43,752 nucleotides of DNA from Promethearchaeota archaeon. Its GTDB lineage: Archaea; Asgardarchaeota; Lokiarchaeia; Sigyniarchaeales; SOKP01. Below the pieces are notes generated by a model that saw nothing but the letters and a program-made list of their open reading frames with translations, searched no databases and was not told the DNA's origin. Within the stretch, counting starts at the first letter, position 1. Each line of letters opens with the position of its first letter. The stretch lies in the NCBI GenBank assembly GCA_048938005.1, contig JBHLMQ010000023.1:1-43752 (forward strand), read 5' to 3'. A program made the translations under genes and the position numbers. Below, in pieces: positions 1 through 43,752 of this stretch.

Positions 1-2
1 GG

Positions 3-764
3 AGCACCAGTAGTTTCAATAAGTTCTTTATTTTTATTCGCAAACTCTTTAGCAGTTGTTAGATCTCTTATATTAAAGGCTGGGCCACCACAACACACTT
101 TTTTATCAAGATTGGTTGAAAATTTAATTCCGGTTTTTTTTAAAATTTCAATATTCGCTTTTACTACTTCAGGGAATTTCATTGATTCACACCCTATATA
201 ATAGAAAACTTCATCATCACCATCGGTCTCTATGTTTTCTATCCCTTTTTCTTTATAAGTTTCGAATATATTGTAATCTTCTATAGTATTGGTTTTTTTT
301 AACTTACTTATCTGTTGTTTGCAGTAATCTGGCATCAATCCTTTATCATTTAAATCATCTCTCACCGTTTCTAAAAGTGATACAACAGAAAATTCAAAAG
401 GACACCAGACTTTGCAGTTTTCCTCATTAGAACATTTATACATTAAATTTATGAATGCTTTGTTCTCTTCCTTCGTTGGATCAATTTTTTTCATTGTTAA
501 ATAGTATCCAATTCTCGCTTTATAAGCAGGACTCATTGTTTCGGTTAGTGAAGCTTGTAGTGTTCCGCAGTCGAATCTGCACAAATTAGGACATAGCATA
601 CATTTAATTAAGTTCTCTACATCAGCCTTATATTCACCTTCTGGAAAAAAATTCGTTTTCCTTTGCCTAAAATTTTTCATTATGATTGATTTGGTTACTC
701 TATCAGCTTTTTGAATATATGGTAAATACCCACTGTATTTTTTTAATGATTCTTCGATACCCAT
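3..764 (-). CDS. Fe-S oxidoreductase, GlpC/GlcF/HdrD-like (4Fe-4S + CCG domain); partial, runs off the window edge
   Basis: Not in the ORF track. Manual translation from the ATG at 764: MGIEESLKKYSGYLP...CMLCPNLCRFDC...CSNEENCKVWCP...YYIGC...KVCCGGP. The start abuts the stop of the upstream FAD gene (TAA 765-767). Confidence 0.85.
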   Translation of the reverse strand, partial: MGIEESLKKYSGYLPYIQKADRVTKSIIMKNFRQRKTNFFPEGEYKADVENLIKCMLCPNLCRFDCGTLQASLTETMSPAYKARIGYYLTMKKIDPTKEENKAFINLMYKCSNEENCKVWCPFEFSVVSLLETVRDDLNDKGLMPDYCKQQISKLKKTNTIEDYNIFETYKEKGIENIETDGDDEVFYYIGCESMKFPEVVKANIEILKKTGIKFSTNLDKKVCCGGPAFNIRDLTTAKEFANKNKELIETTGA

Positions 765-2231
765 TTATTTTTCTCCTCCTTTCCAAGTATCTACATAAAT
801 CTTGCCAGGATTTAGAATATTATTGGGATCAAGCATTTTTTTTATTTCCTTTAATGTTTTCATAGATCTGCCCCATTCACTTTCCATCCAATGAGATCTG
901 TTAATTCCTATTCCATGATGGTGGGCAATTGAGCCACCAGCATCTAATGTAGCCTTAATTATAGTATTCCAACATTTTTGGTAATACTCAAAATCTGTTT
1001 CTTCTTTAGATGGAACTCCACCAAAACTGAAGTAAATCCCTACTCCATTTGGATAAAAATGTGAAACATGAGCAGTAATCATTAAAAAACCTTGTGATTC
1101 TAATACAGAATGATAGATGTTTGCTACATTTTCCCATAGTGATGCAACTTCCATAGTATCAAATACAAACTTATAGGGAGGCATAGCTGAAGTTTCAGTT
1201 ACTCTAAATCTAGTTTCAAACCAATGTTCTACAGGATGTTCACCACAATCTACACCAGAATTTTCCTCACATTTTAACCTGGTAATTATCTCTTCCAAAT
1301 CTACGAGTTTTGAATTACCTTCGCATACCAATATAACCATTACTTTATCTTTTGCTTGCTCCACATCTGGAAAATGTCGTAGGGTTTCAAATTGGTCATA
1401 AATACGTATAACCGCGGGATAAATCATTTCTCTTAAAATTTTTCGAATAGCCTCAAAAGAGTCTTCAATTGTAGGGAAAGCATATGAGATTAATGTTCTT
1501 TTTTCAGGATATGGCCAAATCTTTAGTGTTGCCTTAGTAACTATTCCAAGAGTACCTTCTGCTCCTATAAATAATTTATCAAGTTGAGGTCCAGTTGCTG
1601 CCCTCGCAATTGTTTTAAAATTAATTACTTCACCTAAAGGTAATACCACTTCCATTCCTAAAACCATATCTTCAGTTTTTCCATATTTTGTACTGAATTG
1701 CCCTGCACTACGATGCGCAATCCATCCCCCTAAAGAAGAAAAATAGAGAGATTGTGGTATATGGCCCGCTGTGTATCCTTTAGAATTTAAATAACGCTCT
1801 AAATTCATTCCATTAATACCTGCTTGAGCTGTAACTGTTAGATTCTTATCATTTATTTCAAGTATTTTATTAAATTTTTTCATATCAATAATTATTCCCC
1901 CATAAATCGGTATAGCACCTCCTACAACTCCAGAACCTTCTCCATAAGGTATTACTGGGATTTTGTACTGATTTGCAAACTTTAAAGTTTTGGATATTTG
2001 TTCTACAGTGTCAGGCCAAATTATAAAATCCGGTAATCCAGCAATTTGACCTTGGATTGTCCAATTAAACCCTAAAAGCGTACTATCTTTAGTATAAGCT
2101 AATAAATCAATTTCTTTGGTTGATACATTATTATCCCCTACAATTTCCTTCAATCTGGCTTCCATTTTCTTTTTATCTTTAATCTCATATCGATTTTCAT
2201 TATAGATTAATTCAAATTCTTTTAAGTCCAT
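765..2231 (-). CDS. FAD-binding oxidoreductase (VAO/PCMH, GlcD-like), alkyldihydroxyacetonephosphate synthase-like
   Basis: Motifs PYGEGSGVVGG, SSLGGWIAHRSAGQFSTKYG, GAEGTLGIVT, HVSHFYPNGVGIYF, HHHGIG, DPNNILNPGK. ATG at 2231; alternative TTG at 2234. Confidence 0.9.
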   Translation of the reverse strand: MDLKEFELIYNENRYEIKDKKKMEARLKEIVGDNNVSTKEIDLLAYTKDSTLLGFNWTIQGQIAGLPDFIIWPDTVEQISKTLKFANQYKIPVIPYGEGSGVVGGAIPIYGGIIIDMKKFNKILEINDKNLTVTAQAGINGMNLERYLNSKGYTAGHIPQSLYFSSLGGWIAHRSAGQFSTKYGKTEDMVLGMEVVLPLGEVINFKTIARAATGPQLDKLFIGAEGTLGIVTKATLKIWPYPEKRTLISYAFPTIEDSFEAIRKILREMIYPAVIRIYDQFETLRHFPDVEQAKDKVMVILVCEGNSKLVDLEEIITRLKCEENSGVDCGEHPVEHWFETRFRVTETSAMPPYKFVFDTMEVASLWENVANIYHSVLESQGFLMITAHVSHFYPNGVGIYFSFGGVPSKEETDFEYYQKCWNTIIKATLDAGGSIAHHHGIGINRSHWMESEWGRSMKTLKEIKKMLDPNNILNPGKIYVDTWKGGEK

Positions 2232-2355
2232 CAATAATCCCCTAACATAATAATATAATTATCATACTAAAATGATTAGAATTTATTTAAAATTTTGATT
2301 TATTAAAGAAATTTAGTATTAATCAAAATCCAACAATTAAAAAAATGATTTTCAA

Positions 2356-3834
2356 TTAGTAAATAGTTTCTCCTGTTATTCGGTTTACTTTCATATGCCT
2401 GAATCTTGCCTTTTCTCTTATTATTTCTTTACTTCTTGAGATTTTTTCATATATTTCTTGTGGAAATAAAAATTTTGCAAGGTGAATTATCATTTCCCTC
2501 GTTTCTATACAATTGAATAACTTTAAACTCTCAATTGAGTAAAATAATTCACTTATTAAATCATAATTTGTATCTGCAGAAAAATCAAGAAGTTCTAAAT
2601 TTCTATAAATTCGAGATACGATATTTTTTAGAAGATCATAATCTTTTAACTTTTCAAGAGTGTTATTCATATAATAGCTAAATAAGACATAGTAGGTTGC
2701 TTCTGAGGAAACAAAACCATCTCTAAATTGCTTTATTCCATCTTGAGTAATTCTTCTTTCAATTTCTTCTTTTAAAGCATTCTCTTCGTTATCCATGTTT
2801 GAGATTCCTAATTGGCGAAACATTTTTAAAATGACTACTAACTGAGAAGTTTCCAGATTTTGCAGGTAACTCGACTCAAAATATTTTGGGGCTGACTTTA
2901 GCATCAAGTTAATTTGTTCTATACTTAAATATAATTTCATTAATTCAGTGGATTTAATAAAATAGTATACACCATCAGTAGCTTCAATGAGAGGTGATTC
3001 ATATCTTTCAATTGCTTCAGTGTGTAAATCTATTAGAAAATCTCTGATTTTGGCCTCATCAAGCTCAACTCCTAAATGTTTGGCTAAATAGATTCCACAA
3101 AAATAGATATCAGGGTTTTTTAAGGATACTAATGGAACATCAATTAGCCACTCATTAATATTTTCTTTAAGATAAGATTTAATATGAGAAAAATCAAATG
3201 CCATTTGTAGGTGAAAAAAATGAATAATTCGATAAAGTAGATATGTTAATTGAAGTTTAAATTCTGGTTCCTTTATATCTTCTAAGCTTTCTATATTCTT
3301 CTTATTTTCCCAGAATTTATCTATAATTTTTTTTTGAATATTGATATATTTATTTAAATTTTCAAGCTTTTCTGGATCACGATCAAACAAATCTTTTAAA
3401 CTTCTTAATTCTATAATGAATTCTAATGGTAAAAAACCTTCAGCTTTGCATTTTAACATTATTGGTGCAATTTCAACGTCTACCAAATAATCTACAATCT
3501 TCTCTAGAAAAATTTCGTAGATAATTGGAGCGATTTTTCTCTCATATATGTCTATAGGTGAGTTAATAAACGGTATTTCCTCATTTCCTATTTCTAAGAA
3601 AGGATCTAAAAATTTACTTTCGACATCATTCAGACCAAAACCCAGATTTAAGAAAACTTTTATAATGAATAATTTAATCTCATCTACTATTTCAGTTATG
3701 TCTTCTTTTTCAATTGGATTGCTACCAAATGAGATGATAATTTTATCGCGGAAATAGTGATCTATGTTGTTATAAAAGAGATCGGTATCACTAAAATACA
3801 AATCGAGAATGTTAAATAATCCTTGAAAAATCAT
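2356..3834 (-). CDS. Hypothetical alpha-helical protein with weak prenyltransferase/squalene-cyclase-like repeats in the C-terminal half
   Basis: 492-aa ORF with repeat-like segments DIYFCGIYLAKHLG, EATDGVYYFIKS, SSEATYYVLFS, SELFYSIESLKLFN. The ORF is secure; the fold is inferred. Confidence 0.6.
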   Translation of the reverse strand: MIFQGLFNILDLYFSDTDLFYNNIDHYFRDKIIISFGSNPIEKEDITEIVDEIKLFIIKVFLNLGFGLNDVESKFLDPFLEIGNEEIPFINSPIDIYERKIAPIIYEIFLEKIVDYLVDVEIAPIMLKCKAEGFLPLEFIIELRSLKDLFDRDPEKLENLNKYINIQKKIIDKFWENKKNIESLEDIKEPEFKLQLTYLLYRIIHFFHLQMAFDFSHIKSYLKENINEWLIDVPLVSLKNPDIYFCGIYLAKHLGVELDEAKIRDFLIDLHTEAIERYESPLIEATDGVYYFIKSTELMKLYLSIEQINLMLKSAPKYFESSYLQNLETSQLVVILKMFRQLGISNMDNEENALKEEIERRITQDGIKQFRDGFVSSEATYYVLFSYYMNNTLEKLKDYDLLKNIVSRIYRNLELLDFSADTNYDLISELFYSIESLKLFNCIETREMIIHLAKFLFPQEIYEKISRSKEIIREKARFRHMKVNRITGETIY

Positions 3835-4106
3835 TTTATAAGAAGTATAAATTTAGCATAGTTTTACTTTCTGAACTATTTAAATCAAATTATTAAAAAA
3901 ATTAATACTTTACCTTTTTTGATTGAGATTCATTATCATATGGCATAACTTAAGTATCTTAATATTTCTAGTAATCAAATCTTCGAGAAATGTCTGTATA
4001 ATGAAGAAAATCAGAAATTAAATATAAAAAGTAGAAAATATTCTTATTCTTATACCATATAACTGTTAAATTCATAAAAATTCGGATTCAACTTTAGAAA
4101 AGTGTA

Positions 4107-5528
4107 ATGACTAATTCGATCTTCGGTACATCTGGAATAAGAAGGATATTTCAAAATTATTCAGAATCAGATCTTATGTTTACACCACAAATGGCTTTAG
4201 ATCTTGGATTATCTTTAGGGACATATTTAAAATCCGGATCCACAATTGTTATTGGAAAAGATATTCGGACTTCAGCTTTGCCAATAGAACATGCTTTAAT
4301 CTCAGGACTTATTAGTTCTGGGTGTAATGTAAAGACATTAGGAATTGTGACTACTCCTACATTAGCCGCTTCTCTAAAATTTTTAGATGCTGAAGCAGGA
4401 GTTATGATAACCGCTTCGCATAACACTCCAGAATATATAGGTCTAAAATTGTGGAATCCTTCAGGAGTAGGATATTCTCCCGAACAAGAAATTGAAATTT
4501 CTCGGATTTATGATGAAAAAAATTTCATTAATATTGAATTTGACCAAATTGGGAAAGTTACCCAAGTTAATGACATTAATGATATTCACATATCAGAGAT
4601 ATTGAAAAAGATAAGATTTGATGGAAGTAAGTTAAATGCTATTGTTGATCCAGGGAACGGTTCTGGTTGTGATATCGTGCCAAAACTTCTTTCAACTTAT
4701 AATATTAATATTATGACTATAAATAGTCAAATGGATGGAAGATTCCCAGGACGCCATTCAGAACCAAACAAAGAGAATTTAATTCAACTATCAAAATTTT
4801 TGAAAATTTCCCCTCAAAAAAATATCGGAATTGCACTAGATGGGGATGCTGATAGAGTTATTTTTTTAGACGAGAGTGGTGAAATAGTTGATCCTATTCG
4901 ATTGTTAACTATTTTAGCTAAAAATTATATCCAAGAAAATACACTCTCTCAAGAGGAAATGAAAGTAGTAACACCAATTAATTCATCGAGTTTAATTGAA
5001 AACGTTTTAAATCCTCTTGGATGTGAAGTTATTAGGACAGAAGTTGGAGATATTAAAGTAGCTCTTGCTTTACAGGAATATGGGGGTTTTCTTGGAGGTG
5101 AAACTTCAGGTACTTATATTTGGCCGGATTTTCATTTTGGTCCAGATTCAATAGTAACAATTGCTACTACTCTTAAATTGATAACTAAATTTGGAAAAAG
5201 TTTAAAAGAATTATTGACAGATATTCCAAAATATCCATATTACGCAACCAAATTTAAATTACTTCAAGATATTCCATTTACTGAGGAAATACTTCAAAAA
5301 ATTATTTATGAAATGAACGATTCATTTGATAATTTAGGAAAGGAAAAAGTAAATCTCAACCAACTAGATGGATGTAGATTTGATTACGAGGATGGTTGGC
5401 TTTTAATAAGACGGTCTGGAACAAGTCCCTACTTAAGAATATCAGGCGAATCTACAAAAGATATAAATAGTTCAATAGAAATGAATAATATTGCAATGAA
5501 AAAAATGCAGAAATTAAATTTAATCTAA
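4107..5528 (+). CDS. glmM: Phosphoglucosamine mutase (alpha-D-phosphohexomutase)
   Basis: FGTSGIR, TASHN (phospho-Ser), DGDADR, RRSGTSP; directly upstream of glmS. Confidence 0.85.
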   Translation: MTNSIFGTSGIRRIFQNYSESDLMFTPQMALDLGLSLGTYLKSGSTIVIGKDIRTSALPIEHALISGLISSGCNVKTLGIVTTPTLAASLKFLDAEAGVMITASHNTPEYIGLKLWNPSGVGYSPEQEIEISRIYDEKNFINIEFDQIGKVTQVNDINDIHISEILKKIRFDGSKLNAIVDPGNGSGCDIVPKLLSTYNINIMTINSQMDGRFPGRHSEPNKENLIQLSKFLKISPQKNIGIALDGDADRVIFLDESGEIVDPIRLLTILAKNYIQENTLSQEEMKVVTPINSSSLIENVLNPLGCEVIRTEVGDIKVALALQEYGGFLGGETSGTYIWPDFHFGPDSIVTIATTLKLITKFGKSLKELLTDIPKYPYYATKFKLLQDIPFTEEILQKIIYEMNDSFDNLGKEKVNLNQLDGCRFDYEDGWLLIRRSGTSPYLRISGESTKDINSSIEMNNIAMKKMQKLNLI

Positions 5529-5545
5529 TTTTTGTTTGAATAATT

Positions 5546-7402
5546 ATGTGTGGAATATTTGGTATTATCTCAAAACAAAAAAATATTAACATTGGAAAAC
5601 TAGCTCTAGAAGGAATAAAACGGTTAGAATATCGAGGGTATGATTCATGTGGGATAGTTTCAATTGCTGATAATAAACTTGTTGTCAAAAAAGATGCTGG
5701 AAAAATTGATGACATCCATAAGAAATTAAAATTAGATGAATTTCCAAATGACTCTAAACTTGCCTTAGCTCATACACGATGGGCAACTCACGGATCACCA
5801 ACAAAAGCTAATAGCCACCCTCATTTAGATTGTAATAATAAAATTGCTGTAATTCACAATGGAATTCTTGAAAATTTTTTTGAACTTAAAGATGATTTAG
5901 TATCTAAAGGACATGTTTTTAAATCCGAAACCGATACCGAAATAATTCCTCACCTAATCGAAGAGAACCTAAAAACACTTGGAAACTTCAAAGAAGCTGT
6001 TTTTGCTGCTATAAAAAAGTGTAATGGAGCATATGCATTAGCTATTTGTCATGCAGATTATCCTGATACCATCATTGCTGTTCGAAGAGAATCACCACTA
6101 ATAATTGGAATAGATGAAGGAAAAGCCTCATATTGTGCTTCAGATATTCCCGCTTTTCTCCCATATACAAGAAACTGTTATATATTAGAAGATGATGAAA
6201 TAGCAATTTTAAAAGCAGGTACGGTTGAATTTTTTGATCTTAATAATATAAATGCTTCCAAACTTAAGGAAATTCAATATATCAAATGGAATATTGACGC
6301 TGCCGAAAAACAGGGCTATGATCACTTCATGTTAAAAGAGATTTATGAAGAACCCATGGCTTTAAGAAGAACTATCAAAATATCTCCTGATTCTTTAAAA
6401 AAATTCGCTGAACCGTTAATATCTGCAGAGCATATATACATCACAGCTGCTGGAACGTCCTTTTACGCTTCATTAGCAGGAAAATTCATTATAACAAGAT
6501 TTCTAGGAAAATATATTGAGGCTATAGAATGTTCTGAGTTTAAAACACAAATGTTAAACTCTCTAGAAGATAATTCTGTAATCATAGCAGTATCACAATC
6601 TGGAGAAACTATTGATCTAATCGAACCAATTCGATGGGCAAAGAATTATAAACCAAATGTAAAAATATTATCAATTACAAATATAGTTGGTTCAACTCTT
6701 ACAAGGCATTCTGATAATGTTTTAGTCACGCAGGCGGGACCAGAGATTGGCGTTGCTGCCACTAAAACATTCGTCTCTCAAGTCTTAACCCTTAGTTTAA
6801 TAGCATTGGAGATTGCTAAGTTAAGAAAAATTGAATCATCTGAAGAAATCCAGAAATATTACAATGCTCTTTATTCTACATCTGAGATTATTGAAAGTTT
6901 TCTTGATAAAAACGTTGAATTAATTAAATATATTGTAAGAAACTTAGAGAACAATCTTAACTTTTTCTTTTTAGCGAGGGGTATATCAATTGCAACTGCT
7001 AAAGAAGGTGGCCTAAAGTTAAAAGAAGTTGCTTGTCGATTTATTGAAGGTTATTCTGCTGCGCATGCAAAACATGGGCCTATATCTTTAGTGAGAGAAG
7101 GTTATCCTATAATATTTATTGCTCCTCCAGATGAGACATATGAGCGCCTAATAGGTAATGTAATGGAGTTCAAGTCGAGAGGTGGTAAAATTATTTCCTT
7201 AGTTGTAGAAAATGATAAAAAAATAACTCAATTAAGTGATATTACGATTCGAATTCCACAACCAGAAGATAAATACCATGCTCTTTTTAGTCCGATCACT
7301 TTTATCCCTGCTTTACAATTATTAGCTTATTATGCGGCATTGGAGCATAATTTAGACCCTGATAAACCTTTAAACCTTGCTAAAACAGTTACAGTACACT
7401 AA
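5546..7402 (+). CDS. glmS: Glutamine--fructose-6-phosphate aminotransferase (isomerizing)
   Basis: N-terminal MCGIFG, LEYRGYDS, HTRWATHG, SQSGET, KHGP, C-terminal NLAKTVTV. Confidence 0.97.
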   Translation: MCGIFGIISKQKNINIGKLALEGIKRLEYRGYDSCGIVSIADNKLVVKKDAGKIDDIHKKLKLDEFPNDSKLALAHTRWATHGSPTKANSHPHLDCNNKIAVIHNGILENFFELKDDLVSKGHVFKSETDTEIIPHLIEENLKTLGNFKEAVFAAIKKCNGAYALAICHADYPDTIIAVRRESPLIIGIDEGKASYCASDIPAFLPYTRNCYILEDDEIAILKAGTVEFFDLNNINASKLKEIQYIKWNIDAAEKQGYDHFMLKEIYEEPMALRRTIKISPDSLKKFAEPLISAEHIYITAAGTSFYASLAGKFIITRFLGKYIEAIECSEFKTQMLNSLEDNSVIIAVSQSGETIDLIEPIRWAKNYKPNVKILSITNIVGSTLTRHSDNVLVTQAGPEIGVAATKTFVSQVLTLSLIALEIAKLRKIESSEEIQKYYNALYSTSEIIESFLDKNVELIKYIVRNLENNLNFFFLARGISIATAKEGGLKLKEVACRFIEGYSAAHAKHGPISLVREGYPIIFIAPPDETYERLIGNVMEFKSRGGKIISLVVENDKKITQLSDITIRIPQPEDKYHALFSPITFIPALQLLAYYAALEHNLDPDKPLNLAKTVTVH

Positions 7403-7405
7403 ATT

Positions 7406-8701
7406 TTAATAAAATAGATTTTCTTTCTTTTTAATACCTTCAAATGGGTCATAATAATAAAGAGTATTAGGAGGAACATCTTCCTCAACTAATGTATTTG
7501 CCCCTATTACAGAATTTTCGCCAATCATTTTTCCACACATTACACTGGTGTTAATACCAGTTTGTACATTCGGGCCAATAAACGCTCCTAATTTTCTCCT
7601 GCCTGAATCAATTATTTTCCCCTCAATCTTAACCTTCACACTTTTATTATCGAATCTTAAATTAGATATTTTTGAACCAGCGCCAAGATTTACATTTTCG
7701 CAAATAATTGAATCTCCAACGTAATTGAAATGAGGAGCGCTTGAATTTGAGAAAATTAGAGAATTTTTAACTTCACTTGTACCTATATGACAATTATCTT
7801 CTATAGAAGTATAGGGTCTTATAAAGGCATTGGGTCCAATTAATGTATTTTTCCCTATATAACATGGTCCTTGGATATAACTACCCGATTTAACATTTGT
7901 ATTTTTCCCAATATAAACATTTCCGAAGATTTGAACATTTTCTTCAATATCACCTAATATTTTCTTTCCTATTCTTTCCAAAACAAAAGAATTTGATTCA
8001 AATAGTTGCCATGGTAAGCCAATATCGCTCCAAAAATGATCTTTTATAATGCATCCTAAAATATTCCCATTTAATTGATGTATTAAAATTTCCAATGAAT
8101 CTGTTAATTCATATTCTCCCCTTATTGACTTTTCTGTTTTTTCAATCGCTTTAAATATCAATGGATCAAAAATATAAATTCCTGCATTTGCTAGATTACC
8201 TAGATTTAATTCTGGAAGAGGTTTTTCAGTAATCTTTTCTACAAAACCATCAGATTTAAGCGTGACTATTCCATAATCTTGAGGATTATTTACTTCTAAT
8301 AAGGACATTAATACTTCAATTTTGGTTTCTTTAAATTTCTCTAAAATATCTTTAAAAATTTTTGGTTCTATCATTAAATCACCGTATGTCAATAAGAATG
8401 GCTCATCTTTAACAAAATTTTTAGCATAATTAACGGCATTTGCGGTTCCTAATAGCTCTTCTTGAGCAATATAATCAATTTTAACATCAAATTTACCTTG
8501 CCCATTACCGAAATATTCTCTAATAGCTTCTTTTTTATATCCAACTATTAATAGAATCTCATTTATTCCTGCATCTTTTAGTCCTAAGATTGTATATTCA
8601 AGTATTGGTTTCCCAGCAAGAGGGATCATTGGTTTAGGGCGAGAAGAAGTTATAGGCATTAATCTCTTTCCTTTACCTGCCGCTAATATAACAGCTTTCA
8701 T
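7406..8701 (-). CDS. glmU: Archaeal bifunctional sugar-1-phosphate nucleotidylyltransferase/acetyltransferase (GlmU)
   Basis: LAAGKGKRL..KPMIP NTP-transferase domain plus hexapeptide repeats, HFNYVGDS, GRRKLGA; convergent with glmS. Confidence 0.9.
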   Translation of the reverse strand: MKAVILAAGKGKRLMPITSSRPKPMIPLAGKPILEYTILGLKDAGINEILLIVGYKKEAIREYFGNGQGKFDVKIDYIAQEELLGTANAVNYAKNFVKDEPFLLTYGDLMIEPKIFKDILEKFKETKIEVLMSLLEVNNPQDYGIVTLKSDGFVEKITEKPLPELNLGNLANAGIYIFDPLIFKAIEKTEKSIRGEYELTDSLEILIHQLNGNILGCIIKDHFWSDIGLPWQLFESNSFVLERIGKKILGDIEENVQIFGNVYIGKNTNVKSGSYIQGPCYIGKNTLIGPNAFIRPYTSIEDNCHIGTSEVKNSLIFSNSSAPHFNYVGDSIICENVNLGAGSKISNLRFDNKSVKVKIEGKIIDSGRRKLGAFIGPNVQTGINTSVMCGKMIGENSVIGANTLVEEDVPPNTLYYYDPFEGIKKKENLFY

Positions 8702-8778
8702 AAAAGAAATTAATTGATTATACTATTAAAAACTTCTTACATCTCTCTCTAAGGTAGTTACAGTTTATTAGTTCATTA

Positions 8779-10269
8779 TTAACTAGATTTCATTATATTA
8801 AAAATATGACCCTTCCACGCATCTAATTCAATATACAAACCATATTTATACAAATTTTCTCCATTGTATGTGTAAGATATCTGAGTAAGTAAATCTGTGA
8901 AAATCCATTTATAAGTATCGAAATGGAATGGACTTATCCTTACATGAGCTTTTGAAGAATTTGGACTGTAATTAACAACTATAAGCCGATAGTTATCATT
9001 AATCCACCATAAATAAGAAATTATGTTTGAGAATGAAGAATCATCTGAACTTACAGATTCTGTTTTACATAAAGACCAACTAGCATTCTCGAATTCTCGT
9101 CCGGGTATTGACTTTAATAAATCTTGATAAAAATCAAAAATATTTTTATTAACTTCTTCAAAAGGTCTTCTTCTTAATTGAACTGGTAATTTTGTTTTAT
9201 AACCATAAGTCTGACCTTCATGTATTAATCTTGCTCCTGGTAAGGTATAAGTGATAATCGCCGCTGCTTTTGACCTTTTTTCCCCAAATTTCTCAACAGC
9301 CCTTAACTCATCATGATTTTCAATAAATCTTATAAGCTTGCTTTGATAAGCCCATTCTGCTTTTAAATGGTCTTTAAGAGTATTTGCATTCTCATAAGCT
9401 AATCTTTCATACAATCTTTTATCATAACAGAAATCAAATCCCTGTTGCTGAAGCTCCCATTCCATATCCCAATATACTTCTGCTATAAATAAGAAATGAG
9501 GGAATCTTTTTTTTATTGCGGGAATTATTTCTTCCCAAAATTCTTTTTCAGGAGGGGGACCTGTTTTTTTATTCCATGTTTTACTAAAAACTTTATTAGT
9601 CATTAACATAGCCATATCACATCTGACTCCATCACAAATTTCAGCAATACCTAGTAGAGTATTAATTATTTTTTGACGAGCTGCTTCTGAGAAAGCATTA
9701 ATTTGAATTGTATCTGTCCATGGAGGAAAATTAGGATCCCTTCCATAGGCAAAAATTTTCTCTGAAATACTGAAAAATTCATATGGATGAGTCATTAAAT
9801 CCTCTAAAGTTCCCTGAATAAATAAATCTGGTTCAAATGTCCATAAAGAATCGATCGAAACATGATTAGGAACAAAATCTAATATTAATCGGATATTTTG
9901 TTCAGATAATCTTTTTCTTATAGCCTTTAAACCATCTATCCCACCAATATTTTTATCTATATGATAGTAATACACAGAATATGGTGATCCTACTACATCA
10001 TCATCACTAAAATCATGAAGAGCATTACGATATTCTCTCTGTAAATCAGGATGTTCAAGAGCTATTTTTCTACTAGCAGGACTTCTTTCCCACACTCCCA
10101 TAAACCATATAGCATCAAAGAATCTTATCTCTTGATTAAAAATTTCATCAGGAATATTCTTTAAAGTAATAGATTTATTGACAGTCTCAGAAAGAAAGTA
10201 AAGCCAAGGCCAAGTATTTATTTCAAGAATTTTTGGATTTCTAACCCATTCTGTATTTTTTGTTAACAT
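8779..10269 (-). CDS. Alpha-amylase family glycoside hydrolase (GH13)
   Basis: Conserved regions LDFVPNH, DGVRCDMA (nucleophile D), FIAEVYW (E), FIENHDE (D). Confidence 0.9.
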   Translation of the reverse strand: MLTKNTEWVRNPKILEINTWPWLYFLSETVNKSITLKNIPDEIFNQEIRFFDAIWFMGVWERSPASRKIALEHPDLQREYRNALHDFSDDDVVGSPYSVYYYHIDKNIGGIDGLKAIRKRLSEQNIRLILDFVPNHVSIDSLWTFEPDLFIQGTLEDLMTHPYEFFSISEKIFAYGRDPNFPPWTDTIQINAFSEAARQKIINTLLGIAEICDGVRCDMAMLMTNKVFSKTWNKKTGPPPEKEFWEEIIPAIKKRFPHFLFIAEVYWDMEWELQQQGFDFCYDKRLYERLAYENANTLKDHLKAEWAYQSKLIRFIENHDELRAVEKFGEKRSKAAAIITYTLPGARLIHEGQTYGYKTKLPVQLRRRPFEEVNKNIFDFYQDLLKSIPGREFENASWSLCKTESVSSDDSSFSNIISYLWWINDNYRLIVVNYSPNSSKAHVRISPFHFDTYKWIFTDLLTQISYTYNGENLYKYGLYIELDAWKGHIFNIMKSS

Positions 10270-10404
10270 CTTTATTAATAGCTTAAATTTGATTAATTAA
10301 AATGATGAATTTAAATTAGATTTCTTTATATATATAAAATAAATACATATAAATTTCTTTGTTATCATATTTATTAATAGAAAAAAAAAATAAAACACAT
10401 AAAA

Positions 10405-10509
10405 ATGAGTGAGGAAAAAGAAGCTTTACGGAAGCTGATAATGTTGATATCAGACTTGCGTGCAAAGGATGAGGAGAGATACGAAGCGCACGTTAATTTC
10501 ATGAAATGA
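10405..10509 (+). other. 34-codon ORF in frame with the downstream 157-aa ORF (probable true N-terminus, or a uORF)
   Basis: ATG 10405 MSEEKEALRKLIMLISDLRAKDEERYEAHVNFMK-TGA. Same frame as the ATG at 10531; in-frame TGAs at 10507 and 10522. Composition is coding-like compared with the AT-rich flank. Confidence 0.55.
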
Positions 10510-10530
10510 AAACGGATTTCCTGAGTTCAC

Positions 10531-11004
10531 ATGATTGAAACAATCAAAATGATTGGTGCGATTGAATCTCAGATGAATAAACATTGGAGTACTGTGTTGG
10601 AATCATTAAAAGAGTTAAATGAAAATATTAGTGCCAATTTAGATTCACTACTTACGGGGATTAATCCTAAAGGATTAAGAGAAACATCAAAATCTTTAAA
10701 AGAAATAATGGATACTATGAATAAAAGTGTTCAATCGATGAATCTCGAAAAAGTCTTAAGCGAATTAAAAGTTTTGAAATCAGGAGCGGTTTCCTACGTA
10801 CCAGCAGCACCAATTACAGTAGGACAACAACCAGAACCTATTTCTGCTGATATCAGTTTAAAGCCACCAATATTAGAAGCTCCTGGAGGAGGAACAACAA
10901 CCAAAGCGAGTGGTGAACCAGAATGGGAAGATCCCCATGAAAAAGCAAAAAAGGAAAAAGAAGATCAACATCTACTAAAGCCATCAGATTTTTTTGGTTC
11001 ATAG
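10531..11004 (+). CDS. Hypothetical coiled-coil protein with Pro-rich C-terminal tail
   Basis: 157-aa ORF with a heptad-like helical N-half and a Pro/Glu/Lys-rich tail ending KPSDFFGS; the start may lie at 10405. Confidence 0.75.
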   Translation: MIETIKMIGAIESQMNKHWSTVLESLKELNENISANLDSLLTGINPKGLRETSKSLKEIMDTMNKSVQSMNLEKVLSELKVLKSGAVSYVPAAPITVGQQPEPISADISLKPPILEAPGGGTTTKASGEPEWEDPHEKAKKEKEDQHLLKPSDFFGS

Positions 11005-11008
11005 ATTT

Positions 11009-12364
11009 CTAACTGAATAATTCCATAAATGATGTTAATTTAGCTTTTGCTTGTTCAAGATCTTCGCCTATCTTCTTAAAATTTATTCCAATTGAAGGTA
11101 TTCTGAGTTCATTTCTGATTTTATTTCTCAATAAATTATAGCAATTAGAATCTATATGACAATCAGCAAGTTGGTTAATAATTACACCATCAACTCGTAC
11201 ATTTTTAACATACTTTTGGTAAGAATTGATTAATGTTTCGCAATTGCTTAAACATAATAATCCTTTATTTGAGGCTCTCAAAAGGAAACGAGCATACTCT
11301 TCGATTGGATTAGAATCCTTAGAAACAGGAATTTCTTCTAATAATCCTAGTAAATCCCAATCTGAATAAATTATTTTCCCTCCTAATTCATATATAATTT
11401 CTTGAGTTTTGGGTTCCCAACCATTGAATATTGGAGTTAATAAAATCCTTGGTCTGTCAGAGACATTCATCCCCACACCTCTTTCTATACGTTCCCTCAT
11501 CTCATTAACTAATTGACTAATATTTTCTAAATATCTCTGGGCATTGGAATTGTAATCTTGGAAAGATATTGTTAATAATGCTAAAATTTCTGCAAAGGTT
11601 GCAGGATTACAAGGATAGAAATCTGAATTGCCAATATCATAAATAATTGTTTTATAGTATCTTTTTACTTGGTTTCCGATTCGGAATTGTTTTTTTAAGC
11701 TATTATCAGTAACAACATTCCCAGTAATGTTTTCTAATTCTTTTATGACGTTTTGAATATTATTTACCATGATTTCTAAGCTATTATCCTCATTTTTTTT
11801 ATTTATTGAAGGAATTTCTAACCAAACTTGATTTGGTATTATCGATCTTAATGATTTTAAATACTGATTGTATTTATCACATCTTATAGAAAAGTTAAGT
11901 GTGCAATCGCAATTATTTACTTCTGAAACATGCATTCCATAAATAGATTTAAGACCAAAGCAAAAATCTGAAGTTACATTCTTTTCAACAGCTAAATCGT
12001 ATAGAGAATTATATTTTTCATTGATTGAATTAATCACATCATTTAAAACATTATCTACTATTTTTAAAAAATCAATTTGCCTCACAATTCCTAGTAATTT
12101 AGTTGTAAGATTCCAACCGAAAAGACTTGTTGCTGAATTTAATGCAAGTAGATACATATTAATTTTAAACTTTTCCATACGAATTGGAAAAACTGGGATT
12201 GAATCTGCTGCAAAAACTAAATCTGGGAAACCAGAAGCAACAGATATTAATGTTTTTCTTTCTTTTGTTTTTTTTTTTTGTAAATAATCTCTACCCGTTA
12301 AGAAATTATATGCAATTTTTAGCACAGAAGTAAAGTTTACAACATCATCAGCGTATATACTCAT
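11009..12364 (-). CDS. 2-hydroxyacyl-CoA dehydratase subunit (HgdA/B, BcrB/C-like), orphan paralog
   Basis: Extensive identity to 28272..29630 (GRDYL, PVFPIRM, DFC.G.KS.YGMHVS, SDFYPCNPATF.EIL, FQDYNSNA, GWEPK); Cys ligands retained. Confidence 0.8.
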   Translation of the reverse strand: MSIYADDVVNFTSVLKIAYNFLTGRDYLQKKKTKERKTLISVASGFPDLVFAADSIPVFPIRMEKFKINMYLLALNSATSLFGWNLTTKLLGIVRQIDFLKIVDNVLNDVINSINEKYNSLYDLAVEKNVTSDFCFGLKSIYGMHVSEVNNCDCTLNFSIRCDKYNQYLKSLRSIIPNQVWLEIPSINKKNEDNSLEIMVNNIQNVIKELENITGNVVTDNSLKKQFRIGNQVKRYYKTIIYDIGNSDFYPCNPATFAEILALLTISFQDYNSNAQRYLENISQLVNEMRERIERGVGMNVSDRPRILLTPIFNGWEPKTQEIIYELGGKIIYSDWDLLGLLEEIPVSKDSNPIEEYARFLLRASNKGLLCLSNCETLINSYQKYVKNVRVDGVIINQLADCHIDSNCYNLLRNKIRNELRIPSIGINFKKIGEDLEQAKAKLTSFMELFS

Positions 12365-12647
12365 TTTACTAAGTCTATAATAAATTAAATACTTATTTTT
12401 GATACTAAAAAATATACAATTTAAATTAAATCATAAAATTCTAATAAAATTTATTAGAACAAATTAATTTAACAAAAGATTCTTTAAGAAAAATACTAAA
12501 ATTTTGTACTTTTTTCCTTAAATGCCATTATTTAAAAAATTTCTATCTTGTATTTAATTATCGATTTTAATTATCAGATCCTCTGATAAATGTAATATAT
12601 TTTATTTCTCACTATTGCATTCGATGTCGATAATTATATTTAATGAA

Positions 12648-13073
12648 TCATAATTCAATTTTTATATTTTCTAAAACATTATCAATGATATTTTCAACTA
12701 TTTCTTCACTTATTTCTTCAATTTCATCATAAAATTCTTCTTCTTCCTCTTCATCAATAATCTCATCGATTTCAGAAAAGTCATAAGTATTCTCAAAAAT
12801 TCCTGTTTCACCATGAGTTACAATTTCATAGATAATGAAACCAATAAAACTAGTAAATAGTATTAAAAAAAACATATAAAATCCTTCTAGATTTCTTTTT
12901 TCCATATCTTTTTTTACCCTATTTGCTAAAATCAATCCAAGGCTAAACCAAATTAGAAAAGTAATTATACCTACAATAAGATCCCATATTAATGACTCAC
13001 CATTCGGTATTGTATTAAATGTATTTTCTGATGTATAAACTTGAATTACTATTTTTTCTAATACATTTATTAT
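12648..13073 (-). CDS. Hypothetical membrane protein with two TM helices and an acidic C-terminal tail; probable ATA start
   Basis: The frame is open upstream of the track's TTG (12935) to 13079 and adds a TM helix (IWDLIVGIITFLIWFSLGLIL). AGGTGA lies 6 nt before the ATA at 13073. Confidence 0.6.
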   Translation of the reverse strand: MINVLEKIVIQVYTSENTFNTIPNGESLIWDLIVGIITFLIWFSLGLILANRVKKDMEKRNLEGFYMFFLILFTSFIGFIIYEIVTHGETGIFENTYDFSEIDEIIDEEEEEEFYDEIEEISEEIVENIIDNVLENIKIEL

Positions 13074-13272
13074 AAGGCATCACCTGATGATTTTTAATTT
13101 AAATATTAAATTAATAATTCTACTTAACAAGCAAAGAAGTGAATATATAACCGTTACTTTAATAAATTAAAAAGATTTAAGTTCGTTTTATTATCCTTTT
13201 TATTAAATTTGTTGAAATTATATTAATCCATATAAATTATAAGAAATTTTATGATAACAAAGTGTTAATTAT

Positions 13273-13351
13273 ATGAAGATACTAATTTCTGTGTTGAGAT
13301 TCGGTTAAAGTTTTAAGACATGTTCCCTGTGATATATTAATCATTCGATAA
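13273..13351 (+). pseudogene. Universal stress protein (USP) gene remnant, internally deleted
   Basis: 13307-13351 translates KVLRHVPCDILIIR*, nearly identical to the C-terminus of the USP at 23778 (KVLRHIPCDILVVR*). ATG 13273 gives MKILISV in another frame, resembling a USP N-terminus. Confidence 0.75.
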
Positions 13352-13476
13352 TAAGTGTTTAAATATTTTTTATTTTTTACTCTTTTTGGACAAAAATGTT
13401 TTTCAGTTTTGTTTTAAATAAAATTAGTAGATATCTTTATTGTTAAAGATAAAAAAAAATAAAATATAAAATGAAA

Positions 13477-15942
13477 TTAGTTTTCCAATTTTTTTTTTTC
13501 TCTTCTATTCAACAATTTTAACGTTCCAACCTTTAAAAAATTATTACCAAAAAATGCAATGAATGCAAATACCCAAATAAAACCTGCTAATGCCCACCCT
13601 ATAGGTGACATAAAAATACCCACAGCAGCAAAAATAGTTGCAATTACTTGAGTTGATTCACAGGTGATAAAGAGTATTTTTGATGGAAAAGGGCGTTTCC
13701 AAAAATTATCCTCCTCTGTTCTAGTGAGATATATTGTCATATGTCCTGCTACAGTTAATTTCAAAAAGATAAATGTCTGAAGAGTTGCTACATCTAGCTG
13801 AAATACAAATCTTCCAATCAAAAATATAGTAAAACTAAAACCAACTCCTGCAATACCTAAAACAGATGATAAAATCAGAATTTTCTGCATTCTCCATCTA
13901 ACTGGTTTTGTGGCTATTCTTGTATTATCAAATGCAATTGTCATTATTGGAATGTCATTTAAAAGTGCTAAGATAACGATCATAACAGCTGTTATGGGGT
14001 AAAAGGAAAAAACAGTAATAGAAAGAACCAAAAAGATGAGAATTCGAACAGTTTCCGCAATTCTATATGCAGCATAACTTTTCATTCTAGCAAAAATTTT
14101 TCGACTCTCTTCTGTAGCTTTAATTATCACAGAGACACCAGGATCTGTCAATACAATATCAGCAGCAGATTTCGCTGCATCTGTTGCATTAGAAACTGCA
14201 ATACCAATATCAGCTTTTTTTAAGGCAGGAGCATCATTAACCCCATCTCCTGTCATTCCAACTACATGATCTTTAGTTTGTAAGAGATCAACAATATGAT
14301 ATTTATGCTCTGGATACACTTCTGCAAATCCTTCAGCATTCTCAACTAAACTAATAGTTTCAGGATCATCTTTTCCTAAAATTTCTGAAGATACAACTAT
14401 ATTTGTTCCAATTCCTAGATTTCCTGCTATTTGTTTTGCAATCTCTATATGATCACCTGTTACCATTTTTATATCTATTCCCAAAGATTTAGCTGTTTTT
14501 ATGGTCTCTTGTGAATCATCTCTTGGGGGATCATGAAGAGCAACAACTCCAATATAATCCCATATATTATTTTCTTTAGACATCGCTATACCTAGAGCCC
14601 TAAATCCTGCGGATGCAAAATCTTTTCCAAGCTTATTTACTTTATCTTGAAGATTTTGATCTCCTTTTACTAAGGATAAAATAACTTGAATTGCACCTTT
14701 AGAAACTTGAAATTCGCTATCCATTTCATCTTTTACTCTTGCCTCGGTTCTTTTTACGATTGGATTAAAAGGTTTGAATGATAATGGTGTATATTTTTGT
14801 AGGATAGAATTAATTTGTGTATTTCCCTTTATTTTATTAAAAAAAGCATCGTCAATAGGGTCTTTACTCTCTTCTTTTGATGCTAGACATCCATATAACA
14901 ATACATCATCTTCTGAATACTTCCCAAATGGTATGATTTTTGCGACAGATATTTGATTTTTCGTAAGAGTCCCTGTCTTATCACAGCATAGAATGTCCAC
15001 ACTAGCGGCTTCTTCAATGGAAAGCAACCTACTTACAATTGCCTTTTTTTTAGCTAATTCTAGAGCTCCTACTGCCATTGAGACCATCATAACAGCAGGT
15101 AGTGCTACTGGAATTGCTGCTACTATTAAAACTAAAGCAAATTGGAGTAAAATTAAAAAGCTTTCAACTCTTACAATTCCTACGACTATTACTATTGCTA
15201 CAAGTATAATTGCAATAATTATAAGGTAATTACCAATTTTTATAATGGCTTTTTGAAAATGACTTCTTGTTTTTGCTTCTTCGACTAATCTTGTTGTTTT
15301 TCCAAAGAATGTATTTAATCCCGTTCCAACAACTACACCATCCATTTCACCTTGGCGAATAATTGCCCCTTCATATCCCATATCTGATTTTTTTTTGTCA
15401 ACTGGTAACGATTCGCCAGTTAAAACAGATTCATCTACTGTGAGATATTCTCCATCAATCAATTTTGTATCAGCAGGGATGATATCACCTAACCTAAGAT
15501 GTACAATGTCCCCAGGGACTAATTCCTTTGAATCTATTTCTATCCATTTTCTATCTCGAAGAACCTTTGCTTTCAAAGCAAGCTTTTCTTTTAACAATTC
15601 TATTGCATTATCTGCTTTATTTTCTTCCCAGAACCGCACAAAACTATTAATTAAAAGCATTGCGATTATTATAATAAAATCATCCCATTCTTGTATAATA
15701 ATGGAAAGTATAGCAGCAATCTCAATCATCCATGGAATAGGTCCCCAAAAATTTTTCAAAAACTTTACAATAGGGCGAACTTTCTTTTCTGGAAGTTCAT
15801 TATAACCATATTTTTCTATTCTTGCTTTAGCCTCAACTTCGCTTAAACCTTCTTTATTTGTTGAAAGTTGTGAATATATGTTGTCTATACTTAATTCTTT
15901 TGATTTTTCAGAAGTTAAGATATTATTGATCAAAGTATTCAT
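13477..15942 (-). CDS. Plasma-membrane proton-efflux P-type ATPase (P3A)
   Basis: TGES, IPVALP, DKTGTLT, GDGVNDAPALK, SYAAYRIAETVRI, ALLND. Confidence 0.95.
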   Translation of the reverse strand: MNTLINNILTSEKSKELSIDNIYSQLSTNKEGLSEVEAKARIEKYGYNELPEKKVRPIVKFLKNFWGPIPWMIEIAAILSIIIQEWDDFIIIIAMLLINSFVRFWEENKADNAIELLKEKLALKAKVLRDRKWIEIDSKELVPGDIVHLRLGDIIPADTKLIDGEYLTVDESVLTGESLPVDKKKSDMGYEGAIIRQGEMDGVVVGTGLNTFFGKTTRLVEEAKTRSHFQKAIIKIGNYLIIIAIILVAIVIVVGIVRVESFLILLQFALVLIVAAIPVALPAVMMVSMAVGALELAKKKAIVSRLLSIEEAASVDILCCDKTGTLTKNQISVAKIIPFGKYSEDDVLLYGCLASKEESKDPIDDAFFNKIKGNTQINSILQKYTPLSFKPFNPIVKRTEARVKDEMDSEFQVSKGAIQVILSLVKGDQNLQDKVNKLGKDFASAGFRALGIAMSKENNIWDYIGVVALHDPPRDDSQETIKTAKSLGIDIKMVTGDHIEIAKQIAGNLGIGTNIVVSSEILGKDDPETISLVENAEGFAEVYPEHKYHIVDLLQTKDHVVGMTGDGVNDAPALKKADIGIAVSNATDAAKSAADIVLTDPGVSVIIKATEESRKIFARMKSYAAYRIAETVRILIFLVLSITVFSFYPITAVMIVILALLNDIPIMTIAFDNTRIATKPVRWRMQKILILSSVLGIAGVGFSFTIFLIGRFVFQLDVATLQTFIFLKLTVAGHMTIYLTRTEEDNFWKRPFPSKILFITCESTQVIATIFAAVGIFMSPIGWALAGFIWVFAFIAFFGNNFLKVGTLKLLNRREKKKLEN

Positions 15943-16151
15943 CTCAATAAATTATAATCTGTAAAATTCATTTTTTTCAGATAAATTTTTAAAATTATCA
16001 TTCCTAAAAGAGAAAAGTTTCTTTATAAATCTATTATATTAAATCTATAAAGGAAAATCTTAAAGATAACCCTAAAATTTCTTAAATTTGTTTAGAACCT
16101 CTATAGCTTATTCTATAAAATTATAATTATTAATTTAAAGATAATTGAATT

Positions 16152-17861
16152 TTAATGAATAATACTTTTCCATAATGGTTGTTTTACTAATTTATAAGAA
16201 TTCAAAGCATATTCTTCCATCATACGATTTGTATTGAAATATGCACCTAATTTTATTGCATATTTCATTCTATCTTGCCATTCACTCTTATTTTGATAAA
16301 ATAGAGGGATAATTTCTTTTTCCAACTTATCGTACAAATCTTTTGCATCAAAAGAATCATCTGCAGTCTGTGCTTTTGGATCAGAAGGATCAGGGCCTAT
16401 CGCCCATCCTGCTTTTTTATCAGACATATAATAACCCTCTATCCACCAACCATCTAATGTGGATAAATTAAGAACACCATTAATAGATGCTTTCATCCCA
16501 CTTGTCCCACTTGCCTCTAAATATCTTCGAGGATTATTTAACCATAAATCAACCCCACTCACCAAAAGTTTTGCTAAAGAAATATCATAATTTTCTAAAA
16601 ATACAAGTCCTATTCCATATGAATTCCATAAATAATTACTATACTCATGTATTTTGCTAATATATGATTTGGATTGTAAATCAGCAGGATGAGCTTTTCC
16701 AGCAAAAATTAATTGTGCTTTATTCTTAATAATTTTGGCTAATCGTTCAAGATCAGTAAAAATTAAAAGAGGGCGTTTATATTCAGCTATTCTTCGACAA
16801 AACCCGATTGTTAATAGTTTTTTATCAAATAAAATCCATGAATGTGAATTTTCATATTCAATCAGACGAGTTTTTGCTTTAATATGTGCTCTCCACAATT
16901 CATAACTATCTAAATTTAAAGCCCCTTCAAACAGGCTTAAATCATGATGCCAATCTCGAGTAAATTCTTCATTTAAAAAATCTCTCATATATGGTGATAA
17001 CCAATATCCTATATGAACTCCATTGGTTATACTATTGATTTTATAGTTTGGAAACATTTTAATTGAAACTTCGGTATGTTTTTTTGAAACTGCGTTAATA
17101 TAACCACTTGAATTTAAAGCTAAGATCGTCATATTAAGTGCATTTTTTCCCCCAAACTCATGGATTTGATCTGGTAAACGATTTCTAAAAACATCATGCG
17201 CTAAATTATAATCAAATTCCTCAAGACCTGCCTTTACTGGAGTATGAGTCGTAAATACGCAATGCTTTTTTACCTCCTCAAGAGTTTTATATTTTTGTAG
17301 AAGTTCAAAGATTAAAAAAGCAGCATGTCCTTCATTAAGATGATATGTTTTTATATTATGATATCCAAGTTTTTCTAACATTCTATACCCACATATACCA
17401 AGAATCATCTCTTGAACTATTCGCTGAAACGGATTTGCGTCATATAGCATATGAGTTAATTTTCTTTGCCATGGCTCATTTTGATCGAGATCAGTGTCTA
17501 ATAATATTATAGGTATTTTATACCCATTTCTACCGATAATTTCGTACTTCCAAGCTTCAACTTTAATAGATTTATCTTGTAGTTCAAGAATTACTTGTTG
17601 ATCTATTTTTTTAAAATCGATGCTAAAATCCCATTCCATTTCTTTTTCGATTTGTTCTCCATTTGGTCCAATTTGTTGATAGAAATAACCCGCATCATAT
17701 GTTAAAGTAACTGCTATCATAGGTAAACCCATATCGGCTGCGGATCGAAGTGCATCGCCCGCTAAAATTCCTAAACCTCCAGAATAAATAGGAAAACTAC
17801 TTTCTAAAGCAATTTCCATGGAAAAATAAGCAATTTCTTGATTTTTTTCATCATCTTTCAT
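16152..17861 (-). CDS. glgP: Alpha-glucan (glycogen/maltodextrin) phosphorylase, GT35
   Basis: YSGGLGILAGD, LNEGHAAF, FTTHTPV, EASGTSGMK (PLP lysine), LDGWWIEG. Confidence 0.93.
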   Translation of the reverse strand: MKDDEKNQEIAYFSMEIALESSFPIYSGGLGILAGDALRSAADMGLPMIAVTLTYDAGYFYQQIGPNGEQIEKEMEWDFSIDFKKIDQQVILELQDKSIKVEAWKYEIIGRNGYKIPIILLDTDLDQNEPWQRKLTHMLYDANPFQRIVQEMILGICGYRMLEKLGYHNIKTYHLNEGHAAFLIFELLQKYKTLEEVKKHCVFTTHTPVKAGLEEFDYNLAHDVFRNRLPDQIHEFGGKNALNMTILALNSSGYINAVSKKHTEVSIKMFPNYKINSITNGVHIGYWLSPYMRDFLNEEFTRDWHHDLSLFEGALNLDSYELWRAHIKAKTRLIEYENSHSWILFDKKLLTIGFCRRIAEYKRPLLIFTDLERLAKIIKNKAQLIFAGKAHPADLQSKSYISKIHEYSNYLWNSYGIGLVFLENYDISLAKLLVSGVDLWLNNPRRYLEASGTSGMKASINGVLNLSTLDGWWIEGYYMSDKKAGWAIGPDPSDPKAQTADDSFDAKDLYDKLEKEIIPLFYQNKSEWQDRMKYAIKLGAYFNTNRMMEEYALNSYKLVKQPLWKSIIH

Positions 17862-18116
17862 TCTTATATAACTCTATTTTTTTTCTTTTTAAATGATAAA
17901 GAGTAATATTATTCTTACTGTTATAAGAATATCCTCTAAAAAAAATAAATCTAGAAATCCTAATTAAAGAATAATTTTTTTTAAATCCCTAAATGTATTG
18001 CTTTAACTTAAAAAAAAGCGATTTAAGCACAATTTGAATTTATAAAATTTTATACATATCTTTAAAAAGGCATTTATCTGAATGAGAGGACAAATAAAAA
18101 CGAGAATTTTTAGAGT

Positions 18117-20186
18117 ATGGCTGGAGATTATACGATAATATATTGGATCCTTTTCTACTTAGCAATTTTATTATCTATTTTAGGATTATTTTACATTCTT
18201 TGGATAATGAAAAAACTAAGACATGAACATAATGGCTCAGAAGAAATGGTGAAAATTCACAATTTAATAAAGTTGGGTTCAAATACATATTTAAAAAGAC
18301 AATTTAAGACAATAAGTATTGTTTTACTAATTCTCTCTGTAATTCTTTTCTTTGTTAATATTCCTTTAGCGGTCTCCTTTATAATCGGGGCAATTACATC
18401 TCTTTTAGCAAGCTATATAAGTATGGCTGCATCAACTTTATCAAATGTTAAAGTAACACAAGCATGTAAAAGTGACTTAAATAAAGCTTTGAAAATAGGA
18501 TTTAATGCAGGAATGGTTATTGGTGTTTCAGTAATATCTATATCTTTATTGGGAATTAGTGTTTTATTTATTTCATTTAATTTTAATGTTCAAAATATTA
18601 TAGGTTTTGCATTTGGAGCATCTTTCTCAGCACTCTTTGCTCAATTAGGTGGAGGAATATATACTAAAGGTGCTGATATTGGGGCTGATTTAGTAGGTAA
18701 GCTTGAATATGGATTACCCGAAGATGATATAAGAAATCCCGCTGCTATAGCTGATAATGTGGGAGATAATGTAGGAGATTGTGCAGGTAGAGGAGCAGAT
18801 CTTTATGAATCTTCCTCAGCAAATAACATTGCTGCTATGATTATTGGAGTAACTTTAAGTGTTATTACAAATAATCCAATATTCATCATTTTTTCCTTGA
18901 TCTCAAGAGCTTTAGGTAATATTGCGGGTATATTGGGAGGCTTTTTTGTAAAAATTAAAGAAAAAGATAAATCTCCAATCGCCGCATTTGCTAGAAGCCT
19001 TAGCATTACAGCATTAATTAACATCATATTTTTTCTTATACTAACATTGATTTGTTTTCCAAAAGGTTGGTTATTCTTATTTATCTCTTCTATTTTAGGG
19101 ATAGGTTTAGGTTTATCAACTTATTTTATTGTGGATTACTATACATCTTCAAGATATAGACCAGTAAAAAATGTGATTAAAAGTTCAGAAACTGGAGCAG
19201 CTACCAATGTCATAAGTGGTTTTTCACTAGGATTAGAATCTCCTACAATTCCAGTAATCTCATTTGTGTTAGGAATTATTATTAGTTTTTTCCTTGGAGA
19301 GCAATATGGGCTTTCTAATAGTATAAATCCCTACTTAGGGGGAGTATTTGGAATTACAATAGCAACAATGGGTTTATTATCAATTACAACTATAATTTTA
19401 GCTTTTGATGGTTTTGGACCTGTATCTGATAATGCTGCAGGAATAGCCGAAATGTCCCATCAGGGAGAAGAAGTAAGATATAATTTAGATAAGTTAGATG
19501 CTGTTGGTAATACAACAAAAGCTTTAGCAAAAGGTTTTGGTATTACTTGCGCGGCTTTATCTGCTATAATATTATTTGAAGCCTATTTGGAAGAAATTAA
19601 GATAATCGATGTTAATCTCTATCATCCTATTGTCTTATGTTCACTATTGATAGGAGCAATGATTCCTTTTATTTTTTCAGCATTAGCAATTAGATCTGCG
19701 GGAGTAGCAGCATATGGGATGATTAAAGAAATTCAAAGACAATTCAACGAAGATCCTAGAATACTTGAAAACAAGTCATTGCCAGACTACGAAAAATGTA
19801 TTGATACTGGTACGAAAATAGCTTTAAAGCAAATGATTTTTCCTGCATTACTACCTACATTGACTCCCATAATTCTTGGATTTTTATTCGGTCCTGTTGC
19901 TCTAGCTGCATTTTTAATATCTGGAACGATATCTGGAATTATATTGGGATTTGTTTTAAATACAGGTGGAGGTGCTCTAGATAACACAAAAAAGGCAATT
20001 GAGGGAGGACTTCTAGGAGGGAAGGGTTCTGATGCCCATAATGCTTCTATCATAGGTGATACATTCGGTGATCCTTTAAAAGATACTGCGGGTCCATCTC
20101 TCCATATCCTTGTCAAAGTAATAAATACAGTTTCAATAGCTTTTGCTCCTATCTTTCTGGCTGTTGGACCATTAATCATATTATAA
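18117..20186 (+). CDS. hppA: Membrane-bound H+-translocating pyrophosphatase, K+-independent type
   Basis: GGGIYTKGADIGADLVGK, PEDDIRNPAAIADNVGDNVGD, GNTTKA (Lys marks the K+-independent type), GDPLKDTAGP. Confidence 0.95.
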   Translation: MAGDYTIIYWILFYLAILLSILGLFYILWIMKKLRHEHNGSEEMVKIHNLIKLGSNTYLKRQFKTISIVLLILSVILFFVNIPLAVSFIIGAITSLLASYISMAASTLSNVKVTQACKSDLNKALKIGFNAGMVIGVSVISISLLGISVLFISFNFNVQNIIGFAFGASFSALFAQLGGGIYTKGADIGADLVGKLEYGLPEDDIRNPAAIADNVGDNVGDCAGRGADLYESSSANNIAAMIIGVTLSVITNNPIFIIFSLISRALGNIAGILGGFFVKIKEKDKSPIAAFARSLSITALINIIFFLILTLICFPKGWLFLFISSILGIGLGLSTYFIVDYYTSSRYRPVKNVIKSSETGAATNVISGFSLGLESPTIPVISFVLGIIISFFLGEQYGLSNSINPYLGGVFGITIATMGLLSITTIILAFDGFGPVSDNAAGIAEMSHQGEEVRYNLDKLDAVGNTTKALAKGFGITCAALSAIILFEAYLEEIKIIDVNLYHPIVLCSLLIGAMIPFIFSALAIRSAGVAAYGMIKEIQRQFNEDPRILENKSLPDYEKCIDTGTKIALKQMIFPALLPTLTPIILGFLFGPVALAAFLISGTISGIILGFVLNTGGGALDNTKKAIEGGLLGGKGSDAHNASIIGDTFGDPLKDTAGPSLHILVKVINTVSIAFAPIFLAVGPLIIL

Positions 20187-20241
20187 AAAAATTTCTAAAA
20201 ATCATAAAATATATAATAAAACTCTACAATGGTGGTGAAAT

Positions 20242-20883
20242 ATAACGACAGATAAAATTATAAATGAATTAATTGAAATGCTTATAGAACATTCAAGAGC
20301 TATGTATTCTATAATGAGTGATATGGGTGTTTTTTATGTAAATTGGGTAGAAAACTCAAAATCTAATAAAGAGATATTAGAAAAAAAAGCAATAAAATTG
20401 AAATTTGACATAGAAAAAGCCACATCGATAAAAAATCAAACAATTAAAGATTTTTCTGAATTAGTAACGTTCGGATCGGGAGATTTGGTTATTTTACTTC
20501 AGAAGATGGATAATTTATCAAATCTAACTTTGAAATTTGTTGATTTATTAATGTACATTGAATTAGGAAAAGTAGATTCCGAAATGAAAAGAATGTATCA
20601 TAAATCAATCAATGAAATTTTAGAAATGGTAAAATTATTAAAGGAATCAATTAAATTATTGCGAGAAAATCCTAATAATATAATTTTTAATATAAATAAG
20701 ATTCATGAGCTTGCCAACTCTACAGATAAGATATTCCATCAATTTTTGCATTATCTATATAAAGATAAAGATGTGGAACTTAGAAATTTATTAATAATTC
20801 GAGATAGTGTTATAACTTTAGAACAATTTGTTGATAAAATTAATCATATAGCAGAGATCCTTAGAGTTTTGCATTATGAATAA
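20242..20883 (+). CDS. DUF47/PhoU-like phosphate transport regulator; probable ATA start at 20242 (track start 20278)
   Basis: Paralog of 33452..34087 (MLIEHSR..YS..SDMGVFY; IHE.....D.I..QFL.YLY; RDS...LEQ..D.I..IA). The in-frame extension ITTDKIINELIE aligns with the paralog's MNKIKEEIIS; GGTGGTGA lies upstream. Confidence 0.75.
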   Translation: MTTDKIINELIEMLIEHSRAMYSIMSDMGVFYVNWVENSKSNKEILEKKAIKLKFDIEKATSIKNQTIKDFSELVTFGSGDLVILLQKMDNLSNLTLKFVDLLMYIELGKVDSEMKRMYHKSINEILEMVKLLKESIKLLRENPNNIIFNINKIHELANSTDKIFHQFLHYLYKDKDVELRNLLIIRDSVITLEQFVDKINHIAEILRVLHYE

Positions 20884-20894
20884 AGATATTATGT

Positions 20895-21437
20895 TTAATA
20901 AACATGAATTTTATCCAAAACAGTATAAATCGTAGTTTTATAAATTTCGTGAAAATCTTGTTGAGGAATAATCTGTTTTATTTTCTCTATAAGACTCTCA
21001 ATTTTTTCTACTTTAATATTAGAAACTCGTTCGAAAATATCATGATCATATTTATGAAGAAAAATAGTAAACTCTATTCTAAGATTAAACTCTTTTACCT
21101 TATCTATAATTTCCTGTAAAAAGTTTAACGTTAAATCATAACTCTTTAAATCTTGAATATCAATAACAAAAAATATTTCTTCCGTATCAGTAATATAGTT
21201 ATTAAAATTTTTTAAAAATTCATTACGATAAGCTTCTTTACCATTAAAATCCCAAATACGAAATTTTATATTATCCTTTTCTAATTTGAAAATATTAGGA
21301 CTTTTAGTATTATTAAAAGAGATAAAGTCAGATAAATTAAATTTACCAATAAAATTTAAGATAATAGATGTTTTACCACTTTTTTCTAAACCTAATACTA
21401 AAATTTTTCTCTTTTTTGATTCAATATTTATAGACAT
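20895..21437 (-). CDS. Small Ras-superfamily GTPase (Arf/Gtr1-RagA-like), degenerate G3
   Basis: G1 GLEKSGKTS, G3 WDFNGKE, FFVID, G4 HKYD. Confidence 0.85.
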   Translation of the reverse strand: MSINIESKKRKILVLGLEKSGKTSIILNFIGKFNLSDFISFNNTKSPNIFKLEKDNIKFRIWDFNGKEAYRNEFLKNFNNYITDTEEIFFVIDIQDLKSYDLTLNFLQEIIDKVKEFNLRIEFTIFLHKYDHDIFERVSNIKVEKIESLIEKIKQIIPQQDFHEIYKTTIYTVLDKIHVY

Positions 21438-21477
21438 AATTGATTTTTAAATATTATAGACGTTAAAGTTCCTTTCG

Positions 21478-21813
21478 TTATTTTAATTTTTCGATATTAT
21501 CTGAATCAATTAATCTTTGAAATTTGTATTTATGTAGCTCAATAACAATTGAGTTAATAGCTGAAATTACTCTGAAAATATTATAGAATTTTATAAAATA
21601 TTTTTTAATACTCCCATTTCGTTTATGAAAGATAATATTTGCTTTTTGTAATTGTTTTAATAGTTGAGATGTATAAGATTGACTAATGTCTAAAGCTTCT
21701 TCGATTTCTTTTGAAGTTTTTTCACCATTTTTTAGAAATTTAATAATTTCTAATTTATATGGATCACTTAATAGTTTTAAAAATTCTGATGTAGCTTCTG
21801 TTAATTCATCCAT
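21478..21813 (-). CDS. ArsR/SmtB family transcriptional regulator
   Basis: wHTH pattern LKLLSDPYKLEII.FL....KTSKEI...LDISQSYTSQLLKQL. Confidence 0.85.
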   Translation of the reverse strand: MDELTEATSEFLKLLSDPYKLEIIKFLKNGEKTSKEIEEALDISQSYTSQLLKQLQKANIIFHKRNGSIKKYFIKFYNIFRVISAINSIVIELHKYKFQRLIDSDNIEKLK

Positions 21814-21933
21814 TCTTATATTTCCCCAAATATCAATTATTCTTTATATCTAAGAAATAAATTCTACAGAGATATAGTCAAACCTTTATCTCTATAAATA
21901 AGATGATTAAATATTTAAATATAACGAATTAAA

Positions 21934-21981
21934 GATATCATGATATCACAAAATAATAATATTTAAATATCATGATATCAC
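21934..21981. promoter_or_regulatory. Tandem palindromic operator sites in the divergent ArsR/Lrp intergenic region
   Basis: GATATCATGATATC perfect palindrome at 21934-21947. ATATCATGATATCAC is repeated at 21935-21949 and 21967-21981 (32-bp period). TATA-like ATATTTAAATAT at 21911 and 21959. Confidence 0.75.
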
Positions 21982-22064
21982 TATATTATAATAAACTAGA
22001 GATAAAAAAGCTTCTAAAAATAATTAGTAATACAAATGAAAAGAAAAGAGGAAATTGATTGATT

Positions 22065-22574
22065 ATGGTTAATGAAGCATTAATTATGGATGATATTGAT
22101 AAAAGAATTGTTCAATTTATTCAAAGAGATCCTACTACAACTCATACACAAATAGCAAAAAAAATCAATAGAAGTCAACCAACTGTAGGAATGAGGATAA
22201 AAAAACTTGAAAAATTAGGAGTATTACAATTTCAAGCTGGCCTAAACCTAAAAAAGACAGATTGTTATTTAGCAAAGGTAAGTTTTCAATCTTCTGATCC
22301 CGATATTATCATACAAACAGTTAAAACCTGTCCATATATGATCCACGGATATAGAGTAAGTGGAATTTCAAATTTTGTTATTATTATTGCTCATTCTAGT
22401 TTAAAAGGCTTAGATCAAATTGTTAATTATCATTTTAGACATAACCCTAACGTAAGGAAAATTAAAATTGAGATAATTATGGATATTATCAATGAATTTG
22501 TCATTCCAGCTGATTTCAGAGTTAGATCATGTAATTGTATTGAAAACAAAAAGAATGAAACATTGAAATCATAA
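22065..22574 (+). CDS. Lrp/AsnC family transcriptional regulator
   Basis: MDDIDKRIV..IQRDP.....QIAKKINRSQPTVGMRIKKLEKLGV HTH plus RAM-like domain; ATG 22065 (alternative TTG 22059). Confidence 0.9.
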   Translation: MVNEALIMDDIDKRIVQFIQRDPTTTHTQIAKKINRSQPTVGMRIKKLEKLGVLQFQAGLNLKKTDCYLAKVSFQSSDPDIIIQTVKTCPYMIHGYRVSGISNFVIIIAHSSLKGLDQIVNYHFRHNPNVRKIKIEIIMDIINEFVIPADFRVRSCNCIENKKNETLKS

Positions 22575-22590
22575 AGAAGAGGGGTCAAAA

Positions 22591-22770
22591 TTGAAAATTT
22601 TTATGGATTTTGATAAATCAAACTCAAAAATCAATATAAACTATTTTATAGAAGATTTTAGAATTCAGATAAAAACACCCTTAAAAAGTGAGGATAATGA
22701 TGAAAATAGCATAATCGTTTTGAATAGGGTGGATTTTTCAAATACAATATTTTTAACTTCTATTAGATAA
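22591..22770 (+). CDS. Small hypothetical protein (59 aa)
   Basis: Not in the ORF track. TTG at 22591 follows GAGGGG; MKIFMDFDKSNSKININYFIEDFRIQIKTPLKSEDNDENSIIVLNRVDFSNTIFLTSIR*. Fills the gap between Lrp and TFB. Confidence 0.6.
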   Translation: MKIFMDFDKSNSKININYFIEDFRIQIKTPLKSEDNDENSIIVLNRVDFSNTIFLTSIR

Positions 22771-22790
22771 TTTGAATTTAAAAATACTAT

Positions 22791-23714
22791 GTGATAAAAA
22801 TGGAGCGTATAAAAACTTTAAAAAACTATGATGGAGACTTTTTAAAGAAAAAACAACTAAAATGTTGTGCAAATCCAAATATTATTTCTTCAAATGAATA
22901 CATAGTTTGTTCTAATTGTGGAACTGTCCAATCAAGGATAATTTCTTATAAGCCCATAAAGAAATTCTTTTTAGATGGAAAAATAACTTATAATCATACG
23001 GAACCTATCCGTTCTCTAATTGGCCCTCGCACAATTATTAAAGGTAATCTAGATGGAAAAGGAAATTATTTATCTCCAAAAGCGTTAACAAACTATAAGA
23101 GATTATCTAAAATAAATACAGGATTAGTAAATGGTTTTGAAAGGAATTTATGGATTGCTTTGCCAAAATTAAATTTTGCTAAATCCTATTTTAATCTCCC
23201 AAATTATATTATCGAAGATACTCTTAAGATTTATATTTCCGCTGCCAAAAAAAAATTAACACTTGGAAGAACAATTAATGGAATTCTTAGTGTTTCCCTT
23301 TATTTTGCCCTAAAATTCCATGGTAAACCAATAATTATTAAAGAATTACTTACTGCTTTTCAAATTTCTAAAAAAAAATTTATTTATTGTTATAAAGCAG
23401 TTATTAATAGCATTATTCCAAATTTGAATATGAGGATATATAATTTTACTCCTCAAGAATATATAAATAAATTTTACGAGGAATTAGATTTATCTATTAA
23501 TTGTCGGAATATAGCCATGAAATTGGTTGAAGATAGCAAAAATAGAGGATTAAAAATTTCAGGTAAGGATCCTAAAGGAATTGCTGCAGCATCTCTGTAT
23601 ATTTCTTCAAAAGAAAATGATGAATTCCGAACACAAAAACAAATATGTAAAATAGCTAATGTGTCTGAACTTACTTTAAGAACGAGACTAAAAGAAATAA
23701 GTACTTTAATTTAA
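22791..23714 (+). CDS. tfb: Transcription initiation factor IIB (TFB) family, divergent paralog
   Basis: Zn ribbon CC..N.......IVCSNCG, ERNL..A, LGR, SGKDPKGIAAASLYI, RTQKQIC.IANVSELTLRTRLKEI. Confidence 0.9.
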   Translation: MIKMERIKTLKNYDGDFLKKKQLKCCANPNIISSNEYIVCSNCGTVQSRIISYKPIKKFFLDGKITYNHTEPIRSLIGPRTIIKGNLDGKGNYLSPKALTNYKRLSKINTGLVNGFERNLWIALPKLNFAKSYFNLPNYIIEDTLKIYISAAKKKLTLGRTINGILSVSLYFALKFHGKPIIIKELLTAFQISKKKFIYCYKAVINSIIPNLNMRIYNFTPQEYINKFYEELDLSINCRNIAMKLVEDSKNRGLKISGKDPKGIAAASLYISSKENDEFRTQKQICKIANVSELTLRTRLKEISTLI

Positions 23715-23777
23715 TTACTTTTAGTTTTCAAATTTTGTTAAGAATAAAGCAAAAAATAAAAAAGATTTAATCTTTTT

Positions 23778-24260
23778 TTATCTCACTACTAAAATATCAC
23801 AGGGGATGTGTCTTAGAACTTTTTCTGCAACAGATCCTAATAATATTTCTTCTAAAAGTGAATGAACTCCTTTACTCCCAATTACCACAAGATCAATATC
23901 TTCTTCTTTCACTGTTTTTTTAATGTAAGATACAGGATGATCGTCATAAACTAAACGTGGTTCAACCTTTATTCCCTCGTTATTGAAAATTTCAGTTGTT
24001 CTATCCATAATGGCTTGTGCATTCTTTTCATAAACAATTTTTATTCGTTCTAAATCTGGATCTGAAATGCTATATATATGATTCATACCAACTGTAAATG
24101 AAGGTCCCATAAATGGGCTATTACCAGGTATTGTATGATGTTCTACGGAATGAAATACAATTATTTCACATTTATTTAATTTAAAAAGTTCAATTACTTT
24201 CAAGATTGCTTTATATGAATGTTCTGATCCATCAATTCCAATTAAAATTTTCTTATAAAT
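23778..24260 (-). CDS. Universal stress protein (UspA family); probable ATT start at 24260
   Basis: In-frame upstream extension IYKKILIGIDGSEHSYKA is the canonical USP N-terminus; also DLVVIGSKG, LLGSVAEKVLRHIPCDILVVR. GAGGTGA lies 6 nt upstream of the ATT. Confidence 0.9.
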   Translation of the reverse strand: MYKKILIGIDGSEHSYKAILKVIELFKLNKCEIIVFHSVEHHTIPGNSPFMGPSFTVGMNHIYSISDPDLERIKIVYEKNAQAIMDRTTEIFNNEGIKVEPRLVYDDHPVSYIKKTVKEEDIDLVVIGSKGVHSLLEEILLGSVAEKVLRHIPCDILVVR

Positions 24261-24469
24261 ATTAAATCACCTCATTGAAACTTTATTGTAAAAACTATTA
24301 ATCACTTATTAAAACATAATGTCTATAATTTGAAGGTAAAAATATTGCATATTTTAAAAATTAACTAAAAAAGAGATTTAAAATTAACAAGTAAAAACCA
24401 TAAAATTTAAACTAAAAATTAAGATTAAAATTAAAAATAAAAAATTTATTTTTTTAGATTATTCAGAAA

Positions 24470-25375
24470 TTACTTATCTATTTTGAAGTCCTTAATATGT
24501 TTAAATCTTCCTCCTAATATATTTACCATATCAGAAGGAACAACAATCCATGCCCCTCTTTCTTTCATGGATTCGTAAAGAATGTTCATCGCTCTTAAAT
24601 TTAATGCCACTTCATCACTCTCATAAATATTAGCTGCGTTAATAAATTTATTTGCAATTTGTTCCTCAGAGCCAGCAAGTATAACCCTTGCTTGGCGTTC
24701 TCTTTCAGCCTGTGCTTGTCGACTCATTGCATCTTGTAATGCTGTAGGAATTACAACATCCCTAATTTCCACAGAAATTGATTTGACACCCCATTCTTCA
24801 GTTCTCTCATCGATTATTCTTTCAAGATCATGCGAAATTTCTTCTCTACCTGCTAGCATTTGACTCAATTCTGTTTTTCCAATTATGTCTCGTAATGAAG
24901 TTTGAGCTGCCCAAGAAATTGCAGTTCTATAATCTTGAACACGAAGCGAAGCTTTGTAGGAATCTACAACTTTCCAAAACAATACTGCATCAACATTAAC
25001 AGGTACATTATCTTTTGTTAAAGTTTGTTCAGCAGAAAACGTCGTTGTGATTATTCTTATATCGAGAGAAAATGGAATTTGATAAAAAAATGGAAAAAGC
25101 CACATAATACCAGGTCCTCTCATTTTTTTAAACTTTCCTAATAATAATGTAGGTATTCTAATCCATTCGGGGATAATGTATAATCCCATAAATATAAATC
25201 CAATAAAAATCATAGAACTAAGGCCAATAATTAACAAAATAATAAATGAGATCTCAAAAAAATTCATAGCAATTAAAAGACTTATTAATATAATAATTCC
25301 AAAAATGAATAGGAAATATCCTATTCCTCGTATTACACTACCACCAATTAAATTTATTTTATTATATAATGACAT
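24470..25375 (-). CDS. SPFH/band 7 (stomatin-like) membrane protein
   Basis: GPG, LTKDNVPVNVDAV, AQTSLRDIIG, WGVK..SVEIRDV, AMSRQAQAERERQA; two N-terminal TM helices. Confidence 0.92.
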   Translation of the reverse strand: MSLYNKINLIGGSVIRGIGYFLFIFGIIILISLLIAMNFFEISFIILLIIGLSSMIFIGFIFMGLYIIPEWIRIPTLLLGKFKKMRGPGIMWLFPFFYQIPFSLDIRIITTTFSAEQTLTKDNVPVNVDAVLFWKVVDSYKASLRVQDYRTAISWAAQTSLRDIIGKTELSQMLAGREEISHDLERIIDERTEEWGVKSISVEIRDVVIPTALQDAMSRQAQAERERQARVILAGSEEQIANKFINAANIYESDEVALNLRAMNILYESMKERGAWIVVPSDMVNILGGRFKHIKDFKIDK

Positions 25376-25566
25376 TTTTATCAAATATTAAATATTGAAC
25401 TCTTATCAGATAATTATCTTTATAAACATAGGTATAAAATTTCATAAGAAAGAAGATTAAGATTTTATTTTGCCAAGAAATAATTTTATTAAATCCTAAT
25501 TGAAAACTCTAAAAATATTTAAGAAATTAATTCTAAGTACTCTAATGATTTGTGTGTGAAATATAG

Positions 25567-26310
25567 TTATAAAACGTCATTATTTCTATTCCTATAAGAA
25601 CACATCCAAATGAAATTTTCAATAATCTTTTCTCCTACCGTCCTCGTTTTTTCTGCTATCCTCTCATTAAATAAACTTGGATGAAAATAATAAGGATTAT
25701 GAGTCTCAGGATGAAATTGAAGGGCAAAAATAGGTTTTTGCATATGTTTCATATACTGTATCATTTCATAACCTAATGTTTTGGAAGTACTAAGAATTTT
25801 AAAATTTTTTTGAATTTTACAATCATTAGGAGATACAAAGTCAAGGTGATGAACATTCACAGGGATATTTTTTTGAGTTATTAACTCGTCTGTTTCTTTA
25901 AGTAAAATAAAAATTATCTTTCCATCTAATCCAAAAAGCCTCATCCTACTTATTTGAGCCTCATACGCATAAGCAACTAGATGAAATCCAAAGCATAATG
26001 CAAGGATTGGTATTTGATTAATTTGCTGAATTAAATCTAATTGAGATTTGAATTTTTTTTTTAATCTCTCTTCATAATAAAAACTAGAGACATTTAATTC
26101 TGAGCCAGAGAGTATAATCCCATCATAAAGTTCTATCATTTCTGTTTTAAATTGAGTAAAATGGATAGTTTTTAACTCTACATCAGCTATACAGTTATTT
26201 ATAATAGTTTCTATTCGTGTTATTCTATCTGTGGGAAGACCTCGAGAATAATTATCTATAAGGAGTATTTGGTTTTTTTTTTCCACTTCTAAGGAATTTT
26301 TTTCATTCAT
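25567..26310 (-). CDS. Class I glutamine amidotransferase-like protein (possible gamma-glutamyl hydrolase)
   Basis: LLIDNY, DGIILSGS, PILALCFGFH (nucleophile Cys), QFHPE (His-Glu). Confidence 0.85.
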   Translation of the reverse strand: MNEKNSLEVEKKNQILLIDNYSRGLPTDRITRIETIINNCIADVELKTIHFTQFKTEMIELYDGIILSGSELNVSSFYYEERLKKKFKSQLDLIQQINQIPILALCFGFHLVAYAYEAQISRMRLFGLDGKIIFILLKETDELITQKNIPVNVHHLDFVSPNDCKIQKNFKILSTSKTLGYEMIQYMKHMQKPIFALQFHPETHNPYYFHPSLFNERIAEKTRTVGEKIIENFIWMCSYRNRNNDVL

Positions 26311-26327
26311 TAATATCCACCTATAAT

Positions 26328-26702
26328 CTATATGTAATTTTTAATTAGAATCTCAGAGGGGTAATACGTATAAGCTTCTGCTTCTCGTCCATCTTGTAAA
26401 TTAACATTTACTGTAATTCTATGATATAACTTTCCCTCACCTTCAATCATATCAATCTGATTAATGAGAGATTCTCCAACACCATAATATATTTCTCCTT
26501 CAACACTAGATTTATTGTCCTTAATGATTAATGGAAACCCCAATGATGGAGGCTCCAACTTTTTATAATTTAATAAAGTAGCTTTCTCATATTTCAACCC
26601 TCTTAGGATAAAATTTCGGCTTTGACCATGCTGTAATGTACCATAGACAAAAATTCTATTACATTTAACATTTTTATAATTTTGTTGTTTCATTTTATTC
26701 AT
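26328..26702 (-). CDS. Gamma-glutamylcyclotransferase (GGCT/AIG2-like)
   Basis: IFVYGTL, VEGEIY, IDMIEG..LYHR, AYTY. Confidence 0.9.
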   Translation of the reverse strand: MNKMKQQNYKNVKCNRIFVYGTLQHGQSRNFILRGLKYEKATLLNYKKLEPPSLGFPLIIKDNKSSVEGEIYYGVGESLINQIDMIEGEGKLYHRITVNVNLQDGREAEAYTYYPSEILIKNYI

Positions 26703-26719
26703 ATTTTTAGTATTATTAA

Positions 26720-28183
26720 TTAGAAGAAAAAATCTCCAAACAATCTATCAATTAATGACTCTGATTCAGATTGTCCTCTTAATATACGATCATTTTCCCT
26801 TAGTGGTATTCTAAGATTTTGTACAACAAGATTATTAACAACTCGTATCCCATTGAAATTAGTAACCATACCATCAATATCATCATAGGAAAAATCATAT
26901 TTTGCTTCTAAAGTTCCTCGAACTTGTGTACCGGCAGTAATTTTATACCGATTTCCTCTCCGATCAGACACAATTCTGGGTTCTACTAATTCCATAAGAA
27001 CATATGTTTTTCCTTGTTGTCTTAATTTTTCTATTTTTCTTGTTTGAAATTCAATATTGAGTTCCTTTTGAGAGTCATCAATTTGAAATTTTCTTTCAGG
27101 TAAATTTTTAATATTAATACCTAAGTAATCTTGAAATTTCTTAGTTTCTTTTATCCATCTTGAAATACTTGTTTCTAATGACTCATTAGCTCCATTAAAT
27201 CTCCTGAAAACTGCTTTAGTCCCATTTGCTATTGCATTTTCTAAATTAGCATTATGATAAGGATCTTGAACAATTTCACCAGTTAATTGAAGCTCGATCG
27301 CGTGAATGGCAGAAGTACAGCAAAGATAAGCTAAATCGAGCAAATCTTCAGTATTATATTGTACGTCAATTACACGGATTTCAATTCGATTTCTCGAGGG
27401 TAATTCATCATTATCATCGCTTATGTTAGTAAACGGACCTCTTGGAGTGATATCTACTAAGCGATCTCCACGAGTATTAGTAATAACCTTTTTAGAAAAT
27501 TCATCTTCTTCAAACCCTATTTTGAGTTTATATCTCATTCGGCCATAATATCGCATGGGGATCAAAGCTGGACGATTTTCAGGAATCTGTATCAATGCAA
27601 ATCCATTCGATTTAAGGACAGTACTGTTGGCACATCGATTACTAGCAATATTATTCCAATTCCCTCTATATACATGCGAATTTGCTGAAATTCCAATTAT
27701 TTCTGGAAGATAGTCCCACAAGTAATTATAAACTACTCTCATCTCTTCAGGAGTCATCAAACCGCCCTTCTTTTGAACAGAAACGTTAATGTGAGTGCCT
27801 GAAATTGGATTTGGGTCACTCTGTATTGGATGTAGACTTTGAGCAAGTATCTTTACTCCAAGTTGTTTCGCCGCTTCAATTAATAATTTCCTTCCTTCTT
27901 TTACTGCTTGTTCCAATGATGTAGGGGGTAGAGGTAAAGTAACATACTCTATTTGTGAAGGTGAAGGTTCGGCATCTAATCCTCGGATCTTAACTTGAAG
28001 TGAATTAAGGAATTTTTGATCTTTTTCAAGAATTTCGGCTGATTTTACCATTATATCATCTGCAACTTTTGCTAACCTTCCATTTTTATTAATAATAAGA
28101 AATTCTTCTTCAATTCCACATAAAACTTGATAATCTTTATAAATTTCTGAATCAAGTTCTTCTCTTTTTTCATGAAATAACAT
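26720..28183 (-). CDS. Glutamate--cysteine ligase-like carboxylate-amine ligase (GCS2/YbdK family) with C-terminal extension
   Basis: GIEEEFLI, EPSPSQIEYVT, SGTHINV, ISANS, RIEIRVID; roughly 120 extra C-terminal residues. Confidence 0.8.
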   Translation of the reverse strand: MLFHEKREELDSEIYKDYQVLCGIEEEFLIINKNGRLAKVADDIMVKSAEILEKDQKFLNSLQVKIRGLDAEPSPSQIEYVTLPLPPTSLEQAVKEGRKLLIEAAKQLGVKILAQSLHPIQSDPNPISGTHINVSVQKKGGLMTPEEMRVVYNYLWDYLPEIIGISANSHVYRGNWNNIASNRCANSTVLKSNGFALIQIPENRPALIPMRYYGRMRYKLKIGFEEDEFSKKVITNTRGDRLVDITPRGPFTNISDDNDELPSRNRIEIRVIDVQYNTEDLLDLAYLCCTSAIHAIELQLTGEIVQDPYHNANLENAIANGTKAVFRRFNGANESLETSISRWIKETKKFQDYLGINIKNLPERKFQIDDSQKELNIEFQTRKIEKLRQQGKTYVLMELVEPRIVSDRRGNRYKITAGTQVRGTLEAKYDFSYDDIDGMVTNFNGIRVVNNLVVQNLRIPLRENDRILRGQSESESLIDRLFGDFFF

Positions 28184-28271
28184 GAAATTTAACGCCTAAT
28201 CATTTAATTAATCTCTAGGTTAATAGAAAGAAATTATTATTATATAATTATTAAACTTTTTTTAAAAAATA

Positions 28272-29630
28272 CTAATTAAACATTTCCATGAAAGCCCCTA
28301 AGCGAGTTTTAACTTGTTCGACATTCTCGCCAATTTTATTAAAATTTAGAGCTATACTTGGAATTTCTATTTCTCGACGAATTTTTTCCTTTAACATTGT
28401 GAAACAATTGGATACTGAATGGCATCCAAAAAGCTGAATAAAAACGAGACCATCAGCATTTAATTTTTTTGCAATCCTCATATACGAATCCGATAGAGCA
28501 TCATTGTCGCATCCAATTCCATTTACTGTTGCATTCATCAAATAATGAGCATAAGCTTCTACTGGATCAGATACTTTATTTATGGGGATATCTTCTAAAA
28601 GCAATAACATATCCCAATCTGCATATAAAGCCCGACCTCCTAATTCATAAATTATGTCATGGCTTTTTGGTTCCCACCCACCAAACATAGGTGTAATTAA
28701 AATACGTGGCATATTCCCAACATCCATACCAATTTTATTTCTGATTCTCTCTTTCATCTCCTTTACTAATGATGCCATATTATCTCGATATCGGACTGCA
28801 TTAGAATTATAGTCCTGAAAACTATTATTTAATATTACTAATATTTCACTAAAAGTAGCGGGATTGCAAGGATAAAAATCAGATGAGCTTATTTCATAAA
28901 GAATCGTTTTGTAATAATTTCTTATATCATTAGCAACTTGAAAATGATTTCTTAGTATATTTCGATCATATCTATTTCCGCTTACTTTTTCTAATTCTTC
29001 AATAGCTTCATAAAGATTCTCAGTAAGTAATTCTAATGCATTCCCAATGTTTCTTGGAGGGACATCAATCCAAATCTGTTTAGCTGGATTAGCAACTGTC
29101 TTCAATGATTCTAAATATTTATTCCAAGCACTACATCGAATAGTATAATTTAATGTAGCTTCTACATTCTTTCCTTTACTGACATGCATTCCATAGAGAG
29201 ACTTTATCCCATAACAAAAGTCAGTAGGAACACCATTTTCTATTCCAAGATCATACATTTCATTATACTTTTTATTTACCGTATCTATTACATTTTCAAT
29301 AATTTCATCTATAATTTTGTTCACATCCCCAATACCAAGATTTTTTATAAATCCTAAAAAATTTGCAACATTTTTCCAACCAAAAATATTGGAAGCAGAA
29401 CCCAAATATGTTAAATATTTATGCATTTCAAAATTATGCATTCTAATTGGAAAAACAGGAACTAAATCTGGAAATCCATAAACTAAATCAGAAAATGGTA
29501 ATGCCACTGAAATTAATTTCTTTTTTTCTCGAAATTTCTTCCTTTTTAAATAATCTCTGCCTGTTAAAAGATTATAAGCAATTCTTAAAACTGAGCTAAA
29601 ACGAATTATTTCATCAGCAATAAGACTCAC
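28272..29630 (-). CDS. 2-hydroxyacyl-CoA dehydratase subunit (HgdA/B, BcrB/C-like)
   Basis: DFCYG, IRCSAW, IDVPP, ADGLVFIQLFGCH, TRLGAFMEM; GTG start 3 nt after the partner subunit's stop. Confidence 0.85.
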   Translation of the reverse strand: MSLIADEIIRFSSVLRIAYNLLTGRDYLKRKKFREKKKLISVALPFSDLVYGFPDLVPVFPIRMHNFEMHKYLTYLGSASNIFGWKNVANFLGFIKNLGIGDVNKIIDEIIENVIDTVNKKYNEMYDLGIENGVPTDFCYGIKSLYGMHVSKGKNVEATLNYTIRCSAWNKYLESLKTVANPAKQIWIDVPPRNIGNALELLTENLYEAIEELEKVSGNRYDRNILRNHFQVANDIRNYYKTILYEISSSDFYPCNPATFSEILVILNNSFQDYNSNAVRYRDNMASLVKEMKERIRNKIGMDVGNMPRILITPMFGGWEPKSHDIIYELGGRALYADWDMLLLLEDIPINKVSDPVEAYAHYLMNATVNGIGCDNDALSDSYMRIAKKLNADGLVFIQLFGCHSVSNCFTMLKEKIRREIEIPSIALNFNKIGENVEQVKTRLGAFMEMFN

Positions 29631-29633
29631 TTT

Positions 29634-30770
29634 TTAAATCATCTCCAAAAATGCTTCTATCCTTGTAGTAAGTTGACCACGAATAGCCCTCGAATAGTCT
29701 CTCTCCAAATTTAAAACTTGAATTCCTTTTTCCTGTAATTTATTTTTTAAATGTGTTGACATAAGAGAAATATGATCGCAGAATTTTATAATATGGTTTA
29801 TAATGCCTAATTTTCTTCCTGTTTTCTCAAAGTAATCCTGGTAGACTTTTTCAATTTGCGATATTTTATTTTCTAAAAAATTAGGAACTGAATGATCTCC
29901 AAAAATATTATTTTTAAAACGATGAGTCAGTAAATCATAAGGATTTTGTATTGATTCTAAAATCTTATCTTCAAAAATTTGTGAATAATAGTTATCTCCT
30001 ACCCATGTATCAAAAAATATAACATTTCCCCCTCCCTCTTCTATTAGATCAATCAAATTATCATTTATAAAAACAGAGCCACCGGTTATTAAAATATGTT
30101 TTGAATTTGTAGAATTCTGAATTTGATTTTCCCTATACTTTAGAATATATGACTCTAATTTGGGGAGAAATATAGGTCCATACAGAATTGCCTTTTGAAT
30201 TATTTTTAGTTTTTCCGATCCTTTAATGTTTAAAAAACTAAAGTTTAGCAGCTTTTTCTTAAATAGATTATATTTTTTAATACTCTCTTTCAAGTCCTCA
30301 TCTTTTATTTCATTACCATTTATTTTTTCTAATTGTTTTTTCAACTCAAATAATTCCAATTTGAAATATTTCAAACTATTATCATTATTAGTATATGCTA
30401 TATAAAAATTTAAGCGGGGTATATCAAAATATTTAGAGATAATTTCAGAGGCACAAATATCTGAAACACAATGGTTAGATACAATGAAATAATCAACCAA
30501 ATCTAAAAATCTATATTGATTAGGTTTTGTAGAAAATAAACCTATACATGATTGAGCAAATGCACAAGTAGAGGGGGGCAAATAATCATGGCTGGCATCC
30601 ATCAATTCATCATTCCCAGCAAAAATTAATCTTAAGGGGATGAAACCTCCAGCATCTAATAGTTCTTCTGGGATATTATCATGAGAAATAAAGGCTATAA
30701 TCCTTTTTCCTTCTTCTTTCTTCTCTCTTAAAAATGCGGTATATTCAGATAAAAGCTCTAAATTATCCAT
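29634..30770 (-). CDS. 2-hydroxyacyl-CoA dehydratase subunit (HgdA/B, BcrB/C-like)
   Basis: PEELLDAGGFIP, TCAFAQS, NHCVSD, IKFCD, LERDY....GQLTTRIEAFLEMI. Confidence 0.9.
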   Translation of the reverse strand: MDNLELLSEYTAFLREKKEEGKRIIAFISHDNIPEELLDAGGFIPLRLIFAGNDELMDASHDYLPPSTCAFAQSCIGLFSTKPNQYRFLDLVDYFIVSNHCVSDICASEIISKYFDIPRLNFYIAYTNNDNSLKYFKLELFELKKQLEKINGNEIKDEDLKESIKKYNLFKKKLLNFSFLNIKGSEKLKIIQKAILYGPIFLPKLESYILKYRENQIQNSTNSKHILITGGSVFINDNLIDLIEEGGGNVIFFDTWVGDNYYSQIFEDKILESIQNPYDLLTHRFKNNIFGDHSVPNFLENKISQIEKVYQDYFEKTGRKLGIINHIIKFCDHISLMSTHLKNKLQEKGIQVLNLERDYSRAIRGQLTTRIEAFLEMI

Positions 30771-30879
30771 ATTGTTGATGTTAAAAACTTTGAATTATTT
30801 ATCAAAAAAGAGTTAATTGCTCATAAAATTTTTTATTATTAACAAAAACACTAATTCAAAAAATAGTTTTTAAAATAAT

Positions 30880-31671
30880 TCAGTTACTATTTTGATTTTG
30901 TGCAATTAATGCTGCTCCAATTGCTCCAGTAAGTTGAGCAGAGCTTTTTCCATTAAGTACTGGTGTAAAAATCTCGAACCCTAATTCTAGCTCTAAAAAT
31001 TTTTTAACTGCGATATTTTTAGCTACTCCACCACAAAAAACTAAAAGAGGTGCAACTCCAATGCGTTTAGCCATTCCAGCAACTCTCCTTGCGATTGATT
31101 TATGAATTCCCGCAGCAATATCTTCTTTTCTTGTTCCTTTTGCAAAGAGTGATATAACTTCAGATTCAGCAAAAACAGTACATGTAGAACTAATTGATGC
31201 TGGATTTTTAGAATTAAGAGCTAAATCTCCAATTTCCTGAATGGGAACTTCAAGAGCTCCAGCCATCACTTCAATAAAACGACCTGTTCCTGCGGCACAT
31301 TTATCATTCATGTTAAAATCAATTACACTCCCTGTCTTCTTAGAAATCACAATAGCTTTAGAATCTTGACCACCAATATCTATAACAGAATGCGCTTCCG
31401 GAAAAAAATATTGTACTCCACGTGCATGTGCCGTGATTTCTGTAATACGTTCATCGGCAAATGATACAGTATTTCTTCCGTATCCTGTGCTCATAACATA
31501 AACATCATTTTTCTTTAGGTTATGTTGTTCTAAAAGATCATTGAATAAATTGTTACCAACACGTTTAAAATCAAAAGTAGATCGCCCTATACGATAATCA
31601 ATAATATTCTTATTATCAAGCAACACTACTTTTGTCTCAAGACTACCGATGTCAACTCCACAAGTCTTCAA
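30880..31671 (-). CDS. 2-hydroxyacyl-CoA dehydratase activator (HgdC/BadF-BadG ASKHA ATPase)
   Basis: GVDIGSLETK, TGYGR, EITAH, DIGGQDSK, MNDKCAAGTGRF, CTVFAESE, GGVAKN. Confidence 0.95.
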   Translation of the reverse strand: MKTCGVDIGSLETKVVLLDNKNIIDYRIGRSTFDFKRVGNNLFNDLLEQHNLKKNDVYVMSTGYGRNTVSFADERITEITAHARGVQYFFPEAHSVIDIGGQDSKAIVISKKTGSVIDFNMNDKCAAGTGRFIEVMAGALEVPIQEIGDLALNSKNPASISSTCTVFAESEVISLFAKGTRKEDIAAGIHKSIARRVAGMAKRIGVAPLLVFCGGVAKNIAVKKFLELELGFEIFTPVLNGKSSAQLTGAIGAALIAQNQNSN

Positions 31672-31750
31672 TTTTTACTACATCTTCTATTTTATGAACT
31701 TGATACTTTAGTAAATGAAAATCAGAAATTAAAATTTATCACACAGTTTT

Positions 31751-32461
31751 CTAATTTCCTAATAAAAAAATCGAAATTAAAAGAGTTATCAAAAAAGCAA
31801 AAGACATCTGAAGTATATTTTTGGAGATGGATTCTCGTGAAACTACTCCTAAAAAGACTCCAAGTAAAACTATACAACCAAGAATTATTAAAAATGATAT
31901 AATAAAAGTTAATAAATGAGCCGATTGTACAAAGAAAAAGGGAATTAAAGATATAAATCCTCCTAGAAATGGAGAACCGCCATTTACTATTGAGACAACA
32001 ATAGTAGCAAAACTCTCAGCTTTTTCTTGGAGAGTCTTGGTTTTTTTATTCTTTTTCTTTATTTTACTTTTTACTTTTAGATTTACATTACGGTTTATTT
32101 TAATCATCATTGCTCTTTCAATCTCTTTAACATCTAATTCTCGCCGAATTGTTTGTTCTTCATCTTCATTTATTAACATTGCTTTATCTAGTTCGTCTTT
32201 AATTTTTTTTTGTTCAGCTCTTTCTGAAAGATATGATCCAGTTAACCCAGAAATAAACATGGATATAGAACTACCTAAACCTGTTAAAATAACAAAACTA
32301 CTATCTACAGAGGGTTGTCCTCCCTTAAGAATTAAAACAAAAAACCCTAATAATATACCTAAAACTGTTAGCATACCATCATAAAAATTATTTACAAAAT
32401 ATCGTCGAGCAATTGCCCATAAATTTGTGATTTTTGCGTAGGTTTTGATTTTTTCTAACAT
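31751..32461 (-). CDS. VIT1/CCC1-like membrane transporter (archaeal type)
   Basis: ARRYFVNNFYDG.LT..G, SG..GSYLSERAE, NGGSP, five-TM pattern. Confidence 0.8.
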   Translation of the reverse strand: MLEKIKTYAKITNLWAIARRYFVNNFYDGMLTVLGILLGFFVLILKGGQPSVDSSFVILTGLGSSISMFISGLTGSYLSERAEQKKIKDELDKAMLINEDEEQTIRRELDVKEIERAMMIKINRNVNLKVKSKIKKKNKKTKTLQEKAESFATIVVSIVNGGSPFLGGFISLIPFFFVQSAHLLTFIISFLIILGCIVLLGVFLGVVSRESISKNILQMSFAFLITLLISIFLLGN

Positions 32462-32577
32462 TTTATTTAGTATGTAAACAACAATTGATAGTAGAATTTC
32501 TTATTTAATCTATTCTAATCTTATTTTTCTATTTTAAGATATGATTCTCAATTAAAATTTTGAAATACCTTAGAATT

Positions 32578-33240
32578 TTAAATACCAAGTAGTATCGAAA
32601 CAATTAATGTTACTATACCTGCAGTAATTAAATGTAAAGCATAACGTAAACGGCCTCCTCCTGAAATTTGCCCTAGAAATATCCCTAAATATGTAAGCAA
32701 ACCAGCAAGTACCGCGTAAGAAAATATAAAATGTATCAACGTTAGAGATGTCCCAAAGAAAAAAGGAATTAGAGGAAGAGAACTTCCTAGAACTGGAGCA
32801 CCCCCATCTACTAATGAAGCTATAATTGTTGCGAATTTTTCAGCTTTTTCTAATAATGTTTTAGGTTTTTTTTTATTTCCTTTCTTAAATTTATTTTTTA
32901 TATATTTGAATTCCGGATTTTCAGTTTCTTCTTCAAAGTCTGCCATTTGCTTCTTCATGTCAAATACTTTTTTCTTTCTTTCAGCTTGCTCAGAAAGAAA
33001 CGCTCCCCACAACCCACTAATCCCAATTGCTAAAGCTGTTGCAAATCCAGTAATAAGAACATCTTGAGACTCAAAAGTTAAAGGTTCTGCAAGGAATATA
33101 ATAAAAATCCCACTTACGATTCCCGCACAAGTTAAGGCACCGTCAAAAGCATTGTTAAAAAATTTTCTTCTCGCAATTATTCCTAAATCAGACATTTTAG
33201 AGTATTCTTTCCACTGATGTATTTTCTCATTAATGTTCAT
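32578..33240 (-). CDS. VIT1/CCC1-like membrane transporter (archaeal type), tandem paralog
   Basis: ARRKFFNNAFDGALT, ISGLWGAFLSEQAE, DGGAP; shares KTL.EKAE.FATI with its neighbour. Confidence 0.8.
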   Translation of the reverse strand: MNINEKIHQWKEYSKMSDLGIIARRKFFNNAFDGALTCAGIVSGIFIIFLAEPLTFESQDVLITGFATALAIGISGLWGAFLSEQAERKKKVFDMKKQMADFEEETENPEFKYIKNKFKKGNKKKPKTLLEKAEKFATIIASLVDGGAPVLGSSLPLIPFFFGTSLTLIHFIFSYAVLAGLLTYLGIFLGQISGGGRLRYALHLITAGIVTLIVSILLGI

Positions 33241-33451
33241 TAAGCTATTTTTTCACCTTTTATCAATGTTTATACGTCAAGATTATAAGTTTATCAATAA
33301 AATTATTACTTTAATAAGATCTATTTAATTCATTTTCAATTTACTTATAATTTAAATTAAGAATATATTAAAATTTCTCTAAATACTATATTTTTTATTG
33401 ATCAATTTTTTATATTTATAAGAGTTAATTAAATATTTAAATGGAATTCTT

Positions 33452-34087
33452 ATGAATAAGATTAAAGAAGAAATCATATCAATGCTTATTGAGCATTCTA
33501 GGATTATTTATTCTGTTCTTAGTGATATGGGGGTTTTTTACAATAGATGGTCTGAAAATTACGAAAAGCATAAAGCATCACTGGAAAAGAAAAAGAGTAA
33601 AATGCAATTATCTGAGGAAGACGCAGATGCTATCAAAATCCAACTAATTCAAAATTTTTCAGAATCCGGAGCAGGATTAGGTAATTTTGTAGCCTTAATT
33701 TTAAAAATGGATAATGTAATTAACTATCCCCTGGAGTTTGTGGACATATTACCTAAAATTAAATTCGATATTAATAGTAATCAAGAGATAACAAAACAAT
33801 ATGAAAAGTTAATTAATGAAATAATTAAAATGGCTGATGTATTAAAATCAACCATAAAAAGTTTAAGAGATAAACCAGATGCAGTATTTAAGCACACAAC
33901 GACGATTCATGAAATTGAAAATGAAATTGATACAATATACAGGCAATTTCTTGAATATTTGTATTCTAATGAAGGTTTAGATATAAGGATACTTTTACGA
34001 TTACGGGATAGCATTGTATTGTTGGAACAGTTAGCAGATCGTATCCACGATATAGCTGATCTGATAAGGATTTTGATTTATCAATAA
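33452..34087 (+). CDS. DUF47/PhoU-like phosphate transport regulator
   Basis: EEDADAIK, IHEIENEIDTIYR, LEQLADRIHDIAD helical-bundle motifs. Confidence 0.8.
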   Translation: MNKIKEEIISMLIEHSRIIYSVLSDMGVFYNRWSENYEKHKASLEKKKSKMQLSEEDADAIKIQLIQNFSESGAGLGNFVALILKMDNVINYPLEFVDILPKIKFDINSNQEITKQYEKLINEIIKMADVLKSTIKSLRDKPDAVFKHTTTIHEIENEIDTIYRQFLEYLYSNEGLDIRILLRLRDSIVLLEQLADRIHDIADLIRILIYQ

Positions 34088-34091
34088 TTTT

Positions 34092-34109
34092 TGTATCAAT
34101 TATGATACA
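34092..34109. promoter_or_regulatory. Inverted repeat TGTATCA-N4-TGATACA (operator or terminator hairpin)
   Basis: Perfect 7-bp arms just after the DUF47 stop and upstream of the methyltransferase gene. Confidence 0.35.
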
Positions 34110-34169
34110 TAAAAAACAAGAAAGTTCGTATTTAATCACTTAAAATATCTTGAAATTTTTTTCCAAATT

Positions 34170-34853
34170 ATGAAAGATCGAGGAGAAAATAGTTTTATTA
34201 AATTATCTAGATTTGCAGCTAGATTATATGATAAAATGATGCAATTAGAACCAATGAAAGTTCAGAGAGTTCAGATTGCTCAAGAGTTATTAAATATTAT
34301 TAATAAAGGGAGATTACTCGATATTGGAACAGGACATGGACGATTATTAGTAGAAATTAATAATATAAATCCCAATATTGAACTATATGGCATTGATATT
34401 TCAGAAAAAATGATAGAACTTGCTAAAAATAATCTTAATAATATTCATGCTAATCTTCAGCAAGGGAATATATGTTCTACTAATTTTCAAGAGGATTTTT
34501 TTGATCTAATAACATGTACAGGAAGTTTATATCTTTGGAATTCTCCCATTGAAGCTTTAAATGAAATAAACCGTATTTTAAAACCTGGTAAAGTTGCAAT
34601 ATTATTTGAATCTCATAAAGAATATAATAAACATGAATTGAAAGAAGGAATGAAATCTAATCTTCAAAATGAAAGCTTTTTAAATCGAAAAATAGTTCCC
34701 TTTTTCTTAAAAAAGCAGTTAAAAATGACCTATCAATTAGATGAATTAAATGAGATTATAAATAAATCATTATTTAGTGCCAATTTTACTATTAATAAAA
34801 TAATTTTAGCAAATTTACCGATTTGGTTAAAAATTGAACTGAAAAAAGTATAA
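34170..34853 (+). CDS. Class I SAM-dependent methyltransferase
   Basis: LLDIGTGHG, GIDISEKMI, FDLI, RILKPGK. Confidence 0.9.
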   Translation: MKDRGENSFIKLSRFAARLYDKMMQLEPMKVQRVQIAQELLNIINKGRLLDIGTGHGRLLVEINNINPNIELYGIDISEKMIELAKNNLNNIHANLQQGNICSTNFQEDFFDLITCTGSLYLWNSPIEALNEINRILKPGKVAILFESHKEYNKHELKEGMKSNLQNESFLNRKIVPFFLKKQLKMTYQLDELNEIINKSLFSANFTINKIILANLPIWLKIELKKV

Positions 34854-34866
34854 TATGTGAAAAAGA

Positions 34867-35736
34867 TTGAAATTGAAAGGAATTGATAAGTTTCGTGAAA
34901 AGATACCTAAATTCTCAGGAAAAAAAATAGCATTTCTTCCGCTCTATTTACTTTCTGTTCTGATAGTTAGTATTTTTATTCAATTCCTATTTGATATTTT
35001 ACCAACAATATTACCATCAGATGGAATACTAGGATTTTTTCTCCCATGGTTTCCGGTCTTTGGAGTGCTTATGATGGGGCTAATAGGATTATTCTTAGTT
35101 TTTCAAATGTGGTTCCAACGAGATCGCTTAAAAGCGAAATATGGGCAATTATCTTATCAAAAAGTATTTCTTGCGGGATTTGGGGGTGTAGTCGTTATAT
35201 TCAGCATAATAATTCATAATTATATTGCATTTTATAATTGGAATGTTAGATTTTGGTCTCAATTTCCCTATTTTGTGCTTTCAACACCCTTAACTTCATA
35301 TATCACTACAATTTCTCTAATTTTTGAATATTTGCGTTTGATTTGTGGATTATTCTTAGGTCTATTGGGAATATTAATGATTTTTAGAGCAATTTCTACA
35401 TTTGGCTTTGATTACATGACCGTCGTATATCTATATTTTCCTGAAGAAAGCAAACTGCAAGATCATAAAATTTACTCGGTGTTACGGCATCCAACATATG
35501 GAGGTCTTCTAATAATATGTTTAGGAGGTGCTGTTCTCCAATTAAATCTCTATTCAATTATATTCTTCTTTATTTTACACTTCGGAATGTTTATTCATAT
35601 TCACTTTGTGGAAGAAAAAGAATTAATTAATCGATTTGGCAATTCATATAAAGAGTATAGAAAAAAAATCCCGGCTTTTTTTGTGCGTCCAAAAAATTGG
35701 GGTCAATTTTTTAAATTTATTTTAGGAAAAGAATAG
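34867..35736 (+). CDS. Isoprenylcysteine carboxylmethyltransferase/PEMT-family membrane methyltransferase
   Basis: IYSVLRHPTY, EEKEL..RFG..Y.EY.KK.P; multiple TM helices; TTG start. Confidence 0.85.
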   Translation: MKLKGIDKFREKIPKFSGKKIAFLPLYLLSVLIVSIFIQFLFDILPTILPSDGILGFFLPWFPVFGVLMMGLIGLFLVFQMWFQRDRLKAKYGQLSYQKVFLAGFGGVVVIFSIIIHNYIAFYNWNVRFWSQFPYFVLSTPLTSYITTISLIFEYLRLICGLFLGLLGILMIFRAISTFGFDYMTVVYLYFPEESKLQDHKIYSVLRHPTYGGLLIICLGGAVLQLNLYSIIFFFILHFGMFIHIHFVEEKELINRFGNSYKEYRKKIPAFFVRPKNWGQFFKFILGKE

Positions 35737-35820
35737 AATTTTGACATTAATCTACTCTTTTTTGTTTTCAATATTTGAAATAATTATAAAAATTCCCAAA
35801 TATTATCTGAAGATTATATT

Positions 35821-36141
35821 ATGACGACTTTGGATGAAATAGAAAAAAAATATAGGGAAAAGGAAGCTGAAATTCAAAAAGAAATTTCAATAGATTTTGA
35901 TTCTGTTCTTGGCAAAATCTATTCTAAATATGAGCAAGACTATCGGGATTTGGGCAAAGTTAAGAAAGAGAAAAGAGAATTAAAAGATAGAATCTCAGAA
36001 TTAAAAAATATTTTGAAATTATTTAAAAAAGAAATTAAAATATTAACTCTTAACAAAAAAGAAGCTCTGAAGAAAAGATTAGCTGAACTAAAAAAAGAAA
36101 AAGCTGAGGAAATCAAGAAATTGAGTGCTGAGATTGAATAA
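35821..36141 (+). CDS. Hypothetical highly charged coiled-coil protein
   Basis: 106-aa Lys/Glu-rich helical ORF with ATG start. Confidence 0.65.
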   Translation: MTTLDEIEKKYREKEAEIQKEISIDFDSVLGKIYSKYEQDYRDLGKVKKEKRELKDRISELKNILKLFKKEIKILTLNKKEALKKRLAELKKEKAEEIKKLSAEIE

Positions 36142-36471
36142 ATCATATATATAAAAGAATATATATTTAATAAGATTCCCCCCGAAAAGATAAGAGAATT
36201 TTCTTTTTAGAAGTTTTTTTGGTAAAAAACCCGGTATTTAATCTTTTTACATTCTAATATAAAATAAAAATTATAACAAATTTTTTATTAATCTAATAAA
36301 TCAGATCAATATATAAAAGCTTATTATAATCTCTTTTACAATTTTCTAATAAAATTTCTTTATTTTTCGACCTCATATTGTCCTGAAATGGAATTAAATT
36401 ATAAGTAGGTTAAGAATATCGAAAAAAAATCTGATATTTTATTTTTTATTCCCTAAAAGAAGTTTAATAAA

Positions 36472-37035
36472 TTATTTATTTTCTTTGTGAAGTAAGATAA
36501 TAGTTATTAGATTTGCTAAGTTTGAGAAATCAGTAGTCTCTGGATTATCGTTTTGAGGATCCCAACCAAATAGCATCTTTGCTGCCTTACTATATTTCAA
36601 TACATACCATTTCATAATTGTCATTTTGTGGTTCACATCTGAGACAAATTCTATTCGAGGTTTGAAATGATGAAATCCACGTATTACTGATACATCGTCT
36701 GGATTAGCCCTCATATTTTTTATCCAAGTTGCGTTCTCTCCTCTTGCAGCAAAGATAACAATAGTTCCTTCATATTGTCTGTATTCTAATGGAGTTCTTC
36801 TCGTTTTACCAGTTTTCCACCCTTTTGTCTTTAAAATTAGAAAAATCTTACCGAATCCTAATAAAGGCAATAATCTTGCTCTATACAAAGGGATCATCAA
36901 ATATTTATTTAGATTTTTCCATCTTTTTAAAGTCTTTTTTTTAGATACTTCATCTTTATAATGAAAGTTAAACATAACCGATCCAGGACGCGGTAATTGT
37001 TCATTATTAGTTTTAATATCGTTCGATTTAAACAT
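36472..37035 (-). CDS. Deazaflavin (F420)-dependent nitroreductase family (DDN-like) oxidoreductase
   Basis: LILKTKGWKTGKTRRTPL, A..G..ATWIKNMRANP. Confidence 0.8.
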   Translation of the reverse strand: MFKSNDIKTNNEQLPRPGSVMFNFHYKDEVSKKKTLKRWKNLNKYLMIPLYRARLLPLLGFGKIFLILKTKGWKTGKTRRTPLEYRQYEGTIVIFAARGENATWIKNMRANPDDVSVIRGFHHFKPRIEFVSDVNHKMTIMKWYVLKYSKAAKMLFGWDPQNDNPETTDFSNLANLITIILLHKENK

Positions 37036-37154
37036 TATCCTTCTTAAAATAATTTTAATATTTATGAATTTTAAACAATATTTTTCACTTAAATTTATTG
37101 AGATCTATTTTGAGAATAATAGTATAGAGCCCTAATTACGTTCTTATATTTTTT

Positions 37155-38255
37155 TTATTTTATTTCAAGACATTGGGCCAAACATCTTTTAACACAAGCA
37201 TTACAATTTATACATTTTTCAGGATTTTTTAAATCAACTTTTTTATCTTTTTCATCAAATAAATATAAGTTTCTGGGACATATTTCAATACATACTTTGC
37301 ATCCAATACATTTATCTCTCTTGATAATAATTTGGCCATACGGTTGTAATTTGTATTCACCAAACAAAAATTTCATTTTCTCCTTACCTTTTTTCCAAGT
37401 CTTTGCGCCTAATTCACTTTTATAAATTGGAGTTAAACCGTGAAAATCTTCTGCCATAATCAATGTAATTAAAAGAGAAGATATTATATTCCAAATTAGA
37501 TAGAAAATATCAAATATAATAAACAGATTAAATAGAACTATTAAAATAAGGATTATCCCCTCATAAATCCATACTTTTATTTTTCCTGCCTTCGTAGGAA
37601 AACTGGGCAAAATCAACATAGATCCATAAATTATAATAACGATAATTAAAATTGTATCTAAGTAAAGAATTAAATTCAAAATTGGTAAAAAAATAGCAGA
37701 TATCCAATAAATAGTTGAAATTAAAAGAATTAAAATAAAGAAATATAATGTAGCCATTTCGATTCTGTTAGAGATAGGAAACTTTACTATTCTCTGATCC
37801 TCTGATTTATTGAATTTTTGATTTATAAAAGAAGGGATATCTTTTGCATACACAGGTCCAAATTTTACGTTCCATCCTGTTTTTTTTTTAATGATGAGTG
37901 GATCTATTCCAGGAGCACTTAATTGAGGTAAAATTAAAGTTCTATGGGACACAAGAAGATCAATTCCACTAGTTTTTATAATTGACAAGACAGAATCTGT
38001 ATGAAAATCATCTCCACAGGCTCCACACCATACATTAATCCCTCTTGAAGGAGCAATTAATAAATAACAATTAAGGCTTTTAATTGCCTTTAAAACTCGT
38101 TTTACAGTTAAAATAAAATTACATGTAAGTAAAACAGGGCTTTCATTTGTAGGGTTTCCTATTTTTATAAGAGTTGGTTCTATAGGAAAACCAGTCCATC
38201 TTAAAAAATAACTTAGAAATAATTTTATTGACTCTTTTACCTTCATCTTTCTCAT
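37155..38255 (-). CDS. HgcAB-like fusion: corrinoid-binding (CdhD/HgcA) domain, TM helices and 2x[4Fe-4S] ferredoxin
   Basis: IGNP...SPVLLTCNF.LT, GINVWCGACG (cap helix), HRTLILPQLSAPG, TGW.VKFGPVYAKDIP; about 4 TM helices; CIGCKVCIEICP and CINCNACVKRC. Confidence 0.92.
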   Translation of the reverse strand: MRKMKVKESIKLFLSYFLRWTGFPIEPTLIKIGNPTNESPVLLTCNFILTVKRVLKAIKSLNCYLLIAPSRGINVWCGACGDDFHTDSVLSIIKTSGIDLLVSHRTLILPQLSAPGIDPLIIKKKTGWNVKFGPVYAKDIPSFINQKFNKSEDQRIVKFPISNRIEMATLYFFILILLISTIYWISAIFLPILNLILYLDTILIIVIIIYGSMLILPSFPTKAGKIKVWIYEGIILILIVLFNLFIIFDIFYLIWNIISSLLITLIMAEDFHGLTPIYKSELGAKTWKKGKEKMKFLFGEYKLQPYGQIIIKRDKCIGCKVCIEICPRNLYLFDEKDKKVDLKNPEKCINCNACVKRCLAQCLEIK

Positions 38256-38263
38256 ATCTAATA

Positions 38264-38935
38264 TTATTTATTATTTAAGGTCATTTTTTTCAACCTAAAT
38301 AACTTTAGAGTATCCAATAAATAATACTTTTCTTCAATTAAAGAAAAATTATGATCTTCAAGTCTTTTTTCAATATTTTTTAAATATTTGGTGGTTAATT
38401 GTGATTTAAAATATGTAATAATTACTAAGGGAATTCTGACAAAAAAATATATTAATTTCTTCCAAATCTTCTGAGGCTTTACCTCATCAACTAAAATAAA
38501 TTCTCCATCGTCCTTTAATATTCTATTAATTTGTTCCAAGCAATAATCTTGCTCGTTTTGATAAAATTCGCTGAATGATAAAATAGCTATTATTTTATCA
38601 AAAGATTTATCAGAAAATTGTTCTTCTAATTCAATTACCGGCATTCTAATAATTTGGATGTTATCAGTTAATTCTTCTTGTTTAATATTTTTATTTGCTA
38701 CTTCGAGCATTTTTTCAGAATAGTCAATACCGGTAACTCTTACTCCTTTTTTAGCACATAAAATTGCAAAAGTTCCAGTTCCCATACCGATGTCTAAAAT
38801 CGTCTCATCCTTTTCCACCAAATTGTTTGCAATATGATTTTTTATTTTTGATAACCTTCCTAATGTTAAAATTTCAATTCCTTTATCATATTTTTCTGCT
38901 TTCTTTTCTAAAGCTTTCATGTATACATAAGACAT
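38264..38935 (-). CDS. Class I SAM methyltransferase resembling the corrinoid protein-associated (CpaM-like) type
   Basis: MSYVYMKALE....YDKGI.ILTLG N-terminus, LDIGMGTG, LSFSE, ILVDEV; 8 nt upstream of the HgcAB-like gene. Confidence 0.85.
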   Translation of the reverse strand: MSYVYMKALEKKAEKYDKGIEILTLGRLSKIKNHIANNLVEKDETILDIGMGTGTFAILCAKKGVRVTGIDYSEKMLEVANKNIKQEELTDNIQIIRMPVIELEEQFSDKSFDKIIAILSFSEFYQNEQDYCLEQINRILKDDGEFILVDEVKPQKIWKKLIYFFVRIPLVIITYFKSQLTTKYLKNIEKRLEDHNFSLIEEKYYLLDTLKLFRLKKMTLNNK

Positions 38936-39015
38936 TTTAAAGAGAACCTTGAATTAATTTTTATTTTTTATGTTATAACTCTTAATTAGAAAAATAGTTG
39001 TTAGTAAGAGAATTA

Positions 39016-39879
39016 TTAATATATTTCTTTTTTATTTTTTATTTCAATAGATGATGCTAAAATCTCATTCATTCCTTTTAAATGAAATTGGACAAGCTCA
39101 TGGGATGTACTGAAAATTGTCATTGGTAAATCAATTGGAATAGGAATTTTAAAGAAACTTTTTCTATTATCTATTACAATTAATCCAAAAATCTCTTCTA
39201 ATTTTAATACAATGTTTTTTAGAATTTGAAAACTATAAGATTTTCTTTGTTCTGGATGGAGAAAACCTTCAAGATTTCCAAAAATATTCTTAACTTTATT
39301 AAAAGCTGGTGATTTAAGCATACGAAACTCAATTTTAGGAAGTTGTTTTTGGAGATTTATAACTGATCCATCTTGGAACACTAATTTTATATCTAAATTA
39401 TCCTTCCTTTGATTCAGTACTGAAATGATTTTATCATCAAAATGAGATAATGGGAAGAATGAATAAAAGGATTTTTTTGCTGTATCAATCAACATATATA
39501 AATATTCTTGAATTCTTTCCCTTCCAGCTATCCCTATAAAAGGAATTTCTTCGGTTTCTTCTGACTGGTAAATTTTATCTATGATTTCGACACATTTATT
39601 TCCATTATCTTGGATCTGTTTAGTATAATTTAATAATTTTTCTTGAATGTATTCTCTGGGCTTAACCATAAAAAGTTTCTTTCTTCCTCTTGGAATTATA
39701 TCAATAAAACCTTTTTGATGAAGTCTTACCATTGTTTCATAAATTTTAGGTTGAGGGACTCCACTATATTTATGTAATTCATGAGCACTGAGAATATTGT
39801 ATTTTATTAAAGTTTCAAGCGTTTTAGCTTCGTATTGAGTAAAATTTAACCTTTTTAAAAACACAGTTAGTTTATCCAT
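39016..39879 (-). CDS. TrmB family transcriptional regulator
   Basis: L..LNFTQYEAKT..TL, SAHELHKYSGVPQPKIYE...RL..KGFI wHTH plus effector-binding domain. Confidence 0.9.
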   Translation of the reverse strand: MDKLTVFLKRLNFTQYEAKTLETLIKYNILSAHELHKYSGVPQPKIYETMVRLHQKGFIDIIPRGRKKLFMVKPREYIQEKLLNYTKQIQDNGNKCVEIIDKIYQSEETEEIPFIGIAGRERIQEYLYMLIDTAKKSFYSFFPLSHFDDKIISVLNQRKDNLDIKLVFQDGSVINLQKQLPKIEFRMLKSPAFNKVKNIFGNLEGFLHPEQRKSYSFQILKNIVLKLEEIFGLIVIDNRKSFFKIPIPIDLPMTIFSTSHELVQFHLKGMNEILASSIEIKNKKEIY

Positions 39880-39959
39880 AGGGTATAGAGAATTGATTTT
39901 GTTTTTTATTAAATTGTGTATATTATATTTAAGTTAAATCATAATATTTTTAAATAACA

Positions 39960-39979
39960 TATACTACTATAGTAGTATA
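39960..39979. promoter_or_regulatory. Perfect 20-bp palindrome, probable TrmB operator
   Basis: TATACTACTATAGTAGTATA between the divergent trmB and ABC exporter genes, with TACT/AGTA half-sites. Confidence 0.75.
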
Positions 39980-40042
39980 AATATATAAATTTTTGTTATT
40001 ATCTTAAATTAAAGATTTTAATATAAACAAAAAAGATTAATA

Positions 40043-41068
40043 ATGTTAGTTAATAAAAAAGGAGCTAAGGAAGACTTTACTAATTCAGGGAGTAATCATA
40101 TTATAATTAAAGCAGATGATGTTATTAAAAAATATCCAAATACAACTGCATTGAAAAATGTCTCATTTTCAATATATAAAAACGAGATATTTTGTATTAT
40201 TGGACCAAATGGTGCTGGGAAATCTACAATAGTTAAATTATTAACAGGTCAAATAAAACTGACTCAAGGCTCTATAAAAATTAATAATATGGATCCAATT
40301 TTAAATCGAAGGCAATTACTTGGAACATTTGGTCTTGTTCCCCAGGAAATCGCTTTATATAATGAATTAACCGGGCGAGAAAATTTAACATTTCATGCAA
40401 GATTATATAATGTTCCTAAACAAAAGCTACAACAAAGAGTAGATGAGATGCTAGATATAGTGGGGTTAACAGAACGTCAAAATGATTATGTTGGAACATA
40501 TTCAGGTGGGATGAAAAGGCGCCTTCAACTTGTTAGAGCATTACTACATGAACCCGAAATTATTATTTTAGATGAACCAACATTAGGGATAGATGTTCAA
40601 TCTCGAAAAGCAATTCATGATTATATTTTAGAATTACCTAAGCAAGGAAAAACTATATTATTAACAACTAATTATATGGAAGAGGCAGAACGATTAGCAG
40701 ATCGTATCATCATTTTAGATACATCAATAATTGAAGGTCCTGGAAGACTTCCTGAAATTCAAAAAAAAATTTTTCCAAACACAATAATAGAATTCAAAAC
40801 AACTGTCGATGCTATAAGTTCTGAGTTTTTTGATGGTTTTTTAATTAATACATTACATGGAGAAATTATTTTGGAAAAAAAAATAAGCGAACAACATAGA
40901 TTATTTCAATTTATATTTGAAACATCAGATTTAAAAGAAATTCTTGAAAAATTTATTAACTATACCAATTCTCATGACATTTCTATAGATGAATTCACAA
41001 TTAAAAGACCTACTTTAGAAGATATCTTTTTAAAACTTACGGGAAAAGGATTCAGGGATGAAAATTAA
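40043..41068 (+). CDS. ABC-2 type exporter ATP-binding subunit (DrrA-like)
   Basis: GPNGAGKST, YSGGMKRRL, LDEPT, C-terminal PTLEDIFLKLTG; H-loop reads TTNYMEEA. Confidence 0.95.
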   Translation: MLVNKKGAKEDFTNSGSNHIIIKADDVIKKYPNTTALKNVSFSIYKNEIFCIIGPNGAGKSTIVKLLTGQIKLTQGSIKINNMDPILNRRQLLGTFGLVPQEIALYNELTGRENLTFHARLYNVPKQKLQQRVDEMLDIVGLTERQNDYVGTYSGGMKRRLQLVRALLHEPEIIILDEPTLGIDVQSRKAIHDYILELPKQGKTILLTTNYMEEAERLADRIIILDTSIIEGPGRLPEIQKKIFPNTIIEFKTTVDAISSEFFDGFLINTLHGEIILEKKISEQHRLFQFIFETSDLKEILEKFINYTNSHDISIDEFTIKRPTLEDIFLKLTGKGFRDEN

Positions 41069-42251
41069 AAAGAAACTTGCGGTAAAATTTAAATTAATGA
41101 AGTTAAGACAGTGGTTTTATGACTTGATAACAATCTTACGAAAAGATTTAATTTCTACTAAGAGAGTTAAAAAATATTTTTTCGGTGCTATAATTCCTCC
41201 GATAGTTATCTTAATTGTTTTCTCTACTTTATCAGGGATAACTAATCCTGAAACATTTTCTGTTATGGTTGTTGATGAAGATAAAACTGAGTATTCTAAT
41301 ATAATGAATAATTACATTGTAAATATTAGTAGCGAGTTTGCTCCTTGGTTCAATGTAATAATGGTGGATACATATGAAGAAGCTAAAGCAAAACTACTTA
41401 ATTTTGAGAGTTTGGGACTGATATATATCCCTGCAGGATTTCAAACGAATATAACAGCAAATAATCCAGATATTAAGGGAAAGATTTATTTAGAAGTTGA
41501 AAACATAAATGATGATTATGTAAAAAATTTTATTCAAAGATTAGATGAAGCAATTTTAACATTTAATCAAGAAATTCATGTATCTTATGGACATGTAGAT
41601 GGATTTGCTATCATAGCTCGAAAGGATTACGTTATTGATCAAAACTTAAGCATGGTTCGAGGTTTGGTAATTGGAACTATCAGTATGTTTAGTTTAACCT
41701 GTGGGCTCTTTTTTGGTTCATTAAATGTGGCAAAGGAATATGATGACAATACAATAATTGAAATTGTAAATAGCCCTATAAAACGTACTGCTTATATTGC
41801 ATCAAAACAATTAATTGCTGTAATATTAGGATTAATTGTTGTTGGAATTTTAGCTCCTTTATTATTTTTTATCTTTAATATAGAATTTCGCGGAAATATC
41901 TTAAACGTGATAAGTGCCTTTATAATGTCAACTTGGATCCATGCTTGCATTGGAGGTTTAATAGGGTTAAGAATTAAAAATAAAATGACCACAATACTTG
42001 TAGCTATTGTAATTTCGGTGTTTTTATGGTTTTTTATGGGGGGTTTTGCCCCCGTTAGAATGTTAGGAGATCAAATCTATGTAATTTCAAGATTTCTTCC
42101 TGGGACCTATTGGTTTGAAATATTCTTTTCAGAAACATATTACCCTTCAATATCATATTCAATATTTCGTCTAGATATTTTAGGAATTATGACAATTTCT
42201 TTTACGATAATAATTTGGTATATTATATCTAAAAAGGGGTTTAAGCTTTGA
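41058..42251 (+). CDS. ABC-2 type exporter permease
   Basis: TM1, extracellular domain (VVDED) and five further TM helices; GGFAP, LPGTY; overlaps the ATPase stop. Confidence 0.88.
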   Translation: MKIKKKLAVKFKLMKLRQWFYDLITILRKDLISTKRVKKYFFGAIIPPIVILIVFSTLSGITNPETFSVMVVDEDKTEYSNIMNNYIVNISSEFAPWFNVIMVDTYEEAKAKLLNFESLGLIYIPAGFQTNITANNPDIKGKIYLEVENINDDYVKNFIQRLDEAILTFNQEIHVSYGHVDGFAIIARKDYVIDQNLSMVRGLVIGTISMFSLTCGLFFGSLNVAKEYDDNTIIEIVNSPIKRTAYIASKQLIAVILGLIVVGILAPLLFFIFNIEFRGNILNVISAFIMSTWIHACIGGLIGLRIKNKMTTILVAIVISVFLWFFMGGFAPVRMLGDQIYVISRFLPGTYWFEIFFSETYYPSISYSIFRLDILGIMTISFTIIIWYIISKKGFKL

Positions 42252-43492
42252 AGAAATCGAAAAAAAATATTAAAAAATCTTCAATAAGTATTATTAAAGA
42301 GGAATTTTTAAAAAACATCAAAATAGTATTTCGGGGCCCTACTCGTACTTTATTTTTACTTTGTTTACTTTTTCCCATAACTTATTTAATTTTTATGAAT
42401 CTCATCTTTGGTGCGGTAAATTTTAATTATCCATTTGCTGTTGTTATACCCGATTACAATTCCAACGATGAATTAAATTATGCATTAAATAACAATGAAT
42501 TAAACAATACTCAAGAATTCTTGAGTTATTTAAACAATAACGATTTAGTAGGGAAAACAATTGTAAAAAGTCATATTAAAGCTATTGGTATAACAGAAGA
42601 AGAATTTAAAGATCAATTATATAGTGAAGAAATTGTTATGATAGTTATTTTGCCCGAGAATTTTGAAAATATAATTTCTGCTGCGAAAAATAATTCATGG
42701 TCAGGGGGTGAAATAAATATTACTTTAAAATGCTTAAATATTAATGAGGATTATCTTAAAAATCTTTATTTCGGATTTCAACGTAAACTAAAAGCGTATT
42801 ATGATACTGTGCTTAATCATGAAATAGAAGTTATTTATTTTTATAATGATGCTGAACCTAATAGAGAAACATTTCCAAGAATGTGGACTATTGGAATAGG
42901 TGCGCTAGGATTTGTTGCATTAGTTGCTTCCATGATAATTGGTTCAGCATTTATTTTTAATGAAAAAAACAATAGAATGGCACAAGAACTTGCTTTATCC
43001 CCAAATTTGAATCTTTATTATACATTCATTGGAAAGATTTTATCGACAATAATTTTGTCTCTTTTAATAAATTTTACACTAGGGGCAATAATTATATTTA
43101 TGTGGATAGGGCTTCCTTTTCCAATACACTTTTCGGGATTTATATTAATTGTATTAGGAACAATCATTTTAGGGTCATTAATTGGTGCTATTCTCGGCAT
43201 GTTAATACCAGAACAAGTATTTACTTTCCCAATTTCAATGTTTTTGGTCCTTGCTACTCTGTTTTTATGTGGTGGATTTATAAACATTGAATTATTTGGG
43301 CAACCCTTAAGATTTATCGTTGAACTAATTCCTTTTACATATTGTTTTAGTATCCTTAATAACACAATTTTAATTGGTGATATCCCTACTCCAAATTATA
43401 TCTTCGGTTTAATAATATATATTTTTATCTTTTTTGCTGTAGGATTAATTATCTATAAAAAACGCATCACTTCTCAAAAATTCTTACAATAA
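42248..43492 (+). CDS. ABC-2 type exporter permease
   Basis: Same architecture; EK...M.QEL..SP, LCGGF, IPFTY; TTG start overlaps the upstream stop by 4 nt. Confidence 0.88.
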   Translation: MKKSKKNIKKSSISIIKEEFLKNIKIVFRGPTRTLFLLCLLFPITYLIFMNLIFGAVNFNYPFAVVIPDYNSNDELNYALNNNELNNTQEFLSYLNNNDLVGKTIVKSHIKAIGITEEEFKDQLYSEEIVMIVILPENFENIISAAKNNSWSGGEINITLKCLNINEDYLKNLYFGFQRKLKAYYDTVLNHEIEVIYFYNDAEPNRETFPRMWTIGIGALGFVALVASMIIGSAFIFNEKNNRMAQELALSPNLNLYYTFIGKILSTIILSLLINFTLGAIIIFMWIGLPFPIHFSGFILIVLGTIILGSLIGAILGMLIPEQVFTFPISMFLVLATLFLCGGFINIELFGQPLRFIVELIPFTYCFSILNNTILIGDIPTPNYIFGLIIYIFIFFAVGLIIYKKRITSQKFLQ

Positions 43493-43698
43493 AAAACTTT
43501 AATGAAACAATTAAAATTTGATAATTTTTTTAATATTTTTAGGATAATCTTTACAGGGATTTCGATTATTTAGAAATAATGGTTTAAAGTTATTTGTTTT
43601 GAAAGATCCTTTAAACTTATAATTATGTAAAGCGAAAAATGAATCTAAAAGAAGCAAACTCATTTTGGATATCAGAAATCCTTAAAGGAGATAAAACT

Positions 43699-43752
43699 TT
43701 ACCAGATTTGTTTGCTTTTTTCTAATTTTTTACGCAAATCTTTATACGCTTT
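43699..43752 (-). CDS. Possible 3' end of a gene entering from the right edge
   Basis: Open frame ...KAYKDLRKKLEKSKQIW* from the window end; too short to verify. Confidence 0.35.
   Translation of the reverse strand, partial: KAYKDLRKKLEKSKQIW

Follow-up and report, generated by a model that had tools for sequence, protein, structure and literature searches.

The question raised by this locus is whether the seven open reading frames between positions 36472 and 43492 of the window (the whole 43,752-nucleotide stretch of Promethearchaeota archaeon contig JBHLMQ010000023.1 analyzed here), four on the minus strand and three on the plus strand, form one functional module or several units that adjoin. 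The first-pass annotation had described co-oriented trmB, methyltransferase, HgcAB-like and DDN-like genes, a divergent three-gene ABC exporter and a perfect palindrome in the shared promoter, and had read them as a single inducible module, with the F420-type reductase and the exporter counted among its parts. As a description this stands: ORF and palindrome checks recover every one of these elements in its annotated place, and the family matches agree. As an interpretation it survives in part, the partnership of methyltransferase and HgcAB-like protein being supported and the inclusion of exporter and reductase only weakly so. We favor, at a probability of roughly 0.6, a reading as two adjoining units, each conserved in its own right: the cpaM/hgcAB-like pair, to which a lineage-specific DDN-like gene is added, and an autonomous regulator-exporter cassette of trmB plus an ABC-2 exporter. 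The neighborhood is then a weak clue only to the role of the first unit, since the exporter would be a separate, self-regulated cassette.

The first unit is readily identified. The fusion protein encoded at 37155..38255 (minus strand) scores 370.8 bits against the HgcAB_like model NF043039 (cut-off 285), and its upstream partner at 38264..38935 (minus strand), the corrinoid protein-associated class I SAM methyltransferase CpaM, scores 258.9 bits against NF043040 (cut-off 180). Eight nucleotides separate the cpaM stop from the first hgcAB-like ATG, as had been noted; a second in-frame ATG, starting 9 nt downstream of the first, lines up with the starts of relatives. In the HgcAB-like protein, the corrinoid-binding domain carries C77, the cysteine of an NVWC motif in the cap helix; the protein also has four long membrane helices and, at its C-terminus, a 2x[4Fe-4S] ferredoxin domain. 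An alignment of 17 sequences shows no variation at C77 or at any of the eight cluster cysteines, and the glycine-rich SAM motif of CpaM (G50/G52/T53/G54) is likewise invariant in 65 sequences. With the AF2 model of the fusion (pLDDT 79.9), Foldseek retrieves the HgcAB model 9a0b_A at E 7e-9, along with the corrinoid domains of corrinoid iron-sulfur proteins (CFeSP; PDB 2ycl, 4djd) at an rmsd of about 2.9 Å over 125-129 columns and 29-30% identity. The genome also encodes CdhE, and therefore uses corrinoids. In domain order and in the translationally close arrangement of the two genes, the pair differs in nothing from the curated HgcAB-like/CpaM families; only its surroundings differ, with the TrmB/ABC-2 cassette upstream and the DDN-like gene downstream. 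Nor is the pairing new. NCBIfam already names both partners, NCBI records label proteins 87% identical as 'HgcAB-like fusion protein', and NF043039 corresponds to what Podar et al. (2015) and Lin et al. (2023) called 'fused HgcAB', the latter having noted the Asgard clade to which the fusion of the window belongs. The locus is an ordinary member of a known family of putative function.

How tightly the two genes are bound to one another is apparent from a survey of 80 loci spread over many phyla of bacteria and archaea. In 60 of these the same-strand gene directly upstream encodes a CpaM-type methyltransferase, which is fused in a further 10 and found nearby in 3 (73 of 80 in total); two of the remaining loci are cut upstream, and five are without the methyltransferase, among them two canonical hgcA-hgcB loci. 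All 65 stand-alone neighbor methyltransferases scanned match NF043040 at E <= 1e-10, and in the taxonomic family of the window cpaM adjoins hgcAB-like in 20 of 20 genomes. Methyltransferase fusions fall into two or more distinct regions of the tree (one a triple-fusion clade with seven members, another the methyltransferase-HgcA forms), and the pairwise distance matrices of CpaM and HgcAB-like proteins correlate at r = 0.82, a value reached in 0 of 999 permutations. The cpaM/hgcAB-like pair is a member of a widespread two-gene module. A universal third partner was not found: the immediate neighbors on either side are heterogeneous, with TetR the commonest family upstream at 5 of 72 loci. Within a single genus, the upstream flank of cpaM carries a ZIP transporter gene at three loci, a Ras-like GTPase gene at one and a nearby DDE transposase gene at another.

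The second unit begins 80 nt upstream of cpaM with trmB (39016..39879, minus strand), whose product combines a winged-helix N-terminus (PF01978 TrmB HTH, 55.5 bits) with a C-terminal part that falls in no recognized family. Divergent from it on the plus strand lie genes for a DrrA-like ABC transporter ATPase (40043..41068; PF00005 118 bits, TIGR01188 drrA 268 bits, below the cut-off of 312) and two ABC-2 family permeases (41058..42251 and 42248..43492; PF12698 96.4 and 75.2 bits), successive genes overlapping by 11 and 4 nt. TrmB homologs are present in 16 of 100 other genomes of the taxonomic family. Six of the seven homolog loci fetched display the same divergent trmB/ABC trio, the TrmB proteins being 56-60% identical to that of the window; no CpaM, HgcAB or DDN match was seen in the fetched stretches of these six, and three genomes with such a stand-alone cassette carry hgcAB-like on other contigs. 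The genes downstream of trmB differ among cassettes.

In the trmB-ABC intergenic region, the perfect palindrome at 39960..39979, TATACTACTA followed directly by TAGTAGTATA, is a 10+10 inverted repeat with no spacer. It is the sole match at up to 3 mismatches both in the window (0 of 100 shuffles matched) and in the 3.72-Mb genome, where perfect 10+10 palindromes number 32. The two other loci of the same gene arrangement (L021 and L139) carry it unchanged amid flanking intergenic DNA that diverges. Its core, TACTACT-N2-AGTAGTA, occurs once in each of the nine trmB-ABC cassettes and only once in the whole genome that carries the window, and is the probable operator of the TrmB-family regulator, judging from its sequence and distribution. 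According to a review (PMC4158304), characterized TrmB of Pyrococcus/Thermococcus represses an adjacent trehalose/maltose ABC operon via TACT-N3-AGTA at the BRE/TATA box, and the half-sites TACT/AGTA match that site. The window protein shares with this regulator the winged-helix domain and a gene adjoining an ABC operon with a palindromic operator at the promoter. It differs in its operator, TACTACT-N2-AGTAGTA, and in that the operon it would control encodes an ABC-2 exporter, not a sugar importer dependent on a binding protein. Nor does it match the sugar-binding effector domain, and its scores against the TrmB/TrmBL1 equivalogs reach at most 50 bits, far below the cut-offs of 500-650. Flanking the operator are two A/T boxes, both invariant in the window, L021 and L139: TTTTTAAAT (39947..39955), a candidate TATA box of the trmB-side promoter, and AAATATATA (39980..39988), 55-63 nt upstream of the ABC ATG and a candidate TATA box of that operon. 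A TrmB-family repressor would bind the palindrome until released by a ligand, and because the palindrome sits between the two divergent boxes, its occupation would silence trmB and the DrrA-type exporter alike.

The DDN-like gene (36472..37035, minus strand), 119 nt beyond hgcAB-like, encodes a split beta-barrel protein of the DDN/FDOR-A type and putatively an F420H2-dependent reductase (PF04075 40.2 bits, cut-off 22; TIGR00026 42.8 bits, below its cut-off of 46.35). Its AF2 model (pLDDT 89.7) has as top Foldseek matches, at probability 1.0, the F420-dependent FDOR-A enzymes 8d4w and 7kl8 and the Ddn structure 3r5r. It shares the fold and a conserved G-x-K-T-G-K-x-R-R-T-P-L stretch with the mycobacterial enzymes, and differs from them in being archaeal, in its identity of 17-22% and in a helical extension of 60 residues at the N-terminus. 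The genome encodes CofH and CofD, so that F420 can be made. The gene is the sole PF04075 match in the genome and adjoins the pair in 8 of 20 genomes of the taxonomic family; in L135 and L032 it has shifted to the other side of the pair and stays adjacent and on the same strand. One genome keeps an ortholog without an HgcAB-like match over cut-off. More broadly, 19 genomes of the family have PF04075 without an HgcAB-like match over cut-off, 7 show the reverse, and 5 of the 13 with both keep the genes apart, and in another family (f9) 23 of 76 genomes give matches at the HgcAB-like level, against 0 of 76 for PF04075. The DDN-like gene is a lineage-specific add-on to the pair.

These distributions bear directly on the reading originally proposed, in which TrmB would sense a toxic compound and de-repress both divergent operons, the DDN-like reductase would reduce the compound or its product, CpaM/HgcAB-like would methylate it at the membrane, and the ABC-2 pump would export it. 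We regard this single inducible detoxification module as unlikely. It draws on the conserved operator between divergent promoters, on the co-orientation and short gaps of trmB, cpaM, hgcAB-like and ddn, on the F420 biosynthesis genes, and on the recurrence of the whole arrangement in L021 and L139. The TrmB and ABC proteins of these three linked genomes are 74-87% identical to each other, those of stand-alone cassettes 56-69% identical to the window's, and the linked form may be a distinct, selected arrangement. In Anaerolineae, moreover, the pair has independently come to lie within ABC-2 exporter operons under TetR control (L033, L038, L043, L089, L096), so that a 'methylate and export' link is possible. 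In L096 the order is TetR, methyltransferase-HgcA, HgcB, DDN-like, patatin, ABC ATPase, two ABC-2 permeases and ABC ATPase, the DDN-like gene, the sole Anaerolineae case, overlapping the hgcB stop; in L033 it is TetR, three ABC-2 permeases, CpaM, HgcAB-like, a 670-aa protein, two ATPases and HlyD. In 10 of the 80 loci surveyed, a TetR-like cluster is found no more than 6 kb from the pair. The linked-form identities, the Anaerolineae operons and a single-copy DDN-like gene with kept adjacency favor a functional link that the two-unit reading plays down. On the other side, six of the nine cassettes that share the operator core lack a cpaM/hgcAB-like match in the stretch fetched, the cassette adjoins cpaM only in the window, L021 and L139, and just 2 of 21 module-bearing family genomes (G000, G113), plus L021, show the link. 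The DDN-like gene is separable as described above, ABC ATPases within 6 kb of the pair (14 of 80 loci) are near chance by a rough estimate rather than a computed control, and the Asgard and Anaerolineae parallels amount to two independent events. On the two-unit reading, read-through from the trmB promoter could still co-regulate both units in the three linked genomes; such co-regulation is not a general property of the CpaM/HgcAB-like module.

What, then, would the pair do? That methyltransferase and corrinoid/ferredoxin fusion cooperate, as had been suggested, is supported by the survey and by the finding of Zheng et al. (2024; PMC11588087) that SAM methylates the corrinoid of canonical HgcAB, turning Co(I) into methyl-Co(III) ligated by a Cys thiolate. 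By analogy, the pair probably relays a methyl group from SAM through a Cys-ligated corrinoid to an acceptor. The ferredoxin domain would reduce the corrinoid to Co(I), as in canonical HgcAB; CpaM would bind SAM and hand over its methyl; the resulting methyl-Co(III), held by the conserved cap-helix cysteine, would then pass the methyl to an acceptor at the membrane. [quoted passage not shown] TsrM and class B radical-SAM methylases, which the pair would resemble in operation without being a member, likewise run from SAM through cobalamin to substrate. Here, however, there is no radical-SAM domain, SAM binding resides on a separate Rossmann-fold protein, and, because all eight cluster cysteines are present, the HgcAB-like protein has no site-differentiated cluster, unlike those enzymes.

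Canonical HgcAB takes the SAM methyl without a separate methyltransferase (Zheng et al., 2024), so delivery of that methyl to Co(I) does not strictly depend on CpaM, whose role may be a different one. The HgcAB-like protein might be methylated directly by SAM, or carry out another corrinoid reaction, with CpaM left to methylate the product or final substrate, such as a membrane lipid or quinone. Among family matches UbiE/MenG quinone C-methyltransferases come next after NF043040 (77.7 bits), and further methyltransferases recur beside the pair: same-strand ICMT/PEMT-like membrane enzymes in L020, L034 and L059, and a second class I methyltransferase immediately downstream in 4 of 72 loci. We consider this role for CpaM improbable, as near-obligatory adjacency, fusions that place the methyltransferase immediately before the corrinoid domain and the co-variation of distances fit physical partnership better than consecutive pathway steps. 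Canonical HgcA itself groups with methyltransferase-fused relatives in an unrooted tree.

Homology to both HgcA and HgcB, the kept cap-helix cysteine and [4Fe-4S] motifs, and the caution of Podar et al. (2015; PMC4646819) that catalytic ability may exist despite a negative in-vivo result might suggest that the fusion is a genuine mercury methylase doing the work of the two proteins. We consider this very improbable given its scores below cut-off (HgcA model NF040863, 166.5 bits against 275; HgcB, 44.3 against 99), the missing C-terminal vicinal Cys pair of HgcB (reported important for methylation in the introduction of Zheng et al., 2024, citing Smith 2015; PMC11588087), the failure of P. furiosus, the sole cultured carrier reported as tested, to yield methylmercury above controls (PMC4646819; also PMC10083202), and the lack of mercury- or metal-resistance genes among the commonest families of the pair's immediate upstream and downstream neighbors. 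The acceptor of the HgcAB-like methyl is thus probably not mercury. The two systems share (compare Zheng et al., 2024) a CFeSP-type corrinoid domain bearing a cap-helix cysteine, a membrane domain, a 2x[4Fe-4S] ferredoxin partner and SAM as likely methyl source; they differ in that the ferredoxin of the window protein is fused and accompanied by a dedicated Rossmann-fold SAM methyltransferase, and in the membrane domain, for which the AF2 model has four long helices as opposed to the five reported for HgcA.

All seven genes of the island were borne out by ORF and HMM checks at the positions, and in the families, that the first-pass annotation had proposed, and its guess of an Asgard source fits the labels of the nearest homologs, whose records read Promethearchaeota, Odinarchaeota, Thorarchaeota or Heimdallarchaeota. 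The same annotation had read these genes as one integrated, inducible module for methyl transfer or detoxification, and here only part of the proposal stands: the SAM methyltransferase and the HgcAB-like protein form a conserved pair, whereas the trmB/ABC cassette is found standing alone and the DDN-like gene is an accessory. The window is an ordinary member of a known family of putative function, adjoining an unrelated but neatly defined regulator-exporter cassette, and contributes no new kind of system.

The methyltransferase gene (38264-38935, minus strand) encodes a class I SAM enzyme matching NF043040, the NCBIfam model for CpaM, "corrinoid protein-associated methyltransferase," at 258.9 bits (cut-off 180). 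Its stop codon is separated from the first ATG of the HgcAB-like corrinoid/ferredoxin fusion (37155-38255, minus strand; NF043039, 370.8 bits against a cut-off of 285) by the 8-nt gap noted at first reading. Relatives are encoded at about 590 genome loci; among the best 80 of these, a CpaM-type methyltransferase lies immediately upstream and co-oriented in 60, forms the N-terminal part of a fusion with the HgcA-like domain in 10 (seven single-chain methyltransferase-HgcA-HgcB proteins and three methyltransferase-HgcA proteins with a separate HgcB), and is co-oriented at a distance of 0.7-1.8 kb in 3, so that the pairing is present in 73 of the 80. It is absent from five loci, among them the two canonical hgcA-hgcB loci L094 and L095; in the other two the upstream DNA is cut and the methyltransferase is not assessable. 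Every one of the 65 stand-alone methyltransferases scanned, including that of the window, matches NF043040 with E ≤ 1e-10, and G50, G52, T53 and G54 of the SAM-binding glycine motif are invariant in 65 sequences. Within the window's family, cpaM lies beside the HgcAB-like gene in each of the 20 genomes with an over-cut-off match. Pairwise distances for the two proteins correlate with r = 0.82 over 62 loci, a value that still includes shared host ancestry and that none of 999 permutations reached, and both proteins have the same nearest neighbor in 34 of those 62. From the adjacency, the fusions, the NF043040 matches and the distance correlation, it follows that cpaM and the hgcAB-like gene are a functional unit, and one already catalogued. 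Prediction of a complex between CpaM and residues 1-160 of the HgcAB-like protein gave a median score of 0.29 against a mark of 0.32, a result that counts neither for nor against the pairing.

The role of fused HgcAB-like proteins has been a question since 2015, and the present comparison narrows it in four ways, two of them given here and two, on the TrmB regulator and its operator, further below. Among the 72 genes immediately upstream of the pair and the 72 immediately downstream, Pfam tallies revealed no universal third partner, the commonest families being TetR (5) and class I methyltransferases (4). TetR and TrmB regulators, ABC-2 exporters, small membrane methyltransferases (ICMT/PEMT-like genes adjoin the pair, on its strand, in L020, L034 and L059) and the DDN-like reductase accompany it only occasionally, each in particular lineages. 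The SAM methyltransferase alone comes near to being a universal partner, in agreement with the 2024 result that canonical HgcAB receives its methyl from SAM (PMC11588087). The accessible literature yielded no account of a methyltransferase partner of fused HgcAB; Haft and Gwadz (2023, J Bacteriol) may describe the NCBIfam models. Alignment of the 100 nt upstream of cpaM from nine loci showed a loosely shared TTATAA-like element and nothing else, and the 20 public sequencing runs listed with the stretch, which occurs in sediment and mangrove habitats, include no RNA run.

The HgcAB-like protein matches the corrinoid domain PF03599 at 56.7 bits and carries two CX2CX2CX3C motifs, with matches to Fer4 Pfam families. 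In an alignment of 17 diverse homologs, C77 of the NVWC cap helix and all eight cluster cysteines are invariant, and a D-x-x-G-x-x-P-x-x-K-S-x-L loop is conserved after the last membrane helix. An AF2 model (pLDDT 79.9, pTM 0.73) lays the protein out as a Rossmann-like domain, four long membrane helices (161-189, 195-218, 224-247 and 250-271) and a ferredoxin domain; because the number of helices is even, the corrinoid and ferredoxin domains would lie on the same side of the membrane. Foldseek matches the model to a published HgcAB model (9a0b_A, E 7e-9, 279 columns) and to CFeSP corrinoid domains (rmsd about 2.9 Å, 29-30% identity). The genome encodes CdhE, the corrinoid subunit of acetyl-CoA decarbonylase/synthase (469 bits), and thus uses corrinoids; corrinoid binding by the HgcAB-like protein itself is putative, based on fold and residues. 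Searches of this genome, 95% complete, detected neither CobS (TIGR00317, PF02654) nor CbiB (TIGR00380), and the organism may be reliant on imported corrinoids.

Fused HgcAB-like proteins commonly serve as an outgroup in surveys of mercury-methylation genes, or are removed from them. The window protein exceeds the cut-off of the fused-homolog model, but not those for canonical HgcA (NF040863, 166.5 against 275 bits) or HgcB (NF040864, 44.3 against 99 bits); true HgcA proteins in L094 and L095 score 461 and 480 bits. It ends in ...CLAQCLEIK, lacking the C-terminal vicinal cysteine pair that the introduction of PMC11588087 ascribes to HgcB. Given these differences, and the failure of P. furiosus to yield methylmercury (PMC4646819), mercury is an unlikely methyl acceptor. 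For canonical HgcAB, Zheng et al. (2024, PMC11588087) demonstrated reduction to Co(I) by the HgcB route, SAM-dependent formation of a methyl-Co(III) species in which a Cys thiolate is the ligand, and methyl transfer to Hg(II). If the HgcAB-like protein works analogously, its corrinoid would be loaded by CpaM as the SAM-binding partner.

The window's own genome holds a second HgcA-type system, on contig C75, in which a 559-aa protein fuses a CpaM-like methyltransferase to an HgcA-like protein (L002:739-2418, plus strand) and is followed by a separate 101-aa HgcB-like ferredoxin (L002:2478-2783, plus strand) ending in ...SCCG, a vicinal cysteine pair as in true HgcB. Its scores are all under cut-off (NF043039 176, NF040863 173, NF043040 134.5 bits). 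Upstream lies a 203-aa protein with weak matches to models of WrbA/NAD(P)H:quinone oxidoreductase-type flavoproteins. Frames of 550-700 aa like the C75 fusion are common in the phylum.

A quick IQ-TREE phylogeny of 80 HgcA-like domains places the window protein in an Asgard clade of six (support 100), the next relatives of which are a Hadarchaeota sequence and then Dehalococcoidia and Bathyarchaeota sequences, an arrangement that points to transfer between domains. The tree is unrooted, since only about 125 columns align with a CdhE outgroup, and so gives no direction for gain or loss of the methyltransferase association. The triple fusions group as a single clade (support 94) and methyltransferase-HgcA forms fall elsewhere, which places fusion with CpaM at two or more distinct positions in the tree. 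The module is accessory and patchily distributed: over-cut-off HgcAB-like matches occur in 59 of 301 sampled genomes of the phylum and, within the window's genus, in 9 of 22 others. As a side observation from the same quick, unrooted tree, in which the C75 branch is long (1.66), canonical HgcA joins Asgard methyltransferase-HgcA forms with separate HgcB (support 98) and then Chloroflexota ones (support 88; L091, L094, L095, L093, L087, L096). A CpaM-type SAM domain is thus carried by the closest relatives of the mercury methylase, a grouping relevant to the site of SAM binding in HgcAB.

The regulator upstream of cpaM (39016-39879, minus strand) has a PF01978 winged-helix N-terminus (55.5 bits against 25.6). 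Against the TrmB, TrmBL1 and TrmBL2 equivalogs, however, its best score is 50.3 bits for a cut-off of 650, the sugar-sensing effector domain is not matched, and no Pfam family matched its C-terminal 200 residues. Divergent from it are genes for a DrrA-like ABC ATPase and two ABC-2 permeases (40043-43492; PF00005, PF12698 twice), which score under the DrrAB-type models (TIGR01188 drrA 268 against 312, drrB 23.5 against 223 bits). The perfect palindrome reported between them is indeed present, 20 nt long at 39960-39979, with no second match at up to three mismatches in the window or the 3.72-Mb genome. It is invariant in L021 and L139, the only other loci sharing the window's gene arrangement, as are the flanking A/T boxes TTTTTAAAT and AAATATATA; the trmB-proximal intergenic DNA is not alignable among the three.

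Of 100 other genomes in the family, 16 encode TrmB homologs, at 41-74% identity. Six of seven fetched loci carry the divergent ATPase-permease-permease trio (56-69% identity), and none of those six contains a CpaM, HgcAB or DDN match. Three genomes with stand-alone cassettes (G279, G071 and G174) have hgcAB-like genes on other contigs, and the genes downstream of trmB vary between loci. TACTACT-N2-AGTAGTA is found once per divergent promoter in nine of nine cassettes and nowhere outside cassettes in the loci fetched; it is a single site in the window's genome, the one searched whole. Because this probable operator recurs in all nine cassettes, stand-alone loci included, the TrmB regulator and its palindrome belong to the exporter and not to the methyl-transfer pair. 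Near-palindromic copies with two mismatches in G192, G300 and G083 are attributed to chance, since no TrmB or ABC homolog lies beside them. The half-sites match TACT-N3-AGTA, the site by which Pyrococcus TrmB represses an adjacent ABC operon at the BRE/TATA box (PMC4158304). TACTACT-N2-AGTAGTA is a candidate for a simple, testable archaeal regulator-operator pair, the ligand of which could tell what the exporter handles. The stand-alone cassettes (L162-L167, from G279, G331, G255, G071, G174 and G329) present a compact, conserved archaeal regulator-operator-exporter unit.

In the window's genus the upstream flank of cpaM is variable. A ZIP-family metal transporter replaces trmB directly upstream, on the same strand as cpaM, in L129 (9930-10778, minus), L134 (9841-10689, minus) and L130 (1383-2231, plus), the first two matching PF02535 at 162 and 170 bits and the third assigned by sequence similarity. 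A Ras-family small GTPase gene adjoins cpaM at L145:6946-7644 (plus); in L136, a DDE transposase gene (5042-6349, plus) precedes cpaM by about 1 kb.

The DDN/FDOR-A-like protein (36472-37035, minus strand) matches PF04075 at 40.2 bits against 22, covering only profile positions 25-76, and scores 42.8 bits with TIGR00026, under its cut-off of 46.35. Its AF2 model (pLDDT 89.7) matches F420-dependent FDOR-A enzymes, including Ddn; the top 10 Foldseek matches are all FDOR-A/Ddn-type, five with F420 in the title. CofH (459 bits) and CofD (310 bits) are both over cut-off in this genome, of which the DDN-like gene is the sole PF04075 member. It adjoins the pair in 8 of the 20 family genomes that carry the pair; L135 and L032 have it on the upstream side of cpaM rather than downstream of hgcAB-like, on the same strand. 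The distribution within the family argues against an obligatory role: of 68 genomes, 13 carry both genes, 7 HgcAB-like only, 19 PF04075 only and 29 neither, and 5 of the 13 hold the two on different contigs or 67 kb apart. G255, which has no over-cut-off HgcAB-like match, keeps a 77% identical DDN-like ortholog next to the syntenic PEMT gene. A second DDN-like paralog group, 51-58% identical, is located elsewhere, and of the 76 genomes of another family (f9), 23 have HgcAB-like-level matches and none has PF04075. The DDN-like gene thus appears to be a lineage-specific accessory, for which a functional link to the pair is plausible.

Several observations speak for a broader link. The three linked cassettes are 74-87% identical to each other, closer than to the stand-alone ones, and five Anaerolineae loci (L033, L038, L043, L089 and L096) place the pair inside TetR-controlled ABC-2/HlyD exporter operons. 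That of L033 (3513-16215) has an unassigned 670-aa protein after hgcAB-like; in that of L096 (5585-13997) the hgcB stop is overlapped by a DDN-like gene scoring 60.6 bits with PF04075, and a patatin-like phospholipase gene is also present. Of the best 80 loci, 10 have a TetR-like cluster no more than 6 kb from the pair. Repressors, export and membrane methylation recur as themes, each of them rare and reflecting few independent events. We consider it improbable that the CpaM/HgcAB-like relay was recruited in a few Asgard archaea, and independently in Anaerolineae, into repressor-controlled ABC-2 operons with a DDN-type F420H2 reductase, there to reduce, methylate via cobalamin and export an electrophilic or hydrophobic toxicant. 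Cobalamin can pass a methyl group as carbanion or radical, while SAM alone offers only the methyl cation; the target would hence be electrophilic, examples being soft metal or metalloid species and quinone-like compounds. Were this scheme true, the ligands of TrmB and TetR would identify the toxicant.

Just past ddn, three plus-strand genes (34170-34853, 34867-35736 and 35821-36141) encode further methyltransferases, namely a second class I enzyme and a PEMT/ICMT-type membrane methyltransferase, and a small coiled-coil protein. The methyltransferase duo is syntenic with the module in seven relatives (L021, L129, L130, L134, L135, L139 and L145), and the coiled-coil protein recurs beside hgcAB-like in L017, L018 and L032.
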